Assembly: GCA_977017575.1 (NCBI GenBank)
Contig: CDRNVI010000030.1
Location: forward strand, 62,001 to 126,000
Direction: 5' to 3'
DNA length: 64,000 nt
Source of the DNA: Paramoeba atlantica
Lineage: Eukaryota > Protista > Discosea
A model generated the notes under the pieces. The model was not told the DNA's origin. It saw nothing but the letters and a program-made list of their open reading frames with translations, and did not search any database. How positions within the stretch are numbered: position 1 is the first letter of the stretch; the number at the start of each line of letters is the position of its first letter. Position numbers and translations under genes: made by a program. Below, piece after piece: positions 1-64,000 of the stretch.

Positions 1-543
1 CGGAAGTTGTGTCAAATCTACCTCCCCTTCAAATTTATTGTCCCCTACGCACAGTTTTCGCATACTGGTGGGGAGGTGTCGCAGATCAAGCTCCCCGCTG
101 AGCTCGTTTGTGAACAAGTAAAGAAGGACGAGATTCGGAGGCATCATGTCCAGCGGGAGGGTTCCATTCAGACGAGCACTGTTGGCTTTCATTTTCTCCA
201 AACTCTTTGGGAGGCATTCCCACTGCATTGATCCAAAAAGGCTGCGATGACCCCAGTCAATCTGGATGATGGTTTGCTCTTTGCACATCACGCCAGGCCA
301 CTCACAGGCGGGAGTGGATGTGTTCCACGCTGCATGCGGATGCTGAAGTCCGGCGATCAGTCGCATAAGTTCATATTCCTGCGGTAAATTTGCACCTCGC
401 ACTTTACCGGGGCGGGCAACTGGACCATCCGCGGCATGTATTTCAGCGCTGAGACGAGAGTCGTGATCATTTCGTTTTCGGCGCTTCGGGGAGGGTTGCG
501 GTGCGTCAGCCAAATCAACGCGGGATACAGCTGAGGGGAACAT
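1..543 (-). CDS. Stand-alone LRR protein (23-aa repeat family), 3' end runs off the window; absent from the ORF track
   Basis: Manual translation from ATG at 543: MFPSAVSRVDLADAPQPSPKRRKR...RPGKVRGANLPQEYELMRLIAGLQHPHAAWNTSTPACEWPGVMC...LYLFTNELSGELDLRHLPTSMRKLCVGDNKFEGEVDLTQLP. Same N-cap and repeats as the other copies. Upstream ctaacAG acceptor-like site. Confidence 0.9.
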   Translation of the reverse strand, partial: MFPSAVSRVDLADAPQPSPKRRKRNDHDSRLSAEIHAADGPVARPGKVRGANLPQEYELMRLIAGLQHPHAAWNTSTPACEWPGVMCKEQTIIQIDWGHRSLFGSMQWECLPKSLEKMKANSARLNGTLPLDMMPPNLVLLYLFTNELSGELDLRHLPTSMRKLCVGDNKFEGEVDLTQLP

Positions 544-625
544 CGTAGGGCTGTTAGATGAAGAAGCTCTAGTGACTAGGTATGGAAAAAAATTTAACCG
601 GAGAAAAAAGTAATGCAAACGCATA

Positions 626-790
626 CAGTGGTTTCAGTTGATCACGTACAGTGGTTTCAGTTGATCTTGCCCCCCCCCCTCGGAATTTTGGTTTTTTTAT
701 CCGTTTTTGCTAATCTTTGCAGCATTGGAGAGATCTCGTCTTCCTAGCGAAGAGCTTTGCCGCCTTTTCTTCATAGAGAACCGCTGGTGC
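626..790 (+). mobile_element. Left long terminal inverted repeat of a Tc1-like (DD32E) family; terminal ~20 bp tandemly duplicated
   Basis: TA|CAGTGGTTTCAGTTGATC at 626 and 649. 649-790 is the inverted counterpart (roughly 80% by eye) of 15063-15205. Confidence 0.7.
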
Positions 791-1317
791 CCCCTGGATC
801 AAATAAACACTGTTTTTTGGACGTTTTCTGTGTACACAACCACTTTTTGCCTCATTTTTCCGATTTTCTGTATATTTTGCACGTGTAAATACGAGTAATA
901 GTGTTTTTTTTTTCTTTTTTTTTCTTTTTTTAGTGTTCTAAATTGATAATTTGAAAGCTATGTCTAGTACCCCCTCTATTGCCTAATTTAATATAGTCAA
1001 CACCTCTACATTATGAAGACCAGACCCTCTAAAGTCAAACAAGGGGAGTACGTAGAAGGATGGAATGACAAAAGAGAAGACAACCCCCCAATATCCCACA
1101 AAGGAACCGTGGCATTACCTCTTTGGATGTACTGCAGAAGTGTATGGTTTTGTCTGCCACCATCTGCCACCGTCTGCCACTATTTTGCAAAATTTATGCC
1201 TTTGTTCATGGATTTAAATCAGTTGTTTTACAACTTTCCTCAATCATACTTCAATCAATATATATATTTCTTAAAGAAGTACTATTTAAGAAGTCTTTAA
1301 ACGCATTTTTTAGCACG

Positions 1318-2193
1318 ATGCCCGAGCCTGCCACTAAGGAAATGTGCCCGAGATGTAAGGTTTTGCGCAACGTCTCACTTGTTGCACCAAAGCGTTGTCT
1401 TGTTTGTGCGTGTCGCATAGACGGCAGCGACACAGAACCTTGCGTATCCTGTAAGCAAGTAGTTGTGCCTCTTGGTGCACAGTACTGCCCACTGTGCTTG
1501 ACTCCACAAGAAGTTGAAGGACTTCCAACCTCTGTAGTGGATCAAATTAGGTGCGAAGGCATGGACGACGAGAGGGTCATGCGTACTTATATTGCCTATG
1601 TTGGAGTTACTTTCAACGGTGTCACGCTTAAGTTCGGGCATATTGGGAACATGCTCGTTTTAATTAAAAAGCGATTTAATGTTTCGAAGGAAAAGGCGTA
1701 CGTCCGTGCTGCATAATCTGTTGGACAGTACTTAGATCGTGCGATCAGCAAGCCGCAGATGCGCGAGGCAAAAAATTTTCTTGCCAACATGTGGGCGTCT
1801 TACAAGGCAGATGCATCAGCGGGAAAAAAAAGGATGCGTGAACGTGTTGTAGTGGCTCTAAAGGAATTACTACGCGCTTCAGCCCGGTCAAAGGAGATGC
1901 GTATCTGCTACTCATCTCTTCATTTTGTCCAAGAGGAAGATTTGCTAAGCATCGGCAATGCAGCGACCCGTGAAACACAGAACCACCAGCTTGAAATGCT
2001 CAAAAGCATGGGCGTAATAAAGGAGAAAGACTTTGGAAGTCGTCTACTTCATGTCACACGCCCTCCGCGACAAAATCCACGCCAAGAAATAGATTTAGAC
2101 GAAGATTCGGAAGTGTCCCCCAGAACAAAACGCATCCGTAAGACAATTGTAGCTACTTCGTCGCCTTCTAATGTATTAAAGTTTAATGCGTAA
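1318..2193 (+). pseudogene. Partner ORF of a Harbinger-like element: N-terminal four-CxxC double zinc ribbon plus an unnamed YxR...WxSY...LGVIK domain
   Basis: ORFs 1123-1716 and 1759-2193 are in the same frame, separated by one TAA (1714-1716) that aligns with Ser in the paralog at 37526. CPRC/CLVC/CVSC/CPLC motifs. tttttAG directly before the ATG at 1318. Confidence 0.7.
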
Positions 2194-2404
2194 GTGTTAA
2201 AGACGGTAAGGAGTTAAGAAAGATAAAGTTTTTTCCGCAAATGTTAAAGACGCTAAGGAGTTAGGGAAGTTTCAAGGTTAAAAGTTGCGCATTAGAGACT
2301 ACGTAACAGTATTTTCGTGTAACGTTTTGGTGGACTGATTTTGATGTCATTTTTAAGAATTTCTAAAAAAAATTAATTTAAATTAATTTCAAAGACATTT
2401 TTTA

Positions 2405-3468
2405 ATGCCCGCTGACGCATCAAATACATTAAGCAGAAGATCGGAACTCTCTCGATGCGGTTTGAGTCTTCACTCTTACGAATTTCTATCGCAATTTTAT
2501 GAAGAAGACGTAGTATTCGCTAGCTTCTATTTTCTTCGAACGGGGGAGAGTTATTTCACCATATCAAAATATCTTGCAATGAAATTTGGGAGGGGGTGGG
2601 GAGAGCGAACTTGTGCTAACAAAATCCCACAATTCTTTTCCCGCATGTACCACGATATGAAGAACACGTGGCTAGATTTGGATGATGACATATTATTTCA
2701 TGAAGACAATAACGCCACCCCATTTTGGAATAAGGATGTCAAGGTGCTATTCGACACAGTGCCATTATACGTGGACAACCTACCACACTGCTATCAACCC
2801 TAATACTCAACGCACGTAGCTAAAGCGTTTGTTGCATGCATATTGAGTGGATACCTATGTTTCGTTGGCGACTCGCTGTATTGTGGGGCGTCGTCGGATT
2901 CTGTCATACAAGACGCTTGCGGTGTGATGAATTTCCTGGAGAGAAAAGGCTTGCCTGCTCTTGCAGACGGAGGGTTCTACAACGGAGCCACAACAAGGGT
3001 TATACTTCCATTTTCCAAATCGCAGATATGGCCACAATTTTCACGAAGTCGTTTGAGCAATAGAGAGTATATGACAGAAGCGCACGACAAGTTAAAAATA
3101 AACGAAAGCCTTTCTTTTTTTCGTGCTCGTATAGAACACGTATTTGGGCGCGTCAATGTCGGTCGTTTTCTGGCGTTTAAGCAGTGGACTCGAAACTCGG
3201 AAATGTTCACGCTTTCTGCTGCGCTCTCACTGTACACAACATTGATAATTTTCATCGTCACGGAGCAAAGGGTAGATATCAAGCATTAACATGTAACAAA
3301 ATCCGGGAAATCGAAGACATCATTGAAAAACATGAAAATCAGAGTTCTCGATATCCAGCTCCCGAGCAGCTTAGTAAAACGGGGCCAATGGACGCTAACG
3401 TATTTCATACTCAGAGCGACTCTCGTGACTATTTTAACGCAGTCGATGAGATTGATTTGAGTTCATAA
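2405..3468 (+). pseudogene. PIF/Harbinger-ISL2EU-like (DDE_Tnp_4-type) transposase
   Basis: 2405-2803 and 2843-3289 are in frame across one TAA. Motifs FDTVPL, YSTHVAK, YCGASSD, LADGGF, RARIEHVFG. After a frameshift near 3205, CCALTVHN matches the Harbinger C-terminal AC..LHN motif. Confidence 0.8.
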
Positions 3469-3736
3469 TTAGATCTTTAACTTGGTAACACTTTTTTTTG
3501 CTTTATTCCTCTCGTTTATCAAAGAGCTCATCTAACGACGTAGTGCTACGTTTTGGATTTTTTAGAAGCTCGATATTACAGGGTCGATCGTGTTTTTTGA
3601 GCGACTGGTCAGGGGGGGGGGTGATGTGAACTTTCGAAAAGGTAATGTTGGCAAGCGGCTTATCTATGCTAGACGGAAAAAATAAATGTAATGTACCAAG
3701 TGGTCTTTTTGTCTGCCACCGTCTGCCACTATCTGT

Positions 3737-4632
3737 TTGCATTACATCCTTTGTGAGAGAAAAGAAATAATAAATAAGGGATTAAGCATACGTAAATTAT
3801 CAAATAATTTTGGACGTGACCGTCGTACCATTAGAAGAATTGTTAACCTGTGGAAAGAAGGCAAAGATCTTACACCCCAAGAATCCCCAGGAAAAAATCA
3901 AGGCGTTTTAAGGACCTTGTAAAAAAATTGTGGATGATGAAAACGAAACGTACGATGGTTGCTTAACTTATACTTGGATACACGAGCAAGTGCTGAATAT
4001 GGGGTATAAATGTTCGTTAAACAAAATAAGAACTATTTTGAAAAATATTGATTACGGTAGATGGGCTAAGTCACCGAACTGTGACCTAACTGAGGTACAA
4101 GTCGCAGCGTTTGAGATTAGCAAACGAATTGCTTACATGGCAAGGAGGCAATGGCTTGGATGGGTATTAGTGTAGAACACGGGTTTTTTCCTGAACGTGT
4201 TTGAACCCAATGACAATACAACTTATGAAAGCGCGCACAAGGTCACTGGGGGAGTGATCCTTGACTCCTTTCAGAAGCCTAATGGGTTTTTACATTATCT
4301 CAAAGATCACGTTGATGATGTGACTGTGCAAACATAATGCTACCACCCATAACTTGGCAAAAGGCGAATTGATAAAATATCGTATTAAACAATTGTCTTG
4401 GCCATCGAATTCGCCTGATTTAAATCCAATAGAAAATGTTTGGAAACAAATGAACGGTATCATAAAGAAAAAAAATCAGCCCCACAATCATGCTACCCTC
4501 GCCGATGCCATTAAAAAAGCTTCTCGGATTCGAAAAAGTCCCGAAGAGAAACGTAAAGTGTGCAACAAAAATTCAGTCCCAAATAGACTTCGAAAAGTGT
4601 TGCAAAATAATGGAGGCCATTCCGGATGCTAG
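3737..4632 (+). pseudogene. Degenerate Tc1/IS630-like transposase (DD32E family)
   Basis: N-terminal HTH fragment (SIRKLSNNFGRDRRTIRRIV) and WPSNSPDLNPIENVW. Homologous to 14463-14939. Several stops and frameshifts. Confidence 0.85.
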
Positions 4633-4929
4633 TTCTTTGCCATCAGAGTTAACTTTTGGACACAAATTCGGTTTTTTGCTCCATTTTTCGTGAGTCCGGA
4701 GGGTGTGTTTCGCTGCGATTGTGAGAACGAACATTCCTCTTTCCGTGGCCATTCGTTTGTTTCCTCATTCGAAGAGGTTCGTCCTGATCCCGTAAGTGTA
4801 GTCATGCGAAGGGAAATCCCGAAAACTGTGAGGCCATTGGAAAATGACATCGTTGAAATATCTCATGTGTTGTGGGAGAAAATATTAGATTCGATTGACG
4901 AATATGATCGACGAATCTTTGGCGTTTGA

Positions 4930-5469
4930 ACGACCCAGATGGGGGTACGGATCAAGCACTAGGCGAATGCACCACGGTTGTGGTATTGTCCGTTGGCGCT
5001 TTAGAGTGGATCCCCCCATGTATCACCCTAGACGAGGCTCGTTTAATGGTACAGAAATTGGCGTGCTTATCGTCAATGATGGACGTCGACATTTAGGCGC
5101 TGTACAATTGGCCAAATGGGCAAACCCTCTATAAATGGAAAAAAACGTCTCGTACGAAACTTTGGACTGCTGGAAACGCAGCCAAAATACATTACACTCG
5201 AAAAGAGCACCTGTCGATTCGTATATTGTGGCATATAAATTTCCCAGAAACAAGGAAAACTATCGTGGCGTGCCGATCCCGCAGTGGTTGATCAGTGGCT
5301 GTGCAACACGCACATGACACCGGACAACACGCCGCGTAATTTATTCAAGGTCATAGGATTTTTACGCCATGTGGCGGCTATCATTGGAATGCAGGCAAAT
5401 TCTTGGGAAGAGTATCGAAAATTCAACGTCACTTTGGGGAAATACGCGATCGGGACGAGAAATCGATAA
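4930..5469 (+). pseudogene. Reverse transcriptase relic of the YR-retrotransposon family
   Basis: KYITLEKSTCRFVYCGI*ISQKQGKLSWRADP and TPRNLFKVIGFLRHVAAIIG align with KYMTMEKNTCQFTYCGIRIIQKEGHISWMADP and TPRILFQFCGYVRHVSAILG in 52601-53527. Confidence 0.75.
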
Positions 5470-6665
5470 ACCCAACAGATATGACACACGTCATAAAAAT
5501 ACTTCACGCGGTATTATTAAGTAACAGAGTGTTTTGCCCTCTTACAAGCCCTAAAATGGGGTGAACAGTTAGGGTATAAAGTTTTTCTTCTTTTTGTGCT
5601 TGGCACAGATTCTACGGTTGCAGGTAGAGCGTTTTCTAAAGGATATTCGAAAATTTAGTATTATAGATAACATAACTATAGATAACGTAACGGTAATGTG
5701 CAATTGGAAAGGTGATCCGCATTTAAACGGTAATCCGACCCCCGGGTTGCTGAGCAACGTTGAGTGAATTGTGGTCAGTCAATAGGTGCCCATCCAGCCA
5801 ATTTTCGTTAACTTCACGTTAGATTCGTGTGATTCCGTAGACCCCCTCAAATACGATGTATGAGATCTGGCGAACTAGTCTTTGTCTCGTAACATTTTAG
5901 TGAAGTAAAAGATGGCAATTGCAAATTTGTGGTGTCTTTCTCTTCTCGTTCTACTGTTTTATCACCAACGTCAACCATGTGTTTTGATTCTTTAAATTAC
6001 ACTTCGTCAGCCAACGTACTTTCCTCTCCCGAGGACGCGTACATGCTGTTTTTCTCCATGAAACAACCGGTACGCATTTCCGGCTCCTCACTTATTTATG
6101 GAGCGAGTTGCAGCGCGCACGCTTGCACATTTGACATAAGCAATTTTGATTTTACTAACTTGACAAAGCAGCGCAGAGCCGTGGGCTCAAGTACAGAAGA
6201 CTATCGACATCAGCAGATGTTGAAAGCTCTGCGTGATTTAGTGAATTAGTGTCAATCTGAATACGAAGATTTGTTAAAAGGTGCACAGTACGCTCACTAA
6301 CAAGTTCCGCGCAATTCGTGCATGTTGGTTAGTACAAATAATGGGGGATCTCTTACTCGGGGGTGTAAGGGAGTAGGAAAATCGTTGTGACATTTCTCGT
6401 GATCTTTGAAATCGCATGCAAAATCACTTTGGACGTCAGAGTACACTTCTACAGCGGTAACACCTGAGTTATCACTTAAGTTCTTTATGACCGCAGCCTT
6501 CAAGGTGCCCCTTAGATGCTACTAATGTACATTTAGAAATTCTATCTTAACAAATTTCGAAGTAATTTTTAATCATTTGCCAATAGTGGGTCTAAATGTA
6601 AGACCAAATCTTTAAAAGAATATCTGCGGAATTGGTTGTAGTGGAATCGGAAAAATCATAAGTTC

Positions 6666-7140
6666 GTAGATGTCGCTCTTGTTGAAGAAGAAGCCAATGG
6701 CAAACTTCAGTCTGACGGGGAGCTCCGTCGACTTTGTCATGATAAAGCAGAAATTTCTCGCTCATTCGTGCAAAAATTTGCTAAACGGTCGGGGTATAAA
6801 TTGAAGTACGTAAAGAAGCATACAAGAAAAGAACCTGATGCTCTGAAAAGTGGGGCTCAAAAAATGCTTCAGTTTTTATATCACGTACTAAAAAGCGATA
6901 GCATTCAATTCTTCATTAATTTTGACGAGATTCCTGTATCCCTGTCTGGAAAAATGGGTAAAATACGAACTATTTCTGAAAACGACGATAAGGATGTGAT
7001 CGTTGACATGGATCCCAGCGATCTAAAACGATGTGCTACTCTATTGGTTGGTGTGGGAAGCAATAGAGTATTCTTTTTTGGAAGCAATAGAGTATTCCGT
7101 TTGCCTCCATATCTTATTCACAAAGGCATGGGTCAAAAAG
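6666..7140 (+). pseudogene. pogo/Tigger-like transposase fragment (CENP-B-type HTH plus start of DDE_1 domain)
   Basis: ISRSFVQKFAKR, FINFDEIP, KRCATLLVG. Truncated before the second Asp. Confidence 0.65.
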
Positions 7141-7174
7141 GTACCAATAGGGAAGTATATGATACAATACATAT

Positions 7175-7621
7175 ACAATACATAAGGTACAAGGGGCTAC
7201 GCTGACTGAAAACGTGTGCATTGATCTAAATCACGGACCCACGAGCTACCATAGCAAAATGCTATCACATGCCACGGTCTACGTTGCTTTAACACGGGTC
7301 AAACTTGCGCATCAGTTATGACCGCTTCCCCAGAGCCATCAAGGAAGCTTTGATTACTTCGAAAAACTGCGCCCGAATCCCGATGTTGTAAAGTTTATAG
7401 AAGATATGAATCAGACGGTAGAAAATGAGAAATACATCCCGGAAAAGAAGTACTCAAGACTTCTCTCGGGAAAGAGAAGGATACGCACAAGTGAAAATTC
7501 ACCGCATGAAACAAAAATGTATTCGTCCATTACAGATGAGGAAAATGGTCTTGAATGGGTAAAGCCTGGTCAGCTAATCCCGGATACCATGGTGAATACC
7601 CTTGGATCGATACTTCTCTAG
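7175..7621 (+). pseudogene. Pif1-family helicase C-terminal relic (possible Helitron origin)
   Basis: Manual translation TIHKVQGATLTENVCIDL...LSHATVYVALTRVK matches Pif1/RecD motifs V and VI. The frame continues past one TGA (7319-7321) into ORF 7406-7621. Confidence 0.7.
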
Positions 7622-7963
7622 ATTCTATTTTTTTTTAGATTCTGAAAAGAAACATGGAGGGCTCTGCAGCGCCATCCGTTAGGGTAGAGTCTAAGGCCAC
7701 CAACCCTCATTATCTTGATACCCCCTCCCCAGACGGTACTCGATGCCTTGCTGCCCAGCACGGCTACCCAACAGAAGCTACCAGGCTGGGCGTCCAACTC
7801 CGCTGCATCGTGTGGGCGCGCGTGGACGGAACCTTAAAAAAGAGGTCACCAGCCTGCATCGTTCAAAATGGCCCGTAACGGAGGAACACGCTCCGAAATA
7901 AGGCATACAGGGGTGAGGGAGACAAGTACGATATATGTACCTAAATAAATTACATAAATAATG

Positions 7964-8178
7964 TAAATCCAGGTATAAAGGGGTGAGGGAGATGCAAAGC
8001 AACAGATGTAGCAGATTCCCGCTTGAAAACAAATCGTATCTCCCTGCACGAGAATTGGCCACCTATGCGCTTGCTTGCTTGGAGTCAACTTCGTGCAGGG
8101 AGATGCGATTGCTTTACTGTGGGAATCTGGTCAATCTGTTGCTTCGTATCTTCCTCGCCCCTTTATGCCTGGATTTAG
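7964..8178. repeat. Foldback/palindromic element, copy 1 (about 90-bp arms, about 40-bp loop)
   Basis: TAAATCCAGG...TCTCCCTGCAC is the inverted complement of GTGCAGGGAGA...CCTGGATTTA. Second copy at 60291-60492. Confidence 0.85.
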
Positions 8179-8350
8179 AAATATAGTTTCAGGCCAAATC
8201 CTAATCATTCGATCAAAGAATTGATGACTGCTATCTAGGTAAAAAAATCTAAGTCTCTACGTAGAATTTCTACGTAGAACGCGCAGAATTCTACGTTAAC
8301 TACCAACTGTGCATATTCTGTCGATCACCACAGTTGCGTACCCCCCTGTA

Positions 8351-8445
8351 TTATAATATATTACTGTGTTCCTCTTATTTTCACTGTTTTAGTTTACTTT
8401 TGTTTTTCAATAATCGAGGGTAGAACGGTAGTTATACAACCACAG
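8351..8445. repeat. Dispersed AT-rich repeat, also at about 20083-20180
   Basis: Shared TATATTACTGTGTTCCTCTT...TTCAATAATCGAGGGTAGA(A/G)CGGTAGTTATA. Confidence 0.7.
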
Positions 8446-8518
8446 CAATAATGTAGCTACTAATCTGCAGTTAGAATCTAAAATTCGTTTAGCATTGCTA
8501 TGCTAGTGTATCTCACGT

Positions 8519-9307
8519 TTAATCTAAAATAGTGACCTGTGTGCCGCTGTAGCAACAACCTAAACGCAACGGCATGAACGACCACTTTCCCTCCCCTCTT
8601 AAGTCAGAGTTATTCTCGAAGTCTAGTCGTTGCATATAACGTGGCAGTCGGGTTAAGTTTATTTCTCCCGAAAAATTATTGTGGCTCAAACTTAAAAATT
8701 TAATGTTAAAAGGAAGTTTGGTCAGATCGGGGGTCCCGAATAAGAGATTATGAGAAAGTTCCAGATAATTCATCTCCGTAGGAAGGGAACAAAGATTTAT
8801 GCCGCCCGTAAATTCGTTGCGTTGCAAATACAACTCTCGCATGGCCTGTGGAAGAGCAGTCAAATTTAACTCTCCATCTAGATGGTTCCGATAGAGGCTC
8901 ATCCTACGGAGCACGCACGGGAGATTATCAAGAATTGCCGTCCCATTTAATTTATTTTCGTGCGCTACGAAGTTCAATGTCGAACGCGGGAGATGCTCAA
9001 GGTGTAGCATTCCTGTCAGGAAACGCGTTTTCCAGTCGATTACCACAACTTTGTATTTGTCATCACACATCACACCATCCCACTCGCACGCCGGGGTACT
9101 TGCATTCCACGAGCTGTGCGGATAGTTCATGTCTTGTGTGAGACGCGCGAGTTCGTACTCTTGAGGTAAATTAAACACTTTAGCAGCTCGTACAGAAGAG
9201 CGGATAGGTTGCTTAATATCCGTTCCGGGAATCAATGAGGGATCACATTCGCTTTGCTTTCTGCGTTTTTTACAGGGTTCCCCGGTGTCGTTCGATGAAA
9301 CGCGCAT
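8519..9307 (-). CDS. Stand-alone LRR protein (262 aa)
   Basis: N-cap LPQEYELARL...SWNASTPACEWDGVMC followed by LxxLxLxxNxFxGxLxLxxLP repeats. No signal peptide or TM segment evident. Confidence 0.92.
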   Translation of the reverse strand: MRVSSNDTGEPCKKRRKQSECDPSLIPGTDIKQPIRSSVRAAKVFNLPQEYELARLTQDMNYPHSSWNASTPACEWDGVMCDDKYKVVVIDWKTRFLTGMLHLEHLPRSTLNFVAHENKLNGTAILDNLPCVLRRMSLYRNHLDGELNLTALPQAMRELYLQRNEFTGGINLCSLPTEMNYLELSHNLLFGTPDLTKLPFNIKFLSLSHNNFSGEINLTRLPRYMQRLDFENNSDLRGEGKWSFMPLRLGCCYSGTQVTILD

Positions 9308-9918
9308 GATTATAAAATTTATTATTATGCCTTTCGTGATAGTGCTAGACCGTTTTGTTACAGCTCGATTTTAACAGCGAATAAGCGCAAAATGCGAGTA
9401 TAGTTTATAAAAGGAAAAAACGCCCTGCGGCACGATACATGTGAGGAAGTCACGATAATTCTACCAATTTAAAAATCATGATGTTTTCCTTGCGCAACTT
9501 AGGTACTGTCCCTGCTATTAATAAAGAGAATAAGAAACTTCAAGAATGATACTGATTTTCAGATTATTATTATCATTTTTTTATGATGATCATTATAATA
9601 TAATAGCCTTGAAAAACGATTTAAAACTCGAAAATTCTTTACGATTGTTCAAAATAAATAGATTTTTGTGAAAAAGTCGCTTTTGACTCAAGAAAATTTA
9701 AGAAAATACTGTTTACGTGAAATTTATTTTTAGAAGTTTTCACCATGCATAATATTTTTTTAGACTATCATTATTATTAATAAGTCGTTAATGATTAACG
9801 ACAGAGGGAGTAGACTTTGCCCAAATACTCAAACAATGTTTAAGAGTCGCTCCACAATGTTTGAGAGAAATCTCCGATTCAATAAAAAAGTTATTTAGCT
9901 TGCCAGACCCGGAAACCG

Positions 9919-10740
9919 CTATAAGTTATAGTTATAATAATAACGTGTGTCTGAGGATATATTCGTGCCGGACGCGTACACGTTTCTCAAAGTTTTCGGC
10001 AGAATTGAGTGGCGCACTTCACCGAACAGAGCAGAATTATCTTCCACATTCAGATGATGTAATCCTATAGGAAGACGATCAAACAGCACGAGACCACTGA
10101 ATCTATTTTTCCGACACTCAAAATACTTCAACGATGAGGGCAAATGTTGCAGATCAAGTGGTCCCGTAAAACAGTTGTATGACATACTCAAACGTCCCAT
10201 GCTTGATGGTAACATTGCGAGATCAACCTTCCCAGAAAATTGATTGGTACTAATCCACAGACATGCTAATGTGGGAGGCAAGTGGGTCAGGTCCACAGAA
10301 CCCTTAAAATTGTTGTCGCTCACTGTAAGTGTATCCATGTCAATGGGTAAATGCGACAGATCCAATTCTCCTGAAAATGCATTGGCATTTACGACGAATT
10401 CAGTCATGGGGGATGGCAATGTATCGAGTGGTACACCTCCACTAAGATCGTTTTGGACTGTCGTAAATTCGCGTGTTGTGCGACATAGATAGTTCCATTG
10501 AAGTAACCCTGCCAATTTCATTCGTCTCCAATAAATCTTCTTTACGTGTAACTCGACGTCACAATACACGTTGCTCCAGTCACATGCAGGCGTGGACGTG
10601 TTCCACGACGGATGTGGATTTGCTATATTTTGAATGAATCGCGAAAGTTCGTACTCTTGTGGTAAATTAGCTCCTCGTACTCTACCCTTGCGAGTACTCT
10701 CGGCAATATCCTTTGAAATGATCTCTGCAGTTAGCGGCAT
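9919..10740 (-). CDS. Stand-alone LRR protein (probable start MPLTAE at 10740)
   Basis: GRVRGANLPQEYELSRF N-cap and about 7 23-aa LRRs. The upstream alternative start in the ORF track is not conserved in paralogs. Confidence 0.92.
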   Translation of the reverse strand: MPLTAEIISKDIAESTRKGRVRGANLPQEYELSRFIQNIANPHPSWNTSTPACDWSNVYCDVELHVKKIYWRRMKLAGLLQWNYLCRTTREFTTVQNDLSGGVPLDTLPSPMTEFVVNANAFSGELDLSHLPIDMDTLTVSDNNFKGSVDLTHLPPTLACLWISTNQFSGKVDLAMLPSSMGRLSMSYNCFTGPLDLQHLPSSLKYFECRKNRFSGLVLFDRLPIGLHHLNVEDNSALFGEVRHSILPKTLRNVYASGTNISSDTRYYYNYNL

Positions 10741-10839
10741 ATGCAGAAGGTAGAATTTTGTGTAGCGAAATACTAGTACGAGTTTTTCCCAATAAAATAC
10801 GAAAAACAATTGCACGACTTTGCGCCAAAATGAAATATA

Positions 10840-11778
10840 CAGGGGTGGGTACGAAAATGTGGGGGGGGGGCGTCAAAATGCGTATAACTTTGCCAATTTT
10901 GGAAACTAGTACCGCGTTCAAGAGCTCTCGCAGAGTTACGTGTAATGTGATAATGCGTTTCCCGCGTTTTTAAAAAGTTAAAAAAAATCATGATGTTTCA
11001 AAGTGGGAAATTCTGAAGTTAGGCCACGTTTTCGTTCTTTCTTCTTCATTCTGTTCTCCTTTTCGTTCTATGGCCCACAAAAGAGCATTTTCAAACAACA
11101 GGAAGGTACAGAAACGTGGCATGGGCTGTTACAGTCCTTGTGGACAAATAAAAGCCTCGCATAGGATCCTCCTCGTAAAGAAATATGAGGAAACTGGCTC
11201 TTTTTCCAACGTCGAACCTCGTGTTACCCCTTCAGTCCGTAGGGTTTCATTGTTCCCGACGCTCGATCACGCGCACTTTAAAGCGTGAAGGCAACCAGCA
11301 CTTACGGCTGCTCACAAGCAGAAATGAGTTGAGCGGTGCTGCGAGCTGTCGGAGTGGACCTCTCGTGATCTCGAGTCCATTATATGAACGGACGAGAAGA
11401 AGTTTACTTGCGTGGGGCGACAAAAGATTACCTACCTTTGCCGCAAAGCGGATCCCCCCAAAGAGCACCTAGGAGAGCAGGAAAAGTGTGCGTGGGGGTG
11501 ATGGTATTATGATGTGGATGGGGGTGAGCATAAAATACGTCTTTTTTTTACACGAATTTCCCAACAAAGATGATGACGAAAATAAAATTTCAGTAAACGG
11601 GGCTGCATTTAAAAACACTATTACCTATTGGATTCGATTTCGGAGGTGGCAAAGCACAATGAGGAAACAAAATTTCATAAATGCGCAGCAGGCGAAACTT
11701 GTCTCTTTCCAAGAAAATATCGTCAAGGTAGCGCGAATGGTAAAAAAAGGTTTTTGGCGGCGTGTCAACTTCGGTTGA
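10840..11778 (+). mobile_element. Degenerate Tc1/IS630-like element (family B): left TIR plus transposase fragments
   Basis: TA|CAGGGGTGGGTACG terminus. MAHKRAFSNN...HRILLVKKYEET is homologous to 63119-63328. GGDGIMMWMGV matches the GGGSVMVWG motif. Confidence 0.75.
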
Positions 11779-11830
11779 TTTCATTTTATTGTATTACATT
11801 AAAAACGTTTAGTCCTAAGGCTTATTTTCT

Positions 11831-12660
11831 ATGAAATCAATCTCCGGTGAAGCATGTACCCGAATAATTGAATCTCTTAAAATTGAAAAAAATGTTCGCG
11901 AAGTTGCGGGCGAGCACAGACTCAGCGTGGGGTTTGTTTCGAAAATTAGGAAAGCACATCTTTCTCATACCGTTAAATCAAAAGGTGGACGTCCGTGTAA
12001 GATCACAGACACATGCTCCCCACGAATAAAACGTCTCATAATATGTGATGAAGAGAAGAATGCCGGTACTGTAGGCCGACGGCTTCATGAAGAACGCATT
12101 GTTCATTTATCCCCAGTCAGTTCGCAAAGCACTGCGCTCGAAGGGGCTGCGAGCCCGTAAGCGTTCCAAGAAACCGAAGCTGACATGCCGACAAGATAAA
12201 TCGAAATTGAAGTTCGCCACCCAACACCACCATTGGACCTTCGCAGATTGGTCCAGGGCGCTATGGTAGGATCAGACGAAACTTTGTCGTTTCGAGAATG
12301 TTGGGGATACCTACGTTTACAAGTTTCCGGGAGAAGATTTCAGTGAGCGGACCACTCGTGGGACAGTGCAGTCCGGGGGAGGCTCTATCATGCTATGGAG
12401 CTGTATGGCACCTACGGGTGTGGGAAAGATCGTTCGATGGGAACATGAATGCAGAGCAATACGTTCGCATTCTTCGCGAGAATCTTGAAGACTCTCTCGA
12501 AGGTCTTGGTCTAAAGAAAAATTTCATGATTTTTCAACAGAACAACGATCTGAAGCATACGAGAAAATTGGCAAAGAGCTTCTTTGCTGATGAATCGTAC
12601 ACGCTTCTTGAGTGGCCTCCGCAGTCTCCCGATCTTTATCCCATTGGAAACGTGTGGTAG
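11831..12660 (+). pseudogene. Tc1-like DD34E transposase, inactivated
   Basis: HTH plus GGRP linker. FQQNNDLKH...WPPQSPDLYPIGNVW has 34-residue spacing but with D-to-N and E-to-G changes. Frameshifts present. Confidence 0.85.
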
Positions 12661-12945
12661 CACCTCAAAAAGGCGATAAACGGTCTCCCAACCCCACCCG
12701 CAGGTGTTCTGGAATACCTTTTTTTTCTGGGAGTGGGACCAAAAAGAATGGGTAAAAATTCCTGAAAGTCTGCACGGCGCCGTGTTCGTTGATGTCGAAA
12801 CTACATTCGAAAACCTTCGAAACGAACCACCTGATGGTTCACTTACTGCTGCCTTGTTTTTAGCCTCTCGTTTATTAAATTACTGAAACGCGTTTAATCC
12901 TGACACTCCGTTTGCATTATCCTGCTTTAAAAATTGTACTTTGAG

Positions 12946-13272
12946 TTATATTTCTGTTCTCCGCGTTTCGGCCTCCATGAATTCCCCCACACTCTTAGTT
13001 CCACGCTTTTCAAGAGTTCTAACCTTTCGTTTAGTCTTGCGGAGTTTGTTACGCAGCCTCTTGATAATTGCATCCTTGGCATTGATTTTTTTCTCCAAGG
13101 ACTTGAATTGTTCGTCACTTGGACCTGAAATTAATTGTGGAATGGGTGCTTCCTTTTCAGGGGACAAAGAGTCAAAGTTGATATCGTCATCAGCTCCGCG
13201 CGATATATCGGAGTTAAGACCCTTTATTTCGCGTACCGCTTCTAAAAGATTTGCGTCTAACCCAGGCGACAA
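12946..13272 (-). CDS. Hypothetical protein with C-terminal coiled coil
   Basis: 108-aa ORF with heptad-like LEKKINAKDAIIKRLRNKLRKTKRKVRTLE. No recognisable family; may be a TE fragment. Confidence 0.3.
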   Translation of the reverse strand: MSPGLDANLLEAVREIKGLNSDISRGADDDINFDSLSPEKEAPIPQLISGPSDEQFKSLEKKINAKDAIIKRLRNKLRKTKRKVRTLEKRGTKSVGEFMEAETRRTEI

Positions 13273-13718
13273 TGGTCCATTTCCTTCAGCACTATTTTTT
13301 CGGTGTTCTCTGTGGTAATCTGAGTATGCCTGAAATATGGTATGCTCTTTCGAAGTTGATCCCAGTTTTCGTGAACGGGGTTGTACAAAAGAAATCGGCG
13401 CCTTTCTACGAAGCTTTGAAATTAAACACTAAATAGAGGGGGCGGGGTACTAAATAGTAAATAGGGGGGACGGTATTATTTTTATGTGGAAAATGAAATT
13501 CGGTGTACACTTCTAGCGATATTTTCCAATGTTTCTTTGTCTGACTCTTTTTCACCTTTCTTACTATCGACAGTGTTTTTTTGTTCCTGTTAAATTTTCT
13601 CCCAAAAAAGTAAATTGGGAGAAAAATTGGGGGAATCAAACGTTCTCCCAACTTTTGATACAGTTATACAATTTTATTTTGCATATCTATCGAGAGTGAT
13701 AATACATTACAAGAGCGA

Positions 13719-14230
13719 TTGATTGTTCTTGATGCTGAGCCAAGTGCCGAAGACAAACTCTTCGATGTCATCAAGGCTTCGACGGTCCTGTTTTTTACGA
13801 AAAGGCCCGACGTTTTCTCTAAACCACGTCTGGAAATAAGCAATGCGGAGATAACGGATGAGATCGCAAGGTGCCTGTCACGTACGATGGACAACTTCCT
13901 ACATGTTGCACGCTCTGTGTGTGGCATTGAGTTGACCTCGTGCATCGTGACTCGCGTCCTGTTCCACTTGTTTGACCGCCGGGGCCATCTGCTTCTGAGC
14001 GTCTGCCCCCGGAGCGCATACGTCCCTGGAGAGGCCACTGCTGCCCTTGAAGCGTACCTTCAAAAAGACCCTCTCTTTGCTCCCCGTTGCCAAGGTGAAG
14101 TGGGCAGCTTTGTCGACAGTATGTGGCGCTCTGTTTCGGGGAAGCAGTCTCGCGTTCGCCAGCAATGGCGCCAGAGTCATCTTCTCATCCGCTTCTCATC
14201 GAAGTGACGCAAGTAACGGGGCTGAAGATC
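13719..14230 (+). repeat. Dispersed repeat carrying an unidentified 162-aa ORF, copy 1
   Basis: About 13850-14230 is near-identical (roughly 90%) to about 18730-19091, where the ORF is disrupted. Confidence 0.7.
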
Positions 14231-14462
14231 TACAGCCAGCGGACCGCTTCTCGACAAAGTGAATCAAGCAGCGGGGCTGAAGCCTCACAACCACCCTCAG
14301 AATACAATCCTCCGTCGTATTCGGTGGCTCGCTACATAGCTACTTCGGAATGTGGTTCGTTTCCCGTCGTTGTAGACACACAGTGAGAGACTGTAGAAGG
14401 TTAGAAGGCAAGGTAAGGCAATTCCTTCCATAGAATTAGGATAAAATTAGGATAGAATTAGG

Positions 14463-15205
14463 ATGGGAATAAGCGTTCAGCATGGCTTTTTTTTGCATGT
14501 TTTTGAGCCTAATGACCGCACAAGTTATGATAACACACACAAGGTCTCTGGGGAAGTGATTCTTGAGGCGTTTCAAAAACCGAACGGCTTTTTAGCTTAC
14601 CTCAAACATCATTTGAGGGATGTCACGGTCCAAATGGACAACGCCACGACCCACAATATGGCGAAGGCCGAATTAAGAAGAAATAATATAAAATTTCTAT
14701 CTTGGCCGCCAAACTCGCCTGATCTAAATCCTATTGAAAATGTTTGGGGACAAAAGGATAAAATTATAAAAAACAAAATTAAGCCTCACGATCACGCCAC
14801 CCTTGCACAAGCCATTAAAAAAGCTTTTTCCTTCCTAAAAGGATCCCCTGAGAAACAAAAAGTGTTAAACTCCATTGATTCGGTTCCCAATAGGCTTCGA
14901 AAAGTACTGCAAAACAATGGAGGACATTCTGGTTATTGATTCGTTGTGGTTTTCTTCTAGGATAAGCATTTTTAAATATATTTTTTTGGTTGGTGTTACT
15001 TTTTCTGAATATGATTAAAAATCCAAAATTTCTGTTTTTTGCCAACTTTCGAATCACCGACAGGGCACCAGGGGGTCTCTATGAAAAAAAGGCGGCAAAG
15101 TTCTTCGCTAGGGGAACGAGATCTCTTCAATGCTGCAAAGATGAGAAAAAATGGATAAAAAAATTAAATTTTCCCAGGAGGGGGCAAGATCAACAAACGC
15201 CCCTG
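14463..15205 (+). mobile_element. 3' half of Tc1-like DD32E element with right long TIR
   Basis: QMDNATTH...WPPNSPDLNPIENVW. Ends ...GATCAACAAACGCCCCTG|TA at 15205. Confidence 0.85.
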
Positions 15206-15464
15206 TATATCTCTTGGACGCGCGGGAGGTTTATTGTGCTTTGTACAGTATTAAGTACTTTACAAGAGGTGAAAGTGATTGCACAGAAGGTGAAGCAGTA
15301 TAACGCAACAAGCGACACAACACCGGTAAGGTACTTACGGTAGATAACTCTGATGACGAAGTCGTAATAAAGGTAAATGATTTCCAAGGTGTCTTGGATT
15401 TCCACGGCGCCTATTCTGAAAATTTACTCTTTCCCCATTTACCATCACTATCGTCCAAAGGCAA

Positions 15465-16349
15465 TTACCAGTCATCTGAGTCCGGATGTCCAGTAAGCAA
15501 GTCGTACCCCAACCCACAAGGCTTTCTTTTAACCTGAATGCCGGTGCCTTGTATTTGGACCTGCAATATAGGATTCGTCAAAACTGATTCGTCAAGCACC
15601 CCAAAAAGATCTTTGTTACCCCTTAAGTTAATGTACCTTAACTGCGGAGGAAGATTATCAAACGCCACCAAACCTGAAAAAAGATTTCGATCACAATACA
15701 GAGAAAACAGTGCTTGCGGCAAATGTTGCAAATCGAGTCGACCGGAAAAGTTGTTGATCGATATGCCTATCCCACTCATTCCTTGCGGCAAGTGCTGCAA
15801 ATTCAAGGATCCGGTAAATTGATTATTGTACAGTTGTATTACCGTTACTCCTGCAGGGAACTGCGTCAAATCGACACTTCCTTCAAAATCGTTGTTGCCC
15901 AACATGAGACATGTCAGTGTATCAGGAAGACGAGTGCAACATAACTCACCAGTGAATTCGTTGTATGATACATCGAGTTTAATCATCCGAGGCGGTAGTC
16001 CATCGAGCAACACAGAACCTGTGAAGCTCTGACCTCCGACGTTGCAAGATAATATCGTGGGGGGCAGATATTCCCACTGTAGCGAACCTGTAAATTTTTT
16101 CTGGCCAATGATGCTGAAATTTATGTCTTCGACTTGCTGTTTCTCATTGCAGGAAAAACCCCGCCAATTACACGGGGAAACGCGTTTGACACGGCCAAAC
16201 ATATTTTTCTTTGTCGTACGCCAAGACTTATCCTTTTCTGTTACGTTTGAAACGAAGCGTTCCAGCATATCTTCTTGGGGGAGTAGTAGAGCAGTCACCT
16301 TACCCCGTCGTAGATCAGTGCCGTCGTCTATACCGAATAAAGTATGCAT
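15465..16349 (-). CDS. Stand-alone LRR protein (294 aa, DDG-GKVT subfamily)
   Basis: GIDDGTDLRRGKVTALLLPQEDML N-cap, CNWRGFSC, about 7 23-aa LRRs. Confidence 0.92.
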   Translation of the reverse strand: MHTLFGIDDGTDLRRGKVTALLLPQEDMLERFVSNVTEKDKSWRTTKKNMFGRVKRVSPCNWRGFSCNEKQQVEDINFSIIGQKKFTGSLQWEYLPPTILSCNVGGQSFTGSVLLDGLPPRMIKLDVSYNEFTGELCCTRLPDTLTCLMLGNNDFEGSVDLTQFPAGVTVIQLYNNQFTGSLNLQHLPQGMSGIGISINNFSGRLDLQHLPQALFSLYCDRNLFSGLVAFDNLPPQLRYINLRGNKDLFGVLDESVLTNPILQVQIQGTGIQVKRKPCGLGYDLLTGHPDSDDW

Positions 16350-16354
16350 GGCGT

Positions 16355-16878
16355 AAACTTTACAATAGAAGAGGTTGCATTAACTGACTAAAGACTGGAC
16401 GTACTCTAAAAGTACACTCTACTCACCTTGATAGATACAGGTGTGTAGATAAATAGGCTTCGCGGAACTACATAATATAGTACCGTAGACCTACCTATAC
16501 ATGTATAATATACTAATATAATCTAATATACTACCATAGACCCTCGCCCGTGAGGCAAAATATGGTTTTTCAATTTGAGTAAGGCCTACGAATGAAAGGC
16601 CTGTGGGTACACAGCTTCTATAAAGGCTAGGTCTGACATGCAAGTTACAATTTCTGTACCTTGCTGGTACTTTTTCTTTAGTACATCCCCTCTTTCCCCG
16701 GCAACGAGCATACTCTTACTGAATTTTTATGCCCGTTGCCGGCCAGCACTGAGGCCTAAACTGTCCCTCTCTATTGTTGAAGCAGGGGAACCACCCCTTC
16801 ACCCCTTCCCGACTCATTCCCCTGGAGTGAGTGTGCTTCCCTCTCTCGGCTTCCCCTTCTCCCACAATTACCTTTCCT
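16355..16878 (+). repeat. About 500-bp dispersed repeat with spliced-leader-like motif and 15-bp hairpin, copy 1
   Basis: Aligns with 19092-19561. AAGTTACAATTTCTGTACCTTGCTG|GT at 16642-16668. Confidence 0.8.
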
Positions 16879-17239
16879 TTGAGTGACTTCTAAGTTGAAA
16901 ACAACCGCCGCGTTTAACGAAGCAACTAAAAAAGAAAAATTTTCCAATTCGTACGGCAAATATTTTACATTGAGCTGACCGTGTAGCTTGAAAACTTCGC
17001 GAAACCTCGCTGAAACCTCACGAAACGTTGAGAACATGATAAATCCCTGGTCAAGCTTCGCGAAAGCTCGTGAAACCTCGAAACCAGCAGCCCCTCAAGT
17101 AAGTGATGACATCGAGAGAGCAATGTTTTCTCGAGGGAATCTAGAAGGAATCTAAAGAAAAATCTAAACACTAAATAGGGGGAATACTAAGTGTAAAGTC
17201 GAGTATAGGTCTAAATACAATAGAACAACTATTCAAGGT

Positions 17240-17624
17240 TGAAATTTATTAAACGACTGTTGGCGTGGATATTCGGGCATTGAGGAATGGATTTTGCCGC
17301 CACCACGCCGTAAATCACAGCAAAGAGTTTGTAGAGCTACATGGGTACCACACTAATCATGTGGAGTATGTACATCGCATTATTAAAACTTGGACGCGCC
17401 CTCAGCATTACAACTATGGAATGCCCTCAATGGAGTTGAAACGAAACGAGACTTTGCAGTGTGTCAACTTCGGATCTCAACATACGGCTCGTGCTCAGGC
17501 TTGGCAGGACGGGCTCACGAACATCCTTCGATGCATGAACCGAGTTTTCTTTTTCAACACATTTGAACGTGCGTTGAATCTGACAACACATTTGACGTAC
17601 TTTGAAAATTTTTTGAAGTTGTAA
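17240..17624 (+). pseudogene. Merlin/IS1595 (ISXO2-like) transposase C-terminal fragment
   Basis: NDCWRGYSGI, then a frameshift to HHAVNHSKEFVELHGYHTNHVE. Confidence 0.75.
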
Positions 17625-18729
17625 GTGCAGACGAGCGTGCTGATAGTAACCCGGGGGTCTAGATTATACTTAAATTACACACTGTATTCAAATTCGCAAG
17701 ATTATATTCAACTTTGCAAGATTATGTTCGAATCCGTTTTTTTGCTCGAAACACCATGGGAACCCTAGCATCGTTATGCGTAGAGGAACATCGTAAGGAG
17801 CAGCATTCAGCCGACCGTACGTGGGACTACCCGTCGGAATGTGAGTCTCTCGTAGACGATTCTGAGACAGTTTCTTTCGCACTACAAAAACACCAATGAA
17901 ATTCGCTCCGTTCATCGCCTGCTCCGAACTGTCTCCGCTTTGACCCTGTTTCGGCCTCCGTGTCTTTCATGTCCTTTCTTGCTTTTCCTTATCCAAAGTC
18001 GTTGGTGTGTCCGAATTGCTCTTTATTCAATAAGATTTCATGGGCTGTCTTTTTCACTTCGCTGAGCTCGTCGTATCCCCAGCAACCACCACAACCCAAG
18101 GTAGCTATAAAAAATCCAATGAAATAAAACTTTACTACTTTCCTCCGAAGTCGTTCATTTCCAGCTCGTTGAGGATTTCATCAAATGAGCGCCCGTTCGA
18201 TGAGAACTCATCGAGTTGGAAACGTACTCCGAATTTTTCTTTAATTTAACCGAACGTTCAAACAGTTTTAGAATCATGAAATGCACATGATGGATGGGCA
18301 AACTTCAAGCTACAGAGCTTGAAATCGCTAGATTGTCCCTGAAGAAAGGTGGATGAGGACTTACAGCTTGCAAACCTAATGCGTGAAGCGTCTTACCAAG
18401 CCTCTCGACATGCGGCTAATGGGCGAAAAAACTCTTCCACAACTCAAAACACCATGTCAGGGCAAACGCGAGCCACGAACGAACAGAATATATCCCAGAG
18501 GAGCAGAATCCCCCAGAGGATGGAGCAACGACAGCGGCAAGAATACACGAAAAAAACTTGGTACTATGTTAACCAGGATCCCCGTATCGTCAGGGCATTG
18601 AAATTTTGAAGCAACGATTGCGAACTGAGCTCGATCTCCCAGCAAGAATGACTCCCCAACTCCAGGCATTATACATGTAGGATATTTTATGCGCATGGAT
18701 CGACGACAGCGCCAAACGAGTTGGGATAA

Positions 18730-19091
18730 TGCGGAGATAATGGATGAGATCGCAAGGTGCCTGTCACGTACGATGGACAACTTCCTACATGTTGCACGCT
18801 CTGTGTGTGGCATCGTGCATCGTGACTCGCGTCCTGTTCCACTTGGTTGACCGCCGGGGCCATCTGCTTCTGCGCGTGTGCTCCCAGGTGCGCGCACTTC
18901 CTTGGAGAGGCCACTACTGCCCTTGAAGCGCACCTTCTCTTTTCTCCCCGTTGCCAAGGCGAACTAGGCAACTTTGTCGACAGTATGTGGCGCTCTGTTT
19001 CGGGGAAGCAGTCTCGCGTTTGCCAGCAATGGCGCCAGAGTCATCTTCCCACTCGCTTCTCATCGAAGTGACGCAAGTAACGGGGCTGAAG
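18730..19091 (+). repeat. Copy 2 of the 13850-14230 repeat (ORF disrupted)
   Basis: Shared sequence from GGATGAGATCGCAAGG to GTAACGGGGCTGAAG. Confidence 0.8.
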
Positions 19092-19561
19092 AACTTTACA
19101 ATTTTAATAGAAGAGTTTGCATTAACTGACTAATGACTGAACGTACTCTAAAAGTACACTCTACTCGCCATGATAGATACAGATGCATAGATAAATCGGC
19201 TTCGCGAAAGCTATAATACCGTAGACCCTCCCCCGTGAGGTAAAATATGGGTTTTCAAATTGAGTAAGGCCTACGAATGAAAGGCCTGTGGGTATACAGC
19301 TTCTATAAAGGCTAGGTCTGACATGCAAGATACAGTTTCTGTACCTTGTTGGGACTTTTTCTTTAGTACATCCTTTGTTTCCCCGGCAACGGGCATACTC
19401 TTACTGTATTTCTATCCCCGTTGCCGGCCGGCACTAAGGCCTAAACTGTCCCTCTCTATTGTTGAAGCAGAGGAACCACCCGTTCACCCCTTCCCGACTC
19501 ACTCCCCTGGAGTGAGTGTGCTTCCCTCTCTCGGCTTCCCCTTCTCTCACAATTACCTTTC
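19092..19561 (+). repeat. About 500-bp dispersed repeat with spliced-leader-like motif, copy 2
   Basis: AAGATACAGTTTCTGTACCTTGTTG at 19327-19351. Hairpin CCGGCAACGGGCATA/TATCCCCGTTGCCGG. Confidence 0.8.
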
Positions 19562-19823
19562 CGGAGAGGCCATGCGCCACGGTGGCCTCCCCTCAGGACC
19601 ACTAGGCGTGTCATCCGCCGACGAGACTCGCGGCTCTCTGCGCCTGCCCAAGACAACCGAGCTCTCTATACATGGGACGCCAGATCTCTGCACCTATTTA
19701 CCACCGGCGAAGGCGAAACCTCACGTTATCCACCCGTCGCTTGCGGGGTAAGGACATGTAGTGAGGCAAATCTCTGCACTAAGTGCATAAAAAAACAAAC
19801 TCCAGCGGGATAGTTAAACTGTA

Positions 19824-20016
19824 CTTCCGGTTACGGTAGCAGGTCTCCTTTAACCCTGCCGATCCAAGGCCTTAGGTCGGACGCATACCCCCTCCCCCTT
19901 TTCAACGAAATTCTGATATACAAGTGATCCTTCCCTCACCATTTCCACATGAATGTGGTCAAGGGCTATGGACCGGTTTAGCAGGGTTAAAGGAGACAGG
20001 CTACCGTAACAGGAAG
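19824..20016. repeat. 36-bp inverted repeat pair (MITE-like, about 190 bp)
   Basis: 19824-19859 versus 19981-20016, 3 mismatches. No clear TSD. Confidence 0.65.
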
Positions 20017-20184
20017 CCCCCCCTAGACGTCCATTTGTTTCAGTTTTGGACCACCGGAGCCCTCGTTTATATTTTTTTCTTCTATTATATTACTGTGTTC
20101 CTCTTTATATTTTCACTGTTCTTGTTCACTTTTTTTTCAATAATCGAGGGTAGAGCGGTAGTTATAAAGTTTATAACCACCGCA

Positions 20185-21190
20185 ATACATTTCTTAAGGC
20201 GTGAGCCAAAACTTAAGACCGTATTGTCGATCACATTTTGAGGTAAACAAGACCACGCTTTGCGTACACATCGGGTGAGTGAAGGCTTATCTGATGGGGT
20301 CGGTTCGTCCACGGCCCCTTAGACCATAGACCAGACGTTTTCTATTGATAAAGATCTGGTGAGTCGGCGGACCAACTTTTTAGAAGTTCACACATTGTGC
20401 TTTTAATGTACTCTTTGGAGGGACGGGCAGTGTTTGCCGTTGCCCCATCATGTTGAAATATACGATGAGGGGGGAATGTACATCGCTTCAATGTTTCTAC
20501 GTACGTCATACTCTTAATACATGTGTCATCTTGTAGAATAATGAAATACCTCCACCCTACCCCAATAGCCCCCCAAGCTTAGTACCTTGGACCCCAACGT
20601 ACTTTTTGACGCGTAGCTGCTTCTTGATCGCGCCTTACCCACGTACTATCCCCCCCGTATCCTAGCGTTGCCTGTTTTTTTTTTATGGAAAAAGCAACGC
20701 TAAGGGGGGGGGGGTAAAAACAAAATCGCTGCTTCGCGGCAAAAGAGTCTTGAAGAGACAGTCTAAAAAGCAACGCTAATGAGGGGGGGTGCCGAGGCAA
20801 CGCTAGGATAGGGGGGGATAGTATTTCTTGTGCTATCGTTTGTATCTCCGTATCTCATCGTCAAAGGAAGATTCCTACTATCAGAAAGTCCGCTTCCTGG
20901 GAGCCAATATGATGGTTTGAGAATCTTAGAAAAAAAAGGTTGAAAAATCAATTTTAGTTTCTTGATTTTTTTTTGTTTTAAAGTGAGCTAAAAACTGCGG
21001 GAACCTGCAGATCTCAAAATTTTGAACGAAAAAGTGGTATGACAACCCTGCGATTCCTTCTCGTGCGAAAAATAAGGGGGCGTCACTTAGAGGGGTGAAA
21101 CCTACAGAAAGGTCAGTTGGGCGAACACGGGCGAACACGCTATCCCTAAGTCAAAAATAAGGGGGGGTCACTTATTCATGACGCGGGGTT
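20185..21190 (-). mobile_element. Deleted copy of the Tc1-like DD35E element at 45862-47197
   Basis: Shares TIR GGGGGTCACTTATT..TGACGCGGGGTT and the transposase C-terminus (DEPTPSDKPSLTRCVRKAWS). Internal deletions. Confidence 0.85.
20646..20821. mobile_element. 176-bp MITE nested in the DD35E copy, TA TSD
   Basis: TA|CTATCCCCCCGTATCCTAGCGTTGCC...GGCAACGCTAGGATAGGGGGGGATAG|TA. Absent at the homologous site near 46505. A similar right end lies at about 58630-58657. Confidence 0.85.
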
Positions 21191-22265
21191 TGTTATTTAA
21201 ATTCCGTTTTGAACAATACACAACCGTAACATGAATTATTTCTTTGTAACCGTTCAAGTAATTTTTTATTCGCTGACGTTTTTCGTGCCTATTCCCCATT
21301 ACAGATATTACTCCAGTTTATCGAAACTACGTCGCCCTTGTCGTTACATCTGACTCGATCCCATCTACATGCCGGAGTATCGGTGGACCATGAGTGTGGG
21401 GGCTTTTCTACTAATCTCATCAAATGTTACTCCACGGGTAACGACAGGGCGTTGACTTTTGATAGGCGGGATTTTCTTGTCACATTAGAACTACTGGTGG
21501 AAAGCGTCGTGTCGGAAGAGTTCGTTTCTCTTCGGGATTTCTTTCTTAACGGTTCCGTTACGTCGGCCGAAAGCATAGAGACAATCATAACGATAATCGA
21601 TTTTCAATAAAAAAGTAACTTTGAAATAGTGTGGCGTTTTCAACAGGTCCGCGTCGTGATACAGGGGGTGGCACCAAAATATGGGGGTGTCTAAAATTTG
21701 TAAAACTTGATTTGGACAAGTTTTAAACTTGTCCAATTTTGTAAAATAATAGCGCATTCGAGAGCTATCGCAGCGTTGCTCCTTTATTCACTTGAAATAA
21801 TGAAGCGGAACGAATTTTAATTTTCCTGAGTAAAAAAATAAAGGAGCAATCAACAAGAGTTGTGAATAGAAAGAGCGAAGAGTTACAGAAACGGCATCTT
21901 TATTGCCAAGGAAGAATCTTTTCAACCCCAATGGGGTGGTGTAACCTGAAGACATGCGTCTATGGAGTAAGATAACCTATAGAAACCGTGTATGGATCCC
22001 ATCGTGCGCCCTATTGGCTATGAAAAAAAGGCGGAAAAGAGGTTCGTTAGGTGTGAACACGATCTTACTCATGCTACGAAAATCAACAACAAATCCATTT
22101 GACGCATTTTACAAGGAACGAAGAACGTGCGCTACACAAAGGTAGCTTAAGATTGGTAGAGCGTTTAATGTAAAGAGCCTTTTTAACTTCCTTGATTTTC
22201 CTTAATTTATTCGCCTCACACATTGTGTGAAAATTTATGCACATGTAAATCCATTCTTTTTCTTT

Positions 22266-23078
22266 TCACGAGGGCATTTTCTCCGGAGCATCAAACGAAT
22301 CTCCTTCGTTCGTGCTTCGTGAGGCGCGGAACCGTTGTGCCTCATCCAACAACACGGCTTTGCGCATGGCTCGAAATCTCTCATCCTCGTGGCAGTGATC
22401 AAACGGAAAAGGAGGCGCAGAGGCTGCTGGATTCGCTCCCGAGCTCAAACACTTTTCAGGCGTGTGAAAATCGTTGGGTTTTGATTTGGTTGTTGTATTC
22501 GAGGCGTCGATGCCCTTTTCCTGATCTTCTGAAGGCAGAGAACAAGAAGATACAAACGCTCGAGAAGGCGAAGACGGGGTTCCACCCGTAGCCTCCAAAG
22601 CCGAGGCTTGTCGTAGAATGGCTTGTTTCGCGGCACGAGCCATCTGGTTCTCCTCTTCGCGCCATGTACTGTCCGCGGGACTCCCCTCTACGGGCTCCGA
22701 AGATTTATGAAAAAAATCAGAATCCAAAGGATCGACTTGATTTTCAAAGGGGGGAGTTTTCGTAGGATGGGATTTCATATTTTCCAATGTATTATCTTGT
22801 TTCGTTAATTCGATCGTTCTGTGATCCTTAGTATTGACGTCTACACGTTCTGCCGCATTCGCCTCTGTTTGCACCGTGTTTTCCGATGGATTCGGTAAAA
22901 CGAGCTCAGTGATTTCATCGTTGGAGGTAATGCACTCGGAGAATGTGGATGCGAACGGTGTCTTGGGCTCCGTGATTCGCATCTGTGCGGGGTGCGCTGC
23001 AAAGTAGTGATCATTTTCCTCCAGATTGTGCTCATCCCATTTCACGGATTTGCGTTTGTGGGTGGGAGAGTGTAACAT
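22266..23078 (-). CDS. PPP1R2: Protein phosphatase 1 inhibitor-2 homolog
   Basis: RKSVKWDE and MRITEPKTPF match I-2 motifs KSQKWDE and IDEPxTPY. C-terminal FRAMRK helix. Otherwise low-complexity acidic. Confidence 0.8.
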   Translation of the reverse strand: MLHSPTHKRKSVKWDEHNLEENDHYFAAHPAQMRITEPKTPFASTFSECITSNDEITELVLPNPSENTVQTEANAAERVDVNTKDHRTIELTKQDNTLENMKSHPTKTPPFENQVDPLDSDFFHKSSEPVEGSPADSTWREEENQMARAAKQAILRQASALEATGGTPSSPSRAFVSSCSLPSEDQEKGIDASNTTTKSKPNDFHTPEKCLSSGANPAASAPPFPFDHCHEDERFRAMRKAVLLDEAQRFRASRSTNEGDSFDAPEKMPS

Positions 23079-23457
23079 TGGCGTGATAAAGAAGGAGGGA
23101 GATTAAGTTAAAGCATTTTATAAGGAAAAAAAGACGATGAAGAAAGATCCGGTCCGGTAAAAATTTGTGTCAGGGAAAAAATAACCCTTGCGAATCTCCA
23201 TTCAACACATTTTTAAAACCAATGGCTGTGGAAATCGACCTACCGTTGTGCACATCACATGCTTGAGCAGGCCAACCCGATCCACCGTTTTTATTTTATT
23301 CTTCTTTTACTATCCTCAATTTTCCATCTACCTCTTTTTTATCTTTTTCTTCTTTCTTACCACTTTCCACTCCACAAAAAGCCTTACCCTTCTTCAAATC
23401 AAAAGGGTTCGACTTCCCCATAAAGAAACAAAGAGTTTGTTTTTAAACAACACTCCT

Positions 23458-23784
23458 TTATTCCTCCTTTCGCACACTTCGCGATCCGCTTCGTGTACGC
23501 ATGGGGTGGGTTTTACTCGGGGTCGCCGCGATTGTGTTTCGATTACTATGGGCGCCGGTCTCTGCTCCTTTTTCCGAGCCCTTGCTCCCCCCCGCAAAAC
23601 AGCAGCTCCCGAACCCACAGCATTTGCGAAGGGAAAGGTAAAGCGCGAGCAGGAGAACAGCAAAGATGGCCGCGCTGCAGTAGGTGCAGTTCAGGCAGTC
23701 CCCGAAACAGTTGAGGACGCCGTTGTTCGCGGGGGCAGCGGTGTGACCCGCTCGAGAGGATGAGGAAGGCGCGGGTTTCGGCAT
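23458..23784 (-). CDS. Small Cys-rich single-pass membrane protein (108 aa)
   Basis: Same strand as neighbours, pyrimidine-rich leader. Hydrophobic AAIFAVLLLALYLSL followed by RKCCGFGSCC. Confidence 0.5.
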   Translation of the reverse strand: MPKPAPSSSSRAGHTAAPANNGVLNCFGDCLNCTYCSAAIFAVLLLALYLSLRKCCGFGSCCFAGGSKGSEKGAETGAHSNRNTIAATPSKTHPMRTRSGSRSVRKEE

Positions 23785-24287
23785 GGAAGAGAGGAAAAAA
23801 GAGATTTATATAAAAATTTATATTAGGATTGAGTAAAGATTGAGTCATGCGTATTTTTGGTCATACACGTATTTTGGTGTAAAAAGGGAAATGGAGGGTT
23901 GAAGAGAAGGGTATCATGGGGTAAAGGGTAAAAGATCAATCCATGGATGGAAGGGTGACGGACAGTCCTGAGTGGTGCACAATGGTTTTTGGCACTGTCT
24001 GTATACATGTATACGTGTATACATACGTTAGATGTTAAAGTGATCGGAACTCGATACAGAAAAAAGCCCATTATACATTATTTTCAAAAAAGTTCATTAT
24101 TTCGAATTTCTATCTTCCCAAAAAAATAAATTAAATGGTTTGACTTTATTCCTCCTTATTAAGCCCACTCCAATAGCCTCATTTTCTCCCTCTTTTCCCG
24201 CGCAATCCGATTCAGAGGGGTATTATATTTGTATTTTCCTAATATAATCAATTTCCTTAAAGAAATGCAACTTCCACTTTATTGGCC

Positions 24288-27200
24288 TCACCTCGACGAC
24301 AAAATCTGCTTGGTTTGCTCACACAACCCTCTGGGATCCGCACGCATCAGTAGTTCCTTTGTTTTTCCCCCATGCGGGGCCAAAATCGGATGTTTCTCCA
24401 CCCATGTCATCCGTGCGAGCTCCAAATGCACAAATTGGGCCTCCTGCCAATCCCGAGACAAAGGAAGAACCCCAAGTACACCCATCAGCAGCTCGGATTC
24501 GAATTTTTGTACATTTGCGTTCTCTCGAAGCTTGGGCGCAAACTGTGTGACGTATTTCATACTTGCCGTCGCGACATTCGCAATACTGTGAAAATACTCC
24601 TCGGATTCTTCATCGGGTTTTGTGGTTAAATTGCGCAACAAACTTTGGCAAATAAAGGAGAGTGCGGGAATCAGCGGGCCATGGCCATGACTAGTTTGTG
24701 CGTTGATCTCATACTGCGGAAGTAACACCGGATTGTACCCTTTTTTATTTGCTAGTAAGTCCAGCGCCAGACTAAGTCCATAGCATGCTGCCTGGGTAAC
24801 CTCATAATGGGTATCGTTCGCGAACCGAAGCAAGGCTTGGAGGATAGGATCAAAACACTGCACCGCTGTCTCTGGACGAATCTCCAAAAAGTCATCTAAC
24901 ACACAAAGCGCAATTTTGTGCTCCGTTTGCCCGAGTTTATCATCCAGCAGTTGTTGAAAATTCGGCAAAAAATCATGCAAAAACACCGGCAGAAATGCGT
25001 CCTGGGTTTTCAACAGCTTCCCAATCACATCGACGGCCTCAATCAGCAGATTTTCCTCCTCTTCATGTTCCTCCAGCATTGCTTCCTCATCCTCCTCCCC
25101 TTCCTCCTCGAGTTCCTCAAAAAGCTCCTGTCGTCGTTTGATACTCTCCGCAAAGATTTGCTGCATCACATTTTTGCTCTCCTCGAGGGCCTCAGAAGGT
25201 AAGAAATTATTCGGGGTGGAATCCAAAATCAGCTGAATCGCTTCCAGGAATTCCGCAGCCGTCGCGGTCTCGGTTTCTTTACGCAGCGCAGCAAACAGTG
25301 AGGATAAGAAATGCATCGCTAAGGAAACCGTCGTCTCGGGATTCGTAAACGCGTGCGCAATTTTGACACAATGCGCCGCGATCTGCGCCGCTTTCTCCCG
25401 CACGTCATCGACATAACCAAACGTAAAAAGCGGTTGCACCTTTTCCACAATTTGTTGCAAATACGGGAGCGTCGCGCGGCCACAGTTTTTCACCACCGAC
25501 AGCACCACCGCCAGGGCTAAGCTTTTATCCTCCAACGCGGAGGTCCGCAGTTTCACTTTCTGCTCCCCCACCCCTTTGATGCATAGATTAATGATTTGAA
25601 CTCCGGATTCTTCCTTTTGCTCTTCACTTTCCATTTGCGGCATGTCCTCATTTTCGCTCTCACTGTCGTTTCCCCCCAGCAAGCTGCTGTCGTTTTCGTT
25701 GTTTCTATGGTGCTCCTCCTCTCCTGTTGGCCCACACGGCTCCAGCCCCACCGCGGTTTCCACAATCTCAAGCACCACAGGGAGCAGCGCCTCGAGGTAC
25801 GGAGCCATGTCCTCTTTTAGATTCCGACTTACACAAATCCAAGCCCGGAGTAAGTAACGAAACATAGGGTCGTCTGTCGGATAAAGCCTTGGGTTCTTTT
25901 GGTTTTCTTTTTCATTCTGTTGTGAAGATGAAGCTAATCCCGTGGCACCTGAGCCTCCTGCCTGCGCTCCTCCCCCATACTTCCCCATCTGCTGTTGCAA
26001 ATACCCACACAACCCGGCCGCATCTTTGGCAAAAACCTCTTTCGGGACGGCTGCCGCAATGAGCGCCACGGTCTCCATGGCGCGACAACGTAACGTCTGA
26101 AAACTTTTACTTTGCACATTTTGCGAAACCAATAAGGGAAAAAGTAAAGGCATTAACTCCGGATAAAATTGGTGAAACAGCTGCGCTTCCTGGCTGCTGT
26201 TCTCCGCCACCGAGGCAATCGTGGCCAGACACTGCTGCTGGACGAACGGAAAGCTGGTGGAGCGCAACAGCCGCGTGATGGGGGCTAAAATAGACCCGGC
26301 GCATTCATCCACAATTTCAGCCGATGCGGAGTCACAGAAATTACACAACGAAGCCGCAGAAAGCGCTTGAAGTCGAGGCACCGGATCGTTTAACCCGCTG
26401 AAGAGAACCGGCAGTACTTTTTGATAGTCCTGGCTCGTAAGCTCGTTTTCGAAGTCGGTAAAGATTTGAGCTAGAGAGGCAATCACGGCGTAGCGCACGC
26501 GAGGATGCTCGTCCCGGGAATGCGTCAACAACAAGGAAAGGATCGCATCAAGGTTTTTCACAAACGCCCGGTGACAGCCCTCGGTGATTTGTCCAATACA
26601 GGTGAGCGCACACTGCCGGGCGCGCCAATCCGGGCTTTGGGCGTTTTGGAGAATAAACTCAGTCGCTAGGGGGGCGAGGACTTTCCCTTTGAGAGCCTCC
26701 GCCATACGGTCCATGGCCTCCAGGCCGAGATCGTAGTCCGAGGCCTCTTCTTCGTCCTCATCGTCCTCTTCGTCTTCATTTTGCGCAAACCCCTCATGAT
26801 CATCATGATAGGTAATTTCCCATTTCTTATTCTCCGGGGGCTGGAAACTTAATTTCATGGCCAACTCAAAAAAGGTACGAATAAACGCGGGCATCCCTCG
26901 CGCCTTTTTCGGACACTGCTCACAAAAGGTGAGCAAAAACTCAATCGCGTAGGAACGGATCATTTGAGCATTGGGACTTGCGGGCATGGCGGCAAAATGC
27001 AGCATCACCTCCACAAAAGCCCCCAGACGGGGCGCAAAGAAATCCATATTGTTATCGGCCATATGCACGAGAGCGTCAAAAACTTTGGCAAGAGGTTCAA
27101 AATCATTTGTGCCACTCTCCCCATGCGCTTTCAGTCGATTCAGTGAAACCAACAACGGCTGCAGGGTCGGACGCAGAACCTCATAGTCCTGGCTCTCCAG

Positions 27201-27944
27201 CACCGCGACGAAATGGGACAGCGTGTTGGTGACTTGTGGAAGCCTCTCGACCGTTCCGGTTTCAAGCGCCCCGACCAGCGCGTGACACAGCGCATGGGCT
27301 AGTGATTTGTTTTCCACAATACGATCGACAAAACAGGTTGCGATTTGTTCTAAAACCACAAAACCGTTTTGGCGCACCCCCTCGGGGCAGGCGGTACCGG
27401 GCTGGATGGACTGCAGCACCAACCCCAGGGGGGCTTCCCAGGCCCCGCTCTCGGCCTCCCCGAGCAACCAGGCCGCGAGACATCCCGAGATGCCTTTACG
27501 AAGGCAGTGGGGGAGATGTTCGTTTTGGAATAACCCGAGAAGAGCGGACTGGAGATGCTCTTTTTCGTGAACGGCTAATCCGTTTGCAGTTTCGTGGTCC
27601 CCGTTTTGATTTATATTCTGATTTGTAGGGCTTTGATTTGTATTCTGATTTGTAAGGCTTTGATTGGTATGGCCTTGATTTCCCTTCTGATTCCCCAAGC
27701 CGATTTTATGTTTTCTCCGAAACAGTTTGCGCAGTAAAACGGTAGAGAGCTGTGCCTCCGGGAGCGACTCCCCTTGCAACGGGGAAGGGCTCCCGATAAA
27801 GGCAAGATGGGCAGACATGGCGAAGAAGGGGTGGGCGCGGGCGAGTTTTTGGTATTCCGATTCCGCGTGTTTGCGGGTAGCGTTGTCCGTGCTGAGGAGT
27901 TGGTGGAGGAGAGCGTGGAATTGGGGACCGGAGGGAAGGGACAT
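24288..27944 (-). CDS. IPO5: Importin-5 / karyopherin beta-3 (Kap121/Pse1)
   Basis: 1218-aa intronless HEAT-repeat ORF. HPRVRYA..SLAQIFTDF, PRLQALSAASLCNF, LRCRAMETVALIA, LRTSALEDKSLA, YVDDVREKAA match importin-5 motifs. Confidence 0.92.
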   Translation of the reverse strand: MSLPSGPQFHALLHQLLSTDNATRKHAESEYQKLARAHPFFAMSAHLAFIGSPSPLQGESLPEAQLSTVLLRKLFRRKHKIGLGNQKGNQGHTNQSLTNQNTNQSPTNQNINQNGDHETANGLAVHEKEHLQSALLGLFQNEHLPHCLRKGISGCLAAWLLGEAESGAWEAPLGLVLQSIQPGTACPEGVRQNGFVVLEQIATCFVDRIVENKSLAHALCHALVGALETGTVERLPQVTNTLSHFVAVLESQDYEVLRPTLQPLLVSLNRLKAHGESGTNDFEPLAKVFDALVHMADNNMDFFAPRLGAFVEVMLHFAAMPASPNAQMIRSYAIEFLLTFCEQCPKKARGMPAFIRTFFELAMKLSFQPPENKKWEITYHDDHEGFAQNEDEEDDEDEEEASDYDLGLEAMDRMAEALKGKVLAPLATEFILQNAQSPDWRARQCALTCIGQITEGCHRAFVKNLDAILSLLLTHSRDEHPRVRYAVIASLAQIFTDFENELTSQDYQKVLPVLFSGLNDPVPRLQALSAASLCNFCDSASAEIVDECAGSILAPITRLLRSTSFPFVQQQCLATIASVAENSSQEAQLFHQFYPELMPLLFPLLVSQNVQSKSFQTLRCRAMETVALIAAAVPKEVFAKDAAGLCGYLQQQMGKYGGGAQAGGSGATGLASSSQQNEKENQKNPRLYPTDDPMFRYLLRAWICVSRNLKEDMAPYLEALLPVVLEIVETAVGLEPCGPTGEEEHHRNNENDSSLLGGNDSESENEDMPQMESEEQKEESGVQIINLCIKGVGEQKVKLRTSALEDKSLALAVVLSVVKNCGRATLPYLQQIVEKVQPLFTFGYVDDVREKAAQIAAHCVKIAHAFTNPETTVSLAMHFLSSLFAALRKETETATAAEFLEAIQLILDSTPNNFLPSEALEESKNVMQQIFAESIKRRQELFEELEEEGEEDEEAMLEEHEEEENLLIEAVDVIGKLLKTQDAFLPVFLHDFLPNFQQLLDDKLGQTEHKIALCVLDDFLEIRPETAVQCFDPILQALLRFANDTHYEVTQAACYGLSLALDLLANKKGYNPVLLPQYEINAQTSHGHGPLIPALSFICQSLLRNLTTKPDEESEEYFHSIANVATASMKYVTQFAPKLRENANVQKFESELLMGVLGVLPLSRDWQEAQFVHLELARMTWVEKHPILAPHGGKTKELLMRADPRGLCEQTKQILSSR

Positions 27945-28012
27945 GGAGAGGGGGAGGGGTAAGGAAGAGGCTAAGAAAGTAAGTTAAAAAGGAAGATAAA
28001 AAGGAAGATAAA
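27945..28012 (-). promoter_or_regulatory. Putative trans-splice acceptor (polypyrimidine tract plus AG) for IPO5
   Basis: Minus strand TCTTCCTTTTTAACTTACTTTCTTAG with AG at 27971-27972, 26 nt before the ATG. Confidence 0.5.
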
Positions 28013-28042
28013 TTTTTGTTAAAAAGGGAGGCGAAAAAGAAC

Positions 28043-28235
28043 CTAAAAAGGAAGCTAAAAGAGGAAGCTAAAAAAGGAAGCTAAAAAAGAAGCTAAAAAT
28101 GAAGCTAAAAAATGAAGCTAAAAAAGAAGGTAAAAAAGGAAGCTAAAAAAGAAGCTAAAAAGGAAGTTAAAAAAGAAGCTAGAAAGGATGCTAAAAATAA
28201 TCTAAAAAGGTGGCTAAAAAAGGAAGTTAAAAAAA
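28043..28235. repeat. Tandem array of 12-13-bp units (AAAAAGGAAGCT), about 14 copies
   Basis: Visible directly. The minus strand reads (TTTTTAGCTTC)n. Confidence 0.9.
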
Positions 28236-28666
28236 TACCAAAGAAGAATAAAGTTTTCATGGTAATCATGGTAAAAAGGAAATTAAAATAAGGAAGAGGA
28301 AAAAAAAGATGGGAGAGAAAAAGATGGAAGGAAAGAAGGATAAAAGAAAAGAAAGAAAGAAAGACTTTCAGACGCGTTTTGTTTAATACAACGTTTGTTC
28401 ATACGCCTCCCTCCTTTTTGGATAACGGATAAACCGTGGGAATAAGAAGTTGCGGAATATGAACTAACGGAAGAATGGAAAAAAGGAAAAGAGAGAATGT
28501 GAACTCCCCTGACTATGTGTTCCCGTGTTTTGACAAAAAGGAAAGCATAAGCGCACCAGACTGGAATATTCAACCGGAACATGGAAAAAAACGGGCGTAA
28601 TCGGGTAAGTTGAATCATTCAAATTAAGTTAATGGACCTGCTAGATTTTCTTTTTTAGGCTCTTGG

Positions 28667-29107
28667 TTAAACGCTGTGGTTGTTTTCAAGAGTTAAGCAT
28701 AACTCACCACTGAATTTGTTGTGTGATACATCGAGTTCAATCATCCGGCTCGGTAGTGCATGGAACATGACAGAGCCTGTGAAGTCTTGTCTTCGCACTT
28801 TGCAGGACAATATCGTGGAGGGCAGATATTCTCACTGTAGCGAACCTGTGAGTATACATGCACGCGCGAAATTTATCTCTTCTACTTGCTGTTTCTCATT
28901 GCAGACAAAACCCCACCAATTACACGGGGAAACGCGTTTGACACGACCGAATACATTTATATTTTTCTTAGTCGTACGCCAAGATTCATCCTTTTCTGTT
29001 ACGTTTGAAACGAAGCGTTCCAGCATATCTTCTTCGGGGAGTAGCAGAGCGGTCACCTTACCGAGGCGTAGATCGGAGCCGTCGTCTATACCACATAAAT
29101 TGTGCAT
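28667..29107 (-). pseudogene. Truncated LRR pseudogene, paralog of 15465-16349
   Basis: High similarity to 15465-16349. TGG-to-TGA at 28832-28834 (LQ*EYLP versus LQWEYLP). Homology ends after about 2 repeats. Confidence 0.85.
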
Positions 29108-29661
29108 CGAATAAGTTTCATAAAACGTGGGGTTACTGAACATGAAGTACATGAAAAGCACTTGGTGATCTTGAGGCATTAGTCCTCTCAATACATACGA
29201 ATCGTATTCGTAATGGGGTATTGATTGGTGATAACGGCTATAATTTTTGCGTTATAATATCAAATTTTAAATCATGTAACATCACATGATAGTATTTGCC
29301 ATAATCAAATTATGTTCAATACTGTTAACACGTCAAAGTGTTTATAATTTTTTATTAACGCAAAGCTTAGAGAGCGTCAATCAAGATGCGAATCAAGGAG
29401 TATGAAATCGAGATGATACAAATAGGTAATGTTGCAGTTTTCGTACACACAGTACAGTATACAAAGCCGGGCCAAACTTACCGAAACAATTCAACCGCAT
29501 ATTTTCATTCATTAATTAACTCCATGAATATTGGTCTTAGCATAACGTATATGAGCTCTAGAAAATTTGATGCGAGCATTAAAGGAATAGCAATGTCGCT
29601 ACTTCCTATATACATATACATATTGGAAAATGTTTAGAAATGAAACGTGGAAAAACTCACT

Positions 29662-30594
29662 TTACTTTCTGTAATGTGGGTATTTTCTGTAAGATACGCT
29701 CCCTCGATGTGGTGCGCTCCCTCGAACTCGGGAAGATAAACTCGGTATCCGATGATAAAAAGGCGGACTTTGTTCAAATATTCCTTTAGGGAGCATTTTA
29801 TTAACTCCACGGATCTTGGTCTGGGAGTAACGTATGGCTTGGTGTCTTTCATAAAAAAAGTGTTCATCAAGCTTACCGCAAAGGTTTTCATTTTGCTGAA
29901 GACCCAAAACTTCGAGGTTGAGAGGAATTTTGTTGAAAGACACTGGGCCCTCAAATTGATTGGCCGACAAATCAAGCCTCTTCAACATGTTCGGCAAACA
30001 TGAGAAGTCGACTTGCCCGGAAAGTTGGTTATAAGAAACGTCCAAGGAAACCAGATGAGGCGGTAGATGAGTAAAGTCCACACAGCCTTTAAACTCATTA
30101 CTCGCAAGAACAAGTTGCACTAATGTCCGCGGCAGGTTGGTTAGGTTTACTTCCCCACTGAATGTATTTGAGTACACACAGAAGTCCGTAAGACCTGGAG
30201 GCAATAAATCGAGCGGTACCGTTCCGCTGAGCTCATGCGTTCGAACACCAAACTGCTGTACGGTACGGGGCAAATACGCCCACTCCAAGGACCCGCGAAG
30301 GGACCCGGACGGACCGCGATCGTCGAGCGAGAACTCCCTCAAGCGCGTGATGTCCCAATTGATCGTCGTGACACGTGAGTCCGCATCACAGTACACCCCT
30401 TTCCATTTATACGCGGGTGTGGAGACCTTCCAGGAGGAACACGCATTTTTGACATTCGCAATAAATCGTACCAATTCATACTCCGGGGGTAATTCCGATC
30501 CACGTACTTTACCGAGAGGAGAAACGTGAAGTTTTGCCATCTCTTCGGATAAGTGCTGCGGGTCGGCAAAATAAATTTGTGAAAGTCTAAACAT
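29662..30594 (-). CDS. Stand-alone LRR protein (310 aa)
   Basis: LGKVRGSELPPEYELVRF N-cap, AYKWKGVYC, 23-aa LRRs. Confidence 0.92.
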   Translation of the reverse strand: MFRLSQIYFADPQHLSEEMAKLHVSPLGKVRGSELPPEYELVRFIANVKNACSSWKVSTPAYKWKGVYCDADSRVTTINWDITRLREFSLDDRGPSGSLRGSLEWAYLPRTVQQFGVRTHELSGTVPLDLLPPGLTDFCVYSNTFSGEVNLTNLPRTLVQLVLASNEFKGCVDFTHLPPHLVSLDVSYNQLSGQVDFSCLPNMLKRLDLSANQFEGPVSFNKIPLNLEVLGLQQNENLCGKLDEHFFYERHQAIRYSQTKIRGVNKMLPKGIFEQSPPFYHRIPSLSSRVRGSAPHRGSVSYRKYPHYRK

Positions 30595-31532
30595 GGTGAA
30601 TCGATTACAAAGCGTGAAAGGAATTCTTTACCGACTCACTGAAGGGTAAATGAGATGTCACGGGGTTAAATGATTTTGTTGAACTTGACTAATTTTGTAA
30701 AATAATAGCGCATTCGAGATCTCTGGCAGAGTGCTATGCCCTCAGGAGGTTCTAAGCCTCAGAGTCGTTTTTCTCCATTAGGCAGGCTGAACGGCGAACC
30801 CACGAAGAGATGGCGGAAATGGAGTTTCCCCCCCCGCCTTCACCACCTAGGGGGTACCGGGCCCGAAGACCCTCAACTTCTTGACTAGCCTAGTGAACAA
30901 AAAATCTAGTCTAGGCTTGCCAGGACATACACGTCCGACTAAAATGCTGTCTGAGTCATTTTATTAGTCCTCGGAGCGGCCATACAGAAAGGCAATGCCC
31001 AGACAGCGCAGACCTTTGAGAGGATAACAAAGGCTAATCAATTCTTTTGACCATTGTCGCTCTCCATGATAGCTCATACACTCCCACACACACACGCTGG
31101 TGTTGATGTGCTACATGGCGCAAGAGAACGTTCAATCCATGCAATGAATTCTGAAAGGTCGAACTCTTGTGGCAAGGTTCATATCCTTGCGGAAAATGAC
31201 CCCTCGAACTATTCTAGAAGGTAATTCTGGAAGGTCCTCGAGCGAAAAGATGGGCTGGGCGCCACAATAGAAGGGGGGACATCAATAGGAAGGGGAAATG
31301 TATAGAGTACCTCCTATATTTGTTCTATATATTCTCCCAAATTTGTACTATAGATTGAACATGTACACTACCTTGCAGTGTATACTTTCTACACTACCTA
31401 GCACTCCCTTACTTCATACAGTGTATACTTTCACGGTTTACAAAATTACAACACATTATGAAATAAATGTCAATCGTAACATTGCAGTTTGTTGAACACA
31501 TCCCGTAATATAGAATAACCTTCAACGAAGCT

Positions 31533-32774
31533 TTAATCTAGTTTCGGAAGCGGTCGGGACTCTTCCTCTTTCGGCGAGGGCCCTTTAGTTTTGAAAAGGG
31601 CCTCCCACGAAACAGACACGGGCGTGGAGCTGATTTGCGTTGCCGAAACCTCTTTTGAGATCGAACTGGGCTGTGGTTTTTTACCCGAGCTTTGCACAAA
31701 ACTTTGGTATTCTTCCAACATTCGATTCTGTTCCACAGAAAGTGTCCGAAATAATTGACGTTCCTCCTGAGTTGTTTGGTCAACAAGTGAAGAAGCGGAC
31801 AACAGATTCATTAGTTTTGCGTAATCTTCAGAAACTCCCTTTTGTGCATCCTTGACTTCCTCAAGATAATCTGCACTATTTTCTGATTTTCCATCCTCGA
31901 AAGTCGAAACGTGTTTTTTCAGCAGCGTTGCGAATTCACTCAAATGCTGCAACATTTCGTCTAGATTCGCTGCGGATAGCACACTTGGAGAGCCTAGAGA
32001 CGTCCCTGTTCTCAAACCCCCATTTGTATGCAAAGGCGAATCCGAGCTTGAATGGAGCAGTGACATATGCTCTTCCTGATCGACAAACGACACGCCAGAG
32101 TCAAGCGGATTCCGATTTTCGTTTTCTCGATACGGATTATTTTCGTATCTTTCATCGGAACGCGGTGTTCTGGAATTCGTGAATTCGTTATTCCCTCGCC
32201 GGTGCTCTCTACCCTCAAAATCCCCTTGTGCTGCATTTCTCATGGCCGTAAAAACAGCATGCAGGTACGGAAATCGACCCAACCCACTTTCCTGCAGCGC
32301 GACGCAATACACAATCACATCCCGTGCTTCTTTTTGAATTTCCCGTAAAAGCACAGCGCGGGTCTCTCCCCCCAAAGCTGTCCTTTCCCCAGGACTTGTT
32401 AAAATCCGCTCATTTTCCATTCGCCCCTCCCCGCTACCATTCCGCTGGAGGCTGTTGGGTGCACCAAACGCCAGATGCACCAACCACTGCTGCAATTCCC
32501 GTTTACTCGACAAAACGGAGTGAACGGTTTGATTTCCGTTTTTGACAACCCCCGATAAGGCGACAAGGGCGAGATAACGCGTCTCGAGGCTCTCACTTTT
32601 GAGTTTTTGTTTCATCGAGGAAAGGATCGACTTTGCGTTTTGAATGCCCCCATTGGCTTGGCTGGAGAGATAGAGATTTAAGCGTAGGTCGGGTTCGGTT
32701 CGCGAGGGGGCGGTGGCACTCGACACAATATCATGGTAGGGGCGATCGAACAGGTTTTGGAGCGCACGAAACAT
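31533..32774 (-). CDS. VHS-domain protein with probable GAT-like helical domain (TOM1/GGA-like)
   Basis: IVSSATAPSRTEPDLRLNL...MKQKL...RYLALVALSGVVKNG matches VHS. Helical region EMLQHLSEFATLL...EEYQSF. Start at 32774 is preceded by ttttcttatAG. Confidence 0.75.
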   Translation of the reverse strand: MFRALQNLFDRPYHDIVSSATAPSRTEPDLRLNLYLSSQANGGIQNAKSILSSMKQKLKSESLETRYLALVALSGVVKNGNQTVHSVLSSKRELQQWLVHLAFGAPNSLQRNGSGEGRMENERILTSPGERTALGGETRAVLLREIQKEARDVIVYCVALQESGLGRFPYLHAVFTAMRNAAQGDFEGREHRRGNNEFTNSRTPRSDERYENNPYRENENRNPLDSGVSFVDQEEHMSLLHSSSDSPLHTNGGLRTGTSLGSPSVLSAANLDEMLQHLSEFATLLKKHVSTFEDGKSENSADYLEEVKDAQKGVSEDYAKLMNLLSASSLVDQTTQEERQLFRTLSVEQNRMLEEYQSFVQSSGKKPQPSSISKEVSATQISSTPVSVSWEALFKTKGPSPKEEESRPLPKLD

Positions 32775-32859
32775 TTGGGGTAAGGAAAAAAGGAGGAAAG
32801 GGGTAATCCTATAAGAAAAGAGATCATGGAGATAGGAAACCAAAAAAGAGAAAATAATA

Positions 32860-33000
32860 CGTGTGAGCGCCGCTTGTTGGCCTCGGCCATCCTCAGGGTA
32901 TTAGAAGGCTCTGCGGCCTCCTTCTCCATGTAGGACGGGGCCAGTGGGTTCACGACGGTGACATCCAGCAATGCCAGTGCAGCAATGCCCCCCTCCACTG
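32860..33000 (-). pseudogene. Fragment of restriction-like endonuclease domain of a non-LTR retrotransposon
   Basis: LLDVTVVNPLAPSY...LRMAEANK. Confidence 0.6.
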
Positions 33001-33581
33001 CGGGGGGCATCGAAAGAGTGTATAAATTTTCATTTCTTTCATCCGAATTTTGAGATTTCGTTTCCAAGTGTACGTGCATGCCGTTAAATTCATGTAAAGT
33101 TTCAAAGGTACATTGTATTCGGCGAAATCATTTGAAGTCGTTGAGGTCATCCCACTTTGGCGTAATACGTAGGAGGGAAATACGAATGTACAGAGATTTA
33201 ACAAATGTATAAAGATGATTCAATAAAATTCTTTTAGCTAACAAGGTATTTTGTTGCATGAAAAGAGCAAGCTATGCTCAGATATTTGAATGCTTAGGAA
33301 TCATTACCATTAGTGACCATTAGAAACCAATTACCAGGCAGGAATCGCTGATGGATCGCGAGTGGAGTCCTCTGACTAAAATATATGTGGAGGTGAATCA
33401 AATGATAGAGAAATTATGAGATTTCATACATATTTGTATCAACAAAAAATGAAAATAAGTTCACAATGTGGCAATCATGCGAGTATTTGGTTCGCGTGTT
33501 TGTACCCCATGGATCGATTTACGAGCATGTTCAGTGGACCTCTAAGATGACATTGTTTCTACTGTTTCCACAACTGCATGA

Positions 33582-34385
33582 CTACTTAGCTTTAATTCTG
33601 CGCCAGCACCCTTCCGAGAATGTTTCCCACTCTTCAGATATTGATATTTTCCACACGTTGCGTTCTCCCTCCTCCGCAGATGTGAGCAAACTTATGCTCT
33701 TTAAACTCTTAGGGAGATTTGAAAGATCCGCCGTTCCGTTAAATTGATTACGGCCAAGATCTATTTCTACAATGCTTTCTCGTAGCTGAGTAAAGTCTAC
33801 GGTCCCTGAGAGCTCATTACCGTACAGTAGAAGTGTGTGCAATGAAGACGGAAGTGCACTTAGCTCAATTTCCCCACTGAAGTGGTTGAAATTCAACCAC
33901 AAGCGTTCCAAAGAAGGAGGTAGCTGCGTCAAATTAAGCGTCCCATTTAAATCATTACACCTGAGGCAAAGCTCTCGTAGGTTCTGTGGCAGGGCTTCCA
34001 GGCACAGTGGCCCGGAAAGGGCATTCACAGAACCCGATAACTCCAAAAGAGGCGAGGAGAGGGACGAGGTATCGATGCCTCCCCCAATCCTATTATAGGA
34101 GAATCCCATCTCTTCCACTTTCGCAGGGAAATATCTCCATTGGAGATTTCCTTTCAAAGGAGCTTTTACGACACCATGCGAGAAAGAGTCGTCATAACTC
34201 CAAAACATTCTAATCAAATTCGCTTCCGCTTTACAAGTCACCCCTGCCCACTCACAGCCCGGGATCGAGTCCTTCCACATCTCGTGCGGATTCTCGATAC
34301 TCGAAATAAACCGAGCGAGTTGTATTTCCAGGGGGAAGATTTGCTGGGATACTCTTCCCGTTCGTTGTGGGTTGGTATCACTCAT
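33582..34385 (-). CDS. Stand-alone LRR protein (MSDxNP subfamily); recent duplicate of 47585-48385
   Basis: Near-identical to 47585-48385, including flanks. The conserved start is MSDTNP at 34385. Confidence 0.92.
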   Translation of the reverse strand: MSDTNPQRTGRVSQQIFPLEIQLARFISSIENPHEMWKDSIPGCEWAGVTCKAEANLIRMFWSYDDSFSHGVVKAPLKGNLQWRYFPAKVEEMGFSYNRIGGGIDTSSLSSPLLELSGSVNALSGPLCLEALPQNLRELCLRCNDLNGTLNLTQLPPSLERLWLNFNHFSGEIELSALPSSLHTLLLYGNELSGTVDFTQLRESIVEIDLGRNQFNGTADLSNLPKSLKSISLLTSAEEGERNVWKISISEEWETFSEGCWRRIKAK

Positions 34386-34398
34386 GAACAGAAAATTA

Positions 34399-35040
34399 GG
34401 TAGAAAATTAAATACTCTAAATTTATTTTTTTTCAATTCTTTTTGAAAATATCTTTTTGGAAAAAGGATTTTCTTGATAATTTACATCCGCTTTTTAGTT
34501 TAGATCATTTACATCCACTTTTTAGCTTTATTTATGTCTTATGCTTTTACTTTTGTTTTTATGGACTGCTCTTTGTCAAGCACTTTTGTATGTTTGACGA
34601 TAGTGATGTCAATTTTGCAAACATCGTCGGAGTACCTTGCTGTCTGTCTAGCGAACCGCTCTTTCGGAACCGATGCGCCATAACTTAGCTGCGAAGAGAA
34701 ACCTAGAAGGAAGCGATGCTTCAAAAAGCTCGAAGACAGCTCGAAGTACCACCCTAAAATTCTGGAGTTCCACTTTTCTCTTCAGAACGCCTATCTAACT
34801 TGTTGCTAACGAGGTGGAAAGCATCGGCAAATTGGCGTATTTACGACGAGTTACACCTAATAAACTAAAAACAAGAAACGGAGAAAAACAAGAAACGAAG
34901 AAGAACAAGGAACGAAGAAAAACAAGAAACGAAGAAAAACAAGAAACGAAGAAGAACAAGGATCAAGAAAGTCGTCTCTGATGCAAATATGTATTTTTAA
35001 AAAAATATTTTTTTGGGGTATATTTTGACTGCAGTCGACC
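34399..35040. mobile_element. About 640-bp insertion absent from the paralogous locus
   Basis: Empty site GAAAATTAG|AATACTATTTTGGTCGAG at about 48391. Flanks GAAAATTA/CAAAATTA look like a 7-8-bp TSD. Ends GGTAGA...TCGACC. Contains a 17-bp tandem repeat at about 34868-34962. Confidence 0.7.
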
Positions 35041-36407
35041 CAAAATTAGAAAACTATTTTGGTCGAGTAAATTGGATTACTTTTGTTTATTATAAAGGAG
35101 ATTTCAGTAAAACAGTATCTGCTCAAATCTCAAAAACTCAAAATGGTTTTTCTAAAACATAGAACTCTGCGAGAGCTCTCGAATGCGCTATCATTTTCCA
35201 AAAATTGGAAGGGTTTTGCAATTTTTAGATCCCCCGCAGCATCTGATTTACCCCCCATACAGGGGACCTCCCGAAGGGAAGTCAACACGTTTCAATTTGA
35301 CCCTCCGTCCCTTGGGTTATCGGCGATTTACACGAGGGGAGGGGGGCGTCGAACGTCCCGTTGTGGTGGAGCGTGTGTGCGTCGCCCGATCACTCCCTGT
35401 ATGTGATACTTCATCGTTTTTCAGAATTTCGAAAAAAGAAATCGGAAAAAGTTGACATATTTTCAAGGGGGGAGGGCTAGAGGTGTGATACAAGCCTGTC
35501 ACTAGAAAGTAGGAGGAAAGATCTCAGGGGCTGCGGGTCATGGACCGTGCTGGGACCGCGATTCGACTTCGAGGGACCGCAAAGTACTCGTTTTTTGATT
35601 TGGTGTGGAGTACAATTCGAATCAAAAAGGATTTGTATTTCGTGTACCGGTACAATGGTATGTAATACACATTGTAAATTGTATGTAATACTCATATTCT
35701 AGGCCTTAATGTAACAAGGCCGTTTATGTTTAAGCTTAATGTACATGTACTCAATGTACACGTAGTTAATGTACATTGTACATGTAAGACGGTTTTTGCA
35801 TATCTCTGGTTTGTTGTTTTGCATTCCGTTTCTTTTAATCTTGACAATGAGAGGAACTGAAAGCAATGATGATCTGAAATCCAGAATTGCGAACCCCTCG
35901 GAAGTTGAAAGTGAAAAGGCAATTGTGGGGCTGCGGATGCGGCCCAAAACGAGTTCAAGTGATCAAGCGAGATCACGCGAGATCTCTCGGGAGCGGATTT
36001 GGCTCGGGAGTGTAGTTGGACAATGTTAAAACGCAACCACGTGCCATTGATTGCGCCATTCTTGGGTAGCCTTCCGCGACAGAGTTTAGGAACTTTAACA
36101 TCTCGGGGCCAGGGATGCCGTAGGTGGTACCAAGGAGGGGGAAAAGTCTACAGTACTATGGAACATAATACGTAGTACATAATAATATGTAATGCTAGAA
36201 GTTGGTAGCGTAAGTGACTTTCCAAGGAGAACAAAAAAGGGGAAAAAATCCAATTTACCCAGTGGGTCCCACTACATGAACTTTCTTCAGCCTCACTTTT
36301 GTGCATATTAAAGGGCATATTAAAGGGGGGGATACAGGGGGTGCATATTAAAGTGGGGGTCAAAGTATACAAGTAGAATGGCAGACTGTGATTCTAAACG
36401 TGGCGCT

Positions 36408-37316
36408 TTATGGGCTCGCGTGACGAATGGCAGTGTCCTGTATGGTAATGGAATCTTTCAATTGACCTGGAAGAACAGATTCATCAAGCACGCCACAAAG
36501 ATCGTGATTTCGGTCTATTCGAAGCGTTCGCAAAGATTTCGGAAGACTTCCAAAAGTAACGCATCCAGCCATATTATTCGAACGGATATCTAGATATTCT
36601 AATAAAGGAGGCAAGTGTTCCAAGTCAAGCGTTCCTGTAAATTTGTTCTCGAAGACATCTAGAGCTTGCATGCTTTGTGGCAAGTGACCTAAGTCAAGTG
36701 CGCCAATAAAATTATTCGTCCTTAAATCGAGCACCTGCATTTTTTCCGGCAAATGTGCCAAGTCAACAGGATCTGAAAAATTATTGTCACTAAGAAGTAA
36801 CATCATGAGTCCTGCTGGCAAACGCGTTAGATCCACACCCCCTTCGAACTGATTCCTATTCACACGAAGACTCTCCAAGGTGTCAGGCAATCGCGTCAAG
36901 GACAACTCCCCGATAAATTTATTCTGCGATAGATCCAGAAAGGAAAGTCGAGGTGGTAAACGATCCAGACTCACCGTTCCGGTAAGCAAGTTCGAGTTCA
37001 CATCACAGCTACGTAGCGTGGGAGGGAGCCACTGCCAATGTAGTGTACCAGTCAGGCCCCATGAAGAAGACTTGGAGGGGCCCATCCAAATCCACTGGAT
37101 CGATGTCACCTGCTGATGTTCATCGCAGAACACCCCTACCCAGGTGCATACGGAGATTGGAGATTGCACGCGCTTGAAGAAGGAACCCTTTTTTTTCGTA
37201 ATACGCCAGGACTTATGCTTTTCGGTGAGATTGGAGACAAAATGCTGCAGCATTTCTTCTTGAGGGAGCAACAGCGTGGTGACTTTACCCAGACGAACGT
37301 CCGAGCCATCATCCAT
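36408..37316 (-). CDS. Stand-alone LRR protein (302 aa, DDG-GKVT subfamily)
   Basis: DDGSDVRLGKVTTLLLPQEEML N-cap, CTWVGVFC, about 8 23-aa LRRs. Confidence 0.92.
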   Translation of the reverse strand: MDDGSDVRLGKVTTLLLPQEEMLQHFVSNLTEKHKSWRITKKKGSFFKRVQSPISVCTWVGVFCDEHQQVTSIQWIWMGPSKSSSWGLTGTLHWQWLPPTLRSCDVNSNLLTGTVSLDRLPPRLSFLDLSQNKFIGELSLTRLPDTLESLRVNRNQFEGGVDLTRLPAGLMMLLLSDNNFSDPVDLAHLPEKMQVLDLRTNNFIGALDLGHLPQSMQALDVFENKFTGTLDLEHLPPLLEYLDIRSNNMAGCVTFGSLPKSLRTLRIDRNHDLCGVLDESVLPGQLKDSITIQDTAIRHASP

Positions 37317-37525
37317 TGTAAATATGCAGGTGAACCCGTGGGTCCTAAAACTACTTGTATACTTTGGGATTAGAGTTAAAAGCAGTTCTAAGGACTCCTA
37401 CACGTATAAGGATTATCCCGTCCCACTATTTAGTGTTTAGTAGAATAGGGCAAAATGAAACTCTAAGTAGGGGAGAGGAAAGATCAATGAAAAATACGTG
37501 ATGCATACACTAGTGTCCCCCCCTC

Positions 37526-38032
37526 GTGGTTGAATCGTACCACAGTTTTCGAGATGATTACTCACAGAGTAAAACAACGGGCCCCAGCAAAGTTTACTTA
37601 CGATCCGCCTCAGCCGTCGCTAAGTATTTGGGACACCCTCTGCGTGACTTCGACAAGATGCACTTGTCGAACACTCTTCGACGAATATGGGCCTCATACA
37701 CCGGCTCTTCGCCAGAAAAGAGAAAGCAAGACAGAGAAAACCTGATGGCCCATGTGCATCAGTGCCTGGGACCTTTGAGTGCTGGTGTGAAAATCCATCA
37801 ACAGTATATCCATCGCTGCGCTGAAATTGCGGAACCAGAGGACATACCCCCTGATGAGTATTTAAGTCGTCTAAAGGAGTTGGGGGTTATAAAAAGGGAT
37901 GGAGATGTTCGGCTGACGCACGTGAGCCGTCCTGAACGGGAAGAAAAGTCGAAACGAGAAAAGATGGGTTGTGCTTCCATGGAAGTTCGCTCTGTCATTC
38001 AAGTATACTCCCCTTGTCAGAATAAAATATAA
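37526..38032 (+). CDS. Second member of the Harbinger partner-ORF family (5' truncated or short form)
   Basis: KVYLRSASAVAKYL...IWASY and LKELGVIKRDGDVRLTHVSRP align with 1318-2193, with identical Y-to-W spacing. Confidence 0.6.
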   Translation: MVESYHSFRDDYSQSKTTGPSKVYLRSASAVAKYLGHPLRDFDKMHLSNTLRRIWASYTGSSPEKRKQDRENLMAHVHQCLGPLSAGVKIHQQYIHRCAEIAEPEDIPPDEYLSRLKELGVIKRDGDVRLTHVSRPEREEKSKREKMGCASMEVRSVIQVYSPCQNKI

Positions 38033-38106
38033 ATCGATTTTTCGTTGTGACAAAAGCTACCCCAAAGAAACGGTGCCATTTATAAATTTCAAAAAAAAAA
38101 TCCTGA

Positions 38107-38508
38107 ATGCCGTCTGGTAGGCCGTTGTTTGCGAAACGAAAGAGTTCAATGACTCATTATGTTTCACAGGGTGGAAGGCCTTCCGATCGTGAGATTGAGC
38201 GGCGCGAGGAAGGGTGGAAAGAATTTGTGAGTAATGGCGGCGAATCTCACATAATGGCTCTTTCGAACATTGTAAGCGAATACATAGAAGAAGCGTCGAA
38301 CTTGTTCTTCGAAGCCCAGAACTTTTTTTTCATGTCTTTGGAGGAAAAATTCCGTTCTGTGGCATGTGATGAAGAGTTCTTGAGTTGGATCCAGCTCCAA
38401 CCAAGACTTTTTTCTGTTCTATTTTCCGTCAGCGATGGAGTTCCGGTATTCAAGATTCCGAGCGAGCGAAAACTCATCTTCTCTCTGACGGACAATTGCA
38501 TTCATTGA
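38107..38508 (+). pseudogene. Possible N-terminal part of a divergent Harbinger-like transposase, truncated next to the IS30 relic
   Basis: GES...FF...SDGVPVF parallels GES...FF...FDTVPLY of 2405-2803. Follows the partner ORF on the same strand. Confidence 0.4.
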
Positions 38509-38586
38509 GATGACAAGTATAAATTGGTGGAGGACGGATCGACCGCCCCGGAAAAAGACAACCAATGCAACGTAGATGCTGGTTCG

Positions 38587-39323
38587 CGTTTCATTCACCC
38601 GCTCATGTTTCGAAAATTCTGTACCGTTGTCATACGTAATGGTACAAACTATATACTTCTTTAAGCCCTTTATAATTTGATTTGCAATTTCTTCCGCATG
38701 CTTTGATCGTAGCACACGTAGCACAACGAACCGACTCTTTCTCTCACACAAAGTCAGAATGCACCCTTCCAGGGTGAGTTTTTTCCTTCCACTAGGTCCG
38801 CTTCCCAATCCCCATCCCGACGCCTCTTGTTAACTATCTGAGGGCGAAGTCGGATGGGGACTCTGTTTGGAATCGTTGGGCGACCTCAATTGAAGCGACG
38901 CCTATAAGCACGCTTGCCACGAATCCGAAGGGATTTGTAGAGCTTCCCGCTGTCGTCTTTGTCGCGTGCCACATGGCGATAAATAGTGGTCACGGACGGT
39001 GAAGCCTGTGAGCCAACAACTAAGGTGTTGGACACCTGTTCGGGGCTGTAAAGTTGTCCTAAGCGCTTCTTAATGTGGCGCTCCACAGGCCCACGGATAA
39101 GCCGGGGACGCACAGCCTTGCTTACCAGGCGACGCTTTGACACTCTGTGTGCGCGGTTGGCTTCGTAGCGCCGACCCCGTTTCTTGTTACGGGCCAGCTC
39201 ACGGCTAACGGTGCTATGGAATTTTCCGATGGCCGTGCCAATCTCACGCCGTGTCGCGCCTGCCTCGAACATCTTTTAAATGGTGACTCTGTCCCTTTGC
39301 CCGAGCCTCTGATATTTTGACAT
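38587..39323 (-). pseudogene. IS30-family transposase relic
   Basis: MSKYQRLGQRDRVTI*KMFEAGATRREIGTAIGKFHSTVSRELARN (HTH_38-like), YSPEQVS, TIYRHV, IPNRVPIRLRPQIVNKRRRDGDWEAD, LTLCERKSRF, TITYDNGTEF. Two stops, one frameshift, C-terminus missing. Confidence 0.9.
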
Positions 39324-39415
39324 GAGGAATAAAGAAAAGAACAATTAGAGTATACAGTATAGATATTGGGATTATAGTAGAATAGAACTAGCAACGAATT
39401 TCCGAAAATAGACTT

Positions 39416-39491
39416 TTGGTGCACTGGATATGATAATCTAAAAAACATTGGTGCACTGGATATGATAATTTGGTGCACTGGATATGACAAT
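39416..39491. repeat. Three 22-bp direct repeats upstream of the IS30-like ORF
   Basis: TTGGTGCACTGGATATGA(T/C)AAT at 39416, 39448 and 39470. Confidence 0.9.
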
Positions 39492-39586
39492 CCACCAACA
39501 CTTAAGCCTAGATGTTAAGTTGCAGATTTGTGATGCCGTAGACTGGTTATTTTCGAGTTATCCGCAATATCGAATAATGAAAAATG

Positions 39587-39987
39587 GGTGGAATTGAACG
39601 AAGTTTGCACTTTTTTTCAAAAAAAAAAAATAGAACCGATCATTCTTGTTATTATTTTTTGTTTCTTTTGCTTGCAAAAGATATAGTTTAGAATCTTTGC
39701 TAGTATCTTTGACCTCTTTACGTTCTCAGGTACGGGTAAAATCATGGTCAATCACTTTGATGGCGGATTTTGTTGTGGGTGTCTTGAAATGAACGTGTAT
39801 GTCACACGTCTTCCGTTTAGTGAGGTTATGTGAGGTTAATCCCGCTGGTACGAGTTTTGTTGGATGTGGCATTGTTTTGCGCGGAAATCGTCTTGTCTGC
39901 ATCATTTTGATTTTCTTTGGAATTCGCTGATATTTAGTCACTTTTAAATTTTTTTTGCAAAGTGTGCAAACTTCGTTCAATCTGACC
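39587..39987 (+). mobile_element. 401-bp non-autonomous Merlin element with 8-bp TSD
   Basis: TIRs GGTGGAATTGAACGAAGTTTGCAC and GGTCAGATTGAACGAAGTTTGCAC. Perfect TSD GAAAAATG (39579-39586, 39988-39995). 5' part homologous to 58661-58890. Confidence 0.9.
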
Positions 39988-40081
39988 GAAAAATGATAAG
40001 AATGTTCCCAATTTCTTGCCGATAGAGAAAGAATTAAAGCGAGTCTTTACATCTATTTCTGCGTAACTTGGACATCAAAAC

Positions 40082-40715
40082 TTGAGAAAATGGTTTGAGA
40101 AAAGAAGTGTCCACAGTGATGGCATCTTCAGAAAACTAAAGTGCAACAATAGGGGCCGAAAATCGCAATTACTGGATTTCGAAAGTTATATTACCTCTAT
40201 TCTCCAGGAATTCGTCTCTTATGGAATACCTGTAAACAGGACTATGCTTTGGCACACGGTCTGTGAGCATCTGCGATCTCCTTTGGATTCTATTCCCGAA
40301 AGTTTAAGAACATGTAGGTAGACGGTGTTGTCCAAGCAAAGAAGCAAGAAGGCGCCTGGACTCCTTCTTATTCTACGTTTCGTCGTTGGTTGGATTCTTC
40401 CAAACGTACCGTTTGAAACTCTTTCCAAATCTTCCGAACGTACCATGGAAATTGCTCATCCAGATGATTTGGAGGTTCAAGGAAAAAACATGATTCTTCG
40501 GATTGTCTTTATTGTTTCACATGAGCACAAGGGATCCCCACGGGAAGAACTTATTATCAACGTGGATGAGACCGGCATTGCTCACAACAAGCCAGCACAA
40601 AGTGGGTTCTGTATGCAGGGTGAAAAACTTTCAAACATCGCAAACTAGGATAAGAGAAGCGCTACACTTCTAGCAGGTATCGCACTGTCAGGCTCTTTCT
40701 TTCACCATTTGTAAT
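40082..40715 (+). pseudogene. pogo-like transposase relic
   Basis: GIPVNRTMLW (CENP-B-like HTH), IINVDETGI, DKRSATLLAGIALSG. Confidence 0.65.
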
Positions 40716-41504
40716 TTGGAATGGAAAGCAAGGGAGCTCTTGCGCATCAGTAAAAGAACATTCCCTATCAGTTCAGTATCAAACTTCTAACCACTATATT
40801 ACCACTGGAGCTATTCTTGAATCTGCACGATTGATACTTGTTTGATCGATTTATACTTCTAAAATCTAATATAAATAGAAATCACCAATTTCCTTTGTAT
40901 TTTATATTACTATCCCCCGCTATTTAATAGGACTCCGATTTTGGGCTTACTTCCTTGCAGAAGGAACGAACATTTTGAAAGATGGTGCAAAGATATACAG
41001 GGGGGTCCAGCCCCGGCTCCATCATCGATTTCGCCAATCGGTGAAACTGAAGCAACTTTCGGTTTTTTCTTATTTTTTCCTATCGAATTCTCTGATTGTA
41101 GAAAAGGCTTCTCCAGAGATTTTAATTGTGTGTTTCTTTTGTGTTTTTCGCTATTCATTTCGTCATTTTCAGTTACTTAGTCTATCCATACATGCCTTTC
41201 ACGGGGTGTGTTGGGTTTGCTTGTCGACGAAAGATAACAATAAGCAAGATTTCAACTCGGACCGAAAAGGAGTGCGCGGAGTGGCTACAAAACCAATGGT
41301 TTTGTAGACACCAACTTATGGTAACCATAAGTTGGTGTCTCAAAAGGTTATACATGTTGCAAGAAAAAAATGAGTTATCCGAAATTTTGAGCAAATAGTT
41401 CCGCTCTTTAGAGTAATTTAAACTTCCTTAATAGTTCCGCTATTTAGAGTAGTTCCGCTTAGATCGCACTTCCGCTTGTCCCTGGAATTACAGAAATTAC
41501 CTAA

Positions 41505-41785
41505 ATTTGGACAGACGGCGCTCGTCATAATATTCGTCTCGCGGAGAACTACAAGTGGGAAAGCGTGAACCACCGTCGACAGTGCGTCACGGAGGAAGGT
41601 GTACAAAACAAACGATGTGGAGTGCACGATTAGAAAGCGTCAGGAAGCGCTCGAAGCATGAAGGTGGCGTGCTGAGCCGGAAAGCAGCCCGGAGAGAAGA
41701 TCAGGTGCAAGCCTACGCAGAGCAGGAAAACGGAATTTTGAAGTGTAATGGGAGGATGCATTCCTGCGCGTGCTTAAAACTTTAA
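41505..41785 (+). pseudogene. Merlin-like transposase fragment
   Basis: Manual translation IWTDGARHNIRLAENYKWESVNHR...EGVQ/TNDVE matches IWTDGATHN...YLWSEVIHR...EGVHTNIVE at about 59480. Confidence 0.75.
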
Positions 41786-41962
41786 AGGAGCGTTGCGCTT
41801 GCGCGTTTGTATAGTATCCGTATTTTAAGCCTGAGTTGTCAATTTAAATTTTTCCACAGATTTGGATCAATTTTTGAACACATTTATGAACAAAGTGAAA
41901 AACCCGAATTTTGCTTCAGTTTGTCCCGCAAATCGCTCTTCATAAAAACGTGGGTCTCGGGA

Positions 41963-42035
41963 TTCGAGGTAGTCCAGTGGGTAAGACATGCCGTCTAAAA
42001 TCTCCTGGTCGCAGGTTCGACTCCCAGTGTTTATA
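41963..42035 (+). pseudogene. tRNA-like relic (Pol III A and B boxes); stems degenerate
   Basis: A box TAGTCCAGTGG at 41970 and B box GGTTCGACTCC at 42014, 44 nt apart as in tRNA. Acceptor and anticodon stems do not pair. Confidence 0.5.
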
Positions 42036-42462
42036 TTTTCAGCCATACGCGGCGTCGTTAGTGAGAAACTATTTGCGAAGCCCCGTTTACCAACAACCAC
42101 CGCTTTTTGACGAAGCAAATACCACAGCAACATGTCAATAAAATTGTGATAGCTAAAAAGACATTGTGTTGTACGAAAAAAACTTTGATGGTGTTCAGCG
42201 TCTTTTACCCTGCCCTACAGGTCTTGTATTTCGTCCGATTTTGGAAATATTTGGTACACCACCGTTTTTCGACCTAATCGTTCCGAATCCGAGATCCTTT
42301 TCACTCAAGCGACCCCCTACCCCCCTAGCCAGGTAGGGGTCGAAAAAGCTAATTACAACTTTTTTGGGTGTAGTTTTTTGAATGTTTCGGATGAGGGACA
42401 GTAGTAAAGTGGGTCAGAAGACGTGGAAAAGGAGCGCAAAGTAATCTCTAGTATTTAGTCAT

Positions 42463-43090
42463 ATGCCTTTTAACCTCCTTGACCTGCTAAAACATGATAA
42501 GAGTTACGACGTCTGGGCTAGGGAACAACAGGAAAAGCGCCGCCGTGAAAACCCAACAATTAATATATTACCACAGGCTGCTTCACCAGAACATCATAAA
42601 GATATGATTATCTGGAAATCACAGTGTGGGATCCCAAGCTCCGCTCTTGAGCATCCGCTTTTTCGAAATAAAATCATGCGAGGTTTATGCTCCACTCCAC
42701 CCCGAAGAGAAAAGATGAACGAACTAATTATAGAGTGCGCGGGGCAAGCGTGAACAAAGACATGCATCGAATTCGGTTTCAAATTTTCAGATGTGAGCGT
42801 ATGTATGGATACTTCAACGATCCATCATCGTACAATGTGTGCCGTGACCCTAGTGTGCAAAGGTCCAACAACAATGTGTTGGACTATTAAGCCAATGTCC
42901 TCTATTGATGCCCCCTCCTTCAAAAGTTTACTTGAACAAGCTTTGGTGGAACTTCGTTCCGAGAGAATTTTTGCTACGCACCTAGTGTCAGATGCCGGAG
43001 CAGGAATCAAGAAGGGCTTGACCATGACTGCAGAAGAAAACGAAATCGCCTACATCTGTTCACCCTGTCCAAGTTTCAGTAGGCCTTTCC
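42463..43090 (+). pseudogene. hAT-like transposase relic
   Basis: PSSALEHPLF...PPRREK; in-frame TGA at 42751; VSVCMDTST and HLVSDAGAGIKK resemble the first and second catalytic-region motifs of hAT. Confidence 0.55.
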
Positions 43091-43270
43091 CGAAACCTTT
43101 CGTGGAGTCTTCTACAGTCCAGATTGTTGCCCCGCCACATTTTTTGCCATGCCACCCGTCAGTAAAGTCCACTGTTCCACTAGGCGGCCGTATTCTGTTG
43201 CTTTTTTTGAAAAAAGAAAAATAAAGTTTTTTAAAGTTTTATAGTAAAATATAGTCAATAAAGTACTATA

Positions 43271-44839
43271 CAGGGGGGGCCACGAAAACTGACAAGGTCC
43301 GTATTTTAGCGTCGTGAGGCAGTTTGAGCTGATTTTTGTTGCAAACGAGAGATCTCGTTCTGAATATCGTTATGCTATTTAAAATACAAAAACGTTCGCC
43401 GGAAAACATTTCCAATGAGTTACAAAAGTGAAATTTTAAAGATTTTGCAAATTGAAAAACGGGTCTAAAATTCGTAATTTTTACGTACCACGGCCCAAAA
43501 AGTACCCAGAAAGTAGGTCTTAATAGCCAGTATTCCCACCTCTACGCTCACGTAGTATAGCGAGGCGCGTGGGAAGACTCTTTAGCGTATTCACATACGC
43601 CTCGTGACATTCGTTCAACAAATATTCCTTGGCCTTTGGAATAGCCGCTTGTAATTCTTTTCGATTCTGTGGACGGAGATGGCTGTGGATGTACTTATCC
43701 ATCATGCTCCACAAATTCTCAATCAAATTGAGATCAGGAGATTTCGAAGGCCAATCAATAATTTTGATGTCTTCCAACTTACCTGTTCTCCTGGCTTCCC
43801 CATGCCCTGGCGCGTTGTCAAGGACAATTGTAGCCCCGGGGCGGCGATGCATCCAGTTGAAAAACCCATTTCGTTTTTTCATTGCATTCAAAAAGACCTC
43901 ATTTGTAACAGTTTCATTTTGTGCGGACTCATGGAAACACGCATCAGTCACTTCCCAACGGAGACTGGTGGCCATGAATACATGAACTCCTTTCCCCCCA
44001 TACCACCTATCTAATTGTACTGGTGTTTCCTTGGGGGGGTCAGTCATTTTTGCAAGGTACGTGTTTTTTTACCGTGTGATCCGCATCGAAAGATTTTTTC
44101 GTCGCACCACACAATACGAGACAGCTGATCTGGGCTGAATCCCTCAAAGTAATCAGCAAGTTGTAGTCTAGCAGCCTTGTGCTCAGCTGTTAAAAAAGGC
44201 TTGTGCGACATCGTCTTAGTGACGTATCCCATCTTTTTCAAACTCCGTTTCACGGTGTTTAGACTACATGGATAAAGTACTTTATCCACTCTCTTATGTA
44301 CCCATTTAAACCCCGGACACCCGAATCGTGTGTCTCGCTCAGCATCAACAATAGTACAGAGCATGGCTCGGAACTCCTCCGTATCAACGCCGTTATCGCG
44401 CGAGTAGGGTGCACGTGCCACGTCACCTGACTCATCGAAACGCGCTTTGTACCGAGAGACAGAGCTCTCTGAACAGTTCATCATACGTGCCGTATCCGGA
44501 ATAGATGTCCCACGGTGTCTTTCGTGTGCGCAGACAATGCGCACAGGATATGAATACTGTTCTGGTGATAGCTGGCGACGGTTTAGTCTATTCCGTTTGC
44601 CCATAGTAAGGTAAAAAGAAGAAAAAATAGCATTTTTTACGTTTTTCGATACTTTTTGCAAAATATTTTGCCCAAAATTTCAATATTTTGTAAATATTTT
44701 TTTTTGATTAGCAGAAACGGGCTCCAAATAGCGTAGACACGATATTCAGAACGAGATCTCTCGTTTGCAACAAAAATCAGCTCAAACGGCCTCAGGACGC
44801 TAAAATGCGGACCTTGTCAGTTTTCGTGGCCCCCCCTGT
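43271..44839 (-). mobile_element. Near-intact 1569-bp Tc1/IS630-like transposon, DD32E, about 100-bp TIRs, TA TSD
   Basis: TA|CAGGGGGGGCCACGAAAACTGACAAGG at both ends. Transposase 44661-43520 is split only by one extra A in an A7 run (about 44064-44070). VWCDEK, VLDNAPGH, SPDLNLIENLW. Confidence 0.95.
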
Positions 44840-45139
44840 ATTATTATAACTTTATTCGCAAAAAAAAACTTTATTTTACTTTATTAAAGTTTCCGCGAAC
44901 CCTGGTTTTATTCTTACAGGGGGAAAACCTGTAGAGATACTGGGCTCAGCAGGGGTGACGCAAAGGGCACTCCCTGCTGAATCTGTCGCCTCACTCTATG
45001 ACACCGGGAAAAGCACGGCATATCCTCCTGGAGAAACGAAAAGAACGGCACTCGCGATCGATTGAGAGCGACTTAGGTCCGACACTCGAAAAACTTCATA
45101 AACTTAGCCCGGGGTCCATCATTGAAACGTTTCGCTTTT

Positions 45140-45577
45140 CTTTCTGAAGATTAACCGGAAACGTTTAAGAATGCCTTGCGGGACTATAGTAAACGTTTAC
45201 TTTTGGTGTTTATCTGGGGCCATATAGTCGGTCTGCAGACCTCTGGCGATCAAAAAGCGTTTACGTCCACCTTCAGGACACAACTTACACTCTTCTACTT
45301 TCTTGTCTCCTTCAGCGCTCTTCATTTCAACGAAAAATTCCTTGCAGAACTTTGCTCGGGTGAGTTTATCCATGGGAAAGGGAAAGTAGAAAGATGAATG
45401 AGACAGTAAATACAAGATTATGTACATAGGATGTGTACGTTCAAAAAATAAATGTGCTAAAGAGCCGTCAGCCTCCTTAAAAAGTGAGAGGGAAGAATAA
45501 GTAAAATAAAGTTTTTTTAAAAAATAAAGTTACTATAAAGTACTTTATTTAAAGTTTTAAAGTTTCCGCGAACCCTG
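45140..45577 (-). mobile_element. 5' end of hAT-like element with BED-type zinc-finger fragment
   Basis: Terminus CAGGGTTCGCGGAAACTTT at 45577-45559, with a second identical terminus at 44904-44886. FCKEFF...KVEECKLC...H pattern. Confidence 0.55.
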
Positions 45578-45861
45578 AATAAAGCCATCTCGGGGCACAC
45601 GAGACAGGAAGGTAAGAGCAGGGGGGGTGCTTCCTGGTCATAAATCATCAGCAAATGTACCAATTTTGAAAAAAATTGTACTCTGCAAAAAAAAGAATCG
45701 ACATTTTTGCAGTTTTTTTCCGGTTTAGGCATGATACAGGTGTCCACGAGTGAAAGGGACCTCGGATTCGGAACGATTGGGTCCAAAAACAGTCCCATGC
45801 GAAATATTTCCAAAATCGCACATACATAGCATGTATGTATGTACATGTATATATATATATA

Positions 45862-47197
45862 AACCCCGCGTCATGAAAAGTGACCCCCCACTTTTTTTTC
45901 GTACAAGTGTCCGTTTGAGCTGATTTTTGTTGCATTTTGCAGATCTCAACACAAAGACTTTGCGCGAGAAGGAATGAAACTAAAAGAAGCGAATACGTAT
46001 ATTTTATTGAGGAATTACTATTTTTTCATTTTTTCGCCTTTCAATCTTATACACACCTTATGGCGTGAGTCAAAGCTTAAGACCGTTTTGTCGATCACAT
46101 TTTGAGACAAGCGAGACCACGCTTTGCGTACACATCGGATGAGTGAAGGCTTATCCGATGGGGTCTGTTCGTCCACCGCCCCTTGGACCATAGACCAGAC
46201 GTTTTCTATTGGGGAAAGATCTGGTGAGTTGGGGGGCCAATTTTTCAGAAGTTCACTCATTGCGCTTTCAATGTACTCCTTTGAGGCACGAGCAGTGTGT
46301 GCCGTTGCCCCATCTTGCTGAAAAATACGATTAGGGGGGAAATCTACCTCTTTTACTGTTTCTATGTACGTCTCACTTGTAATAGATGTGTCATTTTGTA
46401 GAATTACCAAGTACCTCCACCCCACCCTACAGCACCCCATACTTGGCATCTTGGTGCCCAACGTACTTTTTGACGCGGGGCTGCTTTTTGACCGCGCCTT
46501 ACCCACATTTTTCTTCTGCCATCATTCGTATCAAATATTTTTTCGTCTGTAAAGATGACACGGGAAGTATCCATATTGTAATTCAACGCAAATTGAACTC
46601 TTTTTACTTTTTGTCGTTCGGTAAGCCCTTGACATAGCGGTCGAGCGGCATAACTGTAATCCAGGGATGATAAGTCTCTCTGTACAGTTCTTTTTGAAAC
46701 TTGTATATTATTTTTCTTCAATTGGGCTGCTACGCGCCTTGATGAATTGAGTCTCGGTACTCCAGCGGGGTCAAGAGGGGTTATTATCTTCTCAATTTTC
46801 GTTTTACGAGTTTTCATTATTATTTTTCGCTCAGGACTCAAAGTGTATACTGGGGTAGTTTTTTTTCGTTCAAATATTTTTTAACTATCCTTCTAGAAAC
46901 GTTGAAATCACGGGCCAGCTCTTTTATTGATACTCCTTGTCCGTGCCTCATCTTTAAAAGAACCTTTCCACTAGAAGTCAGCCCCCCTCTTGGGAGTCAA
47001 TATGGTGATTTTGGCATTTTTGAAAAAAAAGTTGAAAAAATTAATTTTTTTTTACTGAATTTTAAAGTTTTAAAATGAGCTAAAAACAGCGGGAACGTAC
47101 AGATCTCAAAATTTTGAACGACAACGTGGTATGATAAGCCCCCCACGACCCCCTGTGCTAAAAATAAGGGGGGGTCACTTATTGGTGACGCGGGGTT
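45862..47197 (-). mobile_element. 1336-bp Tc1-like transposon, DD35E, TA TSD; transposase with one frameshift
   Basis: TIRs AACCCCGCGTCA...AAGTGACCCCCC. IFTDEKIF, FQQDGATAH, WPPNSPDLSPIENVW. One G missing near 46430 relative to the copy near 20560. Confidence 0.92.
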
Positions 47198-47584
47198 TAT
47201 AATACAGGACTTGTAGGGGGGGGGGTAAAAGAGGCTGAACACTACTGTATGCTCAGATATTTGAATGATTAGGAACCTCATTAGAAATCCGTTACCTAGA
47301 ACTGAGGAGTCGCGGGTGGGTACCAAACTTAAGTTTTGATTAATTCTAGAGATGAATTCAATTATAGAGATGTCAAGAACTTTGTCCCTTGTGCATTGTA
47401 ATCAAATTATAGAGAAATTATGAGATTTCATACATATTTGCATTAAAACAAAATGTAAATAAATTGACAATGTGGCAATGCGAGTATTTCGTTCACGTCT
47501 TTGTACCTCATGGATCGAATTACGAGCATGTTCAGTAGACATTTGAGAATATGACACTGTTCCTCCTGTAAAATTTGATGACTA

Positions 47585-48385
47585 TTAAGTTTTTATTCTG
47601 CGCCAGCACCCTTCCGAGAATCTTTCCCACTCTTCAGATATTGATATTTTCCACACGTTGCGTTCTCCCTCCTCCGCAGATGTGAGCAAACTTATGCTCT
47701 TTAAACTCTTAGGGAGATTTGAAAGATCCGCCGTTCCGTTAAATTGATTACGGCCAAGATCTATTTTCTCGATACCTTCTCGTAGCTGAGTAAAGTCTAC
47801 TGTGCCTGAGAGCTGATTGCCATACAGTAAGAGTTTATGCAGTGAAGAAGGAAGTGCACTTAGTTCAATTTCCCCACTGAAGTGGTTAAAATTCAACCAC
47901 AAGCGTTCCAGGGAAGGAGGCAGATCTGTCAAATTAAGAGTTCCAATCAAATCATTAGACCTGAGGCAAAGCTCTCGTAGGTTCTGTGGGAGGGCTTCCA
48001 GGCACAGTGGCCCGGAAAGGGCATTCACAGAGCCCAGTAACTCCAAAAGCGGCGAGGAGAGGGACGAGGTATCGATGCCTCCCCCAATCCCATTAAAAGA
48101 AAACCTCATCTCTTCCACTTTCGCAGGGAAATACCTCCATTGGAGATTTCCTTTCAAAGGAGCTTTTACGACGCCATGCGAGAAAGAGTCGTCATAACTC
48201 CAATGAATTATAATCGAATTCGTTCCCACATTACAAGTCACTCCTGCCCACTTATAGCCCGGGATAGAGTCCTTCCACGACTCGTGTGGATTTTTGATAG
48301 TTGAAATAAACCGAGCGAGTTGTATTTCCAGGGGGAAGATTTGCTGGGATACTCTTCCCGTTCGTTGTGGGTTGATATCACTCAT
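47585..48385 (-). CDS. Stand-alone LRR protein (266 aa); recent duplicate of 33582-34385
   Basis: RTGRVSQQIFPLEIQLARF N-cap, 23-aa LRRs. Confidence 0.92.
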   Translation of the reverse strand: MSDINPQRTGRVSQQIFPLEIQLARFISTIKNPHESWKDSIPGYKWAGVTCNVGTNSIIIHWSYDDSFSHGVVKAPLKGNLQWRYFPAKVEEMRFSFNGIGGGIDTSSLSSPLLELLGSVNALSGPLCLEALPQNLRELCLRSNDLIGTLNLTDLPPSLERLWLNFNHFSGEIELSALPSSLHKLLLYGNQLSGTVDFTQLREGIEKIDLGRNQFNGTADLSNLPKSLKSISLLTSAEEGERNVWKISISEEWERFSEGCWRRIKT

Positions 48386-48449
48386 GAATAGAAAATTAGA
48401 ATACTATTTTGGTCGAGTTAATTAGATTACTTTCGTTTATTAAAATATA

Positions 48450-49374
48450 AACCCCCCACAGCGAATAAGTCACCCCCCTCTTTTTTTTGAACAACGAGGC
48501 TTAGGGGGGTTGCGGCACCACTTTTTCGTTCAAAATTTTGAGATCTGCACGTTCCCGCTGTTTTTAGACCTCTTCACAGATAACAAATTAAAACTCATTT
48601 TTTAATGACGTTTTTACATAGTCATGCCAATATTACCCGAAAAATCTTATGTTCCTCGACCAGGGGGGGAGAAGGGGGTCAACATGAAAATGGTGTCACA
48701 GATCTTCGCTAGGGGAACGAGATCTCTCGATTGCAACAAAAATGATGAAAAACAGATAACAAACATTCAATTTGTCACGTGGTGGAATATTTGTCTTTGG
48801 TTGTTTCTTTCTTGAAACTGTGATAAATCAACTTTTTTATGCTGTCCCCTTTACTTTTTGCTTGAAGGGGCCTAAGGGGGTTAAGATATCATTTTCTCGT
48901 TCAAAATTCTGAGATCTACACGTCCCCGCTATTTTTAGATCATTTTAGAAACTGAAAGAAAAAGTTATTTTTAGGTTCTATTTTTTTGTATCGTCATACC
49001 ACACTAATTTAACAAAACAAACACTCCGCGGCCAGGGGGCACAATTGGGTCAATATTAAAAAATAGCGGCAAAGATCTTTGCTAGGAGAACGAGGTCTCT
49101 CGTTTGCAACAAAAATCAGCAAAAACGGACAAAAATAATTGAATTTTATCATGGGAGGAGAAGATTTATTTTGTTAAAGTGTGAGAAATTGGTCTCTTGA
49201 AAAATGTAAAGAAAGTGATAATCCATCTATCGGATGCACGCATTTGAGAGCCTTGGTTACATGCTATAGCGCGCAAAGTCTTTGTGTTGGGAACAGCAAA
49301 ATGCAGCAAAAATGAGCTCAAACAGACGCTTGGCTGAAAAGTTAGAGGGGGGTGACTTTTCGCTGTGGGGGGTT
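48450..49374. mobile_element. About 925-bp non-autonomous Tc1-like element related to the DD35E family
   Basis: TIRs ACCCCCCACAGCGAA(T)AAGTCACCCCCCTC flanked by TA. No transposase. Confidence 0.8.
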
Positions 49375-49473
49375 TATATACTTTTTTCCGCAGTCTAATA
49401 ATCATAAACTTAAAGAGAAGAGCAAATTACGATTAAATTTATAAAGGAGATTTGGCTAGCGGGGACCTTCGAC

Positions 49474-50044
49474 GTGTACCATGAATCTCGGACATGCTCC
49501 ATGGACAAATGTACTCAGCCCCTGGGAACAAATGGGTGTCACGCCCTTGTCTGCAAGAGCGGTTACGGGTTAATTTCCCGTCACAAAGCACTTGCTTACG
49601 AGGCCAGCGGACATTTTCCTGCCGAACTTTGGCTTGGCGACCTCTCTGGTGTTAGACTTCTGTGTCACACGCGTTCCGCAGACCAATTACACGGACATGG
49701 TCCGAGGTGCTAACGTGGGAAAAGCAGGATGTTTCGCCGAGAGGTACGCCTCCGAGCACAAAAGTTCGGAGTCTCTGGAGGCGGAGTCCGCGGGGCACAA
49801 ATTCACCGCAATGGCGGTGTAGTCCTCCGAATCCAGGTCCGACAGTGCCATGGGGATCTTGCGCCAGGTAGCCAAACGTCGCTCAGCAGCACCCCAGGGA
49901 ACCCTCTCTCGCTCCAAAGCTGCCCTTCGGCTTCTGATCGAAATGAATGTCACTTTGATGAGGGCCCAGGCGCGCATGCTGGTCAATCGCTTGCCCGCTG
50001 AAGATTCGTATCCGCCATTACGCACGCCATGGCGAGGAAAGTAG
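49474..50044 (+). pseudogene. C-terminal zinc-knuckle/restriction-like endonuclease region of a CRE/SLACS/R2-type non-LTR retrotransposon
   Basis: CTQPLGTNGCHALVCKSGYGLISRH, RPADIFLP, LVLDFCVT, FTAMAV*S...SAMGILRQVAKR...MNVTLMRAQARML. Confidence 0.75.
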
Positions 50045-50110
50045 GGAAAGTTCGAAGCAGAAAGTTGTATAAGTTAAAAAAATTCTGAACAAAAAAACCA
50101 TCTGCACCTG

Positions 50111-50416
50111 GTGGTTAGGACAAAAAGTCTATCTGGAAATAAATCACTGTCCAGTGCACGCCGGACATTGTGCGCGCTCGTGGCCACCCTCAGCTACAGG
50201 GACGAGCTACAGGGCCACCCTCATCTCGTAAATCGGTCCCAACCTCGCAAAAGTGCGTCAGGTTCGGGACATAAGCCCCGTTCGCCTGCCATACGGGGGC
50301 GTAACTGGAAAACGTGGCTATATCCCAATGCACCACGTGGTTCATGTAAGCACTGCGGGATGCGCGGTCATGAACTGAAGAATTGTCGATTGACCGACGA
50401 ACAGGTTCGTCTCTAA
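50111..50416 (+). pseudogene. gag-like fragment with CCHC zinc knuckle
   Basis: CKHCGMRGHELKNC = C-x2-C-x4-H-x4-C at 50345-50386. Confidence 0.55.
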
Positions 50417-51135
50417 ATGAAAACCCCTAATGAAAAGCCGGGGTACAAGCGCGGTCGTGAATAGACCTACTTTCGAAATAGTAGCTTTAGAGGCTCGAGT
50501 GTGATTTCGAAATCGATATTTGTTTAACATCTCTTTTTACGCATAGAGAAACTTGTGCTTAGCGAAGAAAATGCTCAATGTGCTATACTTCTGAAATGCT
50601 GTTGCATATTTATATCTGCGCAATTTTTTACTACAAATTTACTGCATTGCTTATGCTTCAAATCGATCGAACTGCTTAACGTTTTTCAAAAACGTAGAAA
50701 TATAGTATACTACTCACAGGGACTGTTCTATTCTGACTGGATGCTTCCTTTTAACCGTGTGAAATGACACGGCTGCTTTTGCACTTACAAAACAAAAGTT
50801 GGGCTATTCTTTTTTATCCTATACTTGAGCAACTCGTAACAACTGTAGTAAGTTATGAGAATATTACATTGGTACTTTATCCTAGGGGACTAAAGCCACT
50901 TTCAAAAGTCATGGGCTTTTCTTCCCCCATACGGGTCATGGTTGTAACACTAAACGAAAGGGTGTAAAACATGTTGTTACTCTCAATAGGATTTCTCTAT
51001 AAATTTTGTTTTCGATAGAGCTACATTTCCTGCATGTCTTCTCAAAGCCACGCACGAGTTTCTGATGAAACCATCAGGCAAAGTTATCGTCAAGCGCGTC
51101 AAAATAACGTACATCGATAAATTTCTCAGTGGGCA

Positions 51136-51918
51136 GTGGCCTCTGCTACAGCACAAAAGCGTGTACTATTTTTCCCGCACAGAACAATTACTTGGTGTAC
51201 ACAGGAGGTTCTTGGTGTAACGGAAGAGGACTTCTTGGCGTTGTACGTCAGCCTGTCACGCTTCTATCGGGGATCCACTTTGGAATCCTACCGTGCCGCT
51301 GTAGTTTGGCGGCAATTAGAAGATCAAAATACCGATCAGTGTTGGTCGCAGACCTCGCGCTTTCGCAGACGCTTCAAAGGCGTCCAAAATATCTGTCTGC
51401 AGCCCAAACCTCGAGGCTCGATCACACTCGCGCAAATGCGGTCTCTGACTAATTACTGTAAAGACCAAGGCGAACTCGCATATGGTCAAGGCTTCGCCGT
51501 CGCGTATTTCGGACTTCTGCGTCACAGCGAATTAGTGAATCTCGAAAAGACAGATATTGAAGCGAATTCCTCTGACGCATTGATTAAGATTCGTGGAGGA
51601 AAAGGACGTCAACATTATATTGTCGACACTGTCGTAGCCCCAGAAGTATGTCATCTGTTGATGTACCTAAAATCATCATCATCCCATCTGGCCTTATTTC
51701 CTAATTGGGACAAAGTGAAAGCAAACAGAATCAGATCACATGTTGCGAACCTTTTGCAGTGGAACTCACATCAAACTTGGTCCTTCCACTGTCTCCGACA
51801 TGGATGCGCTGGTCATTTAACTCGCGAAGGAACAGACCTTACGACACGCCTCCGGCGAGGGCGTTGGATGTCAGAGTTCACAGCTACTCACTATTCTATG
51901 GAACAGTCCTACAATTAG
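51136..51918 (+). CDS. Tyrosine recombinase of the retrotransposon
   Basis: GLLRHSEL (R), IRGGKG (K), HCLRHG (HxxR), GRW, and THY (catalytic Tyr). Reading frame open; start codon uncertain. Confidence 0.88.
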   Translation: MASATAQKRVLFFPHRTITWCTQEVLGVTEEDFLALYVSLSRFYRGSTLESYRAAVVWRQLEDQNTDQCWSQTSRFRRRFKGVQNICLQPKPRGSITLAQMRSLTNYCKDQGELAYGQGFAVAYFGLLRHSELVNLEKTDIEANSSDALIKIRGGKGRQHYIVDTVVAPEVCHLLMYLKSSSSHLALFPNWDKVKANRIRSHVANLLQWNSHQTWSFHCLRHGCAGHLTREGTDLTTRLRRGRWMSEFTATHYSMEQSYN

Positions 51919-52300
51919 ATTTTAAGCTTTTGATAAACCGGCAAACTCCAAGAAGTTCCTTGCTACTTTTAGTATTACAATGTACACGAAAATTTTCTAC
52001 GTAACCGGATCGATGGGCTATGCGACCACGTACCACTAACCGATTGTTAATTGCTTTATTTTGTAATCCAAGAGATCTGTGGAGCATGACATAATCATGT
52101 TGTACGACATTGCTTGATGAAACAATGAATAAAATTAAATTATTCGATGCAGTTACTGCACATTTCCACTGTTCTACACACCGTGTACATACTACTCCAT
52201 TAGTTTAAGATGAGGAGCATTCTACGAACGCCTACAACGAATTGTGCCACATCTTCCTTACGTATGAACACATTTCATATTTCAAAATCTATATAAAGGA

Positions 52301-53804
52301 ATGATTGCGCACTCCTTCATCGACACTGATTTAAGCGGGGGTGTTTATCACGATGAAGAAATCACGGCTTGGCGTGGTCGAGGTTCATTTGCTAATGATC
52401 GGGCTCCTCTTTGTCCCCTTCAAAACGTCGGGGGAATAAAAATAATGAGTTCCGACTTCGCTCGTATTCCCTTTGCATACCAGGCACTGAAGTTACTTGG
52501 CACCTCACCTCTCCCTCCAGACATTCAGAAAGAGTGTATGTCCGATACACCGAATTCACAATCCTATAGGCACCATTTGGACACTTGATGTGATAGCAGA
52601 GTGTTAGTGCCTACGACACCACAAAATGTCACAGGAGTCGGCAAGTATATGGCAGTTTTGAAGGACGAAAAGTTCGCCCGTGCAATTTTCGATTTGAGAT
52701 GGACTAACGAACGCACTATTCTTACAGAAATTTCATTTAAAATTCCGAGCACTGCGGAACTTATACAAGCATTAGTGGATTTGGGGGATTGCACGAAAAA
52801 GCGTTTCCGCTTTCTTCATGGGGACATCAAAAATTGGTATTACCAAATTCCTATTACCCCTGAACTTGGGAGCGCATGTTGCATCAGGCAAGGCTCCTCA
52901 AATCTCCGACCTACGGTGCTACCTATGGGGTATAAACTCGCATGCGGTATCGCTCAGAGCATCATGTGGGGAATATTGACCTATCGTGATCATAATCCAA
53001 CAGAACTTGATGGTTTAGAAAGCGCGCTTACCGATACCAGAGCTCCAGGGATCGTACTGCTCCATGAAGGAGGTTTCATTGCCCTTATGTACGATTCGTT
53101 TTTGATCGTCAGCACAGAAAGTACACTGAAAAGATGGCACGTCAATCTAAAATACAACTTTCGTAAATTCAATGTAGTCGCAAAATACATGACCATGGAG
53201 AAGAACACGTGTCAGTTCACCTATTGTGGTATAAGGATTATCCAAAAAGAGGGGCATATATCGTGGATGGCTGACCCGACTGTTGCTGAAACCTGGTCCA
53301 ACGCTTTGAAGAACTTAGTAGAAATAACTCCGCGTATTTTATTTCAGTTCTGCGGGTACGTGCGACACGTTTCTGCCATTCTTGGTATACCTCCTCGCGA
53401 ATTGGGTAGGCTCACCAAGTATCAAAGCGAACTGCTTTTTCAAAGCGATGTAGTTCTGGCCGAGGCAACTGCTATATCAGAAGCTATCCGAATGGCGATA
53501 AAATTTTTCCAACATTATTATAGGTAGCGACAACACGGCAGCCGCTCGCTCCTTTTCAAAAGGTTTTTCTCAGGTAGAATCTCTGGATAAAATAGTCAAA
53601 GTGTACAAGGACTTTCATGGAAGAATAATCATGTGCGACATTCCAAGTGAAGAAAATTTAGCCGATGTTGGAACTCGTCCAAACAAAAAGTACACAGACG
53701 AGGAGTACTGTTTTAGGTGCGCAAAATCCTGGGAGCGATTGATCAATGCTTTACACGTGTACGAGCAGCAAGGAGCGACTTTTGTAAGCAGAATTTTGCC
53801 TTAG
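52301..53804 (+). pseudogene. Reverse transcriptase-RNase H of the YR retrotransposon
   Basis: One in-frame TGA (52586) and one frameshift (about 53500). ARAIFDLRWTN, GDIKNWYYQ, VLPMG, LMYDSFLI; RH motifs LAEATA, IIIGSDNTAA, IPSEENLADVGTR. Confidence 0.85.
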
Positions 53805-54335
53805 ATACATTAGATATCTAGTAGAAAGGAAAATTACGTCAGCGACGCAGACTACGTTGCATGTACACACTACATGTACTATTATACACTAACTTTTGTT
53901 CTGGTATGTCACTCCACCTTTCGTAAAAAGGTCATGCGTCAAGGTGAAATGGTTTTCTACTAGCATGTCACCTTGAATATCTTTCTTTTTTTCTTTCCAT
54001 TTTTCACTTCAACTTTACTTTCTTTTTACAGCATTATTTATAAATTCATGAAAAAGCGGCGTTCGTGCTTGATCAGGAACCCTCCCAGTGGGATTGGCAC
54101 ATAGTAGGCTCACTATATAGTGTACAGTGTCACTGGTGAAGCGCCCTAGGAGAGCCTTGCGTCCCCGTACCCGGAATCAGTCGGGAGCAGGAGTGGTACT
54201 TGTGGCGTCTGCACGTGGGGATTGCAGGCGCTCCTGTACCAAACAAACAAACAAACAAATAAAAAATACAGATACACTTAATTCTCCTGCAAGGGAATGA
54301 GGTTAACGTGGTAAATTATTTTCTCTTCTATTGTA

Positions 54336-54499
54336 CCGTGCCGAACATAATTACGCCCGTACATAATTACGCCCAACTTACCGGTGAAACGGCTATTAAG
54401 GATAAAAGTAATTAAGGCAGAACGGATTTAGAAATTAATTATAGCCCCAAATCTGTCTTTGGGCCTAATTAAGTTTGGGCGTAATTAAGTTTAGACCGG
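54336..54499. mobile_element. 164-bp TA-flanked MITE inside the retrotransposon 3' region
   Basis: TA|CCGTGCCGAACATAATTACGCCC...GGGCGTAATTAAGTTTAGACCGG|TA, with internal ATAATTACGCCC-like repeats. Confidence 0.6.
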
Positions 54500-55973
54500 T
54501 ATTCTGAATCGTAATCTCAAAGAGCACTAATTTCAAAAATATAGATTAAAGGAAGATTTTTTTTGAAAATAATTTACCCAGTGCAATCTGTGCTACCCAT
54601 AGAATCTTCTAAAAAGGTGGACTTGCAGAAGGTCCAATGGCGGTGTAGTCCTCCGAATCCTGGTCCGACAGTGCCATTGGGATCTTGCGCCAGGTGGCCA
54701 AACGTCGCTCAGCAGCACCCCAGGGAACCTTCTCTCGCTCCGAAGCTTCCCTTCGGCTTCTGATCGAAATGAATGTCACTTTGATGAGGGCCCAGGCGCG
54801 CATGCTGGTCAATCGCTTGCCCGCTGAAGATTCGTATCCGCCATTACGCACGCCATGGCGAGGAAAGTAGGGAAAGTTCGAAGCAGAAAGTTGTATAAGT
54901 TAAAAAAATTCTGAACAAAAAAACCATGTGCACCTGGTGGTTAGGGCAAAAAGTCTATCTGGAAATAAATCACTGTCCAGTGCACGCCGGACATTGTGCG
55001 CGCTCGTGGCCACCCTCACGGAGCAAGCTTCTGATCCGCCGAGCACCATGCTAAGCAGCGCATGTCGAAAGATATCCAAAAAATATTTCGCTCCGTCATC
55101 AGAATACCCGAAGCGCCGCGGTGCTCTGAATTACTGCACCAGTGCCTGACCCAAACTGGGTTTAGAGGCGGGAAGCAATATGTACGAAATGCCGTCGGTA
55201 CCCTCCCAGACTCGGTGTACTACGCAAAGCCTTGGGCTGCGTCCCATTTTTGGCGGGTCATACTCGAGCTTTAGCCAGCACAGCAAAAAAAAAGAGAAAC
55301 ACCCAATCCGTTTCTGCCCTGCTGCAAGCCGCACACCCTAAAAGGAACGACCTTTAAGAAAAAGTGACAAAAATTATAAATGCCCGATTTACTTTTGACT
55401 TGGGTATTATTTCTCAATATTTCAGTTGTATATTCATGTTAAGAGCCTATCCACTATCTATCTGAAAGATGGCAGTGTCAGGGAAGACCGCGAGGAGCTC
55501 CCCACCTTACTTCCCCACATTGAGTGTACCAGGCTTCAGTGAAGCGCGTTTTGCAGGAACGGTATCTTTATCTCAGAAAGATGGCTCCTTTTTTTGACAA
55601 AGCCAGTACGTTGCGTCTTCAGGATTTCTGACTAACCACCATTCCATAAGAATATCGCTGTCCGAAAGTAGCGAAAATAAGTCTATAATAATTCTCAAGA
55701 ACAATAAAATAAATAATAATAAAATAAATAATAATTAATGATATTTTATTATTAGAGGTACAAATTATTATTAATTTTGCTACCATGACTCTTTATGAGT
55801 TCCCCCCATTCTGGTACTTATGAGTTCCTTTTTCTAAGTGAATGGTTTGGTACCCACTTTTCACGAAGCGATTTTTTTGGCACTTCACTTAAACGAATTT
55901 TCATAAATTTATAAACTACTCTATGTCAACCTGCTCTAGTGAGCGGAATCGCTCACTAGGTGGGTAAAATTCT

Positions 55974-56462
55974 TTGCGCCAGTTCCTCGCCTTAAAGAGG
56001 TTGCCTTGCCCTTGCGCAATTCATCGTCTCCGACTGTTCCCAATGAAACGTCCGATTCTCCTCAACTTGGAGACGATGGGGTATATCTTCGTATTGCTCG
56101 TCTTCTGGGCTCCAACTATTTTAAGCGATCCATCCGCTCAGATGAGCTGCATCCGTTGTCTAAAATTTTTCGGAACATTGTGGACTTCTTATGCCTCGGA
56201 AGTATCATCTGTTCGACGCAACGAGCGCAAGGAACGCGCCGACGAACTCCTAGAAAAGATCAAAGGCATTGAAACAAATGTAAAAATCAAAACTTCATGC
56301 ATTCATAAGGCAAACGATGTAGATGTAGAAACCTTAAGTTCGCAAGAAGTTTTTGATGTTCTTATGGATCTACATGTAGCTACGGTCCCGGAAAAACATG
56401 TGCTCAACATTCGGCGCTCCGCAGAATCAGACAAACTCATAAAGAAACGCCGAACAGAGTAA
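55974..56462 (+). pseudogene. Third member of the Harbinger partner-ORF family (frameshifted)
   Basis: GVYLRIARLLGSNYF (frame of 56006) joins LKFFGTLWTSY (frame of 55974). Confidence 0.55.
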
Positions 56463-56599
56463 ACCCCCCGCACACTTATTATTCCGTTTTTTTTAAATTA
56501 ATATTTGCATGGGTCCAACACTAATTAAAAAAACATTAAATTTATATTATGAATAATACCGTATTTAAAGAGATTTTTTAATATTCCACTATAGTTTAT

Positions 56600-56821
56600 A
56601 TGGAAAGCGAGCTTATGGATTGCGGCCTGTCATTGGTTACATTACATTTCCTTGTCCACAACATGGGCTTCGATCGCGATTCAGTCATCGCCGCTTTTTC
56701 ATGCTTGTATGATGGCGCAAGGTGGTCGTCCATCGCTTCTAAAATGAAGGTTGGGGATTACGATCCTGCAAAGAAAAGATATCCCCCCCTAGTGAGGGGG
56801 GTGACGGTAGACGATCTTTAA
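56600..56821 (+). pseudogene. Truncated N-terminus of Harbinger-like transposase
   Basis: ELMDCGLSLVTLHFL...DSVIAAFSCLYDG aligns with ELSRCGLSLHSYEFL...DVVFASFYFLRTG at 2405. Confidence 0.6.
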
Positions 56822-58660
56822 ATTGAATGAAGGGAACGATGAAGGGGATGATGGAGGGGATAACGAGCTCCGACTCGTGCTTCTCAATTTTGACCGTAGA
56901 ACTTCACGCAAAACCATTAGCCTCAAAGCAGAACAGAAAAACGATTGAAGTTGCGCTTCTAATTTCATCCATTTTTCACTTTGTTTAGAAAGGCGACAGA
57001 TACCTAGGGGGGGTGGTCGACGAAAAAAAATCTTCGAAGGACCGAAAAGCGACAGATAACTAGGGGTGGGGGTGGGGGGGGAGAGATAACTGGGGGGGTA
57101 CAGTAGTTATTTGGCGATGCATGTATCGTCATCACCTACGTGCAGTATGCACGTATAAAAAGACGAATTCACGCCATTTTTATCTCAATCTCCTTCACAT
57201 GTCGAACGACTCTGTGTTGAACGCACTCAGCCTAATTGAACATGGAAGCGCTCCTGCAACCCCCTCGGATCAAAGTAAAAAGCCATTGCAGGAGATTGGC
57301 GCTCTGAAAAACATGAATGTTACACTGCGCCCCATGATTTCATGATTTTCGAATCCCCTAGCATTCCAGATGGAGCAATTGTCACGCTGCGGGACGAACT
57401 CGCCAGTCTTTCACTACTTCCCGCTACCAAATGCGACCAGAAATTGTTATAATAATATTATACAATTTCTTAACTATTCATTGGTCAGATAAGTTATAAA
57501 GTATAACCCATATTAAATATAGATTACAATATTAAATAGGAAGATACTACTCCCTCGCTACCGTAGGTTAATTCGTCGTGCCCGATTTCGTGTCCGATTG
57601 TTGGCCCGATTTCGTGCCCAATACCGTTTCAGGTGAGTTTTCGAAAAAAATGATTACAAAGACGTATGAATCGAATTGAGTGACAAGACCACTAGTTTTT
57701 CAACAATTCCGATGGGTCCCACCTGCCCCCCATCCCCACCAGGGTGATCATAGCAATTTCTGAAATTTCGAAAAACAAAAAATTGAAAATTTATGAATGA
57801 ATGTCAATAAATACATTTTTCCCAAATCAACTCCTAGACCTTTTTTTGAGAGTTTGGGGCCTGATATACCTGTATACGCTTTGGTTTCATTCGATATTTC
57901 TTCACCCTTTGCCGGTAATAGACCTACAAAGTCCAAAATTTACCTAGAAGTGTGTGACACGCAAGGCCGTAGAGGAAGGAGGAGGCGCAAGGGAAAAAGG
58001 CAGAAGGCGGAGCCTTTTGCCGCGGCGACGACGACTTCCTCGCGTGGGAAGCTGTAAGGGTCCTAGGGAGCATGTTCCGATGGCTATGTAACCCAGGCTA
58101 AAGCTCGGTTGCGAAGCCCGCCTGGGCCTCTTGTCATACAGAATGCCTGTGTGATTTACTATATAATCCAGGCTAAAGTGGACGAGGGAGATACTAAAGG
58201 CATCTTTGTAAAATCACCTCAATACTGGAACGGTATTTCTCAGTTTGTGGAGCATTCTGATGTGACAAAAGGATCTTTAACGGGTGATACCGTTCCGATT
58301 TCGTGGTGGTTTTCCAAAGGTGCCTTTGGTATCTCCCTCGTCCACTTTAGCCTGGGTTATATAGTAAATCACACAGGCATTCTGTATGACAAGAGGCCCA
58401 GGCGGGCTTCGCAACCGAGCTCGTGCTATACGAGAAGGCTTCACGTTCTACCGCACCTGTAACCCTCGTACTCTTCTCGCACAAGCACTAACAAGAGAAA
58501 CGGTCAAGAAGCGCGAAGAATACTATACAACGACTGGAACTAAAGAGCTCCTGGATATTCACGGTGTTGGAAATTTCGGAACTCCAAGGACGGACTGTTC
58601 AAAAGCAACGCTAATAAGGTGGGGTACCGGGGCAACGCTACGATAGGGGGATATAGTACG

Positions 58661-59684
58661 GGTGGAATTGAACGAAGATGTCATACTTTTTCGAAAATAT
58701 AAAATGCGCTTTTTGTATTTTGTTTTCGTTTCTGTTTCTTGCTAAATACATAGCTTAGAGTCTTTGCTAGTATTTTTGACTTTTTTACGCTCTCAGCTAC
58801 TGGTGCAATCATGATGAATGACTTTGATGGTGGGTTTTGCTGCGGATGCCATAAGATGAAATGTTCCGCACGTCTTCCATTAAGTGAGGTGGGGCAATGG
58901 GATGACTTCGCTCTGAATTGCCTTCACTGGCTTAAAGGGCACCATCTTGTATCCCAACTTGTGAAGTGTGAGCGGGGCCACTCATTAACGACATGTGTTG
59001 TTCAGAATGGTCAGTGGCAGTGCCCCGTACGAACTTGTCGGGCCCGTTATTCCTTGGAATCCCCCCTTCTTCCTTCCAGGTCTAAGATCACACCAAAGCA
59101 ACTAGTCATCACATTGATCTGCTACTCGCGTTCAATGTAGGGGAAGAACATGTCCGAAGAATGTTTGTTTTCTGAGAGGACAGCGTGCAAATTCCGACAG
59201 AGTATGGACCGCATCATGGGCCCATCAATATCGACGCCTGGAGGTAAATGGTGACTATATGCAGGTTGATGAGACTTTTTTCTCCAAGATTAAAGTCGGA
59301 GGCCCGAATCGAAACCGAAGAGTGCGTCAGGCCGATAGCGAGGTTGCTCAAACCTTGTGTGACACAACAAGGGGTGGAAAACTTCGTGAAATCTATGTGA
59401 CTCCAGTGCCAGACAAAAAAGGCTCAACTCTGGTACCCCTCGTTGAGGAACTGGCTCGCGAGCCCCGTACGAGGATATGGACAGACGGGGCGACGCACAA
59501 CGCTCCTGGATTCGACGGGAAGTACCTTTGGAGTGAAGTTATTCACCGAAATGAATGGATAATTGAAGGGGTGCATACTAATATTGTTGAGGGGGCGAAT
59601 TCGATGCTAAAGAAAAGGTTAATGTGTGAGTGGGGTAGTTTGGGTAGGTCAAGTCTTCAAGAAAGGCACGACTCCGAGCCATAA
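58661..59684 (+). mobile_element. Merlin/IS1595-like element: left TIR plus nearly complete transposase (one stop, one frameshift)
   Basis: GGTGGAATTGAACGAAG terminus. Zn-ribbon-like CERGH...WQCPVRTC; MQVDETFF, IWTDG, GVHTNIVEG. tctcAG acceptor-like site before ATG 58811. Confidence 0.85.
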
Positions 59685-60290
59685 CTGAGACGTGTAATTG
59701 TTCCTTACGGGTTCAAGATTAGTAATTGTTCCTTAAGGGTTCTTTTGCGTAAAAATCTTTCTCTTTCTCCTGTTTTTATTAAATCCCTCGCACACTTATT
59801 AATAATATAATACGGTGTACGGTAATCCGTTTTTTTCTATTCAGGAAAAACACATACTTAGATTTTCATACAAAAATAAACATAGTTTATACAACTATAC
59901 AAAATACAATTATACGAAATAAACATAGTTCGTAATAGAAATACACATAATTAGTTAATAACTATTATACAATAATAACTGTTATACTAATACCGTAATT
60001 AAGTAAAATTCCTAAGTATTGCAAGACAATTAGAAGAAGGCGGAAACATTAAATTTTTCAAATACCTATATCAATCAATATCAGCCCAATGCCTAACCAA
60101 CTACAAACAGGTGAGTACGAAACCTTTCTTTTGTTGTGCGTGTCATATGAGCGAAATCAGTTACACGTTGAATAGCTCCCTGATCCAGACCTCACGATTC
60201 TCGTCTTTATCGCATACTTCCACGGCTAGCGTGACATCTATCGGGAGAGACATTTTGATCCAAGTTAAAAAGCGACTCAAAAAAAAAAAC

Positions 60291-60492
60291 CAGGCATAAA
60301 GGGGCAAGGGAGATACGAAGCAACAGGTGTAGCAGATTCCTACTGAAAAGAAATCGTATCTCTCTGCACAAGAAATACTTAACTATGCGCTCGCTTGCTT
60401 GGAGTCAACTGCGTGCAGAGAGATACGAATTTTTTTCAGTAGGAATCGGCTAGACCTGTTGCTTCGTATCTCCCTCGCTCCTTTCTGCCTCG
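60291..60492. repeat. Foldback/palindromic element, copy 2
   Basis: 62-bp core arms with 4 mismatches. Same loop sequence as 7964-8178. Confidence 0.85.
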
Positions 60493-60537
60493 ATTCCATA
60501 AACCCGCGAGAGAGTCAGAGAAGGCCTTCAAGGCCTT

Positions 60538-60967
60538 CAGCTGGCCACCCCCTGAAAAAGTGGCCAGCTAACCGCCCACTCATAAAATGGCCAGCATACC
60601 GCCCACCAAGAAAAAGCCAGCCTGCCGCTCCCTGGAAAGGTGGCCTGCTGACCACCTGCTGAAAAAGTGACCAACTGACCACCCCCTGAAAAAGTGGTCA
60701 GGCGATCACCCGCTGAAAAAGTGGCCTGCTAACCACCCCCTGCCACAAAGTGGTTCCGGCTACCCCCTGAAAAAGTGGCCAGATGCTCACTCCTCTAGGG
60801 GGTGGTCAGCCGGCCACGTTTTTAGGATTTGAAGATTTATCTTACACATACGAAATGCGAACGCCTTTTCGGTGGTCAGCTGACCACTCTTTCGTCAGGC
60901 GGCCAGCTGGCCAACTTTTTCAGAAAGTGGCCAGCTCGCCATTTTTTCGAGGGGTGACCAGCTGTCC
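60538..60967. repeat. Degenerate about 27-bp repeat array: about 10 direct units, then about 4 inverted units
   Basis: Consensus CAGCTGACCACCCCCTGAAAAAGTGGC. Confidence 0.85.
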
Positions 60968-61312
60968 ATAAAATATCGTACTTTTTTTTCGTTCATTCGT
61001 TATAGCCCTGGCCACTGAAGCACGTTTAGTTAAGCGAGTTACCACAGTAAGCGAGTTAGATACTTACCGTTTTTGCCGGCAAAAAAACTTAATTAAAGAA
61101 TCCCGTAATAAAATAAAACCGTAATAAAATGTGACCGTAATTTAATGCTGCCCTGTACTTTTCATCCCCCTAATATTGAGCCCACAAGTAATTGTCAAGC
61201 CCCTCCTCCCCGAAATTGTCTGTCCTCTTTTTCCGAAAAGCAATGATGGGTAACGGGGGGCGGTACATAGTAGCGTACGATTTCATTTTTATCATCTAAG
61301 ATACAGATGGAC

Positions 61313-61984
61313 CTAGTCCACCTGGAAGTTGGGAAATGCACTCAATTGACCGTTGCTAGGCGAAATCTTAGTATTAATAACGCTATAACACATGTCTGCG
61401 CGCTCAGCAACATCCAGCGACCCTTGTAGCAACGGATTGTTACCTACAAATAAATTTCTAACCGAAAGAGCAAGAAATTCAAATTTCACCCATCCTACAA
61501 AATTATTTTCGTTCAAGTAAACCTCCTCAAGTGCGGGTAAGTGGCGAAAGGAAGGCGTTCCACTAAAACGGTTGTTCGACAAGTGGATCACCTTCAGTGT
61601 AGCGGGCAATACATCAAAAGGAACATCACCCGTAAGCTGGTTTTTATCCACGTTCAACCATTTTAGCTTCGCAGGTAAGTAATTCCAATTTAAAGTTCCA
61701 CGGAGCCCTCTATTACACCAATAAAGCCGAGAAATTTCACCTGATCGTTTTGATGATGGTTTCGGGCAAATAAGGTCAGCAATGTCTTCAATTTCATCTG
61801 GAGGCGTACAAAACACCTGTTCCCACTCACAAGCCGGAGTAATACTGTTCCATGAAGGATGCAGATTTTCGACGTCTTGCAAAAGTCGTAACAAATCGTA
61901 TTGAGGAGGTAAGGGCACACCAGAAACTTTAGCTGGCTTTCGAATACTGTAGTTCGCGTCCTCCAACAACAAATATGGTAGCAT
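61313..61984 (-). CDS. Stand-alone LRR protein (223 aa, fewer repeats)
   Basis: PAKVSGVPLPPQYDLLRL...SWNSITPACEWEQVFC followed by about 4 LRRs. Confidence 0.88.
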   Translation of the reverse strand: MLPYLLLEDANYSIRKPAKVSGVPLPPQYDLLRLLQDVENLHPSWNSITPACEWEQVFCTPPDEIEDIADLICPKPSSKRSGEISRLYWCNRGLRGTLNWNYLPAKLKWLNVDKNQLTGDVPFDVLPATLKVIHLSNNRFSGTPSFRHLPALEEVYLNENNFVGWVKFEFLALSVRNLFVGNNPLLQGSLDVAERADMCYSVINTKISPSNGQLSAFPNFQVD

Positions 61985-62328
61985 TTCGATAGAAAGTGTA
62001 GCAACGCTTCTACAAAGTATAAGAAACTACAGAAAATAACATGCTGGTCGTATAGACATACCCCTGCCGGGTCGATGGGTAATTACCCATTAGCGGGTCT
62101 GTGCGGGTAAATTACCCGGGTCTGTGACCCAGTTACCCGCACCGACCGGGTCATAAAATATTAAAGGCGCAAAGAACACACCCTGGAGTAAGTGGCTTGT
62201 AAGTTACAATAGCATCTTTGCTTTTGCGTCTGTGTGTTGTATTTCAAAGTCTCTGCATATTCCACCGCATAATTCCTTCCAACACGGTAATTGCATGTGA
62301 TACAATTTACGCAGACTAGGTCGTGTAA

Positions 62329-63578
62329 TCAGTGATATGTATGTTTCCCACAGGCTTTGTATTTCGTGGAGTTGACGAGGCGGAAGATTTGTCGTATTAC
62401 ACAGTTTCTGTCATATGCGATTCCGATTGAACCTCTTTGGTTGAACAATTCGAATATTCCTCCAGCCATCTTCTCCAGTATGGTCCCACGTGGGACTGCT
62501 TCTGAGGCCCCAGATGTACAAGGGCTTCCAGGGTGAACTTCTTCCAGATTCAACACTCCCTTAACTCTTGTTTTGCTTCCCTTGGGCCGGCCGCGTGGGC
62601 GCTTCGGGCCTGGGTTTTCCTCTATACCAGCTCGGATTAATTCAACTTGTAGGGTATGCTTCGTCCAACCAAATTTTCCATTGCGATCGCAAAAGGGAAG
62701 GAGACTACGTAAGAAATCGTCTCAAACTTGAGACGATAGCCTCAAACTGAGCAGGGGTCCATGTTGCCAACTCCTGGCATAGCTCTACTCGATTCCTTTT
62801 GTGCTCCTTTGTGAGTGCAGGGTTTCGGGGGACTGTGCGTGATATGATACCCTCCTTCTTGAGGGAACGTATCAGAGCGCGACGGGAGCACCTGAAACCC
62901 TCTCCTACAAGTAGGTTCAGAAGGTGACCCCAAGAAGCGATACCATAGGTTTCATTCCTTGTTGCTTGATCAATAAGATTGAGTGCTCGCTTCAACAGAG
63001 GGTCAGATATTACAGGAGATTGGCGAGTTTTATAGGGTAAAGTAGCGTACCTGGATAAGTAAGGGGGGGTAACGGTATTACAGGAGATTGGCGAGTTTTA
63101 TAGGGAGACCTATCGACCTCACCAGTCTCTTCTTAACGCTGCACCCAACGCTTGAGTGTCCTCGTGACACCTAAACGTCTTGGCGACAGCTGAAAAAGAA
63201 TTAGTTTCCTCAAATTTTTTAACCAAAAGTATCCTATGAGATGCTTTAAGTTGCCCACGAGGCGAATAACAAAATCTACTCCGTTTCTGCACCTTTTTAT
63301 TATTCGAATATGACCTTTTCTTGGGCATGGTAGTGTATTAGGATCAAAAAAGTCTATAAATTCACAAAAAAAAGTATTTAATTCAAAAAACTGCAGAATT
63401 CTGCACTTTGAAAAATCATGATTTTTTTAATTTTTTAAAAAAATTAAAAAATGCGGGAAACGCATTATCACATGACATGTAACTCTGCGAGAGCTCTCGA
63501 ATGCGCTATTATTTTCCAAAATTGGCCGAGTTATAAGAATTTTGACCCCCCCCCCCCCATATTTCGTGCACCCCCCTG
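62329..63578 (-). mobile_element. Degenerate Tc1/IS630-like element (family B)
   Basis: Terminus TA|CAGGGGGGTGCACGAAATATGG at 63578. N-terminus homologous to 11070. RTVPRNPALTKEHKRNRVELC resembles the Tc1 pre-DDE linker. Confidence 0.75.
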
Positions 63579-63674
63579 TATTTCCAAATACAAGACCTTT
63601 CCGTCGAGATCTTATGGATGTCCCTTGTGCGACTTAGAAAAATGTCCTTTCTAGCATTATCGTTCAATCTTCAT

Positions 63675-63694
63675 CATCTTCGTTCAATCTGACC
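63675..63694. repeat. Isolated Merlin-family right TIR
   Basis: CATCTTCGTTCAATCTGACC, matching the right end of 39587-39987. Confidence 0.6.
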
Positions 63695-64000
63695 CCGTTA
63701 ACGACTTCACCCCCGCGAGGTACAAGTCATTCGTCGTCTCCTCGCTGCTGTTGAACGTTGTGATATCGAGCAAGTCCCTCCTCACTGTCCTTGTTCCTCT
63801 ACGGGACGAACTTGCTGTGCAAAAATTCAGTAACGCGGTACACAATCAGCCTTCGAACTTGAAGGACCACGAATCGACAGAAAGCGCAAAAGTTCTTTGA
63901 GATTTATTTTGAGAAGCATTTCGGTCCGTAATACGCACACGTGATGACCCACGGTGTGGTAAGCTTATACAAGCTTGTCTGAAACCCCCCGTGTTCAGTA

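Follow-up and report, generated by a model that had tools for sequence, protein, structure and literature searches.

In the Harbinger elements that have been tested, transposition depends on a Myb-like second protein, and it is the helper proteins in the PIF/Harbinger (PHIS) superfamily that determine how element ends are recognised and how delivery to the nucleus takes place. The superfamily has been split into six groups by target-site duplication (Han et al. 2015, PMC4482050). The Pangu/Harbinger2 group has an ANT duplication, terminal inverted repeats (TIRs) starting with GG or AG, and two open reading frames, the second of which is usually motif-less; in Table S3 of that work the second ORFs measure 230–290 aa and, for most of the 34 families, are listed without a domain, Myb_DNA-bind_4 being given for only two (PMC4482050). 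Pangu has been equated with Repbase Harbinger2 (Kojima 2025, PMC12730594), and another PHIS lineage with an extra protein lacking Myb/SANT is described in the same paper.

We analysed a window of 64 kb (positions 62001–126000 of contig C30 in a 45.7-Mb assembly) consisting of repeat-rich, fragmentary eukaryotic DNA with ~44% GC. A first-pass annotation had placed three of its ORFs in copies of a two-gene Harbinger/ISL2EU-like transposon of a distinct new lineage. The assignment to a two-gene element of the Harbinger superfamily is borne out by a DDE_Tnp_4 transposase with its D, D, E triad, by TIRs and by 3-bp duplications, and the element is a two-gene PHIS member. Our overall reading, to which we give a probability of roughly 60%, is that the window copies are relics of autonomous, Pangu/Harbinger2-like two-gene PHIS transposons of the cut-and-paste kind in a kinetoplastid-like host, with the upstream protein, here called ORF1, acting as an accessory factor. 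The anatomy stands much more firmly, and we are highly confident of it: TIRs, subterminal repeats and 3-bp duplications are all observed, as are a DDE transposase and its co-inheritance with ORF1. The features of the three copies, in window coordinates, are as follows.

1122–1124, plus strand: 5' target-site duplication of copy 1, TTT, in the context C/TTT/G; the triplet recurs at 3750–3752
1125–1136, plus strand: 5' TIR of copy 1, GGATGTACTGCA, with 11 of 12 bases complementary to 3738–3749
1156–1183, plus strand: three GCCACYRT subterminal repeats with 10-bp spacing
1318–2193, plus strand: ORF1 (putative helper protein) of copy 1, with four CxxC pairs, helical core and basic tail; in-frame TAA at 1714–1716
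2177–2269, plus strand: two tandem 46-nt GTAAG-rich repeats, which begin in the region of the ORF1 stop and extend into the spacer that separates ORF1 from the transposase
2405–3468, plus strand: DDE_Tnp_4 transposase of copy 1, with TAA at 2801–2803, a frameshift near 3205–3220, and triad codons D 2753, D 2966 and E 3134
3715–3732, plus strand: two GCCACYRT subterminal repeats at the 3' end, oriented as the 5' set
3738–3749, plus strand: 3' TIR of copy 1, TGCATTACATCC, pairing with the 5' TIR
3750–3752, plus strand: 3' target-site duplication, TTT
37514–38032, plus strand: copy 2, a 5'-truncated ORF1 covering profile positions 115–249 in an open frame, with no transposase downstream
55968–56459, plus strand: copy 3, a decayed ORF1 remnant with profile positions 151–241 at 56154–56429
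56600–56752, plus strand: N-terminal transposase stub of copy 3 (E 8e-7, 6e-4 and 1.5e-5 in separate searches)

The proposed relationship among the three ORFs is upheld both by BLASTP (C-terminal half of copy 1 against copy 2, E 2e-8; copy 2 against copy 3, E 4e-4; copy 1 against copy 3, E 3e-3) and by a family profile that matches copy 1 at E 6.5e-41 and 1.2e-25, copy 2 at E 1.2e-38 and copy 3 at E 1.6e-9, and they thus form a single protein family. This profile was made from intact paralogues, which were used in place of repairing the stops and frameshifts of the broken copies. The copy 1 gene is a single frame interrupted by one TAA and carries the motifs said to be shared by all three, and the four-CxxC zinc ribbon described at its N-terminus is confirmed as four CxxC pairs. 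The motifs are present in the other copies as well, and copies 1 and 2 agree exactly in their Y-to-W spacing, although in copy 3 the motifs are out of frame: the YLR motif (ORF 56006–56272) sits in a different frame from the WTSY motif, and copy 3 is therefore frameshifted. Copy 2 retains only the C-terminal 55% of ORF1. A transposase or its N-terminus had been reported behind each copy, weakly for copy 2; this is so for copy 1 and for copy 3, where 49 aa of the transposase N-terminus remain at 56606–56752, but not for copy 2. The ORF at 38107–38508, considered as the transposase of copy 2, was rejected, as it matches neither the transposase profile nor any Pfam family.

All three window copies are dead relics. 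Each has a 95–98% identical twin on contig C56, with those of copies 2 and 3 at C56:82250 and C56:75848. The twins reflect a ~60-kb segmental duplication or a second haplotype, and therefore do not represent extra transposition events.

Copy 1 is a complete though broken element that spans 1125–3749, with TIRs, ORF1 and the transposase, and is flanked by the TTT duplication. Its ends were located using the termini of two further families, A and B (see below), as a guide, and they lie outside the extent of 1318–3468 first given for the element. The GCCACYRT motif occurs five times on the plus strand of the 64-kb window, every time within the copy 1 ends, and from one end of the element to the other these subterminal repeats keep the same orientation, being direct rather than inverted. 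Tc1 TIRs were considered as an explanation of the direct repeats at 1148 and 3707 and rejected; these repeats belong to the Harbinger element itself, as part of its subterminal set. Elsewhere in the genome, a 76-bp MITE (L026:6710–6785) consists of the two ends of copy 1 alone, flanked by an AAT duplication.

The copy 1 transposase is preserved in three pieces (2438–2800, 2804–3220 and 3205–3462) that cover profile positions 4–344. Its middle piece matches Pfam DDE_Tnp_4 (PF13359) at 22.8 bits against a cut-off of 24.8, while intact paralogues score 38.3 and 40.1 bits. The D, D, E triad is invariant or conserved over seven family members, and its codons are intact in copy 1. A Pfam scan of the transposase recognised no DNA-binding domain, including THAP and HTH_Tnp_4, and a word-indexed protein search returned near-self matches only.

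Definition of TIRs and target-site duplications, which the first-pass annotation had called for, was achieved for copy 1 and for families A and B. Family A (L021:2376–5088 between duplications) is 2.7 kb long and is present in six copies with 98–99.7% identity and sharp common boundaries; it codes for an intact 298-aa ORF1 and a 393-aa transposase. Its TIRs are GGACCC...GGGTCC, and its duplications are AGT, AGT, AGA, AAT, AAT and AAT, always in the context C/NNN/G. Family B, 2.6 kb long, has perfect 7-bp TIRs (GGTGAGT/ACTCACC) and ATT and AAT duplications. Over families A and B, copy 1 and the MITE, duplications of 3 bp were found in 10 of 10 insertions, eight of them ANT (AGT twice, AAT five times, and ATT). 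ANT is a preference and not a rule, the exceptions being TTT at copy 1 and AGA at one copy of family A. All TIRs start with GG: GGACCC in family A, GGTGAGT in family B and GGATGTA in copy 1. Family A also carries subterminal repeats of its own: the motif CCACTAYGGG has two matches in the 70 bp nearest the 5' end and three in the 80 bp nearest the 3' end, against an expectation of 0.58 for the whole locus. Its ORF1-transposase spacer likewise contains repeated GTAAG motifs, and pyrimidine-rich tracts lie ahead of both genes.

We searched the 45.7-Mb assembly with an ORF1 profile from 23 sequences and a transposase profile from 7 sequences. The ORF1 profile matched 131 pieces, merged by hand to ~85 loci, and the transposase profile matched 87 pieces. 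Absence of genome-wide linkage between partner and transposase had been named as an outcome that would refute the proposal; the linkage found is instead tight. At 20 of 24 near-full-length ORF1 loci, a same-strand transposase of the clade described here lies within 2.5 kb downstream, and of 36 transposase loci with a preserved N-terminus ~32 have ORF1 just upstream (both counted by hand); by a rough estimate, chance would produce such pairs at ~0.2 loci in 45.7 Mb. The other DDE_Tnp_4 clades of this genome, with 123 Pfam matches, are unaccompanied by ORF1. Divergence of ORF1 between families follows that of the transposase with family A as reference (Spearman rho 0.86, p 0.007), although with family B as reference the correlation is not significant (rho 0.60).

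ORF1 also exists apart from the transposase, since several intact genes have no nearby transposase match (e.g., C99:228403, C10:213106 and C21:576675) and a tandem array of ORF1 fragments is present at C21:765–781 kb. Such loci raise the question of whether ORF1 is, or has turned into, a host gene family, with the unlinked intact copies being functional and the transposon-borne ones captures, and the intact 257–329-aa ORF1 genes on C99, C10/C58, C21 and C53/C89 without a listed transposase fit that description. The great majority of full-length copies, however, sit between the TIRs of an element, immediately 5' of its transposase, and the two genes diverge together, such that we consider this reading very improbable.

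The unlinked loci also bear on a second alternative, in which ORF1 would not recruit by binding DNA but would act as a regulator or adaptor, such as a nuclear-import chaperone or an inhibitor that tunes transposition, or else persist through linkage as a selfish passenger. ORF1 is indeed the faster-evolving protein, with 22–36% identity between families versus 42–51% for the transposase. KRxR-like motifs in its basic tail are compatible with such a role, as is the general observation that zinc ribbons often mediate protein contacts. We nonetheless judge it unlikely, given that ORF1 is kept intact across families that have diverged to ~25% identity and that its position upstream of nearly every transposase locus with an N-terminus points to a needed function. 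Furthermore, a sequence-specific binder is what the subterminal repeats imply, and Pfam recognises no DNA-binding domain in the transposase.

The ORF1 proteins are 260–300 aa long, with four N-terminal CxxC pairs that are regularly spaced in most full-length members, a helical core of ~180 aa and a basic C-terminal tail, and their reading frames are intact in families diverged to 22–36% identity. No Pfam family scored above cut-off in any of the 22 members scanned; matches to DZR and DZR_2 recur at the N-terminus, the best at 20 bits against a cut-off of 27. Searches of PDB sequences gave Cys-rich noise only, whether one sequence or a profile served as the query. A word-indexed search of 5.8 billion proteins returned one near-identical protein only, a single-protein metagenome scan found nothing, and the ESM Atlas gave no usable match. 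An exhaustive profile search of 1.84 billion representative proteins, in turn, recovered 53 ORF1 relatives at E ≤1e-3. Eighteen of these external relatives were inspected and are largely full-length, most having the four CxxC pairs, a PQD-like linker, a helical middle, the motif LRNxWxxYxG and a basic end; the 20 external clusters examined originate from ENA, Logan or MGnify assemblies only. We conclude that the ORF1 proteins form a genuine and conserved family in which the putative zinc ribbon is the sole recognisable part.

Structure prediction of the partner, as the first-pass annotation had suggested, yielded a confident model of the core and no fold match in the PDB. AlphaFold2 gives a pLDDT of 78 for the whole protein and, for core residues 62–245 with 25 sequences, a pLDDT of 92.7 and a pTM of 0.73; the core is modelled as two helical lobes plus two short strands, and the zinc-ribbon part as short strands (pLDDT 66–89). 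Foldseek searches of the PDB with the whole and core models found nothing at E ≤1e-3.

These searches also address what ORF1 might descend from. The initial view that the partner has neither a Myb/SANT nor a YqaJ signature holds up in Pfam, in PDB sequences and in fold searches. Pfam detected no YqaJ in ORF1, and the two YqaJ loci in the genome are both unlinked to the element. A subtler version of the Myb relationship is that ORF1 is a highly divergent Myb/SANT/trihelix helper with an added zinc ribbon, beyond the reach of sequence methods. Its position and presumed role are those of a Myb helper, and two published Pangu families do have Myb_DNA-bind_4 helpers. However, no Myb family was seen in Pfam at E up to 10 (12 members) or up to 0.1 (10 external members), the PDB profile search produced nothing beyond the Cys-rich noise, and no Myb/SANT protein is among the best 50 matches of either fold search with the confidently modelled core. 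The genome has no Myb_DNA-bind_3 or _4 match anywhere, with control genomes equally silent. Taken with the confident core model, we find Myb descent improbable.

We favour the reading of ORF1 as an accessory factor. The downstream gene is a DDE_Tnp_4 transposase, and ORF1 would fill the place of a Myb/SANT-type helper upstream of it; by analogy with the Harbinger3_DR and PIF/Pong helpers, it may be an obligatory factor. Its binding partners would be the subterminal direct repeats (GCCACYRT in copy 1, CCACTAYGGG in family A), the transposase, or both, and it would carry the transposase to the nucleus and to the element ends. We place the chances of such a role, in which repeat recognition and/or transposase binding serves delivery to nucleus and ends, at about even. 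A more specific proposal is that ORF1, with a double zinc ribbon and a two-lobed helical core lacking a PDB counterpart, is a structurally new, sequence-specific module for DNA binding and targeting that has replaced the Myb-type helper in a PHIS lineage, reads subterminal GCCACYRT-type repeats and helps to set the C/ANT/G preference, perhaps also being the second ORF of Pangu/Harbinger2 elements elsewhere; this we offer tentatively, as a possibility that we doubt more than we believe. ORF1 may also explain the second ORFs with "no known motif" of the Pangu group. With its confidently predicted but unmatched fold, the family offers a well-defined subject for structural and biochemical study.

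The host looks kinetoplastid-like, judging from sequence signals. A kinetoplastid-type spliced-leader-like 18-mer has 10 occurrences (12 matches in all) versus 0 for a control pattern, and the one copy inspected follows a poly(A) run and immediately precedes an ORF. Two co-oriented genes behind pyrimidine-rich tracts would suit polycistronic transcription with trans-splicing. In the papers searched we found no description of Harbinger-type elements in kinetoplastids or of ORF1's zinc-ribbon family; the only report of a kinetoplastid DNA transposon among them concerns Merlin (PMC8101967), and a 2025 survey of 57 trypanosomatid genomes states that just four TE clades had been identified there, every one of them retrotransposons (PMC12278014). 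This picture of kinetoplastid transposons would become broader with a two-gene family of the Harbinger type that was active recently.

Comparison with described PHIS elements shows resemblances of different degrees. The canonical PIF/Harbinger elements (Harbinger3_DR, PIF/Pong) share two genes, a DDE_Tnp_4 transposase, 3-bp duplications and subterminal repeats with those described here, but have a Myb/SANT/MADF/trihelix helper and TWA or CWG duplications. Here there is a putative double zinc ribbon with an unmatched helical core, duplications are mostly ANT, and no Myb/SANT/MADF second ORF was found by Pfam, PDB sequence or fold search. ISL2EU elements have a related DDE transposase and also two ORFs, but the ISL2EU label first attached to this locus does not survive: those elements have a 2-bp AT duplication, a YqaJ partner, and THAP and HTH_Tnp_4 domains (Table S2, PMC4482050), whereas the duplication here is 3 bp and none of these domains is seen. 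Spy is excluded, having no target duplication and a single ORF, in contrast to the 3-bp duplication and two genes here. PHISTA of Puccinia is likewise a PHIS lineage with an extra protein that lacks a Myb/SANT domain, but it differs in its TA duplications, its TET/JBP dioxygenase cargo and its fungal host (PMC12730594).

The closest likeness is to Pangu/Harbinger2, and the suggestion of a distinct new lineage finds no support, as ANT duplications, GG TIRs and a motif-less second ORF have already been published for that group (PMC4482050). The shared features are a DDE_Tnp_4-type transposase, a 3-bp ANT duplication, TIRs beginning with GG, two ORFs of which the second is ~230–290 aa long without a recognised domain in most families, and an element length of 2.5–3.5 kb. 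The elements differ in that the TIRs here are 6–12 bp rather than the published 11–40 bp, and in their kinetoplastid-like protist host, which is absent from the 15 species listed. The element type, and its having an unrecognised helper, are thus already published, while the helper family, with its putative double zinc ribbon and unmatched core, and the host group appear to be undescribed. By target duplication, TIR starts and ORF content, the element fits the published description of the Pangu/Harbinger2 group.

All three decayed Harbinger-type copies in the window, together with their surroundings, have twins on a second contig of the assembly, C56, which are 95–98% identical and lie in the same order as in the window. 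The twinned stretches are as follows.

1-5995: at copy 1, twin at about 124.5 kb of C56
36026-37957: at copy 2, twin at about 82.3 kb of C56
56154-56429: at copy 3, twin at about 75.8 kb of C56

The transposase ORF of copy 1 is intact on the C56 twin (342 aa). Contigs are similarly paired at many further loci (C10/C58, C26/C59, C11/C24 and C67/C100), and these paired loci, including the C56 twins of the window, point to either a large segmental duplication or the presence of two haplotypes within the assembly.

A 76-bp MITE at L026:6710-6785 (G000:C30:134709-134784) is built from the two copy-1-family ends alone; it is 97–98% identical to the ends of copy 1 and carries an AAT duplication. ORF1, the putative zinc-ribbon helper gene, recurs in tandem at G000:C21:765015-781295 and C110:25695-26273, where about nine units follow one another every 1,995 bp or so. 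Each unit covers the N-terminal 190 residues of ORF1, includes a single TAA and lacks a transposase. GTAAG-rich repeats, tandem or scattered, occupy the ORF1-transposase spacer both in copy 1 (window 2177-2269) and in its intact relative, family A (L021:3530-3630), two diverged families.

Several other features were noted in the window.

3737-4632, +: decayed Tc1/mariner-type element, its HTH pieces and DDE_3 fragment (31 bits) spread over several frames
36408-37316, -: leucine-rich-repeat gene
38419-39272, -: IS30-like ORF pair (HTH_38, 31.8 bits)
57538-58364: repeat with an internal palindrome (58159-58364)

The palindrome-containing repeat recurs at 80–90% identity beside several truncated Harbinger copies (L012, L032, L033, L038, L039 and L046). 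The Tc1/mariner-type remnant lies directly 3' of copy 1. The IS30-like pair is closely downstream of copy 2, an element whose remaining part it may have displaced.

A spliced-leader-like sequence with the 3' end AGTTTCTGTACTTTGTTG is present at L048:1484-1518 and nine other loci, scattered across ten contigs; it has no match in Rfam. In the single copy inspected, a poly(A) run lies before the sequence and an ORF after it. These loci resemble a repeat that was retroposed or that carries an SL, and not an array of SL RNA genes.

Leucine-rich-repeat genes, both in the window and at L025:4776-5528, flank Harbinger-type elements or are split by them, and appear to be a frequent landing ground for them.
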